Below are positions 1 through 64,000 of a DNA stretch of 64,000 nucleotides, one piece after another. The translations under genes were made by a program, and so were the position numbers. Numbering within the stretch: the stretch's first letter is position 1; the number at the start of each line of letters is the position of its first letter. Origin of the DNA: Polyangiaceae bacterium. Its GTDB lineage: Bacteria > Myxococcota_A > Polyangia > Polyangiales > Polyangiaceae. The stretch lies in NCBI GenBank assembly GCA_044224495.1, contig JBGAKG010000027.1, positions 29,521 to 93,520 of the forward strand, read 5' to 3'. The notes beneath the pieces are model-generated. The model saw nothing but the letters and a program-made list of their open reading frames with translations, searched no databases and had not been told where the DNA came from.

Positions 1-1
1 G

Positions 2-778
2 GTCCGCGCCGACGTGGTGATCTCGAACGCCGATCTGAAGCGCACCTATGCCGAGCTGGTCGGGCCGGAGCACCTCGGGCGCGACGTGCTCGCCAAGAGC
101 GAGCGGTGGGAGATGGCGGCGGCGCTCTTCATGACCGTGGTGGGTCTCCGCGGCGACGGGCGCGACATCGGGATGACGAGCTCGAACGTGTGGCAGTTCG
201 ATCACTACGACGGCGATCGCTTCTACAGCGCGGACCGCGGGACGGGGCCGATCGGGGTCGCCGGTTGCTACGTCACGAGCGCCTCGATGAAGGATCCCGA
301 GAACGCGCTCCACCACGCGCCGGCCGGGCACACCGGGCTGGAGATCATGGCGGTCGTTCCGCACGATCCGAAGCGCTGGGGGATCGAGGGCGGGCCCGGC
401 GGCATGGACGACTGGGCGTACAAGCACGGCGCGACGTACCTCGAGCGGAAGGCGGAGCTCGAAGAGAACCTGGTGAATCGGCTCGAGGCGATCTTCCCGG
501 GCGCCAAGGAGCGGATCGTCTTCCGCGAGAGCGCGACGCCGATGAGCCATCGCCGCTTCACCGGCGCGACGGACGGAACGGGCTACGGGCTCGCGGCGAC
601 ACCGGAGCAGTTCATGAAGCGGCGCCCGGGTTACCGCGGACCGCTCCCGGGTCTGTACCTGACGGGGGCCTCCACGCGCGCGGGGCACGGCATCGTAGGG
701 GCGATGATGGGCGGCCGCGCGGCGGCGCTCCGCGTGACGAAGGATGCCACCGCGGGCGCGACGCTCCACCGGCGGTGA
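2..778 (+). CDS. FAD-dependent oxidoreductase, phytoene desaturase (CrtI) family, C-terminal fragment (5' end truncated by the window)
   Basis: Frame 2 is open from the window edge. The C-terminal motif GLYLTGASTRAGHGIVGAMMGGRAA is typical of the CrtI/amine-oxidase-fold family. Codon bias is GC3-rich. Confidence 0.6.
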   Translation, partial: VRADVVISNADLKRTYAELVGPEHLGRDVLAKSERWEMAAALFMTVVGLRGDGRDIGMTSSNVWQFDHYDGDRFYSADRGTGPIGVAGCYVTSASMKDPENALHHAPAGHTGLEIMAVVPHDPKRWGIEGGPGGMDDWAYKHGATYLERKAELEENLVNRLEAIFPGAKERIVFRESATPMSHRRFTGATDGTGYGLAATPEQFMKRRPGYRGPLPGLYLTGASTRAGHGIVGAMMGGRAAALRVTKDATAGATLHRR

Positions 779-815
779 TTGACGCGCCCGGGGGGGCGGT
801 CGATGCTTCGAACCG

Positions 816-1424
816 ATGCGTTGGCTGGTGGCCTTGGGGCTCGTGGTCGCGTGCCGCTCCGTCCGCGAGCCGGCGAACGATCCGCCGGATGGCAGCCCCA
901 CCCTCTCCGCAGCGGCGGCCGATGACGCGGCTCCGAGCGCGAACGCGAACGCGACGGCGACGGCCGATGCGACCGCGACCCCGAGCGCGGCGGTCGACGC
1001 GAGCGCCGACGTCACCGTCGACGCCGCCGCGCGCGTGACGACCGGCGCCGCGAGCACCGCCGAAGCAGGCGTCGGCTGCAGCCAACACGGCAACCCGTGC
1101 AACCCTCAGTGCGCGTCGATCGCGGCGAGCTACCTCGCGCTCGCGCCCGACGGCCGCGGGACCTGCGACGCGAAGAGCTGCGCCGCGGCCGGCGGCGCCT
1201 GCGCCTACGGTGGATTTTGCTTCGGGCAAGCCTGCATCAAGCGCACCCGCGACGGTGGGGCCACCTGCACGGACGGGAGCCAGTGCGAGAGCAAGGCGTG
1301 CTTCGCTCCCGATTCGGCGAAGCCGGGGCCCGGGACGGGGCGCTGCTCGGGCGTCGTGCTCAACCTGGGTTGTCACGCACCGGTGGAGCACGGTGTGGTG
1401 GGGCGGACGCTGTGTGGAGATTGA
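816..1424 (+). CDS. secreted/lipoprotein Cys-rich hypothetical protein
   Basis: The N-terminal signal ends in LVVAC, a lipobox-like sequence. Ala/Thr-rich linker followed by a C-terminal region with many Cys. The 3' end overlaps the convergent M14 gene by about 65 bp, so the true stop is uncertain. Confidence 0.5.
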   Translation: MRWLVALGLVVACRSVREPANDPPDGSPTLSAAAADDAAPSANANATATADATATPSAAVDASADVTVDAAARVTTGAASTAEAGVGCSQHGNPCNPQCASIAASYLALAPDGRGTCDAKSCAAAGGACAYGGFCFGQACIKRTRDGGATCTDGSQCESKACFAPDSAKPGPGTGRCSGVVLNLGCHAPVEHGVVGRTLCGD

Positions 1425-2355
1425 CGTCCAACGCGGCGCGGAAGTACGCGGCGATCGCGGGCACGTCGCTCGCGACCCACTCTGCCGGGTCGGGCGGATT
1501 GAACCGGCGAAACAGGTTCGATTGCAGGAATCGACCGGTGTCGACCCAGAGCGGGTAGTGCTCGACGCAGATGGACCACGTCCCGTACGTGTGGTGCTGG
1601 TGGTCCTCTTGTTCGCCGGTGAAGCGGTCGAGCGAGCCCGCCGCGACGTAGCGGTAGCGCGCCTTCGTCTGCGCGCCCGTGAACGCGCGCGCGAGGCGAG
1701 CGTACGTGGTGCCGACCGACGCGGGGGCGCCGTCGAGGCACGGCGGGAAGATCGTCCCCATCGTCGAGTGGAGGCTGACGCTCGCGTCGAAGCGAACGCG
1801 GAGGAGGAGTGACTCCAGCGCGGCGGTCTCGGGCTCGGAGAACGGCGCGCGCCCGCGGTAGAACGGGTTCGCGGGATCGTCGGAGCCGGTGCGCCACCCG
1901 TCGAGGGTGCTGAGCACCGGGCGGAGCGGTCCCGGGAGCGGGAAGTTGCGGTTCAGATCGACGCCACCGGCGTTGCGGCGGAGCTCGTGGAGCTTTCCGA
2001 CGCCCTCGCGCTCCCACGTGCGCGCGTAGCCGTCGGGGTTGAGCGTGGGGACGATCCAGAGATCGGCGCGCTCGAGCAGATCGCGGTGGTCGTCGAGCCG
2101 GGCGAGCATGCCGAGCGCGACCTCGACGCCGATGTACTCCGGGCCGTGGATGCCGGCGCACACGAGCACGGCGTGCTCGGGGTGTCCGGCCGTCACCCGC
2201 AAGGCGTGGATCGGGCGGCCCTCGACGCTCTGACCGAGGACGTCGACTTCGGCGCCGGCACGAGCGGCGGCCGCGAGCACGGCGCGCTCCCGTGCGTCGG
2301 GGTTGCGGTAGCGGTCGGTGGCACCGCCCGCATGGGGGGTCGAAGAGGGGCTCAA
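1360..2355 (-). CDS. M14 family zinc carboxypeptidase-like protein
   Basis: The motifs VLVCAGIHGPEYIG, LNPDGY and DLNRNF match the M14 zinc-binding and catalytic signatures. 331 aa. Confidence 0.75.
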   Translation of the reverse strand: MSPSSTPHAGGATDRYRNPDARERAVLAAAARAGAEVDVLGQSVEGRPIHALRVTAGHPEHAVLVCAGIHGPEYIGVEVALGMLARLDDHRDLLERADLWIVPTLNPDGYARTWEREGVGKLHELRRNAGGVDLNRNFPLPGPLRPVLSTLDGWRTGSDDPANPFYRGRAPFSEPETAALESLLLRVRFDASVSLHSTMGTIFPPCLDGAPASVGTTYARLARAFTGAQTKARYRYVAAGSLDRFTGEQEDHQHHTYGTWSICVEHYPLWVDTGRFLQSNLFRRFNPPDPAEWVASDVPAIAAYFRAALDVNLHTASAPPHRAPPVRDNPG

Positions 2356-2544
2356 GACCTCGCCTACCTTAGCTTGCTAACGATCGGCTCCAGAAGTGCC
2401 CTCGGTGGCGGCTCGCCGGCAGCGGGGTGGCGCGCGCCACCCTCGATCGCCGAATTCGTCGGGAAATCTCGGGTTCTCGACCTGGCATCGCTCGTGCTCA
2501 CCGCCCCTCCGCGACCGCCCGATTGGCGGCGCGGAAATGGAGTC

Positions 2545-3324
2545 ATGACGATGTTCGGCGTTCGTTCGATCCTCTGGGGCACTCTCTTCACCATCTGCGG
2601 CTGCGCGACGAGCGCCGGACCCTTCGGCTCGATGCCCGACGCCGACGGCGGCACCACGCCGAGCGGCGTCCGACTCGAAGTGACGGCGACCACGGCCCCG
2701 ACGGAGGTCCGCGCGATCCTCCCGCAGCCCGGCCGCCGCTACGTCGCGCTCGCGCTCGCCCTCACGAACGAGACGGACGGGGACGTCACCGCCGCGTTCT
2801 CGAGCTTCGCGCTCGAGACCAGCGCCGCGCTCGTATTGCTCCCGGCCGCCGCGAGCGCGTTCGTGAAGACCCCGTGCGCGCTCGACACGCTCATCGGCGC
2901 GGGTGGAAGCTTCGCATGCGAGCTCGTGTTCGAGGTTCCGCTCGACCAACACGCGACGCGCATCCGCTACGACGATCGGCAGGGGCACGGCGGCAGCGCC
3001 GACCTCCCCGTCCCCGTCGCGCCGAGCACGTGCACCGTCACCGAGTGCTGGCGCGCCGCTCCACGCGCGGAGCCCGACCACTGCATCGCGTGCCTCGCGA
3101 CGTCGTGCGGCGCCGAGCTCTTCGCCTTCGCCGACGCGTGCGGCTCCGCGTGCGACTGCCCCCTCCCCACGCGGAGCGACCTGCTCGGCGGCGCCGAGCG
3201 CGAGTGCAGCTGCTTCGCGGGCTGCGCGACCGACCGTCCCTGCGCCGCCGCGCTCGCCGCGTGGGGTGAGTGCGCGCGCGCCTGCCAGGGCGTCTGCGAC
3301 GACGCTCGCTGCGCTCCGCCGTGA
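2545..3324 (+). CDS. Cys-rich lipoprotein, hypothetical
   Basis: Internal ATG at 2545 in the frame of ORF 1987..3324, preceded by a GGAG Shine-Dalgarno. Signal peptide with lipobox FTICGC. The C-terminal half is Cys-rich. The upstream part of the long ORF is an Arg-rich artefact. Confidence 0.55.
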   Translation: MTMFGVRSILWGTLFTICGCATSAGPFGSMPDADGGTTPSGVRLEVTATTAPTEVRAILPQPGRRYVALALALTNETDGDVTAAFSSFALETSAALVLLPAAASAFVKTPCALDTLIGAGGSFACELVFEVPLDQHATRIRYDDRQGHGGSADLPVPVAPSTCTVTECWRAAPRAEPDHCIACLATSCGAELFAFADACGSACDCPLPTRSDLLGGAERECSCFAGCATDRPCAAALAAWGECARACQGVCDDARCAPP

Positions 3325-3347
3325 CGACTTTCGGATAGGATCGGGGG

Positions 3348-4310
3348 ATGCGTCGGATGGCTCCCGCGCTCGCGTTGGCGTTCATCGCCCTGTCGACGGC
3401 GCGGTGCGCGCTCGTCAGCGGGTTGGACGGCCTCTCCGTCGGCGAGGGCACCGACGCCGCGACCGCGACCGACGCGAGCGACGCGAGCTCGCGCGACGCC
3501 GTAGCGGACGCGCCGGCCGACGTCGCCCCGCCCGACGGGGGCTGCACCTGCGTCCCCATCCCCGCCGGGTGGACCAGCGTCCGCTTCGCGGCCGCGACCA
3601 ACACGCCGTGCCCGATCGGCGAGCCGAGCGCCGATCTCACGCTCGGCCCCTTCGCGGGCGCCGCCACTGGCAGCTGCACGTGCACCTGCACCACCAACGT
3701 GACCTGCGCCAACCCGACGGCCGAGTTCTTCGGCACGGTCGCGTGCGGCAACCTCGCCGGGGTGGCGACCGTGAACACGAGCGGAGCCTGCCTCCCGTTT
3801 CCGGTCGCGCCCAACGGCATCGACAGCCTGCACTTCGCGCCGGTCAGCGCAACCTGTACCGGCACCGCCGCGGCGCTGCCGTCCGCATCGAGCGGCAGCG
3901 GGCGCCGCTGCACGCCTCCATCGACCTGCGGCACCGGCCTCGGTTGCGACGGCGCGACCGGGCCGTTCGCGGCATGCATCTCTCGCGACGGCGACCAGAC
4001 GTGCCCGACGGACTACCCGAAGAGGACCGCCGCCGCGTCGTCCGTCGTCGACGGGCGCGTCTGCTCGGGGTGCGCGGGGTGCAACGTCTCGTCCCCGGCC
4101 TGCACCTACGACCTCAAGACCTTCAAGAACAACGCGTGCACGCAGACCACCGGGACCGCCTCCGGCGCGTCCGGCGCTTGTACGCAGCTCGTGGGCGAAG
4201 CCTTCTACACTGCCACCGTGAAGGCGACCGCGACGTGCACCCCCTCCGCGGGCACCGGCTCCGGCTCCACGACGGTCATGGGCCTCCAGACCATCTGCTG
4301 CAAAGGCTGA
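3348..4310 (+). CDS. secreted Thr/Cys-rich hypothetical protein
   Basis: Signal peptide MRRMAPALALAFIALSTARCA. Thr/Ala/Cys-rich mature region. GGGGG Shine-Dalgarno upstream. Confidence 0.55.
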   Translation: MRRMAPALALAFIALSTARCALVSGLDGLSVGEGTDAATATDASDASSRDAVADAPADVAPPDGGCTCVPIPAGWTSVRFAAATNTPCPIGEPSADLTLGPFAGAATGSCTCTCTTNVTCANPTAEFFGTVACGNLAGVATVNTSGACLPFPVAPNGIDSLHFAPVSATCTGTAAALPSASSGSGRRCTPPSTCGTGLGCDGATGPFAACISRDGDQTCPTDYPKRTAAASSVVDGRVCSGCAGCNVSSPACTYDLKTFKNNACTQTTGTASGASGACTQLVGEAFYTATVKATATCTPSAGTGSGSTTVMGLQTICCKG

Positions 4311-4319
4311 TGGACAAAA

Positions 4320-6700
4320 AGCGTCGAGGCGACCTGGTCACCCAGGTCGCCTCGGCGGAAGCTCACTTGAATCGTGGCAGGCCGCTTGGCCTCTCTCGAC
4401 AGTCTTCGTGCCGAATCACGATTCGCTGCGCCTCGAACGAAGCTACTCCCCGCTACCGAGAGCTCTCCGTGAGGTCGCCATCTACGGGTGTGGCCCGATG
4501 CTCGTCGGGGTCTCTTTCCGGTTCGCGCCGTGAGGACCCTGAGAGTCGGTGGAGCTATTCGCTACCACCGGCTTCGGAAGAACGCCGTCTCGCTTCACGC
4601 CTGGCCCGTACCAAATTGGTACGCACCGGGTGCAGACCTCCCTCGCCTTCGTACGGCTGGAGAAGCCTCTCGCGCCACGTGCCTTCCTCTGGAGCTCTTC
4701 GTCGAGTCGGTGCACCGTCGGGTCCATCCCGCCGGTCGCCTTCGGCCCCACGCCACCGGCTTGCGCCGATGTCGCCAGGCTGTCCGACCCTCCGGAGCCG
4801 CTACATCTCTCGTTCCCCGTCAAGGGACCGAGCTGCCTTCGGCTCCGAGCTCCTGATCCGGTGTTCGAAACGCTACGAGCTCACGCTCGCTTCGCCGTCG
4901 ACCGTCCACACTTCCTTTCGAGAAGCGCAGACGCCCTTCACATGCCGCTTCATCCTTTGGCTTCGGCCGAAGACCACGTCAGTGGTTGCTTCGGAGGCCT
5001 CGGACTAGCCCCCGTTCTGCCAAGCAGACCTTGCGATCCACCCGCAGTCCAAGGACGAGACACGCTCGAACCCGTCTCTGCCATCGTACCCATCCACTCG
5101 TGCATCCCTACTCGTTCGTTTTCGCCCCTCGCGCCGATACGTAAGTGTCGGTGCTCGGTATCCCCGTCGTGCGTTCGAGCCGACGAGGGCTCCCCCGGTT
5201 GCCCGAGAGAGAGACGAGAGCCTGAGCGGTTCACGCCGCTAGACCCGCCGGGCCGCGCCTACTTTCTACGCCACGTGCGACGAACGTATTCGGTTCGCCG
5301 CCGCCTGCGGGCGGAGCCCTGGATCTCCCGTCGACTGCAGCTGATGTTGCGCCGCAGCTCTAGACCGCTTCCCCGATGCTCCGTGACGAGCACCGCTTTC
5401 CCGGTCCGGAAGACCTTCCATCGAAAGGAGCTTTTTCCTCGACGTTCCACCTCACGGTGGGCGCCGCCTCGACTGAGCTCTCGCTCACCGAGGAGCCGGA
5501 TGCGCTTCCGGGGATGGCCATCCCCTGCGCTTCCTACCGCCCCGTCACCGGACGCTTTCGCTTCGCCCCAAGCGCGATTCCGCGCGCCTGCGACGTCCGA
5601 TCGAGGTCCCCGTTCACGCACCGTGGAAACCGGAGCTTCCCGTGCACGCTTCTCTGGACCAGCGGTCACCGGAGTCTCTGCAACGCTGTTGCCGAGCCCG
5701 GGTGCCTTTCGACTTCTGCAACGAATTGTCAAACGTAGGGTCGCATTCAGCGGGCGCGATCCCTGCTCGCCACGACGTTCCGTGCGGCGTTGCCCGATCG
5801 GGTCGGCGGTTTTCCCGCCACGACGCTGCGCCCCTTGCGGAGGCGGAGCGGCGCCCGTACCGAGCGGCAAGTGATGCGGTCTCTCCGACGCAGCCAGCTA
5901 GCTGACCACCCTCCCCATCGAACATGGGGACCCGCCGCTGGAGGCCCTCGTGAGGCTTCGACCAACGACGACATGAGAGTCGCACCAACCGAAACACACC
6001 GAGATGGTTTCGAGGCGAAGGAGCTTTCCGGATTGCAGCCCGCTGCTCCACCGCGCGCCGACCCGAGGGTCGACACACGTCCCCGCTCGACATGTTCGCG
6101 CATCTCCTGTCACCCTTCGGGCCGCGCACGCCGGTTGGAGCCGAGCCTGCGCAGGAGCCGAAGCGCCTAGGCCCCCTGCCGTTTCGCCGACCCGCGAAGG
6201 CCGACGGCGTGAGGAGCCGAGATGCGATCCAACTTCGTGGAAGCGAAGGGGTCGTGCCCCATCGCCTGGAGCTGCTTCGACGCCGCCCTTTCGGACGTGG
6301 CCGGAGCCGCTCGCGCTGTTTCCCGTCGAGGGTGCCGCCCGGGTCTGACGACCCAAGCGCGCTTGAAGAATCCCGACGTGGCCGGGATCGGCGGCACCGG
6401 CGAACCGGATGCCTGACCTCCCCCGACCGCAGCGCCCAGTGAAGCTGGATGCGATCCAGATGCCCGCGGAACCGATGTACCGCGAACTTCGAAAGCACTT
6501 ATGCCAATTCTCGTTCGTCAGCGCAACAGAAAATCGACGTCTCAATGCTCTTTTTTTTCTCCACTTGGTTATTCACACACCTTCCCCCAGGTTATCCACA
6601 GCGCGATGGAACCCTGGTTTTTCCCGCTCCGCGTGAAGATCGGCCCGATCGGGACCCGACAATCGCTTCGACAAGCATGTTTGAATTTGTGCCCATCAAT
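4320..6700. other. ORF-poor region of lower GC (about 60-62%), about 2.3 kb, no recognisable protein in any frame
   Basis: Every overlapping six-frame ORF here translates to Arg/Ser/Pro-rich nonsense. GC is lower than in the flanking genes. The region contains one copy of the 17-nt palindrome (4607-4623), a TTATCCACA DnaA-box-like 9-mer and, near 6650-6720, AT-rich inverted and direct repeats. Confidence 0.5.
4607..4623. repeat. 17-nt near-palindrome CGTACCAAATTGGTACG (copy A)
   Basis: 8-bp inverted arms CGTACCAA/TTGGTACG around a central A. One of four related copies in the window. Confidence 0.6.
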
Positions 6701-6767
6701 TGTGTTTGATTGATGGGTTTGAATTTGTACCCGCGCGAGAACGCTGAGCTTCGGCTACTCTCCGTGC

Positions 6768-7304
6768 ATGCGCACTCGCACCACTCTCTCGGTTTTCCTC
6801 CTCGGGTCGGCGCTGGTGTACGTGGCCTGCGGTGGTGCGACCAAACCGCCTACGAACGGCGACACGCCGGCCGACTCGGCGAGCGCAGCGACCACCTCCG
6901 CCCCCGCGACGAGCTCGAGCGCGAGTACCGCACCCGCGACGAGCTCGAGCGCCGTCGCATCGGCCGCTCCCGCCCCCAGCGCGAGCGCCGCCCCGATGAA
7001 CACGGGCGATCCGTGCGCCGACGTCTCCGCGCCCTACGAAGCGAAGGTCCGCCCCGACGTGAAGAAGTGCTTCTTCGACGCGATGGCGAAGCGGCCCGAT
7101 CTCGACGGCCACATCCGCATCACCGCCGCCGTCAACACGTCGGGCAAGATCGGCAACGTCGTCATCCAGAACGACAAGATCCTCGGCAAGGATCTCGTCA
7201 CGTGCATGACGAACGCCGTGAAGGCCGGCGGCTTCGACGGCCCCGCGTGCTCGGGCAAGTCGATCGTGATGAACATGGCCTTCGGCGCAGCCGCGCGGAA
7301 CTGA
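6768..7304 (+). CDS. lipoprotein with TonB-C-like / AgmX-like C-terminal domain
   Basis: Lipobox LVYVACGG. Ser/Ala/Thr-rich linker. The C-terminal GHIRITAAVNTSGKIGNVVIQND pattern resembles the TonB C-terminal fold. Confidence 0.55.
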   Translation: MRTRTTLSVFLLGSALVYVACGGATKPPTNGDTPADSASAATTSAPATSSSASTAPATSSSAVASAAPAPSASAAPMNTGDPCADVSAPYEAKVRPDVKKCFFDAMAKRPDLDGHIRITAAVNTSGKIGNVVIQNDKILGKDLVTCMTNAVKAGGFDGPACSGKSIVMNMAFGAAARN

Positions 7305-7310
7305 CCGAGC

Positions 7311-7862
7311 TCAGGGCTTCGCGCGCCGCTGTCGCTTCGGCTCGCTCGCGTGGCCGAGCTCGCGCGCCTCCACCTCGGAGCGCAGCGATGCGTCCTTCAC
7401 GAGCGCGTAGACGACCGCGATCGCGAGGAGCCCGGGCACGGCGACGATCCCGTTGATCCAAGCGATCACCGTCCCGATGCCGATGACGCCGACGATGATC
7501 CGATACGCGAGGCGACGGCCCGACGTGAGCGGCAGCTTGTTGCCCGTTCCGCAGCGCGGGCAGGTGAAGCGCGGGAAACCCAAGAGGTCGAGGTTGGTCG
7601 GCGCCGCGACGAAGCGCGCGCAGCCCACGCACGGAAGATCACCTTCGTGCTCTGGCTTCGGCTTGCGCTTCTTCGGGATCGGCGGCGCGTCGCGGTAGGG
7701 ATCCTTCGCGTGCTTCTCGCTCCAGTGCTCGCGCCAGCAGCCGTCGCGATGAAGGACGACCCCGCACTCGCACGGAGCGCCGTCGTCGTCGGAGACGCAC
7801 TTCCGCTCACACTGGGCGCAGCGGACACCCGCAATCTGGAGCTCCTCCCCCATGTGCAGCAT
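7311..7862 (-). CDS. membrane protein with N-terminal zinc-ribbon-like Cys pairs, hypothetical
   Basis: CxxC pairs (CAQCERKC, CVGC, CPRC), a Lys/Pro-rich linker and two predicted TM helices. Good codon bias. Confidence 0.5.
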   Translation of the reverse strand: MLHMGEELQIAGVRCAQCERKCVSDDDGAPCECGVVLHRDGCWREHWSEKHAKDPYRDAPPIPKKRKPKPEHEGDLPCVGCARFVAAPTNLDLLGFPRFTCPRCGTGNKLPLTSGRRLAYRIIVGVIGIGTVIAWINGIVAVPGLLAIAVVYALVKDASLRSEVEARELGHASEPKRQRRAKP

Positions 7863-7870
7863 TCTACGCG

Positions 7871-8764
7871 ATGGGGGACGGCGCCTTTCCTTGGAAGTAC
7901 GATCAATTCGTGCCCAACCTCGCCCTCACCGAGAAGAAGAACCTCTCGTCCTTCCGGCGCATCGCGCTGGGCACGTGGCGCACGGTCGGCGACCCCTCCG
8001 TCTACGGCACGATCAAGCTCCGCGCCGACAAGATGACCGACTACATCGCCGAGTTCCGCGAGCGCACGGGGAAGAAGCTCACGATCACGCACGTGATGGC
8101 GAAGGCGGTCGCGCTCGTGCTCGCCGCCATGCCGGATGCGAACGCCATCCTGCGCCGGAACCGCATCTACCTCCGCAAGGAGATCGGCGTGTTCTTCCAA
8201 GTCGCGATGGAGGACGCCAAGACCAAGGAGATCGACCTCTCGGGCGCCACGATCATGGGCGCCCACGAGAAATCGCTCGAGGAGATCTACGACGAGTTCT
8301 CCGCCAAGGCCTCGCGCGTGAAGAAGGGGAAGGACAAGGAGCTCGAGGGCACGCGCAGCACCTTCAAGAAGATCCCGTACCGCTTCCTCCACTGGTTCCT
8401 GGATCTCCTCGGCTGGCTGTCGTTCGAGCTCAACCTGGACCTTCGCTTCGCCGGCGTGCCGAAGGATCCGTTCGGCTCGGCGATGGTGACGAACATCGGC
8501 TCGCTCGGGCTGGAAGAGGCCTACGTTCCGCTCGTCCCCTACAGCCACGTCCCGCTCCTGATCGCGGTCGGCGCGGTGCAGGACGAGCCCGTCGTGGAGG
8601 ACGGCAAGATCGTGCCCGGCAAGGTGCTCCGCGCGTGCGCCACGTTCGATCACCGCGTGCTCGACGGGATGCACGCGGCGCACATGGCGAAGACGATCAC
8701 GAAGATCTTCGACGACCCCGAGGGAACGCTGGGGCCACTGCCGAAGAAGAAGAAGAAGGACTAG
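7871..8764 (+). CDS. 2-oxoacid dehydrogenase acyltransferase (E2) catalytic-domain-only protein
   Basis: The C-terminal DHRVLDG active-site motif with a conserved His is typical of the E2 catalytic (CAT-like) fold. There are no lipoyl or subunit-binding domains. Confidence 0.8.
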   Translation: MGDGAFPWKYDQFVPNLALTEKKNLSSFRRIALGTWRTVGDPSVYGTIKLRADKMTDYIAEFRERTGKKLTITHVMAKAVALVLAAMPDANAILRRNRIYLRKEIGVFFQVAMEDAKTKEIDLSGATIMGAHEKSLEEIYDEFSAKASRVKKGKDKELEGTRSTFKKIPYRFLHWFLDLLGWLSFELNLDLRFAGVPKDPFGSAMVTNIGSLGLEEAYVPLVPYSHVPLLIAVGAVQDEPVVEDGKIVPGKVLRACATFDHRVLDGMHAAHMAKTITKIFDDPEGTLGPLPKKKKKD

Positions 8765-9348
8765 CGGTAGAGCACCTCGAACGTGCACTCCGGCGCGTCG
8801 TCGAGCCGGCACGAGATCTCTCGTCCGCCGATCACGCGCGGTCCCACCATGCGCACCATCTCCTCGACCCAGGCGAGCACCGTCATGCAGTGCACGCGGT
8901 GCGGCGTCGCGAGCCGCGAGATGGTGAGGCGCAGGCCGATGCCCTCGAGCACCTGCGACGTCGCCGAGCCCGTGTCGTAGCTCGCCGACCAGACGGCGGC
9001 GGCCTTGCCGACGATGTACTCGACGCTCCCGAGGCGAAAGAAGATTTTGTGGATCGTGGGGACGTTGACCCGGGCCGCGTGGCGCGCGAGCTCCGGGACG
9101 AGCCCGAGGTCGCCGCGCCCGTGCACGCGATCGATCGACTCGCAGAGATCGACGAAGACCTCGAAGGGCAGCCAGAGCGTCGGCGACACCGTGCTGCGGA
9201 CGATCGCCGCACGCGCGGGGTCCATCGCGCGGAGCACCGCCTCGACGCCGGCGGCCCCGCGGTTCTTCTTCACCCAATCCATCCGCGCGAGGACGAGGGG
9301 TGCGCGGACGTTCGAAGGTCGAACGGCCGGCATCGTCGTCTGCGACAT
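8761..9348 (-). CDS. DUF2378-family (myxobacterial conserved) protein
   Basis: Internal Met (MSQTTMP...) in ORF 8761..9927. The 195 aa product resembles the Myxococcales-specific DUF2378 family. The long N-terminal extension in the ORF track is Arg-rich and probably spurious. Confidence 0.55.
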   Translation of the reverse strand: MSQTTMPAVRPSNVRAPLVLARMDWVKKNRGAAGVEAVLRAMDPARAAIVRSTVSPTLWLPFEVFVDLCESIDRVHGRGDLGLVPELARHAARVNVPTIHKIFFRLGSVEYIVGKAAAVWSASYDTGSATSQVLEGIGLRLTISRLATPHRVHCMTVLAWVEEMVRMVGPRVIGGREISCRLDDAPECTFEVLYR

Positions 9349-9516
9349 GCCTCGATCGTACGACGCCCAGGCCCGATCGGCACCCGTGGCGAAACCCTCC
9401 GTGGCGCGGCGCCACGGTCGAGCCAGGAGCGCACGCTCGCCACGAAGCGCCCCCGCGCGCGCGCCGCCGAGTGGGCCGCGCCCGCGCGTGGCACCGTGCT
9501 TGCTCTGCGGGGGTGC

Positions 9517-10071
9517 ATGCGCCCCCTCCACCTCTTCCGTGTCGCTCTCCTCGCCGTCACCGTCGCCTCCGTCGGCGCGGCTTGCACGTCGACCTCCTAC
9601 GAGATCAAGTCGACGGCCGACGTCGGGGTCGACTTCAAGTACCGCACGTTCTCGTTCGGGTCCGATCCCGCCAAGCTCCCGAAAGACTTCGCGCCCACGT
9701 CCATCTCGGCGACCGTCCGCTCGCGGGCCGAGAAGACGATCAACGTCGAGCTCGGGAAGCTCGGCTACTCGGTCGACGACGCGAACCCCGAGCTCGAGGT
9801 GCTGGTCGCGTCGGGTCAGCGCCCGAACAAGTTCCGCTCCGGCAAGCTCTACGACACTCAGATCATGAACGACGGCAGTCTGGTCGTGGAGGTCTGGGAC
9901 GTACGCGCGGGCGACCTGATCTGGCACGGCGTGATCGACGCGCAGATCGATCCGAACGTCGACCCGGACTGGACCAAGCTCGACGCCGCGGTGATGCGGC
10001 TGATGAAGAGCTTCCCGCCCGCCTCCGGGAGCACTTCTCCGGCGAACGTCTCGCTACTTGCGCCGCGGTAG
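9517..10071 (+). CDS. lipoprotein, DUF4136-like
   Basis: ATG in the frame of ORF 7852..10071. Signal plus lipobox VGAAC. Mature protein of about 160 aa. Confidence 0.5.
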
Positions 10072-10980
10072 GCTCGCGCGGAACTCTTCGATCGTCGAAG
10101 GCGCGTCGTGCTCGAACCGGTAGCCGGTGAGCTTCCGGAACGGCATCGAGTCGATCACGATCGGGTACTTGATGTGCGCGATCGCGCCGGTCGCGAGGCG
10201 CGGGAGCCCGAAGCGCCCGAGCGCGAGCCGGAAGATGGCCTCGGGCACGGGGATCGGCGTGTGCCCCGCCTCGCGGATGATGACGCCGAGCGGGACCGGC
10301 GGCGGTCCCGAGACGTTGTACACGCCGTGGACGCGTTGCTCCGCCGCCACCACGATCGCCTGCGCGGCGTCTTGCTCGTGCATGAAGTGGAACAGCGGAT
10401 CGAAGCCGAGCACCATCGGAACGCGCGGGCCCTTCAGGAAGCTCGCGAGTGTCCCATGGTGGGACGGCCCGAGCGTGTAACATACACGCAAGATCGCCGT
10501 CTTCAGCTTCGGGAAGCGCCAGAGCGCCGACCCCGCGTAGAGATCGGCGGCGACGAGATCGGCGAGCTCGGGGAACGTGTTGGCCCCGGTCGGGGGCTCT
10601 TCCTCGGTGTGGTAGAGCGGCGACTCGGGGCCGGCGCCGTAATAGGTGTGACGTCCGACGAAGATGACGTGCGGCACCGCATACGTGTTCGCGTGCTCGA
10701 ACACCGCCCGCGTTCCACCGAGGTTGATGCGGTAGCGATCCTCGCTCTTCTTGAGGAGGTGCGTGACGGTCGCCATGTGGATCACGGCGTCGGGGCGGAA
10801 GCTGCGGAAGACGTCCTCGGCCGCGCGCTTCCGGATGTCCACCTTGTGGACGACGATGCCGGGCGGCGGGTCCGGCCACGGGCGCGAGTCGATGCCCACC
10901 ACCTCGTGCCCGCGCTCCTGGAGCCGCTTGGCGACGATCCGAGCGAGCAGCCCACTCACGCCGGGGAGGAGGACCTTCAC
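10054..10980 (-). CDS. NAD-dependent epimerase/dehydratase family (SDR) protein
   Basis: Rossmann N-terminus [13 protein letters not shown]...GHEVVGID, plus the YxxxK region. 308 aa. Confidence 0.8.
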
Positions 10981-11798
10981 GCGCCACCCCCGAGCTTGGG
11001 CAGCGTGCCGCTCCGGACGCGCTCACCGTGCTCGAGCAGCTCGGAGATGCGCGCCTTCACGGTCGCGACGTGGTGCTCGATCGTCGCGTCGTCTTCGTTG
11101 CCGGTGCCCTCGACCACGATCGGCTCGCCGTAGTGCACGGCCAGCGGGACCGGCAGCGGCACGGGAAGCAGGTACGCCGTGATCGGGACGTAGGGTGCAC
11201 CGAACAGCCGCCCGAGCGCCTTCGCGTTGAAGACGGTGGGGAACGCATCCCCGCCGCCGATGAAGGCGAACGGGATGATCGGCGACTTGGTCTGCATCGC
11301 GAGCCGGACGAAGCCGCTGCCGAAGTGTACCAAACTGGTACGTTCCCAGTAGAGCTTGGCCGTCCCGCGCGCGCCCTCCGGGAAGACCATGAGCAACCGG
11401 TCGTCGTTCAGGAAGTGGATGCAGTGCTCGGGCAGCCCCGTGAACTGGCCCACCCGCGACGACCAGAGCGCCGAGATCGGGATGCGGTTCAGGAACTTCT
11501 CGACCATGCCCTGCGCGAGGCGCGGCGGGTCCATGTCGAAGAACATCGACGCGATGACCATCGCGCCGTCGATGGCGACGCCACCGGAGTGGTTGCCGAC
11601 GAGCATCGCGCGCCCGCGCTTCGGCACGTTGGCGATGCCGTAGCTCTTCACGCGGAAGTAGTCCTTGTACATCGCGCCGAGCGCGGCGAAGAACACCTTG
11701 AGGTGCTTCTTCGAGATGCCGTACGGGTCCACGCCGTAGCGGCTCCACGGGACCTCGAGCCGGTCGATGCGATCGTCGATCTCGGAGAGGAGGGACAT
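10977..11798 (-). CDS. 1-acyl-sn-glycerol-3-phosphate acyltransferase family (PlsC-like)
   Basis: The [10 protein letters not shown] and FPEGARG motifs identify the acyltransferase. Start at MSLLSEI. The stop overlaps the downstream epimerase start by 4 bp. Contains 17-nt palindrome copy B in frame. Confidence 0.75.
11326..11342. repeat. 17-nt near-palindrome TGTACCAAACTGGTACG (copy B, 15/17 identity)
   Basis: Lies inside the PlsC-like CDS and encodes ERTSLVH on the minus strand. Confidence 0.5.
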
Positions 11799-12466
11799 CA
11801 ATCGACCTTGGCGTTGCCGCTGTGACGCTTCTCGCCGGTGACCTTCGTGCCGTTGAAGCGCACGCGCGCGTTGCCCGAGGCGTCGGTCGCGACCTTGCCG
11901 TCGACGGAGCCGTTCTGGAACGTGACCTGCGCGTTGCCCGCCGCTTCGACGACGGTGTCGGCCTTGATCGTCGAGTCGATGATCTTCACGTGGCAGTTGC
12001 CGCTCGCGATGATCGCGGTGCCTTGCAGGTTCGCGTTGACGCCCTTCACCTCGAGGTCGTCGTTGCCGGCGCACTCGAGCGGCTCCTTGCCATCCCACGA
12101 CCAGCCGCCGTGGAGACCGTCGAAGCTGCCCGTCCACCAGAAGCGAAGACCGCCGACGACGAGCGCGATCATGAAGACGGCGAAGAACGGGATCATCCAC
12201 CCTGCCCCGCCGCCGCCGGTGCGGACGCGGAGCGGCGAGGAGCTACCACCGGGGGCGATGACCACGATCTGCGGAGGCGGCGCACCGTACGTCGGAGGCG
12301 GCGCGCCGTAAGGCGGCGGCGCCCCCGGATAGCCCGGAGGGAGCGCGCTCGGCGGCGGCGCGGCAGCCGCCGGCATCGCGTTGAACGATCGCTTGCAGTA
12401 AGGGCACTCGTACGTCGGTACGCCGGGCGGCGGGTTCGCCGGGGCGCCGCAATGGGGGCAATTCAT
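11798..12466 (-). CDS. zinc-ribbon / Pro-rich / single-TM protein with beta-helix-like C-terminal repeats
   Basis: CPHCGAP and CPYCKR zinc ribbon, a PPPYGAPPP linker, a TM helix, and repetitive G-x-A-x-V-x C-terminus. Divergent from the vWA gene. Confidence 0.55.
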   Translation of the reverse strand: MNCPHCGAPANPPPGVPTYECPYCKRSFNAMPAAAAPPPSALPPGYPGAPPPYGAPPPTYGAPPPQIVVIAPGGSSSPLRVRTGGGGAGWMIPFFAVFMIALVVGGLRFWWTGSFDGLHGGWSWDGKEPLECAGNDDLEVKGVNANLQGTAIIASGNCHVKIIDSTIKADTVVEAAGNAQVTFQNGSVDGKVATDASGNARVRFNGTKVTGEKRHSGNAKVD

Positions 12467-12528
12467 GGGCCGCTCCGAAAGTACCGCCGGCGGAGAACTT
12501 TTGTAAGCTGGAGGCGTCTACAGCGGAC

Positions 12529-14028
12529 ATGCGACGCCCCTCGCTCCTCCTCGTCACGAGCTGCCTGGCCCTGGTTTCTGCCTGCTCGCGCCACGAATCG
12601 GCCGGGTCGGCCACGAAGAGCAACTTCGAGCCGGGCGGCCCGGCCGAGGTCGCCGCCACCCAGGGCGCAGCAGCCTCCGCCGCAGCCACCGCCACCGCGG
12701 CGCCGGCGAAGGACGAAGAGAGCGACGGGCTCTCCGGCCACGGCGAAGCCAAGATGGGCGCGATGGCCCCCGCGGCCACGGCGACCACGATGGCGACGGG
12801 TCGCGCGGTCGGGCGGGCGGCACGTCCGGTCACGGCCGAGGATCGCGCGCGCGGCGACGAAGGCGTGCTGGGTGGTGGCGGCGCGACCGGCGCGCCGTGG
12901 GCCGCTGCGGCGTCGATCAAGGCGGGCGAGTGGGACGACAACGCCAACTACCGCGAGTTCCAGAAGTACCTCGGGTCGATCCCGGGCACGGTGCACAAGG
13001 TCGACGTGCGGTCGCGGCGCTTCCTCGTCGTGCGCGACGTCGATGGCAAAGGCGTGCCGCGCTGTCCGGTCACCGTTCGGGACGAGGCGCAGCACGAGGT
13101 CTCGTTCGTCACCACCGCCGCAGGCCGCGCGATCTTGTTTCCCTACGCCGAGGGCCTGACGGGGAAGAACTTCACCGCGACGGCGACCTGCACCGAGGAC
13201 AAGACCGAGACGAAGTTCTCGCTCAACGACGACGGCGACGGCACCGTCGATCTCAAGCTCGGCAAGGCGCGCGCGCTCGGTGCGCAGAAGCACGTCGATC
13301 TCGCGTTCATCCTCGACACCACCGGTTCGATGAGCGAGGAGATCGCGAGCGTGAAGACGACGATCCAGAAGGTCGCCGACGCGCTCAAGGGGAGCCAAGT
13401 CGCGATCCGAATCGGCCTCGTCGAGTACAAGGACCGCAGCGATCAGTTCGACACGAAGGTCTATCCGCTCTCGTCCGATCTCGTCGCGTTCGCGAAGAAG
13501 GTCTCGTCGATCGAGGCGGGCGGCGGCGGCGACACGCCGGAGGACATGAACGCCGGCCTGCACGTCGCGCTCACCCAGCTCGATTGGAGCAAGGACGCCG
13601 TCGCGCGGCTCGCGTTCGTCATCGGCGACGCGCCCCCGCACCTCGACTACCAGGACGGCCCCGACTACGCGGCCGACATGAAGCTCGCCTCGCACCGCGG
13701 CATCCAGCTCTTCGGCATCGCCGCGTCGGGCATGGACTCCACCGGCCAAGCGGTGTTCCGCCAGATGGCGCAGTTCACCGGCGGCACGGAGATGTTCGTC
13801 CTCCGCGGCGGCGCGGGCCCGCAATCGACCGGCGGCGGCGACCCGGTCTCGAGCTGCGGTGGCACGCAGCAGCAGTACTCGAGCGGGAAGCTCGACGAGC
13901 TCATCACCTCGAAGGTGAAGAAGGAGCTCGCGCTGCTCGACTACGACCCGATGAAGATCCCCGGCCTGCGCACGGACGAGAGCGCGAAGACGTGCGACCA
14001 GCGCGTCGTGATCAACTGGGAACGCTGA
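12529..14028 (+). CDS. von Willebrand factor A domain lipoprotein
   Basis: Lipobox LVSAC. The vWA MIDAS motif DLAFILDTTGSMS is followed later by GDTPED and VIGDAPPH. Confidence 0.75.
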   Translation: MRRPSLLLVTSCLALVSACSRHESAGSATKSNFEPGGPAEVAATQGAAASAAATATAAPAKDEESDGLSGHGEAKMGAMAPAATATTMATGRAVGRAARPVTAEDRARGDEGVLGGGGATGAPWAAAASIKAGEWDDNANYREFQKYLGSIPGTVHKVDVRSRRFLVVRDVDGKGVPRCPVTVRDEAQHEVSFVTTAAGRAILFPYAEGLTGKNFTATATCTEDKTETKFSLNDDGDGTVDLKLGKARALGAQKHVDLAFILDTTGSMSEEIASVKTTIQKVADALKGSQVAIRIGLVEYKDRSDQFDTKVYPLSSDLVAFAKKVSSIEAGGGGDTPEDMNAGLHVALTQLDWSKDAVARLAFVIGDAPPHLDYQDGPDYAADMKLASHRGIQLFGIAASGMDSTGQAVFRQMAQFTGGTEMFVLRGGAGPQSTGGGDPVSSCGGTQQQYSSGKLDELITSKVKKELALLDYDPMKIPGLRTDESAKTCDQRVVINWER

Positions 14029-14032
14029 AGCG

Positions 14033-15085
14033 TCAGATCTTCCCCGCCTTGATCATCTGCCAGAAGTAACGCTCGACGATGTGGTCGTGCATCAAGATGA
14101 CCTTGAGCACGTAGACCGGCGGATCGAGCTCGTCGATCTTCGGGAGCTCACCGCTCGGCTCGAAGTTGCCGAGCGCGTCCTCGTTGGTCGCGTGGAGCCA
14201 CTCGCGCGCCTTCGAGCGGAGCGCCTCGCTCTGGGGCATCGCCCCGCCTTTGCGCGAGTAGAGGAGCCCGAAGCGGCGCGGGTGGGCGTTCGTCGGATCG
14301 AAGCGCTTCGGGTCCGCGCTGAGGAAGCGCGCGATCGCCGAGTGCTCGGGGTAGAGGTAGAACGCGTCGAGCAGGTAGAGCTCGGTCGGCTCGATGCCGC
14401 CGTGATCCAGGATTGGCTCGAGCGCCTGGTACCCGCCGGACGACGCCATGAGCGCGAGACGGTCGATGTCCTCCACGCGGTGCCGACCGATCGTGGGACC
14501 GAGCGCAGCGAGGAGCTCGCCGAGGAACGCGCGGAACTCGCCCGGCTCGCCGAGGTGGCCGGGATCGCTGCTCGCGGCTTGGGCGTACGCGATCTCGGGG
14601 ACGACGAGGATCGCGCCCGTGCCGGCGCGCTCCATCTGGACCGGCAAGTCGTAGCCGGTGCGCGTGTCACCCCCGCCGGGGATGCAGGGGAGCCCGTGGG
14701 GGCTCACGTAGCTGTCGATGCAGTTCTTGAACCCGTGGAAGATGACGATGAGGTGGAGGGGCGCCTTCGGATCGTACGCGCGCGGCACGTAGACCCACGC
14801 GTTGGGCTTCCCGAACGGTGCATCGAAGCCGTGCTCGAGGCGGAACGTCAGCGTGGCCGAAGGGTGCGTGCCCGGGCCGGCGTCGCCGATCGCCGCCGCG
14901 CGGACGTGCGCGGGCTCGCGGGGCGGGGCGGGCTCGGACGTGAACGCCGGCGCGGCCCAGTGGGTGATCGGCTCGGGGTCCGGCGGCGGCGCATCGTGCG
15001 CGAGGCCGGCGCGCAGCACCTCCACCACGACGAACGTCCACGCGAACGCGTGAAGGACGAACCATCGCGGCACACGCAAAGGCAT
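14033..15085 (-). CDS. secreted alpha/beta-hydrolase-like hypothetical protein
   Basis: N-terminal signal/TM. IVIFHGF and LALMASSGGY resemble the nucleophile-elbow context of an esterase. Confidence 0.5.
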   Translation of the reverse strand: MPLRVPRWFVLHAFAWTFVVVEVLRAGLAHDAPPPDPEPITHWAAPAFTSEPAPPREPAHVRAAAIGDAGPGTHPSATLTFRLEHGFDAPFGKPNAWVYVPRAYDPKAPLHLIVIFHGFKNCIDSYVSPHGLPCIPGGGDTRTGYDLPVQMERAGTGAILVVPEIAYAQAASSDPGHLGEPGEFRAFLGELLAALGPTIGRHRVEDIDRLALMASSGGYQALEPILDHGGIEPTELYLLDAFYLYPEHSAIARFLSADPKRFDPTNAHPRRFGLLYSRKGGAMPQSEALRSKAREWLHATNEDALGNFEPSGELPKIDELDPPVYVLKVILMHDHIVERYFWQMIKAGKI

Positions 15086-15133
15086 GGAAGCTTGCAGATA
15101 TCACGGATGGCGACACGATCGAAAATCCGTGAA

Positions 15134-15685
15134 ATGCTCGGGCCGGAAATGAACTCTCGCCGAGCAATCACCACTGCTTCGATGTTCACCTCCGGCCTCG
15201 CTTTCGTCGCGACGACCTTCGTCGCCGCGAGCGCCTTCGCCGCGCCGCCCGAGGACTGTCCCCCCGGCAGCGTGGGGAAGGAAGAGGGCGCGTTCCAGTG
15301 GTGCGAGCCCACGGTCTGCCTGACCGATGCGGACTGTCTCGGCGGCAAGCAGGTCTGCCGGCCGATGCCGCTGTGCGTGGAGATCGGCAACGTGGCCGAT
15401 GGCGCCACGGGGAAGCGGCTCGTCGTCCACAACAAGTGCGCGGCGAACAAGGAGTGCCCGGCGCAGACGACGTGCCTGGAAGGCAACCGCTGCATGGACA
15501 AGGAAGCCGCGGACCGGATGGGGATCTTGGTGGCCGACGCAGGTGCGCCGCCGGAGCCGCCCAAGAAGTCGATCTGCGGGTGCTCGGTGCCGGGTGTCGC
15601 GACGAGCGATCTCGCGTGGCTCGGACCGGTCGCGCTGGCGGGGGTCGCGCTCCTGCGCCGGCGACGGTCGAACGCTCGCGGCTGA
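15134..15685 (+). CDS. MYXO-CTERM domain-containing secreted Cys-rich protein
   Basis: Signal peptide. The C-terminal CGCSVPG...LAWLGPVALAGVALLRRRRS is the MYXO-CTERM sorting tail (Cys motif, TM helix, Arg cluster). Confidence 0.7.
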   Translation: MLGPEMNSRRAITTASMFTSGLAFVATTFVAASAFAAPPEDCPPGSVGKEEGAFQWCEPTVCLTDADCLGGKQVCRPMPLCVEIGNVADGATGKRLVVHNKCAANKECPAQTTCLEGNRCMDKEAADRMGILVADAGAPPEPPKKSICGCSVPGVATSDLAWLGPVALAGVALLRRRRSNARG

Positions 15686-15712
15686 CCGCGAGCCAACGCT
15701 CGCGTCCCTACG

Positions 15713-15861
15713 TCGATTCTTCACGTGCCCGTGCCCGTGCCCGTGCCCGTGCCCGACCGCGGGCACACGAGACGAAACGTCGGGATCGCTCGGCGCTGGA
15801 TTCCCAGAGTGACGAGCTGCCAGCATCGTCGTTCGGGCACGGGCACGGGCACGGGCACGGG
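15713..15861. repeat. hexamer-TIR hairpin element, copy 1: (GTGCCC)5 ... (GGGCAC)4 around an 80-nt core
   Basis: A perfect inverted stem of at least 27 bp, made of GTGCCC hexamers, flanks a core that contains GAGCTGCCAGC. Intergenic, between two plus-strand genes. Confidence 0.7.
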
Positions 15862-15928
15862 CACGTGATCGCGGTCGAGGACTGAGAGTGTAAGACGCCG
15901 CTCGGGTCGCGCGTATTAGCATCGACCC

Positions 15929-16897
15929 ATGACGTTCTCCCGCTCCCGCGTTCCCCTCCTCGTCCTCGCGCACCTCGGTCTCGTCCCGTTCGTCGCCTGC
16001 AAGGAGGACGACACTCGCGTCGTCGCACCGATCGGGAGCGCCTCCGCCACCGAGTCGGCGACCGCACCCGGCTCCGCGACCGCGACCGCGCCCGGCTCCG
16101 CGACCGCGAGCGCCACGGCGACTGCGACCGCGACGGCCACCGCGACGACGAGCGCCGCGCTGAAGCCCGGCGAGTGCCGCGAGGATCGCGACTGCCCGCC
16201 GTACGCCGAGTGCTCCACCGCGAAGGCCTACCCGCCCGGTTCCCTCGGGCACTGCGTCGAGCGCGAGCACTACAACCTCGGGCGCCCGCTCGTCGTCGCC
16301 GGGCAGGCTCACGTCGCGCCGTACGCGCGCCCGCTCGCCATCACGTCGGCGGAAGCCGCTGCGCTCGCGCGCGCGGCCCGCGAAGAGCACGCCAGCATCG
16401 CCGCCTTCGCGCGCACGATCAGCGAGCTCATGGCGCTCGGCGCACCGACCTGGCTCCTCTTCGAGACGCAGAGCGCCCTCGCCGACGAGATCCGGCACAC
16501 CGAGCTCACGCTCGACGCGCTCGCGCGACTGACCGGCGAGCCGCTGGTCCTCGGCCGACTCCCCGCCGCAGCGGCGCCTCTCCGCGGAGGCCCTGCTGCG
16601 GCGGAGGAGCTCTTCCGCGACGTCTTCCGCGGCGGTGCCGTCGGCGAGACGATCGCCGCCGCGAGCGCGGAGCAAGCGCGCGACGCTGCAACCAACGACG
16701 AGCTCCGCGCGCTCTACGACACGATCTGCCGCGACGAGGCCAAGCACGCAGCGCTCGCGTTCAAGACGCTGCGCTGGTTGCTCGGCGAACAGCCGGAGCT
16801 CGCGAGCGTGCTCGGCGAAGAGAAGGAGCGTCTCGCACGCGAGGGCACGCTCGAAGAGCGGCTCCTGGTCGCTCCGTTGCTCGACGTCCTCGGTTGA
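15929..16897 (+). CDS. ferritin-like domain lipoprotein
   Basis: Lipobox FVAC. An (Ala-Thr)n linker encoded by GCGACC repeats. The C-terminal region EEHASIAAFARTISELMALGAP...EIRHTEL is ferritin-like. Confidence 0.6.
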   Translation: MTFSRSRVPLLVLAHLGLVPFVACKEDDTRVVAPIGSASATESATAPGSATATAPGSATASATATATATATATTSAALKPGECREDRDCPPYAECSTAKAYPPGSLGHCVEREHYNLGRPLVVAGQAHVAPYARPLAITSAEAAALARAAREEHASIAAFARTISELMALGAPTWLLFETQSALADEIRHTELTLDALARLTGEPLVLGRLPAAAAPLRGGPAAAEELFRDVFRGGAVGETIAAASAEQARDAATNDELRALYDTICRDEAKHAALAFKTLRWLLGEQPELASVLGEEKERLAREGTLEERLLVAPLLDVLG

Positions 16898-16999
16898 ACG
16901 CGGCTTGCACCAGCCGCGCAAGGCGTGCACGAGGGTCCGACCCTGGAGCACCAAAACACCGCGCGGCGCGGGGCACGTCGATTGCTTCGGTCGCCCGTC

Positions 17000-17308
17000 A
17001 TGAAGAAGACTCCGCTCCTCGTGGTGCTCGTCGGGCTCGCGCTGGTGCTGGTGAGCTGCGCGGCCGGCGTCAACGACCGCGTCGGCACGGCCAACGCGGA
17101 GGGTCACGTCGCGGGCTTCTGGTTGGGCCTGTGGCACGGCATGATTTGCCCGATCACGTTCATCGTCTCGCTCTTCACGGACGGCGTGCAGGTCTACGAG
17201 GTCCACAACAACGGTGGCTGGTACAACTTCGGCTTCGTGTTCGGGATCCTCGCGTTTCACGGGGGCGGGCACGCCGCGCGGGGACGGCGCCGCAAGCGGA
17301 AGCTCTGA
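17000..17308 (+). CDS. small lipoprotein/membrane protein, hypothetical
   Basis: MKKTPLLVVLVGLALVLVSCAAG lipobox, two hydrophobic segments and an Arg/Lys tail. 102 aa. Confidence 0.5.
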   Translation: MKKTPLLVVLVGLALVLVSCAAGVNDRVGTANAEGHVAGFWLGLWHGMICPITFIVSLFTDGVQVYEVHNNGGWYNFGFVFGILAFHGGGHAARGRRRKRKL

Positions 17309-17311
17309 GCC

Positions 17312-18382
17312 TCACTCTCTCGCCTCGGCGATCGTTCGCGGCGTCGCCAGCGTGGGATCGAGGGAGAGTCGCTCGAGGATCCTTTCGTCGTAGGCGCGGT
17401 AGACCAGCCGCGCGGTGACTCGACCCGCCGTCGGAAAGGCGAACGTCCGGGCGCTCGCGGCGTCGAGCGCGCGCGACTCGTGCCCGTCCGCAGCGATGGG
17501 ATCGAGCGTCTCCGCGCCCCCGAGCAGCATTCGATCGCCGAGCTCCCAGCTCGCGCTCGTCCCGTCGTCCGCGCTCGCCTCCAGGGTGAGTCGGCGCAGG
17601 AAGCGCGCCCCGGCCGGGAGCGCGTGGCCCGGGTTCTGGTTCTTCACCGTCACCACGACGTTCGCGCCGTCGCGCTCGAGCGACAGCGTCGCCGCACGAT
17701 CGAACAGCCCGCCCTCCAAGGCGGGGAACGCGTGATCGCCGATCGGGCGGTCCTCGACGCCGCTCGCGATCGCACCGCGCGCGAAGCCCGATGCAGGATC
17801 GCCGGGCGTCTTCGCCATGTGACACTGCGCACAGGTCGTGCCCTGCGCGTGCGCCGGAGAGCTCGACCACTCCGTGTAAGGCGTCTCCACGAACGCGCCA
17901 CCACCGGCGACCTCGTGGCACGTCCCGCACAGCTCCGCGCTCGTCGTGAACGGCTCGCGCCGCGTGGCGTGTCCCGCGGCGCGACCGGTGGCGCCGGTCG
18001 GCCCCTGCACCGTGTCGGCGTCGCCTTGGATGAAGCGCGCGTTCGCGGTCCCTTGGTTGCCGACCACTCCGTGACACGCGAGGCACCCGACCCCGCCTTC
18101 GCCGTGCTCGTGCCGCGGCGAGTGACAGCGGTCGCAGAAGGTACGCGTCGTGTCGCCCGCCGCCTCGCGCAGCGCGCGGAACACCGGCGAGTCGGCGGCG
18201 CGCGCGTGCGCGGAGAGCTCGTGCCGCTGGGCGATGCTCGCGTGACAGGCGTTGCAGGTCCCCGGATCGAGCGTCGTCGTGCTCGCGCACCCGGCCACGC
18301 TCGCACCCACGACGACGCCGGGTCCCCGTCCGCCGAGCACCGCCGCGAGCGCGACGGCGGCAACCGCGATCCCTCGGCGCAC
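17312..18382 (-). CDS. multiheme c-type cytochrome
   Basis: Five CxxCH haem-binding motifs (CNACH, CDRCH, CLACH, CGTCH, CAQCH) and a signal peptide. Confidence 0.8.
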   Translation of the reverse strand: MRRGIAVAAVALAAVLGGRGPGVVVGASVAGCASTTTLDPGTCNACHASIAQRHELSAHARAADSPVFRALREAAGDTTRTFCDRCHSPRHEHGEGGVGCLACHGVVGNQGTANARFIQGDADTVQGPTGATGRAAGHATRREPFTTSAELCGTCHEVAGGGAFVETPYTEWSSSPAHAQGTTCAQCHMAKTPGDPASGFARGAIASGVEDRPIGDHAFPALEGGLFDRAATLSLERDGANVVVTVKNQNPGHALPAGARFLRRLTLEASADDGTSASWELGDRMLLGGAETLDPIAADGHESRALDAASARTFAFPTAGRVTARLVYRAYDERILERLSLDPTLATPRTIAEARE

Positions 18383-18383
18383 G

Positions 18384-19019
18384 TCAGAACCAGTAGCTGA
18401 GGCCGAGGTTCGCCTGCCCCATCGGCATCACCTTCAGATCGTTCTCGACGAACGCCGTCCGATCGTAGGCGCGCATCTGGTGGCCGAGGTACGGCACCGC
18501 CTCGACGTTGAGCGCGAGCGAGAACCCCGCGCCGAGCGCGACCTCGGCTCCGATGCCGGCGTGGAGGCCGAAGCGCACGTCGCTCACGCCGGGCACGTCG
18601 TGGTGCGGCGAGAGCATCGCCCACATCGCGCACGCTCCGAGCATCGGATAGAGCACGAAGCGCTCCGTCGAGACGAGCATGTACTGGAGCGTGGTGCCGA
18701 CCTCGTGATCGTGGCGCATCGCTCCGTCCGCCGACCCGACGAAGTTGTCGAAGAACAGATCGACGCGCAGCCGCTCGAACGGACGCAGGCGCACCTGACC
18801 GCCGACGCCGCCGAAGACGTAACCCTCGCCGATCCGAACCGGCGCGCGGAACGTGAGCGCGAAGGGGTGGCGCGCGCCCCAGGCCAAAGGACGCGCGGGG
18901 GACTCGGCCCCTTCGACCGCCGCTCGAGCCGGGGAGGCGAGCGCGAGTTGGGCGGCGAGCGCCAGGATGGTCATCGGAGCCAAGAGAGCGGAGAAAGACA
19001 GCCGGGAGGTACGCAGCAT
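18384..19019 (-). CDS. outer-membrane beta-barrel protein (OmpA-like N-terminal barrel / OmpW-like)
   Basis: Internal Met MLRTSRLS. Signal peptide. Alternating amphipathic strands. The C-terminus ends in the aromatic LSYWF. Confidence 0.6.
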   Translation of the reverse strand: MLRTSRLSFSALLAPMTILALAAQLALASPARAAVEGAESPARPLAWGARHPFALTFRAPVRIGEGYVFGGVGGQVRLRPFERLRVDLFFDNFVGSADGAMRHDHEVGTTLQYMLVSTERFVLYPMLGACAMWAMLSPHHDVPGVSDVRFGLHAGIGAEVALGAGFSLALNVEAVPYLGHQMRAYDRTAFVENDLKVMPMGQANLGLSYWF

Positions 19020-19049
19020 GTCCGTGGGTGGCTGCGGCCCGGCGGCTTT

Positions 19050-19946
19050 ATGAAACTTTCGAGCGTCGTGCCGCCGCGGCCGTATTCTTCGGCCATGACC
19101 CTGAACACCGAGCTCGCCGCCATCGACGCGGAGCTTCGCCGTGCCCAACCGGAGACCCTGGCTCGCCTGCGCAAAGGTGCGTCGAAGGCAGCGCTCGCCA
19201 AGCTCTCGAAGAAGGTGTTCGGCGGCAAACCCGTGCCCGAGGAGCTCTGCACGTGGTTCGCGTGGCACGACGGCCAGGACGGCTTCGGCTCGATCTCGCC
19301 GCGCGACAACCGCAAGCTGATGTCGATCGACGAGGTCGTCGAGGCGCACGCGTTCCTCGGCGATCCGAGCGAAGAGGTCCAAGGCTGGAAGGCGACCTGG
19401 GTCCCCATCCTCGCGAACGGCGCGGGCGATCACCTCGTCTTCGAGACGGCCGCCCGCGGGCGCGGAGCGCTGATCGGGTACTGGCACGCGGACGACGATC
19501 GTGACGTCGAAGAGAAGAGCTTGCTCGCGTGGGCGACCGCGACGCGCGCCGCGCTCGCTAAGCTCCCCGCGGCGAAGAAGACGACGGCGCCGACGATCTC
19601 GCCGCCGAAGAGCCCGAAGTGGGAGCGTGCGAAGAAGCCGACGCTGGCGCAGCTCGGGAAGCGCCCGGTCGGAACGGCGTTCCGCTTCGAGCACGTCCCG
19701 ATCCACATCGGAAAGCCGAAGCTCACGGTCCTGCTCGTCAAGATCGGCGACGCCGAGTGGGTGCACGCGCGCGTCCCCGCCAAACAGGATGGGCTCGCCA
19801 CGGCGGCGCGCTCGCTCCGCGACGGCAAAGCCCTCCGCCGCAACCCGATCCAGGCGCACGAGCTCTTCGGCGACATGTCGCGCTGGACGGGGGCCAAGGT
19901 CGTCCCCCACGACGAGCTCTTCGAGACCCGAGTCACGGTGGGTTGA
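19050..19946 (+). CDS. SMI1/KNR4 (SUKH superfamily) domain protein
   Basis: LCTWFAWHDGQ, GDHLVFE and the overall length fit SMI1/KNR4. The start is chosen in the frame of ORF 18252..19946. The stop overlaps the pepQ start. Confidence 0.5.
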   Translation: MKLSSVVPPRPYSSAMTLNTELAAIDAELRRAQPETLARLRKGASKAALAKLSKKVFGGKPVPEELCTWFAWHDGQDGFGSISPRDNRKLMSIDEVVEAHAFLGDPSEEVQGWKATWVPILANGAGDHLVFETAARGRGALIGYWHADDDRDVEEKSLLAWATATRAALAKLPAAKKTTAPTISPPKSPKWERAKKPTLAQLGKRPVGTAFRFEHVPIHIGKPKLTVLLVKIGDAEWVHARVPAKQDGLATAARSLRDGKALRRNPIQAHELFGDMSRWTGAKVVPHDELFETRVTVG

Positions 19947-19948
19947 CC

Positions 19949-21262
19949 ATGGACCTCGCCGCCCTCCACCGAGCCCACGTCGCCGCGCTCCAAGCCGCGT
20001 ACGAGCGCATCCTCTCCGAATCCGGACTCGATGCGCTCCTGATCCACGCCGGATCGATCGTGCTGAAGACCCAGGCCGACGATCAGTATTGGCCCCTGCG
20101 TCCCACGCCGCACTTCCACCACTGGCTCCCGCTGACCGAGCCGGAAGCCGCTCTCCTCGTACGCGGCGGACAGAAGCCGCTCCTCCTGCGCCCCGCCGAA
20201 GAGAGCATCTGGGAGTCGCCCGTGCCGCTGCCGGCGCCGTTCCTGCTCGAGCCGTTCGCGGTCGAGAAGTACGCGAAGTGGGAGCAGGTGAAATCCCACC
20301 TGCCGGGGCGCGTCGCGTTCGTCGGCGACGCGGGCGCGCGCGGGGCCGCGCTCGGCATCGAGCGCGTGAACGAGAAGACCCTCGTCGCCAAGCTCGATGC
20401 GCTGCGCGTGGAGAAGAGCGCCTACGAGATCGCCTGCTTGGCGGAGGCGAACCGGGTCGCCGCGCGTGGGCACGTGCGCGTGCGCGATGCGTTCTTCGCC
20501 GGCGAGACGTCGGAGCTCGCGCTCCACCTCCTGTTCCTCTCGGCCACCGCGCAGGACGACCCCGAGACGCCCTACAAGAACATCGTCGCGCTCGGCCCCC
20601 ACGCCGCCACGCTCCACCACGTGACCTACGCGAAGGACGCGGCCGGCGCGCCGTCCCTGCTGCTCGACGCGGGCGCGACGTACCTGGGCTACTGCTCGGA
20701 CGTGACGCGCACCCACGTCGCGCCGCGCGGGGGTGCCGGCGCCGAGACGTTCGCGGCGATGGTGAGCGCGATGGACGCGATGCAGCAGAGGCTCGCCGCC
20801 CACGCGCGGCTCGGGCGCCCCTACGAGGAGCTCCACGACGAGTCCCACCGCGAGGTGAGCCAGATCCTGCATGATACCAAATTGGTACGACTCTCGGCCG
20901 CCGAGATCGACGCCCAGGGCATCAGCCGGGCCTTCTACCCGCACGGGCTCGGGCACTCGCTCGGCCTCCAGTGCCACGACGTCGGCTGCGCGACCACGAA
21001 GCCGCGGCCCGACAACCCGTTCCTCCGCAACACCACGAAGATCGCGCCGGGGCAGTGCTTCACGATCGAGCCCGGCCTCTACTTCATCGCCCCGCTCCTC
21101 GCGAAGCTGCGCTCCGAGCCCGCCGGCAAGCACGTCGATTGGGCGCTCGTCGAGGCGCTCACGCCGTTCGGCGGCATCCGGATCGAGGACGACATCGTGG
21201 TCGAGGCCACCGGCCCGGTGAAGAACCTCACGCGCGAGGTCCTCGACGAGCGGAAGGCATGA
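19949..21262 (+). CDS. pepQ: Xaa-Pro dipeptidase (M24B)
   Basis: N-terminal PepQ-type domain plus the M24 metal ligands (HGLGHSLGLQCHDVG, IEPGLY, IRIEDD). Contains 17-nt palindrome copy C in frame (DTKLVR). Confidence 0.85.
   Translation: MDLAALHRAHVAALQAAYERILSESGLDALLIHAGSIVLKTQADDQYWPLRPTPHFHHWLPLTEPEAALLVRGGQKPLLLRPAEESIWESPVPLPAPFLLEPFAVEKYAKWEQVKSHLPGRVAFVGDAGARGAALGIERVNEKTLVAKLDALRVEKSAYEIACLAEANRVAARGHVRVRDAFFAGETSELALHLLFLSATAQDDPETPYKNIVALGPHAATLHHVTYAKDAAGAPSLLLDAGATYLGYCSDVTRTHVAPRGGAGAETFAAMVSAMDAMQQRLAAHARLGRPYEELHDESHREVSQILHDTKLVRLSAAEIDAQGISRAFYPHGLGHSLGLQCHDVGCATTKPRPDNPFLRNTTKIAPGQCFTIEPGLYFIAPLLAKLRSEPAGKHVDWALVEALTPFGGIRIEDDIVVEATGPVKNLTREVLDERKA
20873..20889. repeat. 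17-nt near-palindrome GATACCAAATTGGTACG (copy C, 15/17 identity)
   Basis: Lies inside pepQ. Confidence 0.5.
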
Positions 21263-22026
21263 TCGTCTTCGTGGGGCACGGCCCTCCGACGCTCGCGCTG
21301 GAGCCGAAGAAAGGCGCGGAGCTCCGCGCGATCCTCGGGGACGCGCCCGTGCCCCGCGCGGTGCTCGTGATCTCGGCGCACTTCGTGACCGAGGCCCTCA
21401 CCCTCGGAGCCACGCGCACGCAGCCGCTCATCTACGACTTCACCGGCTTCCCCGCGCAGCTCCTCAACGTTCGGTACCCCGCGCCGGGCGCCCCGGAGCT
21501 CGCCGACGAGCTGCGTGGGGCGCTCACCGAGCTCGCGCTCGAAGAGGCCCCCGAGCGCGGGCTCGATCACGGCGCGTGGACCCCGCTCGTCCACATGCTC
21601 CCCGGCGCGAAGGTGCCGGTGCTCGAGCTCTCGCTCGCGTGGCTCGACGCGCCCGGGAAGCTCGGTGCGCTGGGAGAAGCGCTCGCGCGGGTACCCTCGA
21701 TCGCAGCGGGGGAGACGCTCGTGCTCGCGAGCGGCAACCTCGTCCACAACCTCCGGACGCTGGACTGGAACCAACGGCCGTCGCCGCCGGGCTGGGCGCT
21801 CGAGTTCGACGCTTTCGTCGAGGAGGCGCTCCTTCGCAGCGACCTCGATGGGCTCGTTCGGTTCCGCGAACAACCCAGCGCCCGACTCGCCCACCCGACC
21901 CCGGAGCACTTCCTGCCTCTTCTCCCGGTCGCCACCCTCGCGCACGTGCTCGGGAAGAAGCCGGAGTTCCCGGTCCTCGGCTTCGAGCTCGGGAGCATCG
22001 GGCGGCGCTGCGTCAGGTGGGTGTGA
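21259..22026 (+). CDS. LigB-family extradiol ring-cleavage dioxygenase (class III, YgiD/DODA-like)
   Basis: Start ATGA overlaps the pepQ stop. HGPPTLALEP and VLVISAHF belong to the class III extradiol dioxygenase family. Confidence 0.7.
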   Translation: MIVFVGHGPPTLALEPKKGAELRAILGDAPVPRAVLVISAHFVTEALTLGATRTQPLIYDFTGFPAQLLNVRYPAPGAPELADELRGALTELALEEAPERGLDHGAWTPLVHMLPGAKVPVLELSLAWLDAPGKLGALGEALARVPSIAAGETLVLASGNLVHNLRTLDWNQRPSPPGWALEFDAFVEEALLRSDLDGLVRFREQPSARLAHPTPEHFLPLLPVATLAHVLGKKPEFPVLGFELGSIGRRCVRWV

Positions 22027-22029
22027 ACG

Positions 22030-23514
22030 TCACGCGATCCGCTCGGTGAACGGCGCCACCGCTTCGTCGACGTGGACGAGCGCGTCCGCGAACGCCCGCG
22101 CGGACGGCGGCCGCTCCGCTTTCTCCTTCGCCAGCGTCTTCGCGAGCAGGACGTCGACCGCAGGCGGGCACGGCTTCGGCGCGAGCGAGGAAGCGGCCGG
22201 CGGGAGCTCGGCGAGGAGGCGCGCGTAGACGGCGGCGATCGTCCGATCGAAGAACGGCGGCGCCCCGGTGAGCATCTCGAAGAGCACGGCGCCGAGCGCG
22301 TAGACGTCGCTCCGCTCGTCGAGCGGTTCGCCGCGCGCCTGCTCCGGCGACATGTAGAGCGGCGTCCCCAGCGCGGCGCCCGTCATCGTGATGCGCGAGA
22401 CCGCGACCTCGGCCGTCGTCTTCACGAGCCCGAAGTCGAGGAGCACCGCCCGCTCCTTGCCGCCCGGCTGCGGCACCAGACACACGTTCGACGGCTTCAG
22501 GTCGCGGTGGAGCAACCCGGCGTCGTGCGCGGCCGCCAACGCGTACGCGAGCTCGAGCGCGATCCGCTTCGCGTCGTCCCACGGGAGGCTGCCGACGCGC
22601 GTCAGGCGCTGCTCCAGCGTCTCGCCCTCGAGCAGGTCCATCACCATGTAGGGCATCGCGCCTTCGCGGTGGAAGTCGTGGACCGCGACGATGTTCGGGT
22701 GCCCGAGCGCGCTCGCCGCGAGCGCCTCTCGCTCGAAGCGCTTGATCGCATCGGGATCGCCGCTCGCGGCCGCCGGCAGCACCTTCAGTGCGTACTTGCG
22801 GCCCGTGCGGAGGTGGCGCGCGACCCACACCTCGCCCATGCCGCCCGCGCCGAGGGGCGCCTCGAGCTGGTAGGTGCCGCCGAACACCGCGCCCGCCTCG
22901 GCGCGCGAGGCCGGCGGCGGCGGGGTCGACGCGCCCTGCCGGTGCACCTGCGCCGCCATCGCGTTCAGCGCCGTGCCGTAGGCGACCTGGTTGCCGCCTT
23001 GCGGCGCGAGCGCGTGGGCGGCCGGCGGATGCGACGGATGCGACGCATAGGGACCGGGCGCGGCCGGCTGCGCCGCGCGCTGATCGTCCTCGGGCGTGCG
23101 CTCGAGGATGCCGTCGGTCATCGCCTCGAGCATGACGCCCTCGGCGGCCTCCGCGGTGAGCCCGAGCTTCGCCTGCACGTCTTCGCGGTACATCGTCGCG
23201 CGCACGCGCCCGAGCGTCGCGAGCTCGCGGAGCGTCTTGATCCGCCCCCGCGCGGCGAGCCCGCGCCAGAACGCGAACACGCCCAACATGATCGGCATCA
23301 GACCGAAGAAGATCGCGAGCACGAACCCGCCGCGCCGCTCCCAGAGCGAGCTGCCGTCGGGCACGACGACGATCAGGATCCCCATCAGGAGGAAGAACGA
23401 CCCGACCAGGATCGCCGGCACCGACGCGATGAAATAGATGATCGACCGCGTCTGGAGCGAGACGTGCTTGATCTCGTAGCGATCGAGGCGGATCCGCATC
23501 GTCTCGCCGCCCAC
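22030..23514 (-). CDS. Hanks-type Ser/Thr protein kinase with N-terminal transmembrane region
   Basis: Two TM helices, then the kinase subdomains GAGGMGEVW, ALKVL, HRDLKPSN, DFGL and SPEQ. Confidence 0.85.
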   Translation of the reverse strand: MGGETMRIRLDRYEIKHVSLQTRSIIYFIASVPAILVGSFFLLMGILIVVVPDGSSLWERRGGFVLAIFFGLMPIMLGVFAFWRGLAARGRIKTLRELATLGRVRATMYREDVQAKLGLTAEAAEGVMLEAMTDGILERTPEDDQRAAQPAAPGPYASHPSHPPAAHALAPQGGNQVAYGTALNAMAAQVHRQGASTPPPPASRAEAGAVFGGTYQLEAPLGAGGMGEVWVARHLRTGRKYALKVLPAAASGDPDAIKRFEREALAASALGHPNIVAVHDFHREGAMPYMVMDLLEGETLEQRLTRVGSLPWDDAKRIALELAYALAAAHDAGLLHRDLKPSNVCLVPQPGGKERAVLLDFGLVKTTAEVAVSRITMTGAALGTPLYMSPEQARGEPLDERSDVYALGAVLFEMLTGAPPFFDRTIAAVYARLLAELPPAASSLAPKPCPPAVDVLLAKTLAKEKAERPPSARAFADALVHVDEAVAPFTERIA

Positions 23515-23546
23515 TGTAGCCCAAGACCCGCTATCTTGCCCCGTGC

Positions 23547-25868
23547 GTGGCTCCGCCTCCCCTCGCCTTCCGCGCCGCCGATCTCGGCGCGCTCGATGCG
23601 CTCGCCGACGAGCTCGAGGGCGAGGCGCTCCTCATCACGGGGCCCCCGGGCGTCGGCAAGACGGCGCTCGCGGAGACGTTCGCGCGCGCGCGCGGCGGGC
23701 GCGCACGCACGGTGAGCTTGGGGTCGCTCGACGGCGTGGCCGCGCTCGAGGACGCGCTCGCCGCGGTGAGCGACGCCGACGCGGGCGAGCGCATCCTCCC
23801 GGACGTGCTCGTCGCCGACGATCTGCGGACGCGCGAGATCGGCGCCGTGTTCGCCGCGCTCGCGGAGCGGAACCCGGCGACCCTCGTGCTCGTGACGACC
23901 AACGATCGCACGCTCGTCCCCGGTGCGCGCGTGCACGAGGTGCGTCCCCTCGCCGTCGACGACGCGAGCGCGCTCCTCGTGCAGCTCGCGAAGCGCATCG
24001 ACGCGGCGTGGGCGCCGGCCCCCGCCGACGGACCGAACCTCCGCGCGATCGCAGAGCTGACCTCGGGGCTCCCGCTCGGCTTGGCGCTCGCAGCGGCGCG
24101 CCTCCCGATCCTCGGGGCGCGTGCGCTCCGCTTCCGGCTCGAGAAGAGCTTCGACGTGCTGGCGCGCGGAGCGGGCGGCGGGAAGAGCGCGCTCGAGCTC
24201 TCGATCGCCGCCTCGCTCGACGCGCTCGAGCCCGGGCCGCGCGCCGTCCTCGCGCGGGTGGCACTGTTCACGCACCCGTTCGGCGCCGCGGCCGCCGAAG
24301 CGACGGCGCAGGGCACGGGCGACGTGCTCGATGCGCTCGGCGTACTGCGCGCCGCCAACCTGATCGAAGCCACCACCGAGGAAGGCGAGGTCCACTTCTC
24401 CGTCCCCCGCGCGATCGCCCGCGTCGCCGCCGACGAGCGCGCGCGGGAGGCGTTCGACGAGCGGCACGCGGAGTACTTCGCCACGCTGGCCGAGCGCGGA
24501 GCGCACGACGAACTGTGGCGCGAGCGCGAGCAGATCTTCGACGTGGCCCGGCGCATCCTCGCGCTCAAGCCGCTCACGGCGCGCCGCGCCGAGCCCGCGC
24601 TGCGTGCGCTCCTGGCGCTCGGGCCCCGGATCTTCGACGAAGCCGCGAGCGAGACGCTCGACGCGCTCTCCGCCGCGACGCTCCGCGCGACGCAAGGCTC
24701 GGGGGCTCAGCCTGGCCTGATCGCGGGGCTCCAGTGGCTGCGGGGTGCCCTCGCGCGCCGGCGCGGGCAAGAGCGCGCGTCGAACGATCTCGTGGCCGCG
24801 CTGTCGGTCGCGCGAACGATCGGGGATCGCACGCTCGATGCGCGCTGCACCGTCGAGCTCGGGCACCTCCTCGCCGCGCGCGGAGAGCTCACCGAGGCGG
24901 AGGAGCACTTCGTCCGCGCAGCGCCCGAGCTCCAAGGTGAAGAGCGCGCCGCCGCTCTCGCGGCCGCCGGTGACGCCGCGCGGGAGCGCGGGGAGCTCTT
25001 CGAAGCCACGCTCCACGTCGTTCGCGCGGAGGAGCTCGATCCCGAGCTCCCGGCCGTGCGGAGGGCTCGGATGGCGCTCGCGCTCGACGAGGCGACCTCG
25101 GACGCGCGCACCCGAGCGCGCGACGTGTTCCTCGGGCACGCGCTCCACGACGAAGGCGAGCTCGACGGCGCGCGCGAGGCCTATCGCAACGTCGGCGCGC
25201 GCGGGTTCGAGGGCATCGTCCTGGTGGAGCTCGGCAACGACGCGGAGGCGTGGGTGCTCCTCGGCGATGCCGTCGCGCGCGCGGCGCAACGCCCGGCCGA
25301 CGGCCCGACGACCGCGCTCTTCGCGGGGTGGCTCGCGCACCTCGCCCGGAAGCTGGGACGCACGGCGGAGGCCGACCAGCGCGCGACCGAAGCGCGCTCG
25401 CTCGCCGCGCGGGTGAAGCGCCCCTGGGTGGATGCCGTCCTCGCGCTCGTGCTCGGCGGCGCGGGCTCGCCCACGCACGAGACGACGCGCAGCGTGCACG
25501 TCCGGATCGCTCGGCGCATCGTCGAAGCCGCTCCGACCGAGCGCACGGCGGTCCCGCCGCCCGACGCGCTCGTCGTCGGCGAAGGCGGCGCGTGGTTCCG
25601 TGCGCCCGGGCGCGCCGAGGCGACGCCGCTCCGCACGCGGAAGAACCTCGCCCGGATCGTCGAGGCGCTCGCACGCGAGCCCGCCCGGAGCTTCACCGCG
25701 AGCGACCTCTTCGCGGTGGGCTGGCCCGGCGAGCGGGCGTTGGGCCCCGCCAGCGCGCACCGCGTCCGCGTGGCGGTGGCGACCCTGCGGAAGATGGGCC
25801 TGGATGCGGTCATCGCCCGGCGCGGCGAGGGCTGGGGAATCGCGGAAGGCGTCGTCGTCCGGATTTGA
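23547..25868 (+). CDS. P-loop NTPase (AAA/STAND-like) with TPR-like repeats and C-terminal OmpR-type winged-helix domain; putative regulator
   Basis: Walker A GPPGVGKT. Long helical repeat region. The C-terminus RVRVAVATLRKMGL...ARRGEGWGI resembles an OmpR/PhoB-type trans_reg_C domain. Divergent from the kinase gene. Confidence 0.6.
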   Translation: MAPPPLAFRAADLGALDALADELEGEALLITGPPGVGKTALAETFARARGGRARTVSLGSLDGVAALEDALAAVSDADAGERILPDVLVADDLRTREIGAVFAALAERNPATLVLVTTNDRTLVPGARVHEVRPLAVDDASALLVQLAKRIDAAWAPAPADGPNLRAIAELTSGLPLGLALAAARLPILGARALRFRLEKSFDVLARGAGGGKSALELSIAASLDALEPGPRAVLARVALFTHPFGAAAAEATAQGTGDVLDALGVLRAANLIEATTEEGEVHFSVPRAIARVAADERAREAFDERHAEYFATLAERGAHDELWREREQIFDVARRILALKPLTARRAEPALRALLALGPRIFDEAASETLDALSAATLRATQGSGAQPGLIAGLQWLRGALARRRGQERASNDLVAALSVARTIGDRTLDARCTVELGHLLAARGELTEAEEHFVRAAPELQGEERAAALAAAGDAARERGELFEATLHVVRAEELDPELPAVRRARMALALDEATSDARTRARDVFLGHALHDEGELDGAREAYRNVGARGFEGIVLVELGNDAEAWVLLGDAVARAAQRPADGPTTALFAGWLAHLARKLGRTAEADQRATEARSLAARVKRPWVDAVLALVLGGAGSPTHETTRSVHVRIARRIVEAAPTERTAVPPPDALVVGEGGAWFRAPGRAEATPLRTRKNLARIVEALAREPARSFTASDLFAVGWPGERALGPASAHRVRVAVATLRKMGLDAVIARRGEGWGIAEGVVVRI

Positions 25869-25957
25869 TGCGGCTTTGATGGGGGGTTGATGCCCCGCTC
25901 CCGTAACACCTCCCCGCGAGCAGGACAGCTCGCAGAGAGACGAGAGGGAGATTCATC

Positions 25958-26734
25958 ATGGTCGCGTTGGGTATGGTCATCGTCGCGTTCGGGCTCATCG
26001 GCATCATCTACGGCGTCTTCATGAAGATGAAGGCGGGGCGCGTCGCGGGCGCGCCGCTCGCGAGCACGGGCGGCGCGGCGCGGGGCGAGGGCGCGGCCCC
26101 CAACGGCGCCATCGCCGCGCAGGGACGCGTGGTCGTGCAGAACCCGCTCACCTCGCCGATGACCGGCACGCCGTGCCTCTATTACAAAATCGAGACGGTC
26201 GCCTCGTGGAAGGTCGGTGACCAGACGAAGACGAAGACCATCGACGAGCAGAAGCACGCCGCGCAGTTCGGCATCGACGACGGCAGCGGCGTCGTCTGGG
26301 TCGACGCGCACGAAGGCGGCGACTTCGAGCCCGAGCAGGTCCGCGAGCAGACGCAGACGCCGGGGCTCCTCGGCGGCATCACCGGAACCGATCTCGCGTT
26401 CGGCAACTACCGCGTCTCGACGGGCGCGCTCGCGATGGGCACCAAGTACACCGTCAAGGAGCGCGTCCTCCCGATTCAGCAGAACCTCTACGCCTGCGGC
26501 AAGGCGGCGAGCGGCTCGATCGCCGCCCCGGGCTGGCGCCAGCTGATCCTCTCGAACAAGTCGCGTGACGAGCTGCTCGCGTCGGCGACGAAGACGGCGA
26601 AGATCTCGCTCATCGCCGGTGCCGCAGCGTTCGCCCTCGGCGGAGCCCTGGCCGTCGTCGGTCAGCTCGTCGGCGGGGACGAAGCGCCGAAGCCCACGAC
26701 GGCGGTCCAAGCCGACGGCCCGAGCGGCGGCTGA
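25958..26734 (+). CDS. two-TM membrane protein, GIDE-domain-like (tentative)
   Basis: N- and C-terminal TM helices. The central motifs SPMTGTPCLYYKIE and LILSNKSRDELL resemble the GIDE family. Confidence 0.4.
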   Translation: MVALGMVIVAFGLIGIIYGVFMKMKAGRVAGAPLASTGGAARGEGAAPNGAIAAQGRVVVQNPLTSPMTGTPCLYYKIETVASWKVGDQTKTKTIDEQKHAAQFGIDDGSGVVWVDAHEGGDFEPEQVREQTQTPGLLGGITGTDLAFGNYRVSTGALAMGTKYTVKERVLPIQQNLYACGKAASGSIAAPGWRQLILSNKSRDELLASATKTAKISLIAGAAAFALGGALAVVGQLVGGDEAPKPTTAVQADGPSGG

Positions 26735-26764
26735 CCCCACACTCTCCGATTCACGGCTTGGCTT

Positions 26765-26810
26765 GCGCCGCAGCGTTCCGTCCGGGAGCGCTGCGGCGCT
26801 GATCTATTTC
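26765..26810. terminator. bidirectional intrinsic terminator candidate
   Basis: An 11-bp perfect stem GCGCCGCAGCG/CGCTGCGGCGC with a 13-nt loop, followed by TGATCTATTTCGG. Sits between two convergent genes. Confidence 0.55.
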
Positions 26811-26813
26811 GGG

Positions 26814-27977
26814 TCAGAGCTTCGGCGCGACGAAACCGCGCTCGGGCTTCCCGAAGAGGTACCCCTGCATCAGGTTGCACCCGAGCTCCACCAGCGCATC
26901 GCGCTCGGCCGGGCGCTCGACGTTCTTCGCCACCACCTGCATCCCGATCTCCCGACACTCGTCGACCATCGTGCGCACGACGAACTGACGCGGGCGCTCC
27001 TCGGCGATGTTGTCGATGAGCGGCCGCGCGAGCTTGGTGTACGCGGGCGCGAACGCCGCGAAGCGCGAGAGCCCCGTGTCGCTCACGCCGAAATCGTCGA
27101 CCGCGAACGCACAGCCGGCGTTCCGGAGCTCGACCGCCGAGCGCGTGGCATCCACGATCGACGCGAGCGACGAGCGCTCGCTGATCTCCAGCACCGTGCG
27201 CGCGCGCAGAGCGGCGGGAAGTTGGTTCACGAACGCCTTCGCATCCGCGAGATCGAGCGGGAGCACCTTGAGGAACGCGAGCGCTCCGTCGGGGAGGTTC
27301 GCCGCGTCGGCGACGAACCGCTCGCGGAGGGTCTTCCCGAGCAGCGGCAGACGCCCGATCCGCTCGGCGGCTTCGAACACGAGCATCGGCTGATTGAGAT
27401 CGGCGTCCTCCGACCGAAGGAACGCTTCCCAGCCGACGACCTTGCGCGCCGCCACGTCGACGACGGGTTGGTAGGCGAGGTAGATGTGCTTGAGCGCCCG
27501 CTGGAAACGCGTGACGAGCGCCGCCACGTCGCCCATCTGCTTCTCGCCGCTTCCGCTCAGCCGCCGCAGCTCGCGCCGCGCACGCGCGATGCGGCCGAGG
27601 CCGATCGCCTCCTTCACGGCGCCGACGAGCGACTTCTGATCGAGCGGCTTGACCAACGTGCGGAGCGCCCCGTGCTCGACGGCCTTGAGCGAGAGCGGCT
27701 CGCTGATGGCGCCAGTGACGAGGATCACGGGTACGTCCAAATCGACGGTGCGCACGTGCTCCAAGAGCGCGATCCCGTCCATCTTGGGCATCCAGATGTC
27801 GCTCACGACGAGGTCGAACTGCGCTTCCTCCAGCGCAGCGAGCGCGGCCTCGCCGCTTCGCGCCGTGCGGATCTTGACCCCCGCACGCTCCAGGATTCGC
27901 GCGTGCGCGCGCAACACTTCCTCGTCGTCGTCCACGAGGAGGACCCCGCCCTCCGTCCGTCCTTCGCTGGCACTCAC
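26814..27977 (-). CDS. response regulator receiver + EAL domain protein (c-di-GMP phosphodiesterase)
   Basis: REC domain with the D-D-K pattern (LLVDDDEEV...DLVVSDIWMP). EAL signatures include EISE, LKVLPLDL, AVDDFG, and QGYLFGKP. Confidence 0.85.
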   Translation of the reverse strand: MSASEGRTEGGVLLVDDDEEVLRAHARILERAGVKIRTARSGEAALAALEEAQFDLVVSDIWMPKMDGIALLEHVRTVDLDVPVILVTGAISEPLSLKAVEHGALRTLVKPLDQKSLVGAVKEAIGLGRIARARRELRRLSGSGEKQMGDVAALVTRFQRALKHIYLAYQPVVDVAARKVVGWEAFLRSEDADLNQPMLVFEAAERIGRLPLLGKTLRERFVADAANLPDGALAFLKVLPLDLADAKAFVNQLPAALRARTVLEISERSSLASIVDATRSAVELRNAGCAFAVDDFGVSDTGLSRFAAFAPAYTKLARPLIDNIAEERPRQFVVRTMVDECREIGMQVVAKNVERPAERDALVELGCNLMQGYLFGKPERGFVAPKL

Positions 27978-27994
27978 TTCCGCCAGGATACGAT

Positions 27995-28705
27995 ATGCTC
28001 GCGCGCATGGCCAAAGTGCGAACGCTCGCGATCGACATCGGTGGAACCGGTCTCAAAGCGCTCATCCTCGATCACGCCGGCAAGCCCGTCGTCGAGCGCG
28101 TTCGCGTGGAGACCCCGCGCCCTGCGAAACCTGCGCTCGTCATCGATGCGCTGGTCGGGATAGTCAAAGGTCTCGGGGACTTCGACCGCATCTCGGTCGG
28201 TTTCCCGGGCGTCGTGGTGGACGGCGTCACCCACACCGCCCCCAACCTGGACCCGTCCTGGGCGCGCTTCCCGCTCGCGAAGGAGCTCCAGAAGCGGCTC
28301 GGAAAACCCGCCCGCGTCCTCAACGACGCCGGCGTGCAGGGTTACGGCGTCATCTCCGGCAAGGGCACGGAGATGGTCCTCACGCTCGGCACCGGGATGG
28401 GCTGCGCGCTCTACGTCGACGGGCGCTACGTCCCCAACCTGGAGCTCGCGCACCACCCGTTCCGCCACGGCAAGACGTACGAGGAGTACATCGGCAACAA
28501 GGCGCTCGACAAAGTCGGGAAGAAACAGTGGAACAAGCGCGTCGCGCGCGTGATCGCGGCCATCGAGCCCATCTTCAACCCGACGCGCATCTACTTGGGC
28601 GGCGGCAACGCGAAGAAGCTCAAGCAGAAGCTCCCGAAGAACGTGACCGTGACCGACAACGTCGCGGGGTTGCTCGGCGGGATCGCGCTCTGGCGCGACG
28701 GCTGA
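27995..28705 (+). CDS. ROK family sugar kinase (polyphosphate glucokinase-like)
   Basis: LAIDIGGTGLKA ATP-binding N-terminus. 236 aa, typical of PpgK-like ROK kinases. Confidence 0.75.
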   Translation: MLARMAKVRTLAIDIGGTGLKALILDHAGKPVVERVRVETPRPAKPALVIDALVGIVKGLGDFDRISVGFPGVVVDGVTHTAPNLDPSWARFPLAKELQKRLGKPARVLNDAGVQGYGVISGKGTEMVLTLGTGMGCALYVDGRYVPNLELAHHPFRHGKTYEEYIGNKALDKVGKKQWNKRVARVIAAIEPIFNPTRIYLGGGNAKKLKQKLPKNVTVTDNVAGLLGGIALWRDG

Positions 28706-28706
28706 G

Positions 28707-30347
28707 TCACTCGCGCGCGACGGCTCCGCCGTGCGCCGTCTCGTCGTAGACGATGCCGGTGAACGTGCGCTTCGCGCTGTTGAGCTGCCACTCGCCCCCG
28801 AACAAGACGACCGGCCGGCCGCGCACGTCCAGGACGGGCGTGCCCACGCGCTCGCGATCGAACGCGAGGAGGTCGACCGGCGTACCGTCTTCGCGCGACA
28901 CCCAGCGCGCGAAGTCGATGCTCATCGGCTCGAGCTGCACCTTCACGTCGTACTCGTTCTCGAGCCGGAACTTCACGACCTCGAGCTGGAGCCGACCGAC
29001 GGCGCCGAGGACGGGGTCCCCGCTGCGCCCCTCCGGCGGCCGATAGAGCTGGATCGTACCTTCTTGGGCCAGCTGATCGAGGCCCGCTTTCAGCTGCTTC
29101 CGGCGCAGCGGATCCGCCAGGAACGCGCGCACGAAGTGCTCCGGCGCGAAGCTCGGGATCTCCTCGTAGGCGAAGTCCTTGCCGCCGGTGAGCGTGTCGC
29201 CGATCTCGAAGATGCCCGGGTCGTGAACGCCCATGACGTCCCCCGCGTAGCCCTCTTCGACGATGTTGCGCTCCTGCGCCATCATCTGCATCGGGTTCGC
29301 GAGCCGGATCTCTTTGCCGGTGCGGACGTGGCGCACCTTCATGCCGCGCTCGAACTTGCCCGAGCACACGCGAAGGAACGCGACGCGATCGCGGTGCGCC
29401 TTGTTCATGTTCGCCTGGATCTTGAAGACGAACGCGCTGAACTGATCGTCGTCGGGTGCGATCGGCCCCTTCGAGCTCGTGCGCGGGAGCGGCGGCGGCA
29501 TGAGCTTGCAGAAGCTCTCGAGGAACGCCTCGAGCCCGAAGTTGTTGATCGCGCTCCCGAAGAACATCGGGCTGACTTCCCCGGCCTCGAACTTCGCGTG
29601 GTCGAACGAGTCGCCGGCGGCGTCGAGGAGCTCGGCTTCTTCGCGGAGCTGCTTGTAGCCCTGCTCGTCGAGCTCTTCCCGGAGCTTCGGATCGTCGAGC
29701 CCGCTCACCGTCATCGCGACGGCCATCTCGGCGCCGGACGCAGCGCTCGAGCCCGCGCGCGACTCGTCGAAGAGGTGCACCGTCTTCGCGAGGCGGTGAT
29801 AGACGCCGCGGAACGTCGCGCCGCGGTAGATCGGCCAGGTGACGGGATAGACGCCGATGCCGAGGACGTGCTCGACCTCGCCGACGAGGTCGAACGGCTC
29901 GCGGCCGGGGCGGTCCATCTTGTTCACGAACGTGAAGATGGGCATCTTCCGCTGCTTGCAGACGCGGAAGAGCTTCTTGGTCTGGGTCTCGACGCCCTTC
30001 GCGCAGTCGAGCAGCATCACGGCGCCGTCGGCGGCGTGGAGCGTGCGGTACGTGTCCTCGCTGAAGTCGGCGTGGCCGGGCGTGTCGAGCAGGTTCATCG
30101 ACAGGCCGCGGTAGGGGAACTGGAGCACGCTGGACGTGATCGAGATCCCGCGCTCGCGCTCCATCTCCATCCAGTCGGAGACGGCGCTGGCGCGCCCCTT
30201 CTTCGCCTTCACGGCGCCGGCGAGCTGAATCGCGCCTCCGTACAAGAGGAGCTTCTCGGTGAGCGTCGTCTTGCCGGCGTCCGGGTGGGAGATGATGGCG
30301 AACGTCTTCCGTCGCTCGATTTGGCGTTTGAGCTCGGGGTTGGCCAT
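28707..30347 (-). CDS. prfC: peptide chain release factor 3
   Basis: AIISHPDAGKTTLTEKLL G1 motif, DTPGH and NKMD GTPase motifs. Full-length RF3. Start placed at MANPELK. The 18-aa upstream extension in the ORF track runs through the hexamer repeat and is probably not translated. Confidence 0.9.
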   Translation of the reverse strand: MANPELKRQIERRKTFAIISHPDAGKTTLTEKLLLYGGAIQLAGAVKAKKGRASAVSDWMEMERERGISITSSVLQFPYRGLSMNLLDTPGHADFSEDTYRTLHAADGAVMLLDCAKGVETQTKKLFRVCKQRKMPIFTFVNKMDRPGREPFDLVGEVEHVLGIGVYPVTWPIYRGATFRGVYHRLAKTVHLFDESRAGSSAASGAEMAVAMTVSGLDDPKLREELDEQGYKQLREEAELLDAAGDSFDHAKFEAGEVSPMFFGSAINNFGLEAFLESFCKLMPPPLPRTSSKGPIAPDDDQFSAFVFKIQANMNKAHRDRVAFLRVCSGKFERGMKVRHVRTGKEIRLANPMQMMAQERNIVEEGYAGDVMGVHDPGIFEIGDTLTGGKDFAYEEIPSFAPEHFVRAFLADPLRRKQLKAGLDQLAQEGTIQLYRPPEGRSGDPVLGAVGRLQLEVVKFRLENEYDVKVQLEPMSIDFARWVSREDGTPVDLLAFDRERVGTPVLDVRGRPVVLFGGEWQLNSAKRTFTGIVYDETAHGGAVARE

Positions 30348-30365
30348 GGCGGACGGGTTTGGATA

Positions 30366-30500
30366 GTGCACGTCCACGTCGACGTCCACGTCCGTCCACA
30401 TCCCGCTGCTGCCAGCCCCGCCATTTCAGATCTGCAATCCCGCATCTCGCTTCTGAACGGTGCACGCACGGCTGAGTCTTCGATTTTACGGACTTTTCCG
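30366..30500. repeat. degenerate hexamer-repeat element (copy 3?): (CACGTC)n then GCTGCTGCCAGC core
   Basis: The sequence gtgcacgtccacgtcgacgtccacgtccgtccac...ccgctgctgccagcc shares the GCTGCCAGC core and the TCTTCGATT flank with copies 1 and 2. Lies in the divergent intergenic region upstream of prfC. Confidence 0.4.
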
Positions 30501-30658
30501 GGGATCAACCCCTGGCACGCACCGTGCTTACACTGCAAGCGCCTGCGCAGAGAGAGATCGTCCCCCCCGGTCCCTTTGCGCAGGCACTTTTCTTTTGTCC
30601 GTGCGCTGACGCCACAACTCCGCGAGGCGCGTACACCGTAGCGAGCTATGCTGCGCCC

Positions 30659-33583
30659 GTGCGTTTGCGAGCTCTACCCTTCCTCCTCTTCGCGGCCCCC
30701 ATCCTCGTCCAGTGCGATTCGACGCCGGACACGCCTCCCGACAACGGCATCCAACCGTTGCCAGGCGAGCAGCGGTGTGACCCGCGTCAGATCTCCGCGT
30801 ACAAGCTGAGCTTCGATCCGGCGTCCGCGATCATGGCGCCGGGCGTCGCTCGGCCCGTGCGCGTCACGGTCGATCCCGATGCGTGCGTCCCGAGTCGGGT
30901 CGAGTTCACGACCGGCAACGCCGACATCGCTCCCGCGCCGACGGGGGCGAACGTCGATCTCCGCCACGCGACGTACGACTTCGTCGTCGTCGGCGGCAAG
31001 CTCGGCACGACGAACATCACCGCGCACGTGAAGAACCCCGACGGGACCGAGACCACGCTCGATCTCCCGGTCGACGTGCGCGACCCGCTCGCGCCGAAGT
31101 GCAGCGGCGGTCCGAAGACCGGCACGATCGCGCAGGGCACGCCATCGCTCGCGGGGGACGGTGCGCTCGCGAGCGCGAGCCTCGCCACCAACACGAACGC
31201 GTTCGTCCGGCAGGACATGTGGACGCTCCCCTCGTTCGACGCGTCGATCGGCTGCGGGACCGACATGACGAACGGCACCGACTACGTCGCGCTCTCGCCG
31301 GCGGTGACGTACGCGCCGACGACGGCGCTCTCGCCCAACGTCCCGCTGCGGCGCGAGCTCGACTTCACGATCCCGATCAACCCGGCGGCCATCCCGGCGG
31401 CGGGCCGCTTGCGTCACCTCGTGATGCTGTTCTCGAACGCGAAGGCGAAGACGCCACGCCCGATCCTGATCGCGAGCCCGCGGATCGAGAAGGTGGGCGA
31501 CGGTTACCTCCTTCACTTCTCGTCGCCGTGGTTCGGCACGTACCAGGCCGTGATGAACACGGACGCGGGCACGCGCCGCTACAAGCGCACGCTCCACCAC
31601 CGCAGCGTCATCGGCTTCTCGATGGGCGGCGCGGGCACGGCGAGCTTCGGCATCCGTCACCACGATCAGTTCGACGTGCTCGCCCCGATGGGCGGCCCCT
31701 CCGACTGGACCTGGCTCCTCTGGTACGTCGAGAACTACGCGCTCGCGGGCTTCTGCCCCTCGTCGAACCCGACGTGCACGCAGCCGAAGACGATCGACCG
31801 ACCGATCCCCGACACGCTCGCCCACCCGATGGACTTCAACCACTGGTGGTACGAGAAGGGCAGCGGCAACGGCGGTCACTTCCCGCGCGACGAGTACACG
31901 CAGATCTTCGCCGACCTCGCCTTGATGGAAGGCAACCCCAACGGCGAGAACGCGAACCCCGGCATGAGCATGTTCGCCAGCGGCGTCCAGCCCACCGACC
32001 CGTTCGTGGTGGGCGACACCAGCGGCTTGCCCGCGAACGCGGACTGCAAGTTCCCGGTCGAGCCGCTCAAGGGCCCGGACGAGCAGGCGCAGAACCTGAT
32101 CAAGAAGCAGTGCGCGAAGTCGCGCTGCGATCCGTCGCGCACGCTCAAGATCCCGACCGGGTACTACGACGACGAGTACAACCCGACCGGCAGCGAGCAG
32201 GTCATCAGCTTCTGCGAGGGCGGCGAGGTCGGGGAGAGCGTCAGCCCGTACTCGAACACGTGGCGCCAGCCGACGCCGGACGAGGCGTACCCGATGAACC
32301 TCGCCCTCGCCGTCGACCTCAACAAGAACGGCATCCGCGACGAGAACGAGCCGGTCATCCGCAGCGGCCACGAGCCCTACGACGACTTCGGGACCGACGG
32401 CCTGGCGGACGACAAGGAGCCCGGTTACGACGCGGCGACGAACCCCGATCCCAACCAGGACGACTACGATCCGCAGATCAACCCGACCGGGACCGAAGGC
32501 GATCACCGCTACCAGCTCGGGGAGCCGTTCAAGGACGTCGGCCTCGACGGCGTGCCCAACACCAAGTCGAGCCCGTACGACGTGGGCGAAGGCGACGGCA
32601 AGTACACCGAGGCGAGCGGCCTCTCGAACTTCTACGACATCGACCCGCACTCCATCATCCGCGGGTGGTCGAAGAGCCCGCCGAAGGCGCTCGACGACAC
32701 GGCCCTCCGGCGCCTCTCCATCTGGAGCGACGGCGGCGTCCGCGACCTCTTCAACTTCGGCACCGTGGCCACGCACCTGACCGGCGCGCTCGCGTCGCGC
32801 AAGGGCGCGGACAGCCGGCCCCTCCAGCAACTTGCATTCTACAACGGATTCCACCTCCTCCCCGGCCAGGACCCGAAGCGCCCGCAGGACTTCGCTCCGT
32901 CGGCGCTGCGCTGGGCGGACATCGTGGGCTCGCCGAGCGTTCGCTACGGCAACGTGGATGCGAACCCGACCGAGATCGACCTCGGCGATGGCATGCACGT
33001 CGGAACCGCGGCGCAGATCCTCTACCGGATCGAGGCCGCCTTCTACTACTCGGCGCGCCAGTGGACGGACGCGGATCGTCTCCTCACCGAGGTGACGGTC
33101 GCGAACCCGGAGACGACGACGAAGAACGAGCTCGGCTTGGCCTGCGAGAAGGAGGGCAAGTGCGAGAAGATCTTCACCGGACCGGTGACGAAGCGCACCG
33201 GCCCGATCGCGATCACGCTGCCGCCGGGTTACGCGCTCGAAGAGAACCGCCTGCGCGACGTGCGCTACCCGGTCATCTTCGTGCTCCACGGCTACGGCCA
33301 GGACCCGCGTGATCTCGAGGCGCTGGCGATCATCTCCAACAACTTCATGAACGACGGGGAGCGCAGCTACCCGAACCGGCTCGCGAAGTTCATCACCGTC
33401 TACGTCGACGGCCGCTGCCGCACCGGCGCGGACGGAAAGCCGGAGTGCATCCAGGGCAGCTTCTACTTGGACGCGCGCCGCGACGGCGGGCCCAAGTTCG
33501 ATTCGTGGTTCGACGAGGTCGTCGACTACGTCGACCAGAACTACCGCACGATGGGAACGAGCGAAGTCGAAGTCACGGAGTGA
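30659..33583 (+). CDS. large lipoprotein with a putative-esterase domain and acidic Ca-binding-type repeats
   Basis: GTG start gives the signal VRLRALPFLLFAAPILVQC. HHRSVIGFSMGGAGTA matches the esterase nucleophile elbow. A second esterase-like segment is VIFVLHGYGQD. DxDxDGxxD-type acidic repeats resemble thrombospondin type 3 repeats. Confidence 0.65.
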   Translation: MRLRALPFLLFAAPILVQCDSTPDTPPDNGIQPLPGEQRCDPRQISAYKLSFDPASAIMAPGVARPVRVTVDPDACVPSRVEFTTGNADIAPAPTGANVDLRHATYDFVVVGGKLGTTNITAHVKNPDGTETTLDLPVDVRDPLAPKCSGGPKTGTIAQGTPSLAGDGALASASLATNTNAFVRQDMWTLPSFDASIGCGTDMTNGTDYVALSPAVTYAPTTALSPNVPLRRELDFTIPINPAAIPAAGRLRHLVMLFSNAKAKTPRPILIASPRIEKVGDGYLLHFSSPWFGTYQAVMNTDAGTRRYKRTLHHRSVIGFSMGGAGTASFGIRHHDQFDVLAPMGGPSDWTWLLWYVENYALAGFCPSSNPTCTQPKTIDRPIPDTLAHPMDFNHWWYEKGSGNGGHFPRDEYTQIFADLALMEGNPNGENANPGMSMFASGVQPTDPFVVGDTSGLPANADCKFPVEPLKGPDEQAQNLIKKQCAKSRCDPSRTLKIPTGYYDDEYNPTGSEQVISFCEGGEVGESVSPYSNTWRQPTPDEAYPMNLALAVDLNKNGIRDENEPVIRSGHEPYDDFGTDGLADDKEPGYDAATNPDPNQDDYDPQINPTGTEGDHRYQLGEPFKDVGLDGVPNTKSSPYDVGEGDGKYTEASGLSNFYDIDPHSIIRGWSKSPPKALDDTALRRLSIWSDGGVRDLFNFGTVATHLTGALASRKGADSRPLQQLAFYNGFHLLPGQDPKRPQDFAPSALRWADIVGSPSVRYGNVDANPTEIDLGDGMHVGTAAQILYRIEAAFYYSARQWTDADRLLTEVTVANPETTTKNELGLACEKEGKCEKIFTGPVTKRTGPIAITLPPGYALEENRLRDVRYPVIFVLHGYGQDPRDLEALAIISNNFMNDGERSYPNRLAKFITVYVDGRCRTGADGKPECIQGSFYLDARRDGGPKFDSWFDEVVDYVDQNYRTMGTSEVEVTE

Positions 33584-33616
33584 CCACTAGCGGCCTCCCC
33601 GCGATGATGGGCTAGA

Positions 33617-34912
33617 ATGACCTCGATGTATTCTTCCCATCTTCGCGCTTCGCTTTTCGCGCTTCCCTTCGTGCTGGTCGCCTGCGTCGGCGACACCGCG
33701 ACGCAGACACCCCCGAACGACGCGGCACCTCCGAACGACACTGGCGTCGCCGTCGACGCCGGGTCCGACGTCCTTCCCGCGTGCGGCGCCCCCGGCACGC
33801 CGTGCTGCAACGGCACGTGCAACGGGGGCTCCGTGTGCAACGGCACGGTCTGCGCCTGCAACGCCCCGACCACGGCGTGTGGCGCGGCGTGCGTGAACCT
33901 CACCAACGACGGGAAGAACTGCGGCGCGTGCGGGCACGACTGCCTCGGCGGGACGTGCACGGCGGGCAAGTGCCAACCGGTCACGATCGCGACGGGGCAA
34001 GCGATGGTGAACGGGGTCGCCATCGACTCCGCCGGCGTCTACTGGACGCGCGGCGGCACCAACACCGTCGCCGGAGCCCTCGTGCGCGCCAAGCTCGATG
34101 GCACCAACCTCACGCCACTCGCGAGCGCGGGAACCAGCGAGTCCTGCTTCTCGCCCGCGGTCGGCGGTGGGTTCGTGTACTTCTCTCAGACCGGGAGCGG
34201 CACGCGTGCGATCATGAAGTGCGCGCTCCCGAATTGCACGGGCGGGGCCACCCTCGTGAGCGCCAGCCAAACGCTCGCGCAAGGCATCGCGGTCGACACC
34301 GCGAACAACCGCCTCTACTGGGTCGACGGGACGCCGTACCAAGGAACCGGTGGCGCAGTCATGACGTTCCCGCTCCCGAGTGGGCCGGCGGCTCGGGTGG
34401 TCACCGCCGATCAACCCTCGCCCACGGGGCTCGCCCTCGCGAACGGCTTCGTCTACTGGATCAACGCCGGCACGTACCTCAACAACCTTCACCAGGGGAA
34501 CGGCGGCGTCCGCCGGGCGCCGATCGGCCAGACCAACGGCACGGCGACGCCGATCGCGACGAATTCGGGCGCCGACATGAGGGGGCTCGCCGTCGACACC
34601 CAGTCCGTGTACTTCGGCTCCGGCGGGAACTCGACGCTCGAGGTCGCACCGGCAAATGGCGGCGGTTCGTCCTCGACGCTGGCGAACGTCCCCGGCGGGC
34701 TCGGCGACGTCGCCGCCGACGGCACGAACGTCTACTGGGTCGAGAGCGCGACCAACGGAAGGGTGCTCACGTGCCCGCGCACCGGCTGCCCCAACGGGAC
34801 CCCGATCGTCCTCGCGGTGGCGCAGAACGATCCGCGAGCGATCGCGATCGACGCGGTGAGCATCGTCTGGGGCAACAGCGGCGGCGGCGAAGTGCGGCGC
34901 CTCGCGAAGTGA
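33617..34912 (+). CDS. lipoprotein with Cys-rich N-terminus and YWTD-type six-bladed beta-propeller
   Basis: Lipobox VLVAC. Recurrent VYWTRGG, LYWVDG, VYWINAG and VYWVESA blades. Confidence 0.7.
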   Translation: MTSMYSSHLRASLFALPFVLVACVGDTATQTPPNDAAPPNDTGVAVDAGSDVLPACGAPGTPCCNGTCNGGSVCNGTVCACNAPTTACGAACVNLTNDGKNCGACGHDCLGGTCTAGKCQPVTIATGQAMVNGVAIDSAGVYWTRGGTNTVAGALVRAKLDGTNLTPLASAGTSESCFSPAVGGGFVYFSQTGSGTRAIMKCALPNCTGGATLVSASQTLAQGIAVDTANNRLYWVDGTPYQGTGGAVMTFPLPSGPAARVVTADQPSPTGLALANGFVYWINAGTYLNNLHQGNGGVRRAPIGQTNGTATPIATNSGADMRGLAVDTQSVYFGSGGNSTLEVAPANGGGSSSTLANVPGGLGDVAADGTNVYWVESATNGRVLTCPRTGCPNGTPIVLAVAQNDPRAIAIDAVSIVWGNSGGGEVRRLAK

Positions 34913-34928
34913 GCGACGAGGGGGATGG

Positions 34929-36425
34929 ATGGCACTGAGGATCGACGCCAAGGCACTCGCGACCGAGACGCTCCGCTACGAGAGCCCCGCCGAAGGCGGC
35001 GGGACCGATCACGTCGCCCTCGGCAAGTCCGGGGGCGTGACCGGCTTCTACGCGTACGAAGACGTGAAGCACGTCGTCGACGCCGCGGCCGATCAGTTCG
35101 GCGTGACGAGCGCGTTGTTCCACGTCGCCGCGAACACGAAGGTCTCCGTGACGGAGGCGTCCCGTCTGGACGGCGTGAAGCTCCGCCTCGACATCCCCGA
35201 AGGGGACGGCGCGACGACGATGCACCTCGAGCTCGGCACTGCGACGCTCGCGGGCGCGAGCTACGCCGACGCCGACGTCACCGTGACGGGCGCCGTGACG
35301 CTCGAGCGCGGGACGGTGGACCTCGACGCGAACGGCAAGCTCACGGTGAAGGCCGCGACCGGGCGCGCGAAGGCCGTCGTCGTGCGGACGGGGGACCTGA
35401 CCGTCGCCCTCGCGGACGTCGCGCTGGAGGGACTCTCGGTCGAGAGCGTCGGCGATCGCACCGTGATCGCAGCGACCCGGGTGACCGCGTCCGGCATCAC
35501 GATCGAGGCCGGTGACACGCCGATCACGATCGCGCGCGCGACCGCGACGAACGTCCGGTGGGACGACCGGATCTCGGTCGGCGTGCTTGACGTGGTCGAC
35601 GCCAAGCTCTCCGTCGGGCTCGCGGCACCACCGGCGCCCGCCGCGGCGCCTCCCGCGCCCCCGAGTACTGCCCTCCCCGACCTGCCCGCGCTCGACGCCC
35701 TTCGTGGGGTCGTCGCCGCGAAGGTGAAGGTCGCGCTCGATCTTCCCGTCCTGCCGGACAAGACGATCGCGCAGTCCTTGAAGATCCCGATCGAAGGCGG
35801 AGCCATCTCGTTCGGCGAGCTCGAGAAGAGCCTCTGCGTGCTGGAGGACGCGTTGCTCGATTTCGAGGTCGAAGGCAACCGGCTCGTCCTCGAGCTCGAC
35901 GTCGTCCCGCTCGTGAAGTTCGACAACGTCACCCTCGTCTCGTGGGACCTGCCGGAGCCGCGCGACCGCGAGCTCGCGGCGGCGAAGCGCGTGCGGCTCC
36001 GGCGGCTCGTGCAGTACCGGCTCCCGCCCGCGAAGCCCGCCCCCGCGCCGGCGCCGGGGAAGAAGAAGGCGTTCCGCCTCCTCGGGATCGACTTCGCCGA
36101 CGTGAACGTGGCGCTCGGGCTCGAGAGCGCGGTGAGCATCCCCGCGCTCGAGGGGACGTTCGAGCTCGATCCGACGACGAAGGTCGAGGTCACGGGCGAG
36201 GCCCACGTCGCAGTCGACGGTGCCCCGGCGCCGGGGCGCCTCGCGGCGAACGCCGTCGGCTCCGCGATCACGCTGCGCGGCGTGAAGGCAGGCCCGCTCC
36301 AGATCGTGCAGGCCACCGTCGCGCTCGACGCGAGCGCCGAGCTCGAGCTCCTGGACGTGGCGCCGCAGCGCCTCGGCGTCGACGTCCGCAGCGCGAAGGC
36401 GACGGACGTGACGCTGCAGCCCTGA
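34929..36425 (+). CDS. hypothetical protein (498 aa), no signal peptide
   Basis: Protein-like composition and codon bias. A Pro/Ala linker in the middle. No recognisable domain. Confidence 0.5.
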   Translation: MALRIDAKALATETLRYESPAEGGGTDHVALGKSGGVTGFYAYEDVKHVVDAAADQFGVTSALFHVAANTKVSVTEASRLDGVKLRLDIPEGDGATTMHLELGTATLAGASYADADVTVTGAVTLERGTVDLDANGKLTVKAATGRAKAVVVRTGDLTVALADVALEGLSVESVGDRTVIAATRVTASGITIEAGDTPITIARATATNVRWDDRISVGVLDVVDAKLSVGLAAPPAPAAAPPAPPSTALPDLPALDALRGVVAAKVKVALDLPVLPDKTIAQSLKIPIEGGAISFGELEKSLCVLEDALLDFEVEGNRLVLELDVVPLVKFDNVTLVSWDLPEPRDRELAAAKRVRLRRLVQYRLPPAKPAPAPAPGKKKAFRLLGIDFADVNVALGLESAVSIPALEGTFELDPTTKVEVTGEAHVAVDGAPAPGRLAANAVGSAITLRGVKAGPLQIVQATVALDASAELELLDVAPQRLGVDVRSAKATDVTLQP

Positions 36426-36438
36426 GGAGACAGCGCGC

Positions 36439-36930
36439 TCACGCGAGCGAGCGCACGACCTCGTCGAGCTGGCGGTAGGACTCGCGCATCCCGTCTTCCA
36501 TCCCCGTCGCGAGCACTTGGTCGCGGACCGCCTTCGACGGGTAGCGGACGACACTGGTGAAGCGAGTGGTCCCGCCTTCTTCCACCAGCGACGTCGTGAC
36601 CACGGAGACGACATCGGGGAACGGCGCGAATACCTCGGTGTTGACGATGCGGCGCGTGCCCTCGATCTCGACGTACTCGCCGAAGAACTCGACGACCATC
36701 CCGTTCGTGGCGCGCATGGCGAAGCGCCATGCCCCGCCGACGCGGAAGTCGATCTCGCAGAGCGTCATCTCCCCGCGCGAGCGCGGCGCCCACCAGCGCC
36801 GAACGTGCTCGGGCTTGCTCATCGCGGCGAACACGAGCCGCGCGGGCGCAGCGAACGTTCGGGTCACTTCGATCTCGCAGTCCCCGAGGAGCTGCACGTG
36901 GGTTCCATCAGCGGTCTTTGCGGCGGTCAT
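36439..36930 (-). CDS. SRPBCC/AHSA1-domain protein
   Basis: About 160 aa, with the typical W-W..P...W and FxxxG pattern. Overlaps the 3' end of the upstream ArsR gene. Confidence 0.75.
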   Translation of the reverse strand: MTAAKTADGTHVQLLGDCEIEVTRTFAAPARLVFAAMSKPEHVRRWWAPRSRGEMTLCEIDFRVGGAWRFAMRATNGMVVEFFGEYVEIEGTRRIVNTEVFAPFPDVVSVVTTSLVEEGGTTRFTSVVRYPSKAVRDQVLATGMEDGMRESYRQLDEVVRSLA

Positions 36931-37270
36931 GGCGGGACGACTCCTTCTTTTCGACTTCTTCGTTTCGTTGCATCTCGGTCAGCAGTTCATCCATGGCATC
37001 GAGGCGCTCGGTCCACAGCGCGCGGAAGTCCGCGAGCCACGCATCGAGCTCGTGGAAGCGCGCGGGGGCGAGCGCGTACACGCGGCGCTGCGCCTCGGCC
37101 CGTACGTCCACGAGACCCGCGTCGTGCAGCGTTCGCAGGTGCTTCGACACCTGCGGCTGGCGCACCCCCAAGCGATCACTGATCACGCCGACGGTCTGCG
37201 GACCACGGCGGAGGAGCTCTACGATCCGAAGTCGGTTCGGTTCGGCGAGGGCGGAGAACGTCTCGAGCAT
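36908..37270 (-). CDS. ArsR/SmtB family transcriptional regulator
   Basis: LAEPNRLRIVELL...VGVISDRLGVRQPQVSKHLRTLHDAGLV is the HTH_5 signature. Confidence 0.85.
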   Translation of the reverse strand: MLETFSALAEPNRLRIVELLRRGPQTVGVISDRLGVRQPQVSKHLRTLHDAGLVDVRAEAQRRVYALAPARFHELDAWLADFRALWTERLDAMDELLTEMQRNEEVEKKESSRHDRRKDR

Positions 37271-37333
37271 GCCTCAATATTCTTCATTGAGAATATTCCT
37301 GTCAAGGCACGTACACGAAAATTCAGCCGCGAG

Positions 37334-37645
37334 CTACGGCTTCTTCCTCCGCCGGTCGCGCGTGGGCGCCGTCCGGATGCGGCCGCCGGGATCCTGCTTC
37401 GCGATGAAGCGCACCACCTTCGCGAAGTCGGCGTTGGCGAGGAGCGCATCCACCGACGCGAGCTCCCGCTCGAGCTGCGCGTTGGTGAAGTGCGCATGGA
37501 TCGCCGTGTGGCAGTCGCGGCAGATCGTCTCCGTGACCTTGCCGCCCCGACTCTTCGGCACGAGGTGATGATCGCTCGGGTGGAAGTTCGGCCGCCCACA
37601 GAGCGGGCACGGGTCCTTCTCCGGCTCCGCGCTCCGCCCCTTCAT
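37334..37645 (-). CDS. standalone HNH endonuclease-domain protein (103 aa)
   Basis: CPLCGR...HHLVPKSRGG...CRDCH is an HNH motif with Zn-binding Cys pairs. The start overlaps the upstream gene's stop (ATGA). Confidence 0.7.
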   Translation of the reverse strand: MKGRSAEPEKDPCPLCGRPNFHPSDHHLVPKSRGGKVTETICRDCHTAIHAHFTNAQLERELASVDALLANADFAKVVRFIAKQDPGGRIRTAPTRDRRRKKP

Positions 37646-38661
37646 GGAAAGACGAACGGGGGATCGACGTCCATCAACGCGCTCACCCAGAGCGGACAAC
37701 GATCCGACTTCGTGCACCGCGCAGCCGCCGCAGCGTGGAGCGACTCGGCCGTCGCGCCCCAGAGCCGCGCGCAGACGACGTTCTCGGCGAGCGCATCGTC
37801 GAAGAAGGTCGTCGCCCAATCGATCTGCGGGCGCGGGCCACACTTGCTCCGCGCGTACTCGATCGCCGCCGGCGCGTGGACGTCGAAGCTGCCGTCCCGC
37901 TGCGAGACCGCGACGAAGATGCTCGGCGCGACCGGGTACGAGTCCCCGCTCTCGGACTCGGCGAGGATCCGCGCGTAGGGGCCGCGCCCGATGAGATCGG
38001 GCCGCTTGTCGCCGTCGAGATCGGTCGTCCCCTCGAAGGAGACGCCGAGCGCCGGCGTGTACGCGAGCACCGCCCCACCCTTGAAGGTCCAGACCTCCTG
38101 CACCGAAGGGTCGTACCCCTCTTCGTCGGCGGAGCCGAACACGATCACTTCGTCGTCGCCGTCGCCGTCGTAGTCGAAGAACTGCGGCTCCTCGAGGTGG
38201 AGCGAGCCCGGCCCCGCGAGCACGCTCGCGTTGACGCGCACCTCGTCCGCGCCGATCTTCCACGACTGCGCGAGTAGCGCGCCCGGCGCAGCCACGGTCG
38301 CGCTCCCGTCCTTCGCGAAGTGCGTGAGCGACACGACGAGCCCGACGTCACCGCAGGCGTCGTTGCCGGGTCGCCGGACCGCCCGCTCGACGCCGAGCGC
38401 CCACGTCCCGCTCGGGTTGCAGCCCAGGAACGCGAGATCCTCGTCGGCGAGCTTCGGGCAACCATCGACCGCGATCGCACGGAGCGCCTCGTCGCTCGCG
38501 ACGAGCGTGCGTCCGCAGGCGCCCGCGGACGTGCTCGTGGTAGCGGCAACGGGGGCGTGCGCCGGCGCGTGCCGCCGATGCTCGCGCACCGCGAGCCCGA
38601 CGACGACGGCCACCGCGAGCCCGAGTCCGAGACCGACCGCTCCCCGCTCGCCGAGCTCCAT
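37642..38661 (-). CDS. membrane-anchored FG-GAP/VCBS-repeat protein, hypothetical
   Basis: N-terminal TM. DYDGDGDDEVIV and DLDGDKRPDLIG are FG-GAP-type Ca-binding loops. Start and stop overlap the neighbouring genes by 4 bp. Confidence 0.55.
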   Translation of the reverse strand: MELGERGAVGLGLGLAVAVVVGLAVREHRRHAPAHAPVAATTSTSAGACGRTLVASDEALRAIAVDGCPKLADEDLAFLGCNPSGTWALGVERAVRRPGNDACGDVGLVVSLTHFAKDGSATVAAPGALLAQSWKIGADEVRVNASVLAGPGSLHLEEPQFFDYDGDGDDEVIVFGSADEEGYDPSVQEVWTFKGGAVLAYTPALGVSFEGTTDLDGDKRPDLIGRGPYARILAESESGDSYPVAPSIFVAVSQRDGSFDVHAPAAIEYARSKCGPRPQIDWATTFFDDALAENVVCARLWGATAESLHAAAAARCTKSDRCPLWVSALMDVDPPFVFP

Positions 38662-39005
38662 CAGCGCCCCATCACCCGCGCGAGCCCGAGAGCATGGCGC
38701 ACGTCTTCCTCCGACAACCCCGTCTCGGCCGCGAGCTCCGTGGGGCGCGGCGTTCGTCCCAATTTGGTACGAAGGACGCGAGCCGCGTCGAGAACCCGCG
38801 CGAGCTTCCGTTCGCCGTCGCCCCCGCTCGGCGCGATCACCCGACGCCCGTTCGCCTCGAGCCGGGTCAGGAGCTGGTCGACGTCGTCCGTCCCCGCGGC
38901 GGCGAGCCCGATCGCCTCGCCGATGCGATCGAGGTGGACCTCCCGCGAATCCTCGCTCTCGGCGAGGAGCCGCTGGAGGGTGGCCTCGAGCTCGGCGGGG
39001 GTCAC
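38661..39005 (-). CDS. small protein resembling sigma-70 region 1.1 plus region 3.0 (sigma fragment-like)
   Basis: GTG start overlaps the upstream stop (GTGA). DDVDQLLTRLEANGRRV resembles the end of sigma-70 region 1.1. LGRTPRPTELAAETGLSEEDVRHALGLA resembles region 3.0. No region 2 or region 4. Contains 17-nt palindrome copy D. Confidence 0.45.
   Translation of the reverse strand: MTPAELEATLQRLLAESEDSREVHLDRIGEAIGLAAAGTDDVDQLLTRLEANGRRVIAPSGGDGERKLARVLDAARVLRTKLGRTPRPTELAAETGLSEEDVRHALGLARVMGR
38755..38771. repeat. 17-nt near-palindrome CGTCCCAATTTGGTACG (copy D, 16/17 identity to the reverse-complement form)
   Basis: Lies inside the small sigma-like CDS and encodes RTKLGR on the minus strand. 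Confidence 0.5.
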
Positions 39006-40981
39006 TTCTCGCCCATCTTCTGGAGACGGATTGCGGCGTCGCGTTGGGCGGCGTCGATCTCGCCTTCGAGGCGCGTCATCTCGGCCTCGGCCGAGTTCAC
39101 CTTGTTCTGCTCGGCCTCGAGCTCGCCGACGTAGCGGAGGCGCAGCGCGCCCTCGGCCCCGCCGTCGCGCAGGACCGCGAGCTGCTCGCTGATCTTCTGC
39201 TGCTTCTGGTACGCCGCCGTGCGCGACGCCTCCGCGCGGCGCCGGCTCTCGTGGTGCTCCGCGATCCGGCGGAACACGGCGAGGATGCCGCGCAGCGCCT
39301 CCCCGTTCTTCTCGTCGAGCAGGCCGTTCTTGACGAACTTGCCCACGTCGTCGACCCCGAGGCGCGCGATGTCGAGCGAGACGCTGTCGTTCCAGCGCTC
39401 GATCACCTTCGCGGTGGCGCGCCCGCGCGCGGGAGCCTCGATCGTGAAGCGGTGGTAGCTCAGCGTCTCCTCGAACGGCGCGAGCCCCTCTTTGGCGATC
39501 GTGCGCCCGGCGAGCTTCGGGAGCTCGAAGATGACGCCGACCGGCTCCGCGTGATCGCTCTCCACCGTGATCTCGTGGTGGACCTCGATCTGGTTCTCCT
39601 GGAAGAGCCCGCCGCCGCGCGCATAGACCTGGGTCGCGGTGCGGACCGTGCGCGTCGTCTCCTTGCAGCGCACCGCGAGATCCTTCGCGAAGCCGAGCAG
39701 CACCTTCGCGCCCCGCGCTGCGTAGGAGACCATCGCCTCGCCGGCGTACACGCCGTCGTCGTAGATGACCGCCGGGCCTTCTTCGAGCACGGCATCGCTC
39801 GAGTTCTCGAACGCGAGGACCAGATCGGGCGGCGGCGGCGACCCGGCGCGCCAGATGCGCTCCTTCTTCGCCGGGATGCGCGCCATGAGGAGCGGCACCA
39901 TCGCGGAGCCACCGCGCTTGAGCGCGATCTTCCCGCGCACGCGATACTCGAAGAGCTCGCCGCGGTCGGTGAACGTCGCAGCGTCGGCCATCGCGTCGAA
40001 CGCGGCGCCACCGAAGGTCGTCGTCGGGGCGTCCTCGAGCTGCTCCGCGAGCGCCTGGAAGCCGCCACCGTAGCCACCGGTCACGGTCGCGGACGCGCGC
40101 GCGGCCTTCGGCGCCGGGGCGGGCCGCGGCGCCGGAGCTTGCGGGGGCGGGGGCGGCGCCCCCGGAGCGCGCTCGAAGCGCGTCGGGGCAGCACCACCGC
40201 GCGTCTGCTCCTCGACCACCGCGCGCCGAACGGAGCGCGGGTTGTAGAGGTCGATCACGAAGCTCACCGGCTCGCCCGTCGTGAGCACCAGGTCGATGCC
40301 GTCGAGATCCTCGTCGGCGGGGTTGTGGACGATGCCCCACGCCATGAGCAGGGTGGAGTCGCCCTCGCGCGCGATGCGGTACGAGACGCGCCACGTCGGC
40401 GCCGGGATCACGTAGGACACGCGGAGGTCTTCGGCCTCGCCCTGCACGTCCACCCGAACCGTGCGGCTGTCGCCCGCCGTCGACGCGCGCGAGCGATCGG
40501 CGAGGAACGCGAGGTCGGCACGCGACGTGGGATCGAGCGGCTCGACGCGCTGGATCTGGTTCACCTCGACGCCGAGCAACGCGTCGTTCTCGTTCCGGAG
40601 CACGAGGAGCCGGCGCTCTTCGCCTTCGCGCCCGGGCGCCATCTCGAGACCGAGCACCTCACCCGAGTGGACTTGGCCGCCCGAGTGGACCACGACGCGA
40701 CGCCCGCGGAGGCGCCACAGGATGTCGCGGAGCACGCTCCCCGGTTTGACGTCGAGCTTTCGCGCGGCGAGCGCTTCGGCCGGATCCTCCGGCTTCTCGA
40801 ACGCGAGCGCTCCGATGGTCGCGGAGCCCTTCGCGACCCACACCGAGAGCGACTTCAGGATGTCGTTCATCTCGTCCTTCTTGAACGAGAGCTCGAAAGG
40901 TCCGGACGCTGGGCCGGACCTCTCGAGATACGCGACGCCGTGCTTGAAGAGGACCATCGTCCGGACGCGAGGCAGGCTCAT
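39002..40981 (-). CDS. DUF4139-like protein with C-terminal coiled coil
   Basis: 659 aa, beta-rich N-terminal two-thirds, a poly-Pro/Ala linker, a C-terminal coiled coil (QKQQKISEQLAVL...). I remember DUF4139/TIGR02231 proteins as having this arrangement. Not verified. Confidence 0.5.
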   Translation of the reverse strand: MSLPRVRTMVLFKHGVAYLERSGPASGPFELSFKKDEMNDILKSLSVWVAKGSATIGALAFEKPEDPAEALAARKLDVKPGSVLRDILWRLRGRRVVVHSGGQVHSGEVLGLEMAPGREGEERRLLVLRNENDALLGVEVNQIQRVEPLDPTSRADLAFLADRSRASTAGDSRTVRVDVQGEAEDLRVSYVIPAPTWRVSYRIAREGDSTLLMAWGIVHNPADEDLDGIDLVLTTGEPVSFVIDLYNPRSVRRAVVEEQTRGGAAPTRFERAPGAPPPPPQAPAPRPAPAPKAARASATVTGGYGGGFQALAEQLEDAPTTTFGGAAFDAMADAATFTDRGELFEYRVRGKIALKRGGSAMVPLLMARIPAKKERIWRAGSPPPPDLVLAFENSSDAVLEEGPAVIYDDGVYAGEAMVSYAARGAKVLLGFAKDLAVRCKETTRTVRTATQVYARGGGLFQENQIEVHHEITVESDHAEPVGVIFELPKLAGRTIAKEGLAPFEETLSYHRFTIEAPARGRATAKVIERWNDSVSLDIARLGVDDVGKFVKNGLLDEKNGEALRGILAVFRRIAEHHESRRRAEASRTAAYQKQQKISEQLAVLRDGGAEGALRLRYVGELEAEQNKVNSAEAEMTRLEGEIDAAQRDAAIRLQKMGEK

Positions 40982-41017
40982 GGTCCCCCCATCCTAGAAG
41001 ACGAATGGCGGGCGGAG

Positions 41018-42421
41018 CTACTGGGGTGCCAGCCGGCCGAGACGCCCGCCGTAGCCCCACGTGACGTAGAGCTCGCCGTCGTTGCCCTCGACGATCGAGC
41101 TGATCGCGCTCAGGCCGCCTTGGGTGGTGACGTCGGCGTTCTGGATGACGGTCGGGCCGTAGAGCGTGCCGTTGCAGTAGCGGATCGCCGCCATCTCCGC
41201 GCCCGAGAAGTCCGCGAAGAGGATGACGCCGTAGAGGCTCGGGATCGCCTTGCCGCGGTACGTGACGCCGCCGATGACCGACTTGTAGTCCTTGAACGGG
41301 CTGGAGCTGTTCGCCTTGCGGTCGACCGAGACGATCGGCGGGAAGTACGGCGACGGACCGCCGAGCGGCTTGTTGCCGCAGGTGCCTTGCGTGTTCCCCT
41401 CGTAGGCCGGCCAACCGAAGTTCTTCCCGGCCGCGCCGAACGGCGAGAGGTCGAGCTCCTCGTACGAGTCCTGACCGACGTCCCCGATGATCATGTCGAA
41501 GGTGACGCTGTCGAAGTTGTAGCGGAACGGGTTGCGGAGCCCGTAGTGGTAGACGCGCTTGTCGTCCGCGAACGGGTTGCCCGGAGCGGCGAACGGCGCC
41601 GGAAGGTCGACGTCGAGCCGGAGCACCTTCCCGAAGAGCTTCGTCGTGTCCTGGACCTGACCGGGCTTCGAGCTCTCGCAGCCGCCGCCGCCGTCGCCCG
41701 TGCCGACGTACAGGTAGTTGTCGGGGCCGAACTTGATCGTGCCGCCGTTGTGGTTGGTGTCGGACGCGGGGAGGACCACGATGTCCTGCACCTTCGTCGC
41801 GACCGCGATGTCCGGGTTGTTCGGATCGCGCTTCCACTCGACCACGGCGTCCGCGTTGGTCGGCGCGTAGCTGCCGTCGTTGTTGTCGGCGGGCGTGCCC
41901 ATCGTGAAGAAGCGACCGTTCTTCGCGAAGTTCGGGTGGAACGCGACGCTGAGGAGTCCGCGCTCGCCGGCGTTCGTGCCCATCCCCTTCGAGATGTCCA
42001 AGAACGGCGTCGCCAGGATGGCCCCGTTGCGGATGATCTTGATGCGGCCGGCTTGCTCGACGAGGTACCAGTCTGTCGAGCCCGGCGGCTGGATCGCGTA
42101 GGGCGCGAACGAACCGCTGCCCTGGGCCGAGACGGGGACGATCTTGAGGGGCGGGACGGTGGGCGCCTGCGCCACACATGCACCGCCGTCGCCGGGGGTC
42201 GGGTTGTGGTTCAGGGCGCCGTCGCTGCCGCCGTCGCCGGGAGGTGCGCCGTCGTTGTTGACGGTGCCGTCGTTGCCGCCGTCATTTCCGTTGGTGACGT
42301 CGTTGCCGCCACCATCGCCCGGATCGACCGGTGCATCATCGCCACACGCCCCGAGCGTGGCGCCCGCCACGACCAAGAGGGAGAGACCCGTGACCCCGAA
42401 CGCGACCTTAAGGAATTTCAT
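41018..42421 (-). CDS. PQQ-dependent sugar dehydrogenase (soluble glucose/sorbosone dehydrogenase family) lipoprotein
   Basis: Lipobox LGAC. HNGGTIKFGPDNYLYVGTGDGG and NFGWPAYEG are GSDH signatures. Confidence 0.8.
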   Translation of the reverse strand: MKFLKVAFGVTGLSLLVVAGATLGACGDDAPVDPGDGGGNDVTNGNDGGNDGTVNNDGAPPGDGGSDGALNHNPTPGDGGACVAQAPTVPPLKIVPVSAQGSGSFAPYAIQPPGSTDWYLVEQAGRIKIIRNGAILATPFLDISKGMGTNAGERGLLSVAFHPNFAKNGRFFTMGTPADNNDGSYAPTNADAVVEWKRDPNNPDIAVATKVQDIVVLPASDTNHNGGTIKFGPDNYLYVGTGDGGGGCESSKPGQVQDTTKLFGKVLRLDVDLPAPFAAPGNPFADDKRVYHYGLRNPFRYNFDSVTFDMIIGDVGQDSYEELDLSPFGAAGKNFGWPAYEGNTQGTCGNKPLGGPSPYFPPIVSVDRKANSSSPFKDYKSVIGGVTYRGKAIPSLYGVILFADFSGAEMAAIRYCNGTLYGPTVIQNADVTTQGGLSAISSIVEGNDGELYVTWGYGGRLGRLAPQ

Positions 42422-42448
42422 GACGCCACCTCGAAGAGGCAGCGTACC

Positions 42449-43687
42449 TCAGGGCGCGGGCGCCGGGTAGCCAGCGTCCACGCGCATCCCCTGGATCCAC
42501 GTGCTGACGATCCCGACGCCTGCGTCGTCGACGCGGTGAGTGATGATCGGCGGCATCTGCGCGACGCCACCGTCGAGCACGTCGCGCGCCAGCATGCGCG
42601 CGGGGATCAGGCTGCGGCTCGGGTCACCGGGGTGGATGTCGTACCAGCCGCCGTCCGGAGCGGTCGGTTGACCGGGCCAGTTGTTCCCCGGCTTCTTGTT
42701 CGCGCCCTTCACGACCGTGTCGGTCGTGGGTGCCGACGCGAGCGACGCGGCTTGGAGCTTCATGTGGAGGCCGGAGAGGTTCGCCGGGCTCGGCGCCGTC
42801 GCGTTGTGGCACGCGACGCCGCAGTTCACGTGCAAGTACCCGAGCGCGGCACGCTCGTTCGGTGAGCCTGGGATCTGCAGCGCGCTCGCGGGCGGCGGTC
42901 CGCCGGACGCGCTGGTCTTCAGTCGCCCGCTGGAGAGGAGCTCGGCGTATCCGAGGCCCGTCGCCTCCGGTGCGCTCGACAGCAGCGCGTCGAGGCCGAG
43001 GACGCTGTCCTGTCGACCTTGGTGGCACTGGGCACACTGCCCGTGCGACGGGATCTGGTAGCCGGTCCCCAGCACGTCGGTCACCCCGACGTCGTTGCGG
43101 GTCGCGCTCTTGCCGTCGCCGGCCCACACGAACGTCGTCCACTTCCACACCCCGTCGGGGATGTCCTTGTCGGGCGCCTTCCAGAAGAAGCGCGTCTCGA
43201 CGAGCGCGGTGCCGCCGTCCCCGAGCGGGATCGTGAACTCCTTCCAGAGCTTCGTGCCGAGAGGGAAGACCCACTCGTCCATGTTGGTCACGTCGATCTT
43301 GCTGCCGGGCGGGAGATAGACGAACCGGCGCTTGAGCGCCCCGTCGGACCAGAGCACGAAGCCCGGCGCGAACTCGCGCACGTCGCACGCGAGCTTGCGC
43401 GTCGCGAGATCGTCGTAGAGGCCCGTGCACGCGAGCTGGTCGGGCACGCCGCCGTCGTTCGCGCAGCTCGAGGGCGCGACCCACGGCGTGCACGGCGGAC
43501 CTGCGTCCGCATCGGCCGGGCTCCCGTCGACGGAGACGTCGCCGACGACGTCGGGGGAAGCATCGGTGGTGGGGGTCGTGGTGTCGTCCGAAGAGCAAGC
43601 GTCGGTGGCTGCCGCTGCCGCCACGACGCCGATGACCACGGCGAGCCCTGCCACGAGCCGAGAACGTTTCCGGAGGTTCGCGCTCAC
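42449..43687 (-). CDS. lipoprotein with CxxCH haem-binding motif (putative c-type cytochrome partner)
   Basis: Lipobox TDAC. CAQCH motif plus a second CGVACH. Immediately upstream of the PQQ dehydrogenase on the same strand. Confidence 0.45.
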   Translation of the reverse strand: MSANLRKRSRLVAGLAVVIGVVAAAAATDACSSDDTTTPTTDASPDVVGDVSVDGSPADADAGPPCTPWVAPSSCANDGGVPDQLACTGLYDDLATRKLACDVREFAPGFVLWSDGALKRRFVYLPPGSKIDVTNMDEWVFPLGTKLWKEFTIPLGDGGTALVETRFFWKAPDKDIPDGVWKWTTFVWAGDGKSATRNDVGVTDVLGTGYQIPSHGQCAQCHQGRQDSVLGLDALLSSAPEATGLGYAELLSSGRLKTSASGGPPPASALQIPGSPNERAALGYLHVNCGVACHNATAPSPANLSGLHMKLQAASLASAPTTDTVVKGANKKPGNNWPGQPTAPDGGWYDIHPGDPSRSLIPARMLARDVLDGGVAQMPPIITHRVDDAGVGIVSTWIQGMRVDAGYPAPAP

Positions 43688-44853
43688 GGGCGCAGCATAG
43701 CACCCCGGCCGTCGTCTCCGGCGCGCGCCGGCGCGGCGGTGCCATCGAGCTCGACGCCTTCGATCGTACCGCCCGTCGCGACCCGGTAGGTGCGGCCCTC
43801 CCAGCGCACCCGGCGCTCACCCGTCGCCGCGAGCGCGGCACGGAGCAGAAGCATGTCGGCGAGCGGCGCGACCACGATCGCCCAGGCGCTCGAGCGCCCG
43901 CGGTAGGGCCCGAGCACGAGCACTGCGGCCAAGGCCCAGCGCAGCGCGAGAAGCGCGAGCGCCGCGGCGAGCGCACGCGGATCCCACGGCGCCAGCGCGA
44001 GCGCGAGCGGCACCGACGCGACCAGCGCCGGGTACGCCCAGAGCAGGCCCGGCCGGTGGAGCGACGCGACGCGGAGCCAGCGCGCGAGCTGCGCGGACAG
44101 CGAGCGCATCGTGCGCGAGTCGTCGACGGTGGCGACCGCGAGCTCCGCCATCCGCGCCGTGGCACCGCGCGCGACGACCGCGTCGACCAACGCGACGTCG
44201 TCGCCGATCGCCGCGACCAGGCTCTCGTAGCCGCCGATGCTCTCCAGCAGCGGAGCCGGCGTCGCGACGAGCTTGCCCGCCAGCGCCGGCGCGCCGGCGC
44301 CGATCCGCGCGAGCGCATCGATCGCCGCGAACGCTTGGGGCGTGGCCGTCACCACCGCGCGCGCGAAGAGCTCGGCGGCCGCGCTTCCGCCGCGCGGAGC
44401 CGGTGCGGCGAACGCGACGGTCGTCCGCGTGGTCGCCGCCACGAGCCGCTCGAGATCGCCGGGCGCGAGCTCGACGTCCGCGTCGGCGTGCACGACGATC
44501 GTGTGCTCGTCGATCCAACCGAGCGCCTCCGCCTCGCGGTGCGCGATCGCGAGGTGGAGCGCCTTGCGATTTCCGACCGCGTTCGGCGCGATCCCGCTCC
44601 GCACGGAGTGCGCTCCGTCGAGCTCGTCGCCCGTCGCGCTCGCGACGACGCGACGCAGCGGGCCCCGATAGGCGCGCGCGTCGGCGGCGAACCGCGCGCG
44701 GTGCGCAGGGCGCACCGCTTCGACGCAACGGAGGAGGACCACGGGCGGCAACGGCTCCACGCTCCGCGGCGCGCGCCGCCGAAACGCCACCGCGAAGATC
44801 GTCACGGCCACGAACAGCGCGGCGACGATCGCCGGGATGGCGACGAGAATCAC
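43684..44853 (-). CDS. family 2 glycosyltransferase (carotenoid glucosyltransferase-like)
   Basis: GTG start overlapping the crtC stop. N-terminal TM, GT2 D..D region (VVHADADVELAPGD) and multiple C-terminal TM helices. Last gene of the crt operon. Confidence 0.6.
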   Translation of the reverse strand: MILVAIPAIVAALFVAVTIFAVAFRRRAPRSVEPLPPVVLLRCVEAVRPAHRARFAADARAYRGPLRRVVASATGDELDGAHSVRSGIAPNAVGNRKALHLAIAHREAEALGWIDEHTIVVHADADVELAPGDLERLVAATTRTTVAFAAPAPRGGSAAAELFARAVVTATPQAFAAIDALARIGAGAPALAGKLVATPAPLLESIGGYESLVAAIGDDVALVDAVVARGATARMAELAVATVDDSRTMRSLSAQLARWLRVASLHRPGLLWAYPALVASVPLALALAPWDPRALAAALALLALRWALAAVLVLGPYRGRSSAWAIVVAPLADMLLLRAALAATGERRVRWEGRTYRVATGGTIEGVELDGTAAPARAGDDGRGAMLRP

Positions 44854-45869
44854 GGGAGGGTCCCCCACTCGCCCACGTCGGGACGAGCCAGCCGGAGCGC
44901 GATCATCTGGCGCACGAACGGGTGCTCGAGCCGCAGGAAGTCGATGTGCTCGCCGATGCCCGTCCGCGCGCCGGGCGCCGACGCGAGGAACCGGGTGTAG
45001 AACGGGCCCCGCTCGAGCGGACGGACCCGCTGGAGAGCGACCCCCGGCTCGACCTCGAACGCGTGCGGCGTCGGGAGGAGGAAGCTCCGGAGGGAGGCGC
45101 GCTCGCGCCGCAACGGGAGGACCGCCGTGCGCCGGTGGCCACCGGTGGCGAAGAGCTCGTGGGAGCGACGCCCCTCGGTCGTCTTCACGTCGAAGAACAC
45201 GCGCGTGCTCTCGCCGTCGTGCATGCGGCCCCACGACCAGCTCGCGAGGCGGCGCGCGGGCGGCTCGCTGCCGAAGTTCGTGTCGTGGTAGCCGGTGCCC
45301 TGCAGGTCGCCGACGCCTTCGATCGTGCCCTCGACGCGCGCCCGCGGCGCGATCGCGTGCCAGGCGTGCTCGCGCCCCGAGAGGTGGACCGGGCGCGGCG
45401 TGAGCGAAGGCTCGCGCGGCTCGAAGCGGAAGCTCGCGCGGACCGGCGCGCGGAGCGCCACGCGGCGCTCTTCGATCGCGACGTGGAACGCGCCATCCGC
45501 CGCGCGATGGAAGCTCGAGCGCGCGATCCGGACACCGTGCGGTCCGCGCTCGAGCCGGTCCATCCCGTACTCGGAGAAGCAGAAGAGCGGCAGCTCCCCC
45601 TTCCGGTACACGACGAAGCTCACCGCGACGTGCTCGTGCGGGCGAGCGTCCTCGCCGCGCGCGAGGCGGGCGGCGTAGGTCGGCGAGAAGATCGACCCGA
45701 CGAGGAAGATCGCGCTGAACGCGGTGCGCTCGTCGTCGGAGAGAGCGTCGAAGTACCACCAGCGGTAGGCACCCGGACGCTCGTCTTCGGGGAGCGGGAC
45801 GGCGAGCGGATGCGGCGCGGGGGCGAGCGCGGATTGCGGGAAGACGAGCGCGGAGCTCACTTGAACCAC
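44850..45869 (-). CDS. crtC: carotenoid 1,2-hydratase (hydroxyneurosporene synthase family)
   Basis: The N-terminal YRWWYFDALSDD motif is characteristic of CrtC. 339 aa. Confidence 0.7.
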   Translation of the reverse strand: MVQVSSALVFPQSALAPAPHPLAVPLPEDERPGAYRWWYFDALSDDERTAFSAIFLVGSIFSPTYAARLARGEDARPHEHVAVSFVVYRKGELPLFCFSEYGMDRLERGPHGVRIARSSFHRAADGAFHVAIEERRVALRAPVRASFRFEPREPSLTPRPVHLSGREHAWHAIAPRARVEGTIEGVGDLQGTGYHDTNFGSEPPARRLASWSWGRMHDGESTRVFFDVKTTEGRRSHELFATGGHRRTAVLPLRRERASLRSFLLPTPHAFEVEPGVALQRVRPLERGPFYTRFLASAPGARTGIGEHIDFLRLEHPFVRQMIALRLARPDVGEWGTLP

Positions 45870-47389
45870 CTCCGCAGCGCGCCGAGGCCGCCGCTCGCGG
45901 TGACGGGCTTCGTGTCCTCTGCGACGAGATCGGCGACGAAGCGCCCACCCTTGATCACCATCGGCACGCCGCCGCCGGGGTGCGTGGCGCCCGAGACGAA
46001 GTAGACGCCACGCGCGAACTCGGCCCGATGTTTGGGGCGCTCGAAGGTGGCGGTCGCCCCGTGGGGAGCCGCGCCGTAGATCGCGCCCTGCGCCGCGCCG
46101 GTGCGCGCGATGTCGCGCGGTCCGACGACGATCTCGGCGCGGATGCGCGCGCCGAGCTCGGGCACGAGCGTGCGCTCGATGCGCTGGATGACCTGCGCCC
46201 GGAGCGCGTCGATCGCGCTCGCGGAGAGCTGCTCGTCCGCGGGTGCGTTCACGAGACAGAAGAGGACGTGATGACCCGCCGGCGCCCGCGCGGGATCGCC
46301 GTGGGTGGGGATCGAGACGTAGATCGTGGGATCGGCCGGGAGCTCTCCGCGATCGAAGATGGCGTGGTGCTCGGCGGCGTAGTCGGCCGGGAAGAGCACG
46401 TTGTGGTGCGCGACGGCGGGCACGTCGCCTTCGACCCCGAAGCCGAACGCGACGCCGCTCAGCGACGGGGTGCGGGTGGAGAGCGCGTCGGAGAACCGCG
46501 CCGCGCCCGCCGAGCCCGGGAAGAGCGTGCGCGCGGCGACGAGCGGGTCGGCGTTGACGACGACGACGTCGGCGGGGAGCACCTCCCCCGCGAGCGCGAC
46601 GCCCGTCGCGCGACCGCCCTCACCGACGACGACCTCACGGACGTCCGCGCCGTAGACGAAGCGAACGCCCCGCCGCGCGAGGGCCTGCGCGAGGACCTCC
46701 GCGAGGTGCTGGATCCCGCCGCGCGGATAGAAGGCTCCCTGCGCGATCTCCAGGTACGGGATCATCGCGAGCGCACCGCTCGAGCGCGCCGGATCCCCGC
46801 CCGCGTACGTGGCGAAGCGGCCGACGAACATCCGCATCTCCGGGCTCTCGAACCAGCGCTCGGCGAGCTCGGAGAGCGTCCCGAGCGCGAGCCCGACCTT
46901 CAACGCGCGGCTTCCCCCGCGCAGCGCACGCTGCGCGTAGTCGACGAGCCCGTTGAAGGGCGCCGAGAGGTACGGCTCTCCCGCCACTTCCCACATTTCC
47001 TTGCATTCTGCAAAGAATCCGTCCCACGCGGCGGCGTCGGTGGGAGAGAAGCGAGCGATGTCGGCCTTCGTGCGCTCGTGGTCCGCGCGAACGACGAGCT
47101 CGTGACCGCTCGCGAACAGGTAGCGCGCGACCGGGTCGAGCCGAGAGAGAGAGACCTCCGCCGCGAGCGACGTGCCCGCGGCGCGGAACGCGAGATCGAC
47201 CTCCTCGGGCATCGTCAGGAGCGTCGGCCCGGTGTCGAACGTGAAGCCTCGCTCCACGCGCCGCGCAGCTTTTCCGCCGGGGTGAGCGGCGCGCTCGACC
47301 ACCGTCACCGACCACCCCGCCGCGACGAGGTGCGCCGCCGCCGACAACCCGCCGAAACCGGCCCCGACTACGATCGCGCGCCGACTCAT
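45857..47389 (-). CDS. crtD: phytoene desaturase family protein (CrtD/CrtI-like carotenoid desaturase)
   Basis: VVGAGFGGLSAAAHL FAD-binding fold and a CrtI-family C-terminus. Start placed at MSRRAIVV. The 5' part of the long ORF is spurious. Confidence 0.75.
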   Translation of the reverse strand: MSRRAIVVGAGFGGLSAAAHLVAAGWSVTVVERAAHPGGKAARRVERGFTFDTGPTLLTMPEEVDLAFRAAGTSLAAEVSLSRLDPVARYLFASGHELVVRADHERTKADIARFSPTDAAAWDGFFAECKEMWEVAGEPYLSAPFNGLVDYAQRALRGGSRALKVGLALGTLSELAERWFESPEMRMFVGRFATYAGGDPARSSGALAMIPYLEIAQGAFYPRGGIQHLAEVLAQALARRGVRFVYGADVREVVVGEGGRATGVALAGEVLPADVVVVNADPLVAARTLFPGSAGAARFSDALSTRTPSLSGVAFGFGVEGDVPAVAHHNVLFPADYAAEHHAIFDRGELPADPTIYVSIPTHGDPARAPAGHHVLFCLVNAPADEQLSASAIDALRAQVIQRIERTLVPELGARIRAEIVVGPRDIARTGAAQGAIYGAAPHGATATFERPKHRAEFARGVYFVSGATHPGGGVPMVIKGGRFVADLVAEDTKPVTASGGLGALRRWFK

Positions 47390-48285
47390 GCTCGTGCCTC
47401 CAGGCGAGACGAGAGAAGCGCGAGCGCCGTCGCCTCGATCTTCCGCGCCGTCCCCGTGCTCGCGCGCCCGACGAACGGGTCCCAGCGCTGCTCCTCGAGG
47501 ACGTGCAGGATCTCGGAGTACGTCGCCCGCATCACGCGCACGGTCATGCGACCGGCGCGGGTGACGAGGTGCGGGACGCCGCGATCGGCGACCCGATAGA
47601 GGACCCCGGCGCGGCGAGCGCCTTCGCGCATCACCGCCCGGAGCCCCTCGCCGGCGGGCCCCGGACCGATCGCACCGCGCGCGGCGAACGCGCGCAGATC
47701 GTCCTCGGTCACGCCCTCGTGCGCGAGCGCGTCGAGCGGGAGGTAGATGCGACCGTGCTCCTCCAGGTCCTCGCGGACGTCGCGCAAGACGTTGGTGAGC
47801 TGCATCGCGCGCCCGAGCGCGGCCGCCGGAGCGAGCGCGCTCGGATCGTCGACGCCGAAGACCGAGGCCATCATGATCCCGACGGTGCCCGCCGCGAGCT
47901 GGCAGTAGTGCAGGAGCTCGTCCCACGACGCGTAGCGCTTCTTGGTCAGGTCCTGCTCCATCCCGTCCACGAGATCGAGCACGGCGTACTTGGGGAGCGC
48001 GGTCGCACGGACCGTGTCGACGAAGGCGGCGAGGATCGGGTCGCCGCGATCCACGCCGCGGTAGACGTCGTCGACCTGGGCGCGGAGGTCCGCGATCGCG
48101 GTGGGCGACGTGAGCGCGCCGTCGACGGCGTCGTCGCAGCGGCGACAGAACGCATAGACGGCGAACGCGCGCGCCTTGGTCACGCGCCCGAGGAAGCGGG
48201 ACGCGAAGTGGAAGCTCTTCGCGCGCGCGCGGGTGATCGCCTCGGCTTCGACGTAGCCACGGGCGAGGAGGGATGCGTCGGTCAT
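47386..48285 (-). CDS. crtB: phytoene synthase
   Basis: YAFCRRCDDAVD and MQLTNVLRDVREDLEEHGRIYLP are the squalene/phytoene synthase Asp-rich motifs. 4-bp overlaps with both neighbours. Confidence 0.85.
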   Translation of the reverse strand: MTDASLLARGYVEAEAITRARAKSFHFASRFLGRVTKARAFAVYAFCRRCDDAVDGALTSPTAIADLRAQVDDVYRGVDRGDPILAAFVDTVRATALPKYAVLDLVDGMEQDLTKKRYASWDELLHYCQLAAGTVGIMMASVFGVDDPSALAPAAALGRAMQLTNVLRDVREDLEEHGRIYLPLDALAHEGVTEDDLRAFAARGAIGPGPAGEGLRAVMREGARRAGVLYRVADRGVPHLVTRAGRMTVRVMRATYSEILHVLEEQRWDPFVGRASTGTARKIEATALALLSSRLEARA

Positions 48286-49769
48286 GGGTGGACTTCCTTG
48301 GCGATGCGCTCGGACACGAGCTTCGCCCCGAGGAGGACGTTGGGGATTCCCGTCGCCGGCTGGGTGCTCGCGCCGACGAAGTAGAGGTTCTTGATTCGCC
48401 GATCGCGGTTCGGCGGTCGCATCGCGCCGACCTGGAGCAACGTGTGCGCGAGCCCGAACGCGGCGCCGCGCGAGAGCGAGAAGCGGCTGCGCCAATCGCG
48501 CGGCGTCATCACGTGCTCGCGCTCGATGGCGGCGCCAATCCCCGGGGCCACGCTCCGCTCGAGCCGCGCGAGCACCTTCGCGCGAATCGGCGCGATCGTT
48601 GCCTCGTCCCACGCGTCGTCTTCGCGCTCGCCGAGGTGCGGCACGGGGACCAGCACGTAAAGCGCGCTCTTCCCCTCCGGCGCCATCGTCGAATCGCCGA
48701 GCACGGGGTTCGCGACGTAGAAGCTCGGATCTTCGGGCAGGCGGCGCTCGTCGAAGATGCGGCGGAAGCTCTCCGCGTACGCGCCGCCGAAGAACACGTT
48801 GTGGTGGTGGAGCCCGGTTTGCTCCGTCGGCGCGAAGCGCTGGTTCGCCGCCCAGAAGAACATGAGCGCGCTGCTCGTGTACTTCATCCGCCGCAGCGGC
48901 TGCTCGAGCAGCGTGCGATACACCCACGGCAAGTCCGCGTTGGCGAGGACGACGTCCGCGTCGATCCGCTCGCCGTCCGCGCAGACGACGCCGCGGGCGG
49001 AGCCATCGGCGCCACGCGGGATCGCCGTCACGGTGCGCCCGTAGTCGATCCGGGCGCCCTGCGCGCGAGCGAGCTCCGCGAGCGCGACCGAGATCGCACC
49101 GAGCCCGCCCTTCGCGTGCCACACGCCGTGGGTCATCTCCGTGTACGGGAGCAGCCCGAAGAGCGCCGGCCCGTCGAACGGCGAGAGCCCGAGGTACATC
49201 GTCTGGAACGTCAGCGCCATGCGCAGCCGCTCGTCGGCGACCATCTCCGACGCGACGGCGTGGAGGCTCCGGTGCGATCGCGTGCGCAGCACGCCGAGGA
49301 GCGCGCGCGGCCCGAGCATGTCGCGCTTCCGATCGAACGTCCGCGCGAGGAACGTGCCGAAGGCGACCTCGGTCGAGCGACGCCCGTGCTCGAGGAACCG
49401 CAGGAACCCCGGGTACGATCCGGGCGCGAAGCGATCGAGCTCGCGCCGCATCTTCTCGCGGTCGCGCTGCATGGTGAGGAGCGCACCGTCGGCGAACTGA
49501 ATGCGATAGTTCGGATCGCAGGGCGACAGCGCGAGGTGCTCGTCCACCCGCGCGCCGCAATCCTCGAAGTGCCGCCGGAGGACGTCCGGAAAGAGGAGGA
49601 TCGTCGGACCGATGTCCCACCGGAACTCCCCGTCGACGAGCGTTCCGCAGCGGCCGCCGGGCCCCGGCTCCTTCTCGAGCACGCGCACGTCGAAGCCGGA
49701 GCGCGCGAGCCGCGCCGCTGCGGCCAGCCCCCCGATTCCTGCTCCGATGACGACAATCCGCCGGGTCAC
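48282..49769 (-). CDS. crtI: phytoene desaturase
   Basis: GTG start. RIVVIGAGIGGLAAAARL FAD fold. Full CrtI-like length of 495 aa. Confidence 0.8.
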   Translation of the reverse strand: MTRRIVVIGAGIGGLAAAARLARSGFDVRVLEKEPGPGGRCGTLVDGEFRWDIGPTILLFPDVLRRHFEDCGARVDEHLALSPCDPNYRIQFADGALLTMQRDREKMRRELDRFAPGSYPGFLRFLEHGRRSTEVAFGTFLARTFDRKRDMLGPRALLGVLRTRSHRSLHAVASEMVADERLRMALTFQTMYLGLSPFDGPALFGLLPYTEMTHGVWHAKGGLGAISVALAELARAQGARIDYGRTVTAIPRGADGSARGVVCADGERIDADVVLANADLPWVYRTLLEQPLRRMKYTSSALMFFWAANQRFAPTEQTGLHHHNVFFGGAYAESFRRIFDERRLPEDPSFYVANPVLGDSTMAPEGKSALYVLVPVPHLGEREDDAWDEATIAPIRAKVLARLERSVAPGIGAAIEREHVMTPRDWRSRFSLSRGAAFGLAHTLLQVGAMRPPNRDRRIKNLYFVGASTQPATGIPNVLLGAKLVSERIAKEVHP

Positions 49770-49790
49770 GAGCGATCCGATGACGCGGGG

Positions 49791-49840
49791 CGGAACGAAT
49801 CGCTCGAATCGCTCGCGCCCCGTTCGAAATCGCTCACGGG
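49791..49840. promoter_or_regulatory. three direct repeats of (C)GAATCGCTC in the crtI upstream / divergent promoter region
   Basis: cggaacGAATCGCTCGAATCGCTCgcgccccgttcGAAATCGCTCacgg. On the crtI coding strand an ECF-like GGAAC element is also present upstream. The motif GAATCGCTC also occurs at the edge of hairpin element copy 2. Confidence 0.35.
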
Positions 49841-49892
49841 GAGAACCTACGCGTTCCAGTTGGCATCGGATCGGGTAAATCGAGGGAGTCCC

Positions 49893-50429
49893 ATGCGTCG
49901 ATTCGCGATCGTGCTCGCTGCTGCGTTCGGTCTTGTTGCACCTGCGGTGGTCGCGGACGAAGCGCCGCCGGCCGCGCCGCGCCCCGCCGGCGTCGACTTC
50001 ACGCTCGAGACCTCGTCGGGGGGAACGAAGGCGCTCTCCACCTTGCGCGGCAAGGTCGTGATCATGTTCTACGAGGATCGTCACCACACCGAGACGAACG
50101 CGAAGGTGAAGGAGGCGGTCGGCAAGTACGGCGTCGACAACAAGCTGCAAGGCAAGGTCGAGGTCCTCGCGGTCGCGAACTTGAAGGGCTACGACTTCAA
50201 CCCGGCCGAGGGGATCGCGCGCCGCGCGATCCAGGGCATCGCCTCGCGCTTCGGGATCACGATCTGGATGGATTGGAAGGGCGTCGTGATCGACAAGGTC
50301 GGCTGCCAGGACGGGAACGCGAACGTCGTCGTCTTCGACAAGGACGGCGTCGTGAAGTGGAAGCGCGCCGGCCGCCTGAGCGAGGTCGACCAACAGAGCC
50401 TGCTCGACGCGGTGAAGGCCGCCCTCTGA
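49893..50429 (+). CDS. secreted hypothetical protein (178 aa)
   Basis: Signal peptide MRRFAIVLAAAFGLVAPAVVA. Divergent from crtI. Confidence 0.5.
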   Translation: MRRFAIVLAAAFGLVAPAVVADEAPPAAPRPAGVDFTLETSSGGTKALSTLRGKVVIMFYEDRHHTETNAKVKEAVGKYGVDNKLQGKVEVLAVANLKGYDFNPAEGIARRAIQGIASRFGITIWMDWKGVVIDKVGCQDGNANVVVFDKDGVVKWKRAGRLSEVDQQSLLDAVKAAL

Positions 50430-50494
50430 CCGCTCCCAAAGCCTGAAACTCGCCCGAAAGTGTGCCATCCTCCCGATCGGGAGGCGCGGGAATC

Positions 50495-51559
50495 ATGCGC
50501 GGACGGACGTATCTGGCCCTCGGGGCGGGGCTTTTGGGGTTGGGTGGAATCATCGCGGCGTGTGCGCAGCCGATCGCACAGATCGATCCGCCGGACGCCT
50601 CGGATCAGGACACCGGGACGACCCCGCCGAAGGACGGTGGGACGACCCCCGACGGCGGCAAGACCGACGCTGGGTGTGGCGCGGGCGAGACCAAGTGCGG
50701 TTCGGTCTGCAAGAACCTCCAGACCGATCCCCAGAACTGCGGCACGTGCGGAACGCCGTGCCCCTCGGGCCGCGCGTGCGAGTCGGGGGAGTGCCACCTC
50801 GCGTGCTCGCCGCAGACGCGGTGCCTCGTCGGGGACGCCGGTCCCGAGGCGGGCATCGAAACCTGCGTCGACACGAAGACGAACACCGCGCACTGCGGCG
50901 CGTGCAACCAGGCGTGTCCGAGCGCGCAGTACTGCGACTCGGGCACGTGCGACCTCGACTGCAGCGACGCGGGGACGAAGTGCTCCGTCCCGGACGCGGG
51001 CCTCGCCTGCATCGACACGAAGACGAACACCGCGCACTGCGGCGCGTGCAACGCTCCGTGCGCGGGCGGGAAGGTGTGCGTGAACGGCGCGTGCCAGACG
51101 CCGGTCGCGCAGAACATCGCGCCCCTCGGCACGGTGACGATCAGCAGCGGCGGCAGCACCGGCAACTACGTGCCGGCGAAGGCGAACGACGGCGTCTCGC
51201 AAGTGACGAACTGCAACATGTTCGCGTGGATCAACGGGGGCAGCGCCCCCGGCACGGACTGGCTCCAGGTCGACTGGGGCTCGACCTCGCACCAGGTGAG
51301 CGCGATCACGGTCGACACGAACTCGACCGGCACGGACTCGTGCGGCAACAGCGGCCGCTGCTTGGCGGGCGCGCAGGTGCAGTGGTGGAACGGCGCGTCG
51401 TGGGTGACCGCGACCACCATCACCGGGCAGACGAACGACTGGACCTACAACTTCCCGGCGGCGGTGACGACGACGAAGGTCCGCCTGTACGGCGTCTATG
51501 CCGTCGGCGGACAGGGATCGAACCCGGTGGTGTTCGAGATCTTCGTGAACGGGATCTGA
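50495..51559 (+). CDS. lipoprotein with myxobacterial Cys-rich repeats and C-terminal discoidin/F5-8 type C-like domain
   Basis: Lipobox IIAAC. Repeated units of the form C.DTKTNTAHCGACN..C (myxo_disulf-type repeat). The C-terminal beta-sandwich region resembles a galactose-binding domain. Confidence 0.65.
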   Translation: MRGRTYLALGAGLLGLGGIIAACAQPIAQIDPPDASDQDTGTTPPKDGGTTPDGGKTDAGCGAGETKCGSVCKNLQTDPQNCGTCGTPCPSGRACESGECHLACSPQTRCLVGDAGPEAGIETCVDTKTNTAHCGACNQACPSAQYCDSGTCDLDCSDAGTKCSVPDAGLACIDTKTNTAHCGACNAPCAGGKVCVNGACQTPVAQNIAPLGTVTISSGGSTGNYVPAKANDGVSQVTNCNMFAWINGGSAPGTDWLQVDWGSTSHQVSAITVDTNSTGTDSCGNSGRCLAGAQVQWWNGASWVTATTITGQTNDWTYNFPAAVTTTKVRLYGVYAVGGQGSNPVVFEIFVNGI

Positions 51560-51589
51560 ACGGGATCCGAACGAAGCGGCGGGGCGAGC

Positions 51590-53302
51590 TCAGGCCTTGC
51601 TGGGCTCGCCGTCTTCCTCTTCGTCCTCGTCGCTGTCTTCGTCCTCGTCCTCGTCGTCTTCGTCTTCCTCGTCGTCGGCCGGCTTCTTCGCCACCGGCTT
51701 CGACTTGGCGGGCGCGGGGGACGCTTCTTCTTCTTCTTCGTCCTCGTCCTCCTCGTCCTCTTCGTCTTCGTCTTCGTCGTCGTCTTCCTCGGCGGCAGAC
51801 GTCTTCGACGTGACGGGCGGCGCCTTCGCGGTCGGTGCGTCGTCGTCGACCTCGTCGTCCTTTTCGTCCTCGTCCTCCTCGACGTCCGCCGGGACGGGCT
51901 TCTTCGCGACGACCTTGCCTTTGGCGGGGGCGCCCTTCTTCGGGCGCTCCTCTTCCTCTTCGTCTTCGTCGCGCTTCTTCTTGCGCTTCGCTTCGGCCTT
52001 GAGCGCGCGATCGGAGAGATCCATGACCGCCATCGCGGCACGTGGGTTCTTCCGCGCTTCGTTCCAGAGCTTCGCGTAGAAGTACGCGACCGCGAGCGCC
52101 GTCAGGAGCCCGATGAACTGGCTGGTGGAGAGGTTGTACGGATCGGACTCGAACTGCTTGGTGCGGAGCACCCAGAGCGCGATCGGCACCGGCACGAACG
52201 CGAACGCACGCGCCGCGGTCCGCGTGCGCGGATCCGGGATCGAGAGGGACGGCCCGAACGTGAACGCGATCGCGAACAGGAAGAGCGCGAAGCCCACGAG
52301 AAGGTACTTGTCCATGCGCGGGGGCACGTCCCCACGCTCCGCGTCGTCGCGCCAGAGCTCGAGCAGGAACCGCAGGAACCCGTACGCGAACGCGAACAAG
52401 AAGAAGATCTGCCCGCGGAACTTCTGGTGCCGCCGCGCCCAGAGCAGGAACGCGAAGAGACCGAGCCCGATCAGCGCCTCGTACAGCTGCGTCGGGTGAA
52501 CGGCGAAGGAGTGGTCGCCGGGATCGACGCAGTTGAGCTCGCCGTTGGTGCGGCAGCTCTGGTACTGCGAGAGGTGGTGGGCGAACGCAGGGGACCCGAT
52601 GATGGGGTTGCCCTTGTCGTCGTAACCGAGCGTGCCGTCGGCGAGGTGCGGGAAGGTCCCGAGCTTGCGGAGCCAGCCGGGCGAGCCGTCCCCGAGGCGC
52701 GTGCCGAAGTCGCAACCGAACAGGTAGCAACCGATGCGCGTCACGAGGAGGCCGCTCGCGAGCGACGGCACCGCGACGTCGGCCCAGGGCAGGAGGCGCA
52801 CGCTCTTGGCGCGCAGGTAAGCCCAGCTCCCCAAGAACCCGCCGATGAATCCGCCGTAGGCGACGAGACCACCGCGCCGAAGCGCGAACCAGTCGGCCAC
52901 GGTGTCGAACTGGCTCGGGTTCGTCACGATGTACAAGAGTCGCGAGCCGACGAGCGCGGCGAGCGCGGTGATGACGTAGCAGTTCGCCATCGTCTCTTTG
53001 TCGAGCCCGTCCTTCTCCGCGAGCGGGAGGGTGACGTACCAACCGATGACGAGCGAGAGCCCGAGCATCACGCCGTACGAGTAGATGGGGATGTTCTCCG
53101 CCTTGAACTCGCTCGCGCGGAAGTACCAGGCGCCGAAGCCGGCCGCAGCCGCGACGACGAGCCCGGTCATGGCATCGCTCTTCTCGTTCCGACGGCGAGA
53201 CCAGAGCCCGTAGATCGCAGCGATGGCGGCGACCGCGACGAGCGCCCACCACAGCTTCAGTGGTCGGTTCGGCAGCGGGATTCGAAAGAGTATCGGGTGC
53301 AT
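51590..53302 (-). CDS. lgt: prolipoprotein diacylglyceryl transferase with long poly-acidic C-terminal extension
   Basis: HPTQLYEAL and the Lgt signature region G.LVTRIGCYLFGCDFG. Multiple TM helices. A C-terminal tail of about 150 aa is rich in D/E/K/A. Confidence 0.8.
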   Translation of the reverse strand: MHPILFRIPLPNRPLKLWWALVAVAAIAAIYGLWSRRRNEKSDAMTGLVVAAAAGFGAWYFRASEFKAENIPIYSYGVMLGLSLVIGWYVTLPLAEKDGLDKETMANCYVITALAALVGSRLLYIVTNPSQFDTVADWFALRRGGLVAYGGFIGGFLGSWAYLRAKSVRLLPWADVAVPSLASGLLVTRIGCYLFGCDFGTRLGDGSPGWLRKLGTFPHLADGTLGYDDKGNPIIGSPAFAHHLSQYQSCRTNGELNCVDPGDHSFAVHPTQLYEALIGLGLFAFLLWARRHQKFRGQIFFLFAFAYGFLRFLLELWRDDAERGDVPPRMDKYLLVGFALFLFAIAFTFGPSLSIPDPRTRTAARAFAFVPVPIALWVLRTKQFESDPYNLSTSQFIGLLTALAVAYFYAKLWNEARKNPRAAMAVMDLSDRALKAEAKRKKKRDEDEEEEERPKKGAPAKGKVVAKKPVPADVEEDEDEKDDEVDDDAPTAKAPPVTSKTSAAEEDDDEDEDEEDEEDEDEEEEEASPAPAKSKPVAKKPADDEEDEDDEDEDEDSDEDEEEDGEPSKA

Positions 53303-53362
53303 GGCGGGTGCGTTTTTACCCGAAACCAACCCGGGGTGCACCTCCCGTGCTAAGTCTCGGCC

Positions 53363-54289
53363 ATGCGCACCGCTTCGGCGTCGGCACGGCAAGCTCTCGT
53401 TCTCGTCGGCCTCGCCGCGTGCGGGATCGGGGTGCTCGTGGCCTGTATCCCTTCGGGCAATAGCGTCCCGTCCGAGGCGGGGCCCTCGACGTCGACCGCG
53501 GCAGCCACGCCGACGAGCACGTTCCGCCCGTCGATTGGGGTCATGTCGATCCCCTTCGAGGACAATTTCGAGCGCGCTTCGGCGCCGATCGCCACCGCGA
53601 CGGTCCTCCTGCCGACCCCGGCGCTGAGCGCGCTGAACCTGGGTGACGCAGGGCCCGCGGGCGATGCGGCGCGCGGGGATGCGGGTCCGACCCTGGTGGC
53701 TCCGACGGCCTCGATCGCCGTCGCCCCGCCCGACGACCTCGGCCCCGACTGGCGCCAGGCGCAGACCAACGTCTGGCACATCGAGAACGGGCGCCTCTGC
53801 GGAAAGAACGCCCACAACCACGGCGTCTGGCTCCAGCGCGTGCTCCCGATGAACGCGCGAATCGAGTTCGACGCGATCAGCGACTCGCCCGACGGCGACC
53901 TCAAGTCCGAGCTCTGGGGCGACGGCCAGTCCGGCGCGACCGGGATCTCCTACACGAACGCCACGAGCTACCTCACCATCTTCGGCGGCTGGCACAACAA
54001 GTACCACGTGCTCGCGCGCATCAACGAGCACGGCTCGGACCGGCAGGAGATCGAGATCGACCCGAAGAGCGACGACCCGCGGGAGCGGCCGGCGGTCAAA
54101 GGCCAGCTCTACCACTTCAAAGTGGAGCGGACCGACGGGCGGACGGTGCGTTGGTTCGTCGACGGGATAGAATGGCTCAAGTTCACCGATCCCGATCCGT
54201 TGATCGGTTTCGGGCACGACCACTTCGGCTTCAACGACTGGGAAGTGAAGGTCTGCTTCGACAACGTGAAGGTCACGCCGCTTCCCTAG
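53363..54289 (+). CDS. lipoprotein with C-terminal DUF1080-like (concanavalin-like) domain
   Basis: Lipobox LVGLAACG, a low-complexity linker, and a C-terminal WHIENGRL...FGGWHNKYH region like the 3-keto-disaccharide hydrolase/DUF1080 fold. Confidence 0.55.
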   Translation: MRTASASARQALVLVGLAACGIGVLVACIPSGNSVPSEAGPSTSTAAATPTSTFRPSIGVMSIPFEDNFERASAPIATATVLLPTPALSALNLGDAGPAGDAARGDAGPTLVAPTASIAVAPPDDLGPDWRQAQTNVWHIENGRLCGKNAHNHGVWLQRVLPMNARIEFDAISDSPDGDLKSELWGDGQSGATGISYTNATSYLTIFGGWHNKYHVLARINEHGSDRQEIEIDPKSDDPRERPAVKGQLYHFKVERTDGRTVRWFVDGIEWLKFTDPDPLIGFGHDHFGFNDWEVKVCFDNVKVTPLP

Positions 54290-54331
54290 CCTCAGCCACC
54301 TGGCCCGCCACGTCCGAGAGGGGTCCTTTTT

Positions 54332-55534
54332 TTGGAGCAATCGGAAGTCGAGATCCTCGTGAACGAGCTCGAGACGCGGGTGGACCGTCTCCGCTCGCTC
54401 TACGATCAGTACTTCATGGGGATCGAGCGCGTGCCGCCGGCGGTACCGCACAAGGACGTCGACCGGCGCGTGCAGGTGCTGCGGCGCGAGCAGATCCGGA
54501 ACACGGGTCTGCGCTTCCGTTTCCAGATGATCGTGCAGCGCTACAACACCTTCCAATCCTATTGGATCCGGATCTGCCGCCAGATCGAAGAGGGCACCTA
54601 CAAGCGCGACGTGTTGCGAGCCAAGCGAAAGGAGGTCGAGCGCGTCGCACGAGAGAGCATGCCGCCGGCCTCGATCGACATCACGGGGGATCTCGAGCTC
54701 GAGGAGGTCGAGGACCTCGAGGCGCTCCTCGCGGACGAGGCCGAGACCACGGCGAAGGGTGGGCTCGCGCCCGCGCCGAGCGCGGCGAAAGCGCCGCCGG
54801 TGCCCGCCGCGAAGCCGTCGCCTCCGGCCCCGGCCGCGAAGCCCGCTCCCGCGCCCGCCGCTGCGAAGCCGGCGCCGGCGCCGCTGAAGCTCGACGATCT
54901 CGACGATTTCGACGCGCTCGGTGAGAAGCCGACGAAGCTCCGCAACGAGCCGGCTGCCGCGAAACCGGCGCCCGGGCCGGCGGCGCCGGCGAAGCCCGGC
55001 CCGGCCGCGCCCGTCGGCCCCGTCGCGGTGGCGCCGATCGCGGGTGCGGGTGGCGCGAGGCCGGTGTGGAAGAAGGTGTCGGCGCCCGCAGCCGGGGTCT
55101 CGATCCCGATCGCGACGCCGAACAAGCCCATCGTCCCCTCGGCGGCGCCCCGGGTGGAGCCGCCGAAGCCCGAGCCGAAGCCCGAAGCGCCGAAGCCGGA
55201 GGCACCCCGACCGGCGGCCGCGGCGGCACCTGCCGCCAGCGCGGCAGCCGATGCAAAGAAGCCGGTTCGTCCGCGGCCGGAGCAGCCGCCTCCCCGCAAA
55301 CCGCTCGGGCCGAGCGACCTACCCGATGCGCGGGTCCGGCAGATCTACGCCGAATACGTGCGCTCGAAGCGGGCGCAGAACGAGTCGACGGCGGCCCTCA
55401 CCTACGAGTCGATGGCCAAATCCATCCGCGACTCGTCGGAGAAGCTCCGCGACAAGCACGGCGGGAAGATGGTGGACTTCGAGGTCTCCGTCAAAGACGG
55501 GAAGACCATCCTGAAGCCGGTCGTGAAGGGCTGA
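54332..55534 (+). CDS. hypothetical protein with Pro/Ala/Lys-rich central linker (myxobacterial conserved)
   Basis: Structured N-terminal domain (about 110 aa) and C-terminal domain (about 90 aa) separated by a long PAAKP-type repeat linker. Confidence 0.5.
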   Translation: MEQSEVEILVNELETRVDRLRSLYDQYFMGIERVPPAVPHKDVDRRVQVLRREQIRNTGLRFRFQMIVQRYNTFQSYWIRICRQIEEGTYKRDVLRAKRKEVERVARESMPPASIDITGDLELEEVEDLEALLADEAETTAKGGLAPAPSAAKAPPVPAAKPSPPAPAAKPAPAPAAAKPAPAPLKLDDLDDFDALGEKPTKLRNEPAAAKPAPGPAAPAKPGPAAPVGPVAVAPIAGAGGARPVWKKVSAPAAGVSIPIATPNKPIVPSAAPRVEPPKPEPKPEAPKPEAPRPAAAAAPAASAAADAKKPVRPRPEQPPPRKPLGPSDLPDARVRQIYAEYVRSKRAQNESTAALTYESMAKSIRDSSEKLRDKHGGKMVDFEVSVKDGKTILKPVVKG

Positions 55535-55556
55535 CGGCCTGACTAAAAGCGGCGGC

Positions 55557-55793
55557 TCAGTGGCCGCGCGCGCGGAATCCCTCGTCGTCACCACAGAATA
55601 CGATCGCGCAGTGGCTCATCGCGTTGGCTTGAATGCGGGCGCAGAGCTCGACCAGGTCCTCGTCCGAGTCGACGACACTTCCTTCGACCGGCTGCACCGT
55701 CCGCCCATCGTAGCGGCAGTCATCCAGGGCGACCCAACGCCCACGGAAGTCATGGTGCTCTCGAATCTGGCCCCAGCTCAAACGACTCATCAT
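55557..55793 (-). CDS. small hypothetical protein (78 aa, DUF5678-like)
   Basis: WVALDDCRYD...VVDSDEDLVELC. Compact, plausible small protein. Confidence 0.4.
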   Translation of the reverse strand: MMSRLSWGQIREHHDFRGRWVALDDCRYDGRTVQPVEGSVVDSDEDLVELCARIQANAMSHCAIVFCGDDEGFRARGH

Positions 55794-55834
55794 TCAGAGA
55801 CGACCTCTTCCCCCCGAGTCACTACGCGCGTACG

Positions 55835-55895
55835 CCCGAGACTCTCGGTGCGTTGCGGTCCCGTTCCAAGTACGAAACCGGTTCGGAACGTACCC
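55835..55895. promoter_or_regulatory. palindromes in divergent promoter region: CCGAGACTCTCGG and GTACGAAACCGGTTCGGAACGTAC
   Basis: A perfect 13-bp palindrome, and a longer imperfect palindrome built around AACCGGTT, lie between divergent genes 55557..55793 (-) and 55969..58746 (+). Confidence 0.35.
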
Positions 55896-55968
55896 CTCGT
55901 ACACCTGGCGGAAGGGAGCGGTCAAGAAACCGCCCCCGTCGGCGGGAGTACACCCCGAGCGGAAATCC

Positions 55969-58746
55969 ATGCGAACGTCGTCCAAATTCTTGGTTTTTGG
56001 GCTCATTTTGGCCTGTGGGGCGCCGGCGCTGCCGATGGCTCCCCCGCTGGGAGGGGCCATCCCGACCCCCCCGACGAGCCTAGAAGGTAGCAACGCGAAC
56101 CATCTCGGTGCTTCCGGCGGGTCAGGGCCTCGTTCCCAACCGACGCTCCTCGCGACCGGCGACTACCTCACGCCCGAGGCCGCTCCGGGCTCGGTGCTCC
56201 TCCCTCTCGCCCCCGGTGATCCGCCGAACGTTCGCGATGCCTTCGCGGTCTCCCTCGCGCTCGATGGGCACGGCGCCCTTGCCGTCCTGACCAGCGGCTA
56301 CAACCGCGGCTCCTCCGGCAAGCGGCCCGAGCACGTCTATCTGTTCGACGTGGCCAAGGGCGCCCCCGCCCCCGGCGAGATCCTGTCCCTCCCGAACGCC
56401 TTCTGGGGCCTCGCCTTCGCCGGCGGGACCCTCCACGTGAGCGGCGGCTCCGACGATGCCGTCGCCGCCTTCCCTCCCGGCGCCGAGCCCGGCACCCACG
56501 CGGCGCCGGTCGTCACGAAGCTCGGGCACAAGACGGGCCTCGGGCTCGGACAGAGCCCCTACGCCGCCGGCCTCGGTGTGCTCCCGGACGGCACCGTCGC
56601 CGTCGCGAACCACGAGAACGACTCGCTCTCCCTCGTCGCGGCCGGCAGGGTCGGCGCCGAGATCGACCTCCGCCCCGCCACCGGCATGGGCGGCGACTTC
56701 CCCGCCGGGGTCCTGGTCGTGGGCGACCTCGTCTACGTCACCACCCAGCGAACCGGCGAGCTCCTCGAGGTGTCCCCCAAGGATCGCAAGGTGACCCGCC
56801 GCCTCCGCGTCGGCGCCCAGCCGACCAAGCTCGTCGCCACCCACGACGGAGCCACGATCTTCGTCGCCAACGCGGGGAGCGACACCGTCAGCGTCGTCGA
56901 CCGCGCGGCGTTCACCGTCACCGAGTCGATCCCGGTCGTCCCCGCCCTCCCCGACCTTCCCGCCGGCGCGACCCGCGGCGCCAACCCCAACGGGCTCGCG
57001 CTCGCCCCCGACGAGCGCACGCTCTGGGTGAGCCTCGGTGGGCTCGACGCGGTCGGCGTCATCGAGCGCGGAGACGCCGGCGCCCACCTGGTCGGCATGA
57101 TCCCGACCGGCTTCTACCCGAACGACGTCGCCGTGACCGCCGACTGGGTCTACGTCGCGTACGGCAAGAGCTCGACCGGGCCGAACCCCGGCGGGCCCCG
57201 CGCGTCGAAGCCGCCCGAGTTCGGGCCGACCGGCGGCGACGCGTTCTCCCTCTCGCTCCTTCACGGCGGGCTCCACGCGTTCCCGCGCCCGAGCGGCGCG
57301 GTCCTGGCGGCGCTGTCTCGGCAGGTGCTCGTCAACGCGCGCCTCGCGAGCCCGCCCGCCGTTCCGCCGATCTTCGAGGAGCTCCGCGGCAAGGTGAAGC
57401 ACGTCGTCTTCGTCGTCGGCGAGAACCGCACCTACGACCAGGTCCTCGGTGACCAAGCGGGGGCCGACGGTGATCCCTCGCTCGTCCACTGGGGCGACGC
57501 CAACACCCCGAACCAGCACGCGCTCGCGCGAACCTTCGTCACGTTCGACCGCTTCTTCGCCAGCGGCGGCGTCTCCGGCGACGGCTGGCAGTGGACGGTC
57601 GCGGGCCGCACCACCGACCTCACCGAGAAAGAGGTCCCCCTGATGTACGCGAACCGCGGCGAGCACAGCTACGACTGGGAGGGCTCGAACCGCGGCATCA
57701 ACGTCGGTCTCCCCACCGTCGCCGCGCGCCAGGCGTGGAACCCGAAGACACCGAGCGATCCGCGCCTGCTCCCCGGCGTGAGCGACGTGGCGGCTCCGCA
57801 TCAAGATGCGCCGTTCCTCTGGGACGTCGCGCGCGCCGCCGGGCTCGGCGTGCGGAACTACGGGTGCTTCGCCGAGGACGTCCGCTACGGCCTCAAGGAG
57901 AAGGACCCCGGGTTCGTCCCGCTGCTCCGGGATCCGGCAAAGACCAAGACGCGGGTCGCGTTCCCGAGCGCGCCGGGGTTGCTCGAAGCGACCGACCCCT
58001 ACTTCCGCGGCTTCGACATGCGCTTCCCCGACGCGTGGCGCGTCGACGAGTGGCTCCGCGAGTTCGCGCTCCAGGAGAAGCAGGGCACGTTCCCCGCGCT
58101 CACGCTCGTGCGCCTGCCCCACGATCACTTCGGCAGCTTCAAGAGCGCCGCCGCCGGGCTCGATACGCCCGACACGCAGATGGCCGACCACGACTGGGCG
58201 CTCGGGCGGCTCGTCGAGCGGCTCGCGAAGAGCCCATTTTGGGACGACACCGTCATCGTCGTCGTCGAGGACGACGCGCAGGACGGCGCGGACCACGTCG
58301 ATTCGCATCGGAGTCTTCTCTTTCTGGCCGGGGGTCACGTCGCGCGCGGCGTCGTCAGCCACCAGAGCTATGCGACACCGAGCGTGCTCCGCACGATCGA
58401 GCTGCTCCTCGGGCTCGCGCCGCTGGGCCGCAACGACGCGGTCGCCCCGCCGATCGCGGATGCGTTCTCGGCGACCGCGCTCCCTGCGGCGTTCAGCGCG
58501 CGCGTCCCCGACGTGCTCCGCACGACCAAGCTCGACCTGCCGCCCGCACCCACGGCGACGGCGCTCGTCCGCCCGCGCGGCGACGCCGCGTTCTGGGAGG
58601 CGCGAACGGCGGGGATGGACTTCTCGCGCGAAGATCGAGTGCCGACGGCCGAGCTCAACGAGGCGCTCTGGTGCGGGCTCGTCGCCCCCGACGGCTGCCG
58701 GACGCGAACCGCCGTCGCGGAGCGCGACGAGGACGACGACGACTAA
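55969..58746 (+). CDS. lipoprotein: N-terminal YVTN-type beta-propeller fused to phosphoesterase-family (phospholipase C / acid phosphatase AcpA-like) domain
   Basis: Lipobox LILACG. Propeller blades (TIFVANAGSDTVSVVD etc.). VVFVVGENRTYDQVLGD matches the phosphoesterase family signature. Confidence 0.75.
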   Translation: MRTSSKFLVFGLILACGAPALPMAPPLGGAIPTPPTSLEGSNANHLGASGGSGPRSQPTLLATGDYLTPEAAPGSVLLPLAPGDPPNVRDAFAVSLALDGHGALAVLTSGYNRGSSGKRPEHVYLFDVAKGAPAPGEILSLPNAFWGLAFAGGTLHVSGGSDDAVAAFPPGAEPGTHAAPVVTKLGHKTGLGLGQSPYAAGLGVLPDGTVAVANHENDSLSLVAAGRVGAEIDLRPATGMGGDFPAGVLVVGDLVYVTTQRTGELLEVSPKDRKVTRRLRVGAQPTKLVATHDGATIFVANAGSDTVSVVDRAAFTVTESIPVVPALPDLPAGATRGANPNGLALAPDERTLWVSLGGLDAVGVIERGDAGAHLVGMIPTGFYPNDVAVTADWVYVAYGKSSTGPNPGGPRASKPPEFGPTGGDAFSLSLLHGGLHAFPRPSGAVLAALSRQVLVNARLASPPAVPPIFEELRGKVKHVVFVVGENRTYDQVLGDQAGADGDPSLVHWGDANTPNQHALARTFVTFDRFFASGGVSGDGWQWTVAGRTTDLTEKEVPLMYANRGEHSYDWEGSNRGINVGLPTVAARQAWNPKTPSDPRLLPGVSDVAAPHQDAPFLWDVARAAGLGVRNYGCFAEDVRYGLKEKDPGFVPLLRDPAKTKTRVAFPSAPGLLEATDPYFRGFDMRFPDAWRVDEWLREFALQEKQGTFPALTLVRLPHDHFGSFKSAAAGLDTPDTQMADHDWALGRLVERLAKSPFWDDTVIVVVEDDAQDGADHVDSHRSLLFLAGGHVARGVVSHQSYATPSVLRTIELLLGLAPLGRNDAVAPPIADAFSATALPAAFSARVPDVLRTTKLDLPPAPTATALVRPRGDAAFWEARTAGMDFSREDRVPTAELNEALWCGLVAPDGCRTRTAVAERDEDDDD

Positions 58747-58778
58747 GGTTAGTGCCCGAATCGCTCAGGCCCTTCTTC

Positions 58779-58933
58779 GTGCCCGTGCCCGTGCCCGTGC
58801 CCGTGCCCGAACGACGACGCTGGCAGCTCGGTTCCGTGGAGCAGAGGAACCTCCAATCGGCCAGCCGCACCCAAAGCTTCATTCTCGCTCGCTCGCTCGC
58901 TCGCCCGCGCTCGGGCATGGGCACGGGCACGTG
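58779..58933. repeat. hexamer-TIR hairpin element, copy 2 (inverted orientation relative to copy 1): (GTGCCC)5 ... GGGCATGGGCACGGGCAC, with internal (CTCG)5
   Basis: The reverse complement aligns with copy 1 at both ends (TCGAWTCTTCACGTGCCC... and ...GAGCTGCCAGCRTCGTCGTTCGGGCACGGGCAC...). Sits between convergent genes. Confidence 0.7.
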
Positions 58934-58950
58934 AAGATTCGAGATTGGGT

Positions 58951-60018
58951 CTAGCGCCGCGGGAACAGGAGCTGCAGCGGCAGCGCGATGCGCGACGCCC
59001 ACGACGCCGCGTCGTGCGAGTGCCCCGGGAACACGAGCCGGTGCAGATCCACACCGGCCGCGTACTCGTAGCCCTTGAGCGCGTGGAACATGGACCGCGT
59101 GTCGTGGAAGCCGTCGCGCACGTTCACGTCGCGCTCGTCCGCGCGGATCGAGGCGCCCGAGTCGACGTAGAGCGAAGGGCGCGGATTCGGCACCGGACCG
59201 CGCTCCGCCGCCCGCACCGCCCAACGATGCGCCCACCAGAACGAGCTCGAGAGGCACGCGGCCTTGCCGAACACCTCCGGCTTCGACCAGGCGGCGAAGA
59301 ACGCGAAGAGCCCGCCCATCGACGAGCCGAGGATGCCCGTGTTCGCCCGATCGGGGAGGACCCGGTACTTCGCGTTCACGTGCGGGCGGAGCACGTCGAC
59401 GATGTCGGCGAGGAGCTTCGGCCCTTCGCCGCCGCCGTGCTTCGGATCCGGCACCGGGCTCAGCCGCTCGATCCGGCGCTCGGACGTGTGGATGCCGACG
59501 ACGATCAGCTCCTCGAGCGCGTCGAGATCGTCGAGCCGATCGATCGTCGCATCCAGGTTCCAGACGCCGAACGGATCGGTCGACGTCGTCCAGAGCGACT
59601 GACCGTCGAGGACGTAGAGCACCGGGTAGTGCTTGCGCTCCTGCTCTTCGTACGTCTGCGGGAGGAGCACGTCGAACGTGAGGGGACCGTGGGGCGTCGT
59701 GATCGTCTCGGTCGGCGCGAGGAACGTGCGCTCGCGATCGAACGCGGGCTCGAGCACCAGCCGATCGCCCGCTTGGACCACGTAGTTGCGACCCTTCGCC
59801 CAGTCGGTCTCGTCGCGAACGACCTTGAGCTCGAGCTGCTCGCCCGGCGGGACGTCGACGTGGAACGTGTGGCGATCCTCGTGGACCTTCGACGGGTACT
59901 TCGTCTCGTCCCACGAGAGGGGCGCGTGGCTCCCGCGGAGCCCGATCCGCCAGCGCTCGGCGGGGTAGATCACCTCGACGATGGTGGGTTTCGGGGACGG
60001 GACGATGCTCACTCGCAT
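58951..60018 (-). CDS. esterase (putative esterase family, enterochelin-esterase-like with N-terminal Ig-like domain)
   Basis: Start placed at MRVSIV. YPVLYVLDGQ and GSSMGGLFAFFAAW match the nucleophile elbow of the family. Confidence 0.7.
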   Translation of the reverse strand: MRVSIVPSPKPTIVEVIYPAERWRIGLRGSHAPLSWDETKYPSKVHEDRHTFHVDVPPGEQLELKVVRDETDWAKGRNYVVQAGDRLVLEPAFDRERTFLAPTETITTPHGPLTFDVLLPQTYEEQERKHYPVLYVLDGQSLWTTSTDPFGVWNLDATIDRLDDLDALEELIVVGIHTSERRIERLSPVPDPKHGGGEGPKLLADIVDVLRPHVNAKYRVLPDRANTGILGSSMGGLFAFFAAWSKPEVFGKAACLSSSFWWAHRWAVRAAERGPVPNPRPSLYVDSGASIRADERDVNVRDGFHDTRSMFHALKGYEYAAGVDLHRLVFPGHSHDAASWASRIALPLQLLFPRR

Positions 60019-60095
60019 GTTCAAAGCTTCGTTCCTCTCGGGTTCGACGGGACGTCCAGGACCAGGACCGGAGCGCATGCTACCTTTTCGCGCCC

Positions 60096-61403
60096 ATGGA
60101 AGCGCAGCCGGTCAGCCACCCGCCCTTCGCGCTGGGAGCGATCCGCCGATCGCTCGGTGCGATCCCCTTCTACCAGAAGCACCGCGCCGCCGAAGGGCGC
60201 GCCTCGCTCGGCGAGCTCCTCGCCGAGCTCCCCCTCCTCTTCAAGAAGGACGTGCGCTCGGCGCTCCCGAAGGCGTGGGTTCCCGCCGGGCGCGACCCGC
60301 GCGCCGAGCTCGCTTCGGGCGACCTCGAGATGGTCGAGACCAGCGGGAGCACCGAAGAGCGGCTCCGCATCCTCTGGGACAAGGGCTGGTGGCTGAACCA
60401 GGAAGAGCGCGCGATGCGCACGAACCCGGTCATCGCGCGCTGCCTCGATGCCCCGGGCTACCGCGAGGCCATCCTGACCACGCCCGTGTGCGGTGGCGGC
60501 GTGTGCCACACCGGCGACCTCTCGTACGAGGAGCGCTGCGACGAGCATCGCGTGTTCCTCAACATGAAGCCGGACCCCACCTTCTGGCGCGCGCCCGACA
60601 TGGACCGGATGGTCGACGAGATCGCGCGCCACCGCACGGTCGGGCTCGAGGCCGATCCGGCGTACCTCGCCGCGCTCGCGCGCCACGCCGCCGAGCGCGG
60701 CCGCACGATCGACGTCGCCGGCTTCACCCAGCTCACGTACGCGTTCACGACGCGCGCGCACCTTCGTTCGATCCGGCTCGCGTACCAGGGCCCGATCTTC
60801 CAGCTCTACGGCGCGAGCGAGGTGGGCGTCCTCTTCATGGAGGGCGACGACGGCTTCCTCCACCACTCGCCGTTCACGACCCACGTCGAGCTCCTGCGCG
60901 CCAAGGTGGCGACGCCGGGTGCGAGCGACGTCGCGCTCGTCGTCGTGAGCACGCTCGATCGCGTGGCGCAGCCGCTCCTCCGCTTCGTCGTCGGTGATCT
61001 CGTTCAGATCGCGCCCGAGGCGCCCCGCCGCTTCACTTCGGTCCCGGCGCTCCGCAGCATCGAAGGGCGCGTCCAGGACGCGGTCGTCCGGCCCGACGGC
61101 GCGCTCGTCACGACCGGTGCGATCGACCGCGCGATGGACGCGCTCACCGACCGCGTGCAGGACTACCAGGTGACCCAGGACTCGCCGGGGACGGTCACGG
61201 TCGACGTGGTCGCTCGGAGCGGCGCCACCGGCGCCGAGACCGCCGCCCGCGACGCGCTGGCCCAGCTCTTCGAGGGGCTCGTCGTCACGGCGCGCAAGTC
61301 GGCCGCGATCCAGGCCGAGGCGAGCGGCAAGTTCCGCATCGTCCGGCGCACGTTCCCGATCGACGTGGCGAAGTCGTTCGAAGCGCGCGCGACCGACGGA
61401 TGA
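60096..61403 (+). CDS. phenylacetate-CoA ligase-like adenylate-forming enzyme (PaaK/CapK/F390 synthetase family)
   Basis: ETSGSTEERL (SGST-type AMP motif) and the family-typical length. Stop overlaps the sufS-like start. Confidence 0.7.
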   Translation: MEAQPVSHPPFALGAIRRSLGAIPFYQKHRAAEGRASLGELLAELPLLFKKDVRSALPKAWVPAGRDPRAELASGDLEMVETSGSTEERLRILWDKGWWLNQEERAMRTNPVIARCLDAPGYREAILTTPVCGGGVCHTGDLSYEERCDEHRVFLNMKPDPTFWRAPDMDRMVDEIARHRTVGLEADPAYLAALARHAAERGRTIDVAGFTQLTYAFTTRAHLRSIRLAYQGPIFQLYGASEVGVLFMEGDDGFLHHSPFTTHVELLRAKVATPGASDVALVVVSTLDRVAQPLLRFVVGDLVQIAPEAPRRFTSVPALRSIEGRVQDAVVRPDGALVTTGAIDRAMDALTDRVQDYQVTQDSPGTVTVDVVARSGATGAETAARDALAQLFEGLVVTARKSAAIQAEASGKFRIVRRTFPIDVAKSFEARATDG

Positions 61404-62599
61404 CGCTCGCCGGCCAGGTACGCAAGGACTTCCCGCTCCTCGCCCGCGAGTACGAGGGGCGCCCGCTCGTGTTCCTCGACAGCGCGTCGACGACGCCGAA
61501 GCCGCGCGTCGTCATCGATGCGGTGCGCGACTACTACGAGCACAAGACCGCCAACGTGCACCGCGGGGTGCACTTGCTCGGCGAGGAAGCCACGGACGCG
61601 TACGAAGCCGCCCGGATCGAGGTCGCGTCGCTCGTCGGTGGGCGGCCCCCCGAGATCGTCTTCGTCCGCGGCACGACCGAGGCGATCAACTTGGTCGCCC
61701 ACGGGCTCCGCCTGAAGGAGGACGACGAGATCGTCTTCGCGGCGAGCGAGCACCACGCGAACTACCTCCCCTGGAGGGTGCACGGGAAGCCGAACGTCGT
61801 CCCGATCGATGGGGAAGGCATCCCATTTTGGTACAAGGTACCCGAGATGCTCGGGCCGAAGACGCGCCTCCTCGCGATCGGCCACGTCTCGAACGTCACG
61901 GGCGCGATCGCGCCGGTGGACTTCCTCGTGACCGAGGCGAAGAAGCGCGGCATCCCAGTCCTGCTCGACGCGGCGCAGTCGCTCAGCCACCTCCCGCTCG
62001 ACGTCGGAGCGCTCGGCGTCGATTTCGTGGCGGCCAGCGCGCACAAGGCCTTCGGGCCGAGCGGCGTCGGGTTCCTCTGGGGCAAGAGCGATCGCCTCGC
62101 CGAGCTCGCGCTCTACCAGGTCGGCGGCGGCATGGTCGCGATGAACGAGGACGACGCGATGATCCCGCGCGACGTCCCGTTCCGGTTCGAGGCGGGGACC
62201 CCCGCGATCGAGGCCGCGATCGGCTTCGGCGCGGCGGTGAAGTGGCTCCGCGCGGTGGGGCTCGACGCGGTGCGCGCGCACGACCTCGCGATCCTGGAGT
62301 CGCTCCTGGCCGGGCTGGACGCAATCCCAGAGGTCCGCGTGCTCGGGCGCAAGCTCCGCCACGACGAGCGCATCGCGCTCGCGACGTTCGTCGTCGACGC
62401 TCCGGCGATGACGCAGGAGAACGTGGCCCGCGCGTTGTCCGACACGTTCGGCGTCTGCGTCTCGGGCGGGTTCCACTGCGCCCACGTGCTCCACGCGCGC
62501 GCGAAGCTGGACGGAACGGTCCGCGCCAGCCCGCACGTCTTCAACGACGCCTCGGACCTCGAGCGGCTGTTCGAGGGCCTTCGCGAGATCGTCGGTTGA
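61400..62599 (+). CDS. cysteine desulfurase-like class V aminotransferase (SufS/CsdA family)
   Basis: FLDSASTTPKP, the HKTANVHRG context and the PLP-Lys region SAHKAFGPSGVGFLWG. 399 aa. Confidence 0.8.
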   Translation: MTLAGQVRKDFPLLAREYEGRPLVFLDSASTTPKPRVVIDAVRDYYEHKTANVHRGVHLLGEEATDAYEAARIEVASLVGGRPPEIVFVRGTTEAINLVAHGLRLKEDDEIVFAASEHHANYLPWRVHGKPNVVPIDGEGIPFWYKVPEMLGPKTRLLAIGHVSNVTGAIAPVDFLVTEAKKRGIPVLLDAAQSLSHLPLDVGALGVDFVAASAHKAFGPSGVGFLWGKSDRLAELALYQVGGGMVAMNEDDAMIPRDVPFRFEAGTPAIEAAIGFGAAVKWLRAVGLDAVRAHDLAILESLLAGLDAIPEVRVLGRKLRHDERIALATFVVDAPAMTQENVARALSDTFGVCVSGGFHCAHVLHARAKLDGTVRASPHVFNDASDLERLFEGLREIVG

Positions 62600-62660
62600 G
62601 ACGCTCAGGCGGTCCCTAAAGTCGGCGCCGCTCGGGCCGTACCCATCGTCGAGGGACGCC

Positions 62661-62873
62661 ATGAAGCCGCTCACGCGCATCGACCCGCACACCCAGTGGA
62701 TCCACGCCGACGACCTCCCCACGATCGTGCCGCACGCCCCGCTGCGCTTCGATCTCGACGCGGGGCTGAGCTCCGCGGACGACCAGAGCTTCGATCGCAA
62801 CGGCTACGGTGAAGAGTTCGACGTCTTCGCCGCGACCATGAGCGAGGCGCCGCCTCCCCTCGTGCGCGGCTGA
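62661..62873 (+). CDS. small hypothetical protein (70 aa), uncertain
   Basis: Good Shine-Dalgarno (GAGGGA) and acidic composition. Its 3' end overlaps the convergent YcaQ-like gene, so it may not be real. Confidence 0.3.
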   Translation: MKPLTRIDPHTQWIHADDLPTIVPHAPLRFDLDAGLSSADDQSFDRNGYGEEFDVFAATMSEAPPPLVRG

Positions 62874-63958
62874 GCCGAAGGCAGCTCGAGGAACTTCGCG
62901 AGTCGCGCGAGCTCCTCGTCGCGCCCTCGCCGGAAGGCGAGCCCACGCGGCGCCGTTCCCTTCACGAAGCCCAGCTCGACCGTGAGCGAGCCGGCCGCGA
63001 CCGACGCGTTCGCCCACCCGATCGCGTCGGCACCGAAGAGCAGCGGCAGCGCGTAGTAGCCACGGAGCCGCTTCTTCGCCGGCACGTAAGCCTCGAAGCG
63101 ATAGGGCCAGCCCCAGAGGAGCTCGAACCGCCGGCGATCCCACACGATCGGATCGAACGGCGCGAGGAAGCGCACGCCCTCCACCTCGACCGCGTCGCGC
63201 GGGGACTCTCCCGCGGGCCAGAGCCACTCGACGCCGTCCACCGTCGCCCGCGCCAGCGTCTTGCGCGCCCGCGCGAGCGCAGGTCGCAGCTCGCGGACGA
63301 GGTGCGGCGCCGCGTAGCGGAGCCGCCCGACCAACGCGCCGAAGGACGGCGCGGGGACCGGCGCGTACTTGTGGACCAGGAGCGCGACGAGCGCATCCGT
63401 CACGGCCGCGCGCGGCGCCGAAGCTCCTTCGTGAACGGCCGGCGCGTAGATGCGGATCCCGCCTTCGCGCCGCGCGACGCGCACCATGCCCCGGTAGTGC
63501 ATCCGCTCGAGCAGGTGCGTCGACGCGCTCGAGGTCCCTCCCCAGTAGTTCGTGATCGTGCCGTGCTCGAAGTGCGCGTCGACGTCGCGCGGGTGCACCT
63601 CGCCGCGCTCGCGGACGAACTCGAGGATCGCCGCGGCGCGCTTCGTCATCGTTCGGTCCCACGCCCGCCGCGGAGAACGCGGGTGCAGGAGCGAGACGTG
63701 CTCGCGCGGCAGGAACCCGTAGTTGATGAAGTGCTCTTCCTCGACGTCGAGCTCCGGGTAGCGCGCCTCGAGCATGCCGGCGACGTAGCCGGGGACGCGG
63801 TGGCGAAGCGTCAGGTCCTGCGCGCGCGCCGGGGCGCGAATCGGGTCGGCTTGGACGAACCCGAGCTGCTGGATCGCCGTACCGAGCGGAGCCGTGACGA
63901 GCGAGCGCGCGACGGCGTAGCGGCGGAGGGTCGCGAGATCGATCGGTCGAGCCGGCAT
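62804..63958 (-). CDS. winged-helix DNA glycosylase-like protein (YcaQ/AlkZ, DUF1006 family)
   Basis: WPYRFEAYVPAKKRLRGYYALPLL is characteristic of the YcaQ/AlkZ family. 384 aa. Confidence 0.65.
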   Translation of the reverse strand: MPARPIDLATLRRYAVARSLVTAPLGTAIQQLGFVQADPIRAPARAQDLTLRHRVPGYVAGMLEARYPELDVEEEHFINYGFLPREHVSLLHPRSPRRAWDRTMTKRAAAILEFVRERGEVHPRDVDAHFEHGTITNYWGGTSSASTHLLERMHYRGMVRVARREGGIRIYAPAVHEGASAPRAAVTDALVALLVHKYAPVPAPSFGALVGRLRYAAPHLVRELRPALARARKTLARATVDGVEWLWPAGESPRDAVEVEGVRFLAPFDPIVWDRRRFELLWGWPYRFEAYVPAKKRLRGYYALPLLFGADAIGWANASVAAGSLTVELGFVKGTAPRGLAFRRGRDEELARLAKFLELPSAQPRTRGGGASLMVAAKTSNSSP

Positions 63959-64000
63959 CGACCAGCAGGTTAGTCGAGATCCATCCGCGCGCTCGCCCGT

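Follow-up and report, generated by a model that had tools for sequence, protein, structure and literature searches.

To our knowledge, the largest well-supported structured non-coding RNAs of bacteria outside rRNA measure 0.6-0.8 kb, and they are OLE, ROOL and GOLLD. OLE (ornate, large, extremophilic; RF01071) is an RNA of ~610 nt that occurs in anaerobic extremophilic Firmicutes, where its gene lies beside oapA. GOLLD (RF01998, ~800 nt) and ROOL (RF03087, ~580 nt) are typically associated with phages or prophages and are found near tRNA genes. We have analysed a 64 kb stretch of DNA from a Polyangiaceae bacterium (hereafter the window), in which the minus strand from ~6490 to 4316 in all likelihood (probability of about 0.88) encodes a discrete non-coding RNA of ~2.17 kb with a high degree of structure. 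The sequence is non-coding, its functional strand is the minus strand, and its variation among relatives preserves ~700 base pairs.

Like OLE, the Polyangiaceae RNA would be the product of a stand-alone bacterial non-coding RNA gene, unusually large and densely structured; conserved helices are numerous and invariant stretches long in the two RNAs, which appear to be abundant. In contrast to OLE, it spans ~2,175 nt rather than ~610 nt, matches no Rfam model in sequence or structure, and adjoins a small lipoprotein gene, no oap-like partner having been identified. GOLLD and ROOL form RNA-only multimeric cages (PMC12286853). The Polyangiaceae RNA shares with them its large size, its ornate structure with many GNRA-type loops and its first appearance mainly in environmental sequence, but it is ~3 times longer, has conserved chromosomal surroundings, was not found in phage, plasmid or IMG/VR collections and gives no covariance-model match. 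The phage or prophage location, often beside tRNA genes, that marks the GOLLD/ROOL type is not found here. In size, the RNA falls between 16S and 23S rRNA, and it resembles rRNA and RNase P RNA in being purine- and G-rich, in combining invariant helices with covarying ones and in a possible end-pairing helix predicted between its 5′ and 3′ ends; it differs from both in matching neither model and in being restricted to one narrow clade instead of being universal.

The locus and its relatives

The stretch between 4311 and 6767 is free of coding signal and is the largest of its kind in the window, the next-largest measuring at most 0.96 kb. It displays no codon-position GC periodicity (phase-GC spread mostly 0.03-0.25, every phase at or below 0.85); the GC3 of the flanking genes is 0.87-0.98. 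The longest ORFs that it contains, of 441 aa on the plus strand and 294 aa on the minus strand, have no Pfam match. The description of this DNA as an ORF-free region of 2.3 kb, given in a sequence-only reading made beforehand, is confirmed. That reading was also right in placing the GC content below that of the flanking genes (73.4% and 68.9%), although its value of 60-62% was slightly too low, since 64.9% is measured for 4320-6700. The transcribed part (4316-6490) has a GC content of 66.3% and an RNA-strand composition of 36.9% G, 29.4% C, 18.4% A and 15.3% U, and only 6491-6767 is AT-rich (50.5% GC). When the region is compared with its relative L002, 32 of the 36 indels are not multiples of three; in addition, 3-nt periodicity is absent from the variable alignment columns, and the ORFs are not conserved, their positions differing among lineages. 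An exhaustive HMMER search with the longest ORF retrieved only 24 small clusters. These are consistent with ORFs called over copies of the RNA, contigs having been checked for part of the clusters, and all the protein-search matches whose contigs were fetched are ORFs overlying RNA copies. In public assemblies, gene callers place hypothetical proteins across the locus. No internal repeats or paralogues of the region were detected by blastn against the window.

More than 30 independent contigs, from ~8 lineages, carry the RNA with 72-98% identity; three of the lineages are represented by genomic DNA with conserved neighbours, and in these three the chromosomal position of the RNA is fixed. The lineages, at least eight in number, are those of Polyangiaceae-like myxobacteria. 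L002 is 77% identical over 2.3 kb despite having different left-hand neighbour genes. Contigs L043-L048 are 82-98% identical and L050-L063 73-76%, L065-L071 are further members, and L072-L082, which are of genomic origin, include the flanking genes. A synteny search of GTDB genomes through the 2-oxoacid dehydrogenase-like neighbour found the RNA at only one of 41 loci, L002; its absence from the others is uninformative, as they also lack the lipoprotein and M14 neighbours. No match to the RNA was found among 50,697 phage records or in plasmid collections. Scanning IMG/VR with three conserved blocks revealed no homologue, the single match (L064) coming from one block. L064 and L049 were discarded as homologues, given that the 20-mer CCCCATGTTCGATGGGGAGG that they share is coding (...IPMFDGED...) and no further similarity accompanies it.

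The genes surrounding the locus encode a peptidase, a lipoprotein and an acyltransferase, and the N-termini of the flanking-gene products look like signal or lipoprotein peptides. The sole constant neighbour is the small lipoprotein, which has a weak AgmX/PglI C-terminal domain. Pfam and NCBIfam searches assigned no RNA-related function to the neighbouring proteins, and no conserved protein partner was identified. Pfam recognised no reverse-transcriptase ORF at the locus, and no credible tRNA lies near it.

Secondary structure, strand and comparison with known families

The consensus structure was obtained with RNAalifold, which rewards covariation, and slid and column-shuffled alignments served as controls. 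With eight sequences, 599 pairs are predicted and 97% of the cells are paired, compared with ~40% after sliding; 107 pairs show compensatory changes, against 13-16 in the slid and 52.7 +/- 4.2 in the shuffled alignments. With 22 sequences, compensatory pairs number 84 and 109 in the two halves of the RNA (15-27 when slid), and with 16 representatives the structure comprises 699 pairs, 95.6% paired, of which 193 are compensatory (39-52 when slid). None of 500 shuffles came up to the observed values. In the column-shuffle control, the energy is -532.9 as compared with -401.7 +/- 6.1 (z of about -21) and compensatory pairs amount to 68 as compared with 9.1 +/- 3.9. The paired columns contain 613 G-U cells and 44 A-C cells, an excess that places the RNA on the minus strand. 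The minimum free energy of 5770-6490 is -383.8 kcal/mol on this strand versus -328.2 on the plus strand.

The ~700 base pairs are organised in ~44 hairpins, and more than 10 of the loops are GNRA tetraloops whose variation stays within the consensus (GAAA, GUGA, GCGA, GAGA and GCAA). Many helices never vary because the family is narrow, all its members being at least 72% identical, and the predicted 5′-3′ closing helix (helix 1) has no covariation support. The block GCGGGUCCCCAUGUUCGAUGGGGAGGGU (5908..5935, minus strand), 28 nt long, is identical in 22 of the 22 aligned sequences. It forms a 7-bp hairpin with a GUUCG loop that never varies, and all seven pairs of the corresponding helix 28 are unchanged. 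A T-loop or tRNA-like reading of two GUUCGA motifs was rejected on inspection, the flanking stems being a misfit to a T arm. The three-hairpin subdomain at 5872..5987 (minus strand) was the basis of covariance model R1, which scores the window copy at 129.7 bits (E = 8e-31); elsewhere in the window and among 42 other loci it has no significant match. The RNAalifold consensus and domain parsing place the largest predicted domain at 5083..5760 (minus strand, ~235 pairs), with GCGACCCUACGUUUG / CGAACAAGUAGGGAUGC as the long-range helix that closes it; in helices 35-37 the sequences show 98.6-100% pairing. The exact 17-nt palindrome pointed out by the sequence-only reading is indeed present at 4607..4623, where it corresponds to a peripheral hairpin of the RNA (minus strand; helix 76) with compensatory changes in five of its nine pairs. 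Its sequence and length vary among relatives (alignment A3, columns 2001-2030), in which other hairpins replace it. A CsrA-type sponge with repeated motifs was also considered and set aside, no repeated hairpin module having been found.

None of the 4,227 models of Rfam 15, which include OLE, GOLLD, ROOL, HEARO, raiA, group I and II introns, rRNAs, RNase P, tmRNA and 6S, matches any part of the window at gathering thresholds. At E <= 10, the region attracts two models only, both as chance matches below threshold: sX12, at the terminator, with 24.7 bits where 106 are required, and sbcD, with 15.9 where 40 are required. Five homologues yielded five unrelated, non-recurring weak matches. A literature search on large myxobacterial non-coding RNA and on the sample accessions likewise returned no description. 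The size, the dense structure and the richness in GNRA tetraloops would also suit a known large ribozyme or mobile RNA, be it a group I or group II intron without an ORF, OLE, GOLLD, ROOL or HEARO. This identity is nonetheless very unlikely, as neither the region nor the five homologues give a credible Rfam match. A group II intron is further contradicted by the lack of matches to Intron_gpII or group-II-D1D4 and of an intron-encoded protein, as well as by the 5′ end of the RNA, which reads GAAGUUCGCGG and not GUGYG. The boundaries of the region coincide with promoter and terminator signals rather than with exons, its chromosomal position is fixed in three lineages, and no phage, plasmid or IMG/VR homologue was found.

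Ends of the RNA and the DNA upstream of it

The structured RNA (4316..6490, minus strand, ~2,175 nt) is supported by the conserved pairs and by end-to-end homology with JGI contigs and with the Logan contig L069, its strand being fixed by the predominance of G-U over A-C. Thirteen homologous JGI contigs of 1,975-2,145 nt all lie inside window positions 6490-4336. The transcript-like ones have their 5′ ends 0-25 nt downstream of 6490 and their 3′ ends at or inside the terminator; 11 of the 13 cover the whole distance between a point no more than 25 nt from the predicted start and the terminator. L069 also ends at the promoter and terminator signals. On the other hand, the contigs found through the neighbouring gene continue into the flanks. 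From their uniform ends, the JGI contigs of ~2.1 kb look like assembled transcripts, in which case the RNA would be abundant enough for full-length assembly from many environmental samples.

Transcription would start at ~6490 and stop at a conserved intrinsic terminator, and the resulting RNA would act as a folded molecule. We infer that it is driven by a promoter of the form TTGCnn, 17 nt, TGGCATAAG. The predicted extended -10 element TGGCATAAG (6498..6506, minus strand) lies ~7 nt upstream of the start site near 6490 and is identical in the three genomic lineages, where it is embedded in the invariant block TTGGCATAAGTGCT[T/C]TCGAAGTTCGCGG. The predicted -35 element, TTGCGC (6521..6526, minus strand), is situated 17 nt upstream of the -10 hexamer; relatives have TTGCAA or TTGCGT. 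Across the three lineages the TTGC core is kept, with a spacer that varies between 15 and 17 nt. In a strict sigma-70 consensus scan no promoter passed at the RNA start. A sigma-54 reading of TGGCAT-N-GC was dismissed on inspection, the GG-to-GC spacing being 7 nt and not 10. Some 60 nt upstream of the start site, the A-tract GAAAAAAAAG (6550..6559, minus strand), conserved in the three lineages, is a possible UP-like element. At the other end, a terminator scan identified a 13-bp G+C-rich hairpin (4354-4325) followed by a U run (4320-4316), constituting an intrinsic terminator (4316..4354, minus strand) that is nearly identical in L002 and L072.

This terminator is where the region might be taken for a giant cis-acting leader, a 5′ UTR or attenuator that would control the M14 peptidase gene downstream. 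In L002 the ATG of that gene is indeed found 8 nt past the terminator T run on the same strand. In the window, however, the RNA and the M14 gene have two genes of the opposite strand (2551-4310) between them, and in L072 they have one; RNA and terminator are conserved despite the intervening genes. Moreover, contigs L050, L053, L056 and L060, which belong to the L002 lineage and are 94-97% identical to it, stop at the terminator. The leader is accordingly given little more than token credence.

Upstream of the promoter there are two DnaA-box-like 9-mers, 23 bp apart, whose positions are kept in the three lineages. The proximal site TTATTCACA (6569..6577, plus strand) has one mismatch in the window, and the two other lineages have TTATCCACA there without mismatch; the distal site (6592..6600, plus strand) is the perfect TTATCCACA noticed in the sequence-only reading and differs at one position in the other lineages. 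Relatives share conserved DNA up to 6601, just past the distal site. From their place ~80-110 nt upstream of the RNA start, the two sites look like promoter-upstream elements. DnaA-regulated promoters include those of dnaA and nrd in E. coli. At the level of sequence, the RNA gene resembles them in having two 9-mers matching TTATNCACA upstream of a core promoter, at positions kept in three lineages; a difference is that one lineage has a distal box, TGTGGACAA, outside the relaxed consensus. Further upstream, the direct repeat GTTTGAATTTGTRCCC (6679-6694 and 6717-6732) and the inverted repeat (6691-6718) are found as the sequence-only reading had reported. The AT-rich segment that holds them is the presumed divergent promoter region common to the RNA and the neighbouring lipoprotein gene and, as with the palindrome, it is peripheral to the RNA.

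The boxes, together with the repeats and AT-rich DNA at 6650-6732, could instead belong to a DNA-level element. It might be a replication origin, a locus that titrates or reactivates DnaA (oriC, datA or DARS-like) or some other regulatory region. Such an element is highly improbable. With up to one mismatch, the region has two DnaA boxes and the window as a whole three, a count that 7 of 100 shuffles reach and that is thus not enriched, and the boxes lie outside the conserved body of 2.17 kb. The compensatory pairing and strand-specific G-U pairs of that body would not arise from a DNA element. As for oriC, neither dnaA nor dnaN is among the called neighbours, and inspection of the 12 kb composition profile reveals no obvious skew switch. 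Finally, a missed protein-coding gene of unusual composition, a decayed pseudogene or a mobile element, which the ORFs of 441 aa (plus) and 294 aa (minus) and their annotation by public gene callers might suggest, has next to no credibility in view of the missing GC3 signal and Pfam matches, the mostly frameshifting indels and the lineage-dependent ORF positions, while neutral decay is incompatible with invariant blocks and compensatory changes in conserved sequence.

Among the three explanations that the sequence-only reading had offered, the large structured non-coding RNA is thus the one upheld, by covariation, strand-specific G-U pairs, GNRA loops, promoter and terminator signals and transcript-sized contigs. 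The decayed mobile element or pseudogene does not agree with 72-98% conservation, RNA-like variation and the lack of phage, plasmid and protein relatives, and a replication-associated role for the body of the region finds only the two DnaA-box-like sites, both located upstream of the RNA.

Possible roles and significance of the RNA

With regard to function, the structured RNA can tentatively be compared with OLE, ROOL and GOLLD as an architectural RNA, which would serve as the scaffold of a ribonucleoprotein or assemble into a higher-order structure of RNA only; this is our best guess, although it falls somewhat short of even odds. A new ribozyme is unlikely, and the remaining belief goes to other trans-acting roles. 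Expression of the RNA may be coupled to DnaA, i.e., to replication or growth state.

The RNA would be ~3 times longer than the largest known non-ribosomal structured RNAs of bacteria. OLE, ROOL and GOLLD each opened new biology, e.g., RNA-only cages and membrane ribonucleoproteins, and 2.2 kb with conserved structure as dense as this implies that the fold is complex and the functional capacity substantial. The RNA might catalyse a reaction, form a large ribonucleoprotein machine or assemble by itself into a scaffold. It is directly testable now that its sequence and strand, its predicted ends and promoter and a multi-lineage alignment have been defined. The hypothetical proteins called over its locus by public gene callers also advise caution in annotation. 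Myxobacteria are noted for their large genomes, for multicellular behaviour and for predation. Slightly better than an even bet is that one clade of their Polyangiaceae, and this clade only, harbours the founding member of an undescribed class of giant bacterial RNA (~2.2 kb, ~700 base pairs, ~44 hairpins). No structured RNA of bacteria other than those of the ribosome would be larger, and it would be abundant in environmental transcriptomes, maybe under DnaA control, and endowed with a function new for bacterial RNA, for instance that of a new ribozyme, or of an RNA or ribonucleoprotein architecture of megadalton size.

A conserved stretch outside the coding pattern

Between the gene for a Cys-rich secreted-type protein (3348-4310, plus strand) and a small lipoprotein gene (6768-7304, plus strand), both with a GC3 of 0.87-0.98, lies the longest stretch without coding signal in the 64 kb window. 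Codon-phase GC analysis of this interval (4311-6767) shows a phase GC that never exceeds about 0.85 and a spread between phases mostly of 0.03-0.25, and its long ORFs (441 aa on the plus strand, 294 aa on the minus strand) have no match in Pfam, which bears out the ORF-free gap in gene-dense DNA described in the sequence-only reading. The GC content is indeed below the level of the flanks, but the figure of 60-62% had been set too low: it is 64.9% over 4320-6700, 66.3% over 4316-6490 and 50.5% over 6491-6767. The runner-up without strong GC3 signal (55381-56340, about 0.96 kb) is overlapped by ORFs, and neither repeats nor Rfam matches were found in it. Elsewhere, ARAGORN calls an 89-nt tRNA-Ala(TGC) inside long ORFs (16634-16722, minus strand); the Rfam tRNA model has no match there at the gathering threshold, and the call is probably a false positive.

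Relatives were sought in GTDB genomes through the neighbouring 2-oxoacid dehydrogenase-like protein, and of the 41 loci recovered only one carries the region. This locus, L002, from a Polyangiaceae metagenome-assembled genome, is 77% identical to 4311-6601 over 2.3 kb, with variable stretches alternating with long identical blocks, and lacks the two genes to the left. Since gene callers place spurious ORFs on the region, the 441-aa ORF was searched in a collection of 5.8 billion proteins and the contigs encoding its matches were fetched, yielding six further RNA copies (82-98% identity); a second spurious-ORF query added seven. An invariant 20-mer, searched for exact matches in JGI metagenomes, hit 15 contigs, 13 of them RNA homologues (73-76% identity) and the remaining two coding-sequence coincidences. 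Lipoprotein homologues led to 11 genomic contigs (L072-L082; NCBI, ENA and Logan), and the RNA gene is divergently adjacent to the lipoprotein gene in 11/11; a twelfth, L083, has too little sequence upstream of that gene to be scored. One of them, L072, from a soil metagenome-assembled genome, corresponds in genomic DNA to one JGI lineage (88% identical). Comparison with relatives, as the sequence-only reading had proposed, finds the region conserved in about eight lineages at 72-98% identity, with genomic context known for three.

Most indels relative to the window have lengths not divisible by three (32 of 36 against L002), no 3-nt periodicity was found among variable alignment columns, and ORF positions vary from lineage to lineage. 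Searched exhaustively with HMMER, 1.84 billion representatives yielded no more than 24 small clusters, compatible with ORFs having been annotated across copies of the same RNA. On these sequence comparisons, a protein-coding region is regarded as excluded.

Secondary structure and strand

RNAalifold, run on MAFFT alignments, predicts a consensus of about 700 base pairs. With eight sequences, 97.0% of the cells in 599 pairs are paired (38-41% in slid controls), with 107 compensatory pairs against 13-16 in the slid controls and 52.7 +/- 4.2 in 500 shuffles, none of which reached 107. With 22 sequences, each half has 351 pairs: 95.9% of cells are paired in the 5' half, with 84 compensatory pairs (slid, 15-25), and 95.3% in the 3' half, with 109 (slid, 23-27). 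Sixteen representatives including L072 give 699 pairs, 95.6% of cells paired and 193 compensatory pairs (slid, 39-52). As RNAalifold itself rewards covariation, 15 shuffled versions of alignment columns 293-1100 were refolded as a control: the energy is -532.9 observed versus -401.7 +/- 6.1 shuffled, with 68 compensatory pairs versus 9.1 +/- 3.9 (maximum 19).

The RNA is assigned to the minus strand because that reading has 613 G-U against 44 A-C cells, because the MFE of 5770-6490 is lower there (-383.8 kcal/mol, z = -2.8, versus -328.2, z = -1.75), and because its hairpin loops are GNRA, varying between lineages inside the consensus (GAAA, GUGA, GCGA, GAGA, GCAA). UUCG loops also occur, and some hairpins are inserted or deleted lineage-specifically. 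At the level of sequence, the locus is shown to hold conserved, strand-specific and very extensive non-coding secondary structure. The excess of compensatory pairs over slid and shuffled controls and the strand-specific G-U uphold the first of three explanations offered earlier, a large structured non-coding RNA, whereas a decayed mobile element or pseudogene and a regulatory or replication-associated region did not hold.

The consensus comprises about 44 hairpins, grouped into about 14 domains around a central region, with a large predicted domain of about 235 pairs at 5083-5760; a 5'-3' closing helix (helix 1) is predicted, with no covariation support. Several helices are invariant while their neighbours covary freely, most clearly a 28-nt block (5908-5935) identical in 22/22 sequences, which points to constraint over and above base pairing, for example from tertiary contacts, partners or chemistry. 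The RNA shows no pattern of repeated binding modules. The palindrome CGTACCAAATTGGTACG stressed earlier is present (4607-4623) as part of a peripheral hairpin, and is not kept among RNA homologues; three more near-copies (1-3 mismatches; 11326-11342, 20873-20889, 38755-38771) lie within coding regions of local GC3 0.88-0.94, where shuffles expect 0.00 matches. Several partial Logan contigs (L046-L048 and L071) end at the same internal positions: one, equivalent to 6229, is where the invariant block GAUCGCAUCUCGGCU begins, and the other is the palindromic hairpin of 4607-4640 (ends equivalent to 4608-4640). Such shared ends could reflect either assembly breaks at a palindrome or genuine processing of the RNA.

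Predicted promoter and terminator, and flanking genes

DNA similarity with relatives ends exactly at 6601, and the three genomic lineages share upstream elements in the same order. On the RNA strand these are a distal DnaA-box-like site (TGTGGA[T/A/C]AA, 6592-6600), a conserved spacer motif (CTG[G/T]GGGAA), a proximal DnaA-box-like site (TGTG[A/G]ATAA, 6569-6577), an A-tract (GAAAAAAAAG, 6550-6559), a conserved 8-mer (GCATTGAG), a predicted -35 element (TTGCnn within TGTTGC, 6526-6521), a 17-nt spacer of variable sequence, a predicted extended -10 (TGGCATAAG, 6506-6498) and a predicted transcript start (GAAGUUCGCGG, from 6490). The perfect DnaA 9-mer noted earlier was found again (6592-6600) as a promoter-upstream site; with both boxes conserved (about -80 and -110), DnaA-dependent control is possible. 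At the other end, a predicted intrinsic terminator on the minus strand, near-identical in L002 and L072, consists of a 13-bp G+C-rich hairpin (4354-4325) and a U run (4320-4316).

The 13 JGI contigs measure 1,975-2,145 nt (plus one of 1,051 nt), with 5' ends lying downstream of 6490 by no more than about 25 nt, and 3' ends at or inside the terminator hairpin, and the ends of Logan contig L069 (2,157 nt) match the same start and terminator; contigs found via the flanking gene, in contrast, extend into neighbouring genes. The serial number of a JGI contig reflects its rank by length, and a rank of about 900-2,800 for a 2.1 kb contig is what metatranscriptome assemblies typically show. The contigs of about 2.1 kb would therefore be assembled transcripts of an abundant RNA, which appears to stand alone with its own promoter and terminator.

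The AT-rich segment noted earlier is present and reads as a divergent promoter region; both its direct repeat (6679-6694 and 6717-6732) and its inverted repeat (6691-6718) were recovered. Lying upstream of the lipoprotein gene and outside the RNA gene (6679-6732), the inverted repeat has the direct repeat GTTTGAATTTGTRCCC on either side, and its arms differ by lineage with complementarity kept (CCCATCAAT...ATTGATGGG in the window, CATCAAT...ATTGATG in L002, CCATAA...TTATGG in L072 and L073). It may be either a lipoprotein mRNA-leader hairpin or an operator co-evolving with its regulator. The lipoprotein weakly matches the myxobacterial AgmX/PglI C-terminal (TonB-C-like) domain (NF033768, 37 bits versus a cutoff of 40); its homologues form only 10 clusters, which share 55-100% identity with the query and come from metagenome contigs and two NCBI assemblies. 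Of these, the window's own, P0014 and P0019 were followed up, and the RNA gene adjoins the lipoprotein gene in 3/3.

Kinship and possible role

No Rfam 15 family matches in the covariance-model search that had been suggested, the phage, plasmid and IMG/VR collections hold no similarity to the RNA, and a full-text literature search turned up no account of an RNA like it. When one subdomain was made into a covariance model, the window copy was its sole match in 714 kb of related loci. The 25-nt string of the invariant hairpin CCCCATGTTCGATGGGGAGGACGC recurs in two unrelated contigs, L049 (2165-2189, within an open reading frame, ...IPMFDGEDA..., 18 codons past an ATG) and L064 (IMGVR_UViG_3300049573_000085, 2786-2810); as the rest of both is without similarity to the RNA, they were judged coincidences.

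In kind, the RNA comes closest to OLE, ROOL and GOLLD, which are large and ornate and assemble either as ribonucleoproteins or from RNA alone (PMC12286853). By the tests applied for these families the window RNA belongs to none of them, and it is about three times longer and has a conserved chromosomal context. We propose, at a probability of about 45%, that it would act in trans as a folded, architectural RNA, serving as the scaffold of a ribonucleoprotein or forming an RNA-only assembly. That it would be a new ribozyme seems unlikely. The conserved chromosomal order is M14 peptidase ... RNA (minus), lipoprotein (plus), 2-oxoacid dehydrogenase-like acyltransferase, and a cis-leader of the M14 peptidase gene, suggested by L002 (5620-5690), where the M14 ATG lies 8 nt past the T run of the terminator and so leaves no space for a promoter or Shine-Dalgarno sequence, is contradicted by the opposite-strand secreted-protein genes that separate the RNA from the M14 gene, two in the window (2551-4310) and one in L072. 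On the comparative sequence evidence, 4316-6490 encodes a giant structured non-coding RNA outside any known family, and we judge this gene to be real and important.

Follow-up and report, generated by a model that had tools for sequence, protein, structure and literature searches.

Two hairpin elements in the Polyangiaceae window

The window (the whole 64-kb stretch of Polyangiaceae DNA analysed here) is 70.3% G+C and carries two related loci, copies 1 and 2, that lie 43 kb apart. These are the only copies seen within it and are by far its strongest inverted repeats. Both of their ends are common to the two copies, and alignment shows that their cores are unrelated. The elements, their parts and the genes next to them are as follows, with motifs and arms given in element orientation.

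15140..15685, + strand: gene for a small MYXO-CTERM protein, upstream of copy 1 (placed by a GC3 switch; start approximate)
15713..15878, + strand: copy 1, whole element (166 nt; folds as one long hairpin, both as RNA and as ssDNA)
15713..15724, + strand: copy 1, 5′ terminal motif TCGATTCTTCAC (11 of 12 bases common to copy 2)
15725..15754, + strand: copy 1, C-rich arm (GTGCCC)5
15755..15812, + strand: copy 1, variable core (unlike that of copy 2; small internal hairpins only)
15813..15834, + strand: copy 1, conserved inner 3′ motif CGAGCTGCCAGCATCGTCGTTC (differs from that of copy 2 by one transition)
15835..15864, + strand: copy 1, G-rich arm (GGGCAC)5, with GTGA next
15929..16897, + strand: gene downstream of copy 1
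55969..58746, + strand: gene for a 925-aa beta-propeller/phosphoesterase protein, convergent toward copy 2
58744..58942, − strand: copy 2, whole element (199-nt segment; the L167/L168 relative has 6 nt here)
58747..58778, − strand: copy 2, 3′ tail GAAGAAGGGCCTGAGCGATTCGGGCACTAACC (holds one extra GGGCAC unit)
58779..58808, − strand: copy 2, G-rich arm (GGGCAC)5, which reads (GTGCCC)5 on the + strand
58809..58830, − strand: copy 2, conserved inner 3′ motif CGAGCTGCCAGCGTCGTCGTTC
58831..58912, − strand: copy 2, variable core of 82 nt (contains (CTCG)6 on the + strand)
58913..58930, − strand: copy 2, short C-rich arm GTGCCC GTGCCC ATGCCC
58931..58942, − strand: copy 2, 5′ terminal motif TCGAATCTTCAC (its first base is the exact insertion boundary)
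58951..60018, − strand: esterase gene (matches P0001, 355 aa, 100% identity)

Copy 1 has the order TCGATTCTTCAC-(GTGCCC)5-80 nt-(GGGCAC)5-GTGA. A first-pass annotation of this DNA had described (GTGCCC)5, a spacer of about 80 nt and (GGGCAC)4, joined in a perfect stem of at least 27 bp; the C-rich array and the spacer stand as described, the second array has five units and not four, and the element extends over 15713-15878. The stem proves longer than that minimum, as the arms (15721-15759 and 15830-15868) are 39 nt each and 97% complementary, with 36 bp perfectly paired. This inverted repeat of 36-39 bp begins 8-12 nt inside the 5′ boundary of the element, which is firm; the 3′ boundary is approximate. 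Alignment also agrees with the annotation that copy 2 is a reverse complement with matching ends and a different core, here extended to 58744-58942. Similarity between the two copies starts at TCGAWTCTTCAC. We propose TCGA...TCGA as the tips of copy 1, and the tips of the pair may be either this or CGAATC...GATTCG, since the tail of copy 2 includes GATTCG, the inverse of its 5′ CGAATC. Both copies fold more stably than their shuffles, in line with the hairpin that had been described; the z-scores of copy 1 are −8.9 as RNA and −10.5 as ssDNA, and the RNA fold of copy 2 is weaker (z = −3.4).

Chance does not account for this pattern. The 18-mer (GTGCCC)3 matches the 64-kb window 10 times against 0.01 expected, and the paired inverted pattern matches it five times against none in 100 shuffles. 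Outside the window, a related inner motif, GATCTGGCAGCGTCGTTTTTC, occurs in one Polyangiaceae MAG of the same clade (L072).

In its own orientation each window copy starts 8-28 nt past the stop codon of a gene on the same strand. For copy 1 this gene lies inside a long open reading frame, 14081-15685, that third-position G+C content resolves into a chimera of a minus-strand gene (14033-15085) and a plus-strand gene (~15140-15685); the product of the latter ends in a MYXO-CTERM sorting signal (TIGR03901, 21 bits, cut-off 20). The genes on either side of copy 2, 55969-58746 and 58951-60018, are convergent. The esterase stop codon is 8 nt upstream of copy 2 in element orientation, and on its other side the copy adjoins the poly-Asp C-terminus of the 925-aa protein, whose TAA stop is supplied by the inserted DNA. 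The closest relatives of the flanking proteins are from Polyangiaceae MAGs and soil Myxococcota, which, with the sorting signal and the G+C content, indicates a Polyangiaceae-like myxobacterium as host. No transposase gene, and none of the Y1 type, was found within the 64-kb window.

Neither element, at 166 and 199 nt, has Pfam or ORF support, and the sole open frame is implausible as a gene. This frame, ...ELPASSF(GH)5, could be taken for a small gene for a His-Gly repeat peptide, as it is open in both copies, reaches a stop within 7-10 codons in each, and contains the sole difference between the two 22-mers as a synonymous one (GCA/GCG). A single synonymous change is no evidence, however, and the frame has no start codon or ribosome-binding context, follows upstream cores that are unrelated between the copies, and by symmetry recurs as a GH frame on the opposite strand. 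We find a peptide gene here scarcely credible.

An empty site and a synteny break at the two loci

By blastn, the flanks of copy 2 in the window are both collinear with the close relative L167 (JGI 3300045256), over 11 kb of synteny in all. The two blocks, window positions 52770-58743 and 58943-63949, are 80.5% and 83.0% identical to it, respectively, and between them the window has 199 nt where L167 has 6 nt; in the relative, two stop codons stand 3 nt apart at the place of copy 2. One side of the insertion boundary falls exactly on the first base of TCGAATCTTCAC. The locus is thus polymorphic for presence and absence, filled in the window and empty in L167/L168, and the empty site that the annotation had suggested seeking in relatives does exist. 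Given this site in a close relative, comparison of the sequences indicates that copy 2 is an insertion; formally, the empty site could also be a precise deletion in an L167-type relative.

Copy 1 lies exactly at a synteny break, where similarity to L170, L169 and L173 ends with the MYXO-CTERM gene. More distant relatives have no GTGCCC array at either orthologous locus. Target-site duplications, which had been proposed as a check on the element boundaries, are not visible at copy 1 or copy 2, nor in the comparison of copy 2 with its empty site, and neither copy has a visible clean terminal inverted repeat.

The hexamer hairpin in other phyla

When one genome per species was scanned with the pattern GTGCCCGTGCCC-N(80-110)-GGGCACGGGCAC, inverted (GTGCCC)n/(GGGCAC)n hairpins were found at no fewer than 117 loci, i.e. 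at least 117. By record title, the matches listed include about 52 from Myxococcota (a Sandaracinaceae MAG with 10 loci, Polyangiaceae, Kofleriaceae and Nannocystaceae) and, in a rough split, 34 from Chlamydiota and 16 from Planctomycetota; also among them are single loci from Verrucomicrobia and Lentisphaerae, three from Legionellales, two of which are in the isolate Legionella sp. W05-934-2, and a few from other taxa. The family is not confined to one genome, as its stem motif spans several phyla. Genomes rich in the hairpin include Parachlamydiaceae MGR_bin429, Sandaracinaceae HK-STAS-MYXO-23, Legionella sp. W05-934-2 and Planctomycetota OFTM220. The chlamydial and Legionella loci are 40-48% G+C, so that their GC-rich stems stand out against AT-rich loops and flanks.

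The arms at the loci listed follow a degenerate period-6 pattern that runs at least three units beyond the perfect runs. The base preceding the perfect run is C in 95% of arms and the base following it is G in 82%, mostly as GA, and the perfect run is only two units long in 119 of 236 arms. Variant units are often complemented on the opposite arm (GTGAGC/GCTCAC, GTGTGC/GCACAC, GTAAAC/GTTTAC, GTGAAC/GTTCAC); where both sides are off consensus, 384 cells are paired and 580 unpaired (40% paired, with no shuffle control for the count). Arms are also seen singly, with the same junctions, and in one pair the G-rich arm comes first.

Some features of these arms could suggest a G-quadruplex or i-motif, a DNA or RNA switch that competes with hairpin formation. 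Four or more units of GGGCAC in tandem make up a canonical G3N3 quadruplex motif, and the G-rich arms of the window copies have five units each. Within the degenerate units it is the CCC/GGG tract that is conserved best, as the C before the perfect runs illustrates, and the ATGCCC, TTGCCC and CTGCCC variants keep it. Half of the arms, however, have the two-unit perfect run, too few for a quadruplex without their degenerate neighbors; the common variants GTGAGC, GTGTGC and GTGAAC break the G-tract and yet stay paired; and a quadruplex would be out-competed by the complementary arm, which is present in all cases. Such a switch therefore strikes us as very improbable.

We also considered whether any hexamer makes such hairpins. 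Within 0.9 Mb of loci only GTGCCC does so in pairs, except for outer-extension units that belong to these elements. A control set of 2.9 million viral contigs contains 44 arrays of (GTGCCC)4 or longer, among which there are no inverted pairs at 80-110 nt, one at 40-70 nt, and six direct pairs. A literature search by literal strings and by repeat, MITE and RAYT themes returned no description of a GTGCCC hairpin. We thus find a hairpin class that is undescribed in Rfam and the searchable literature. It is distributed over several phyla, and the miniature transposons that carry it are unrelated (below).

Gene placement and possible RNA functions

Among the loci listed, 31 hairpins lie in convergent, 45 in co-directional and 13 in divergent gaps, often within 4-50 nt of stop codons, and 16 overlap crude ORF calls in high-GC DNA. 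This placement is usual for tolerated insertions and is compatible as well with a terminator-like side effect. Among the 45 co-directional cases RNA folding is better on the sense strand in 22 and on the antisense strand in 19; there is no strand bias, and a symmetric DNA palindrome thus fits better than an RNA selected on one strand. The only recurrent neighbors are Hanks-type Ser/Thr kinase genes (15 loci, about nine of them adjacent), probably by chance, since such kinases are very abundant in these phyla. No transposase gene, and no Y1 gene in particular, was found in the at least 117 loci listed.

The hairpins might be host transcription terminators, or 3′-UTR hairpins that protect mRNA, evolved in place and not mobile. 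Their stems are extremely stable, convergent and co-directional gaps are favored, and the window copies follow same-strand stop codons at 8-28 nt. Yet a scan for intrinsic terminators gave no match at either window copy, neither has a U-tract or T-run, and the loops are 70-110 nt long, at the window copies 70-108 nt. Moreover, the orthologous gene pair at copy 2 has 6 nt and no hairpin in the close relative, 13 copies lie between divergent genes, folding does not prefer the sense strand, and copies in other genomes bring terminal inverted repeats (TIRs) and target-site duplications (TSDs) of their own. We consider a host signal of this kind unlikely, and a terminator-like side effect of an inserted element possible.

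A structured small RNA or cis-regulatory RNA family, in which the conserved ends form a functional helix, could draw on the strong predicted fold of copy 1, the conserved ends and the partial compensation of stem variants noted above. Against this, Rfam gives no match at the gathering threshold in the window and no relevant match at seven loci. The best sub-threshold match is MIR8622 (38.7 bits against a threshold of 197), and at permissive thresholds the weak matches are to generic long-hairpin miRNA models only. No promoter-like site was found at either window copy, the core differs even between these two copies, both strands fold equally well relative to gene direction, and the locus itself is polymorphic for presence and absence. 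We rate an RNA family as quite improbable. Taken together, the lack of an Rfam match, of a folding strand bias, of a U-tract and of a conserved core argues against a small RNA or classical terminator, the two readings that the annotation had offered beside a mobile element.

By-eye likenesses to sigma-54 −24 boxes, parS (CACGTG) and Bsp1286I sites turned out to be misfits on inspection, and a blastn search against plasmids gave no match.

Bounded multi-copy elements in other genomes

Three genomes contain the hairpin within elements whose ends can be defined. Legionella sp. W05-934-2 has two 200-bp copies that are 92.5% identical, with a 19-bp terminal inverted repeat, CCTTTGTACCGGACAAAAA, and each with its own 7-bp direct duplication (AAAGTAT and AAAATAG). 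This element is a textbook MITE with the hexamer hairpin at its center. The Sandaracinaceae MAG has a 230-bp unit in ten copies, which can be aligned over their full length and have unrelated flanks; the termini, TAGCAGGCTGC/GCAGCCTGCTA, are sharp, and the unit also holds several accessory mini-hairpins. A TA duplication of the type of this Sandaracinaceae family can be accommodated at copy 2 of the window only under special assumptions, and copy 1 does not fit it. In a Parachlamydiaceae MAG a shell of ~190 nt, whose terminal inverted repeat is GAGACAATTGCAWAAGTC, encloses the hairpin, and other copies of this shell bear a different hairpin.

Thus, wherever ends are definable, the hexamer stem lies in the interior and other sequences serve as the true TIRs. 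The ends of the three shells are unrelated to one another, so the hexamer stem cannot be the feature that their transposases read at the tips. The annotation had taken the hexamer arrays themselves for terminal inverted repeats, and for the elements with definable ends this part of its description needs correction.

A RayT-type transposase in close relatives

In L170, the closest relative, the locus orthologous to copy 1 encodes, at 2853-3569 of L170, a 239-aa HUH/Y1 transposase. Against Pfam Y1_Tnp it scores 28.6 bits, above the cut-off of 23. Among NCBIfam models the REP-associated tyrosine transposase comes first with 43.6 bits, short of its cut-off of 80, and the IS200 model reaches only 19 bits. 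Its paralogs are annotated as RayT by JGI, its Y-motif is Y-x4-N (YVLMN), and L169 has a 37%-identical gene at the same orthologous locus.

All four RayT genes retrieved (one in L170, two in L254 and one in L256) have GGGGGATYC(GGGCAC)2-4 about 22 nt past their stop codon and are preceded by long (CTTCCG/CATCCG)n arrays. These four paralogs count as a single observation, since they are recent duplicates. Inverted hexamer arrays enclose two of the four, the L256 gene (187 nt at 75% complementarity) and the second L254 gene (81 nt at 93%); the bracketing arrays are (CATCCG)n, not (GTGCCC)n. The relatives thus have RayT units with (GGGCAC)n at one end, and the ends of these units are unlike those of the window copies.

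A general association of RayT with the hairpin is unsupported: 80 RayT relatives at 42-58% identity, from metagenomic loci, have no GTGCCC arms and almost no hexamer arrays, and the hairpin loci listed above are likewise free of Y1 genes. The tails of the window copies resemble the modules downstream of RayT no more than shuffled controls do (P 0.1-0.5). We regard a RayT-type transposase acting on the single-stranded hairpin as a lead, the best current candidate for the mobilizing enzyme in the lineage of the window.

Interpretation

Both loci are, in our view, probably copies of a mobile palindrome of the MITE/REPIN type, small, non-coding and non-autonomous, that was inserted at these sites and has not evolved in place. 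The MITE- or REP-like reading of the first-pass annotation has thereby gained an empty site, a synteny break and bounded families elsewhere; the duplications expected of it are not visible at the window copies. We propose that the functional core is the long hairpin, whose stem is a degenerate period-6 array of (GTGCCC)n paired with (GGGCAC)n.

The history of such an element might comprise three steps. Insertion is seen at copy 2, and mobilization would be in trans, by a transposase encoded elsewhere; here the candidate would be a RayT-type HUH/Y1 enzyme on a hairpin extruded in ssDNA, and in the other genomes the carrier would be a classical TIR/TSD shell. The number of hexamer units would then drift through replication slippage, with pairing between the arms restored, as we infer because unit numbers are unequal and variable and variant units are compensated. 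Finally, copies would persist mostly just past stop codons, where they may do little harm; the bias toward this location is observed, and a copy that is transcribed would add a very stable 3′ hairpin to the mRNA.

A more far-reaching idea, which we put forward tentatively as a possibility that may well turn out otherwise, is that the (GTGCCC)n/(GGGCAC)n hairpin is a distinct module, ancient or spreading horizontally. Miniature transposons of Myxococcota, the PVC superphylum and Legionellales that are unrelated to one another might have captured this module or been invaded by it at their centers. RayT-type HUH transposases might act on it as their substrate, their own genes being bracketed by inverted repeats of a hexanucleotide microsatellite. 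If true, this would be a “microsatellite REPtron”, in which the recognition structure is a tandem array whose unit number is free to vary. The RayT genes and hexamer arrays form a testable pairing that bears on how RAYT-like transposases relate to the repeats they spread. For work with myxobacterial and chlamydial MAGs, the hairpins flag places of broken synteny and polymorphic insertion, and sequencing and assembly will probably be disturbed by them.

Comparison with known systems

Bacterial MITEs that fold as long hairpins include the Correia/NEMIS elements of Neisseria; MITEs in general are the subject of a review (PMC10969869). The elements described here resemble MITEs in being small (150-230 bp), non-coding, multi-copy and intergenic, in their insertion polymorphism, and in the TIRs and TSDs of the Legionella family. 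They differ in that the conserved feature is an internal hexanucleotide-array stem common to elements with unrelated termini across phyla. A search of the window and of the at least 117 loci listed gave no parent insertion sequence whose ends match, and TSDs are not visible at the window copies.

REPINs, REP doublets that form hairpins, are mobilized by RAYT/RayT Y1 transposases. The present elements share with them a hairpin, about 100-150 nt long, in which two inverted arms enclose a spacer (the two inverted units of the window copies give one of ~100 nt), an extragenic location that favors the 3′ ends of genes, and the occurrence of solitary arms and of both pair topologies, as in REP dimers; in addition, the RayT genes of the closest relatives carry (GGGCAC)n near their stop. 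Unlike a REP, which is a short imperfect palindrome, each arm here is a tandem hexamer array incapable of folding alone. No GTAG/CGTC tag is conserved (copy 1 has a CGTC that copy 2 lacks), and some of the families move as TIR/TSD elements.

TIRtrons (TIRYT) are RAYT-like genes with long TIRs, and not REPs, at their flanks; such TIRs are reported to be able to give rise to repeat families of moderate abundance (Di Nocera et al. 2013, PMC3733652). The L254 and L256 RayT genes are similarly bracketed by long inverted repeats; these are degenerate hexanucleotide microsatellites of 80-190 nt. A GGGGWSAS motif is described for the TIRs of TIRYT (PMC3733652). The class 3 TnpA(Y1) of Planctomycetes and Acidobacteria go with high-copy “atypical secondary structures” that have a CnGA foot (Quentin et al. 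2018, PMC6006769). The taxa overlap in part with ours, and here GA usually comes after the arms, which gives CCGA; the YVLMN motif of the RayT described here, however, resembles the class 2 (RayT-type) Y-motifs and not the class 3 Y-x4-Q (PMC6006769). No class 3 gene was found near any of the hairpins.

Organelle genomes, e.g. sponge mitochondria, contain GC-rich palindromic clusters or repetitive hairpin-forming elements. GC-rich hairpins are likewise scattered here through the AT-rich genomes of Chlamydiota and Legionella, at 40-45% G+C; the hosts differ and the sequences are unrelated, so that this is an analogy only. The REP and MITE families of bacteria are normally lineage-specific in sequence. 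In contrast, a single 6-nt stem unit has been kept here in genomes of 40% to 77% G+C from at least four phyla, inside elements with unrelated transposition ends, and this points to a constraint on the hairpin itself, which could be an enzyme that reads the hairpin, a property of the ssDNA or RNA, or a benefit to the carrier element.

Transposase loci in the closest relatives

The loci that bear RayT, a REP-mobilising Y1 transposase, in the closest relatives of the window (L254, L256 and L170, the last orthologous to the copy 1 locus) contain four paralogs:

L254, 734-1453, RayT paralog
L254, 2001-2717, RayT paralog
L256, 2001-2717, RayT paralog
L170, 2850-3569, minus strand, RayT paralog

All four share a conserved leader of about 100 nt with the 3′ end ...GACGAACATTGCCCGTAATCAAATG. 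Long arrays of degenerate hexanucleotides, of (CTTCCG)n, (CATCCG)n and (GCGGAT)n type, enclose the paralogs and form inverted repeats of 80-190 nt around the gene. The L170 locus also contains two (RTCCGC)n array blocks of about 130 nt whose spacers are conserved. A fragment (2240-2700) that by eye looks like an IS3-family orfA seems to split the (GGGCAC)n array that lies 3′ of RayT in L170.

Reading frames in the window

Third-position GC rules out the 534-aa ORF at 14081-15685 as a gene and indicates a divergent pair here, of which the minus-strand member spans 14033-15085 and the plus-strand member, a short MYXO-CTERM gene, lies at about 15140-15685. Another frame, ELPASSF(GH)5, is present in both copies of the hairpin element (15814-15885, plus strand, and 58749-58829, minus strand) and meets a stop 7-10 codons further on. 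The only substitution between the copies in the conserved 22-mer, the inner 3′ motif just before (GGGCAC)5, is synonymous in this frame. In our judgement the frame arises from the repeat as a by-product. Dense 3-, 6- and 9-nt repeats (CGTCCT, CTTCGT) also occur at 51600-51990; these appear to be coding, as an acidic low-complexity part of a long minus-strand ORF (51590-54556), and are unrelated to the hairpins.

Genes that adjoin the hairpins in other genomes

In a Sandaracinaceae MAG the hairpin is central to a 230-bp composite element with ten copies (L045, L052, L058, L078, L081, L094, L099, L104, L109 and L128) that starts with TAG, ends with CTA and contains the mini-hairpins GCGCGCGAAGCGCGC and CCCTTCGGG. 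According to crude gene calls, convergent neighbour genes seem to terminate at or within the tips of this element, and so it may provide the stop codons of these genes.

Hanks-type Ser/Thr protein kinase genes directly adjoin the hairpin at about nine loci among the 117 matches listed (L072, L099, L100, L121, L122, L126, L129, L142 and L147, one of them chlamydial). Kinases of this type occur in very large numbers in both Myxococcota and Planctomycetota, and the adjacency is therefore probably due to chance; its significance, by rough estimate only, is weak.

Other hairpin forms

At one locus (L124, 2401-2545) the hairpin is "inside-out", the G-arm preceding the C-arm, and this pair has the usual loop-side junctions (ATC/GAT) plus 27 nt of further complementarity on its outer side. 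The sole genuine-looking hexamer hairpin in the viral collection, at 1634-1721 of a 70% GC IMG/VR contig (L257), reads GTGCCC GTGCCC GTGTCC GTGTCC CTGCCC GAT...GATC GGGCAC GGGCAC GGAAGAAGG; this contig could represent a prophage, or bacterial sequence that was misassigned.

In the Chlamydiae MAG MFD01275.bin.2.9 (L150, 169-1118) a 108-bp unit is repeated 8.8 times in tandem with 95% identity, and this unit is half of a hairpin element, comprising the loop, the G-arm and a fragment of an upstream terminator-like hairpin. In Parachlamydiaceae MGR_bin429, two loci (L123, 3801-4110, and L069, 7051-7397) have the same MITE shell, with the TIR GAGACAATTGCAWAAGTC, and a different hairpin as cargo, the arms of which are short CACAGAG-like repeats. 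This difference in cargo suggests modular or nested palindromes.
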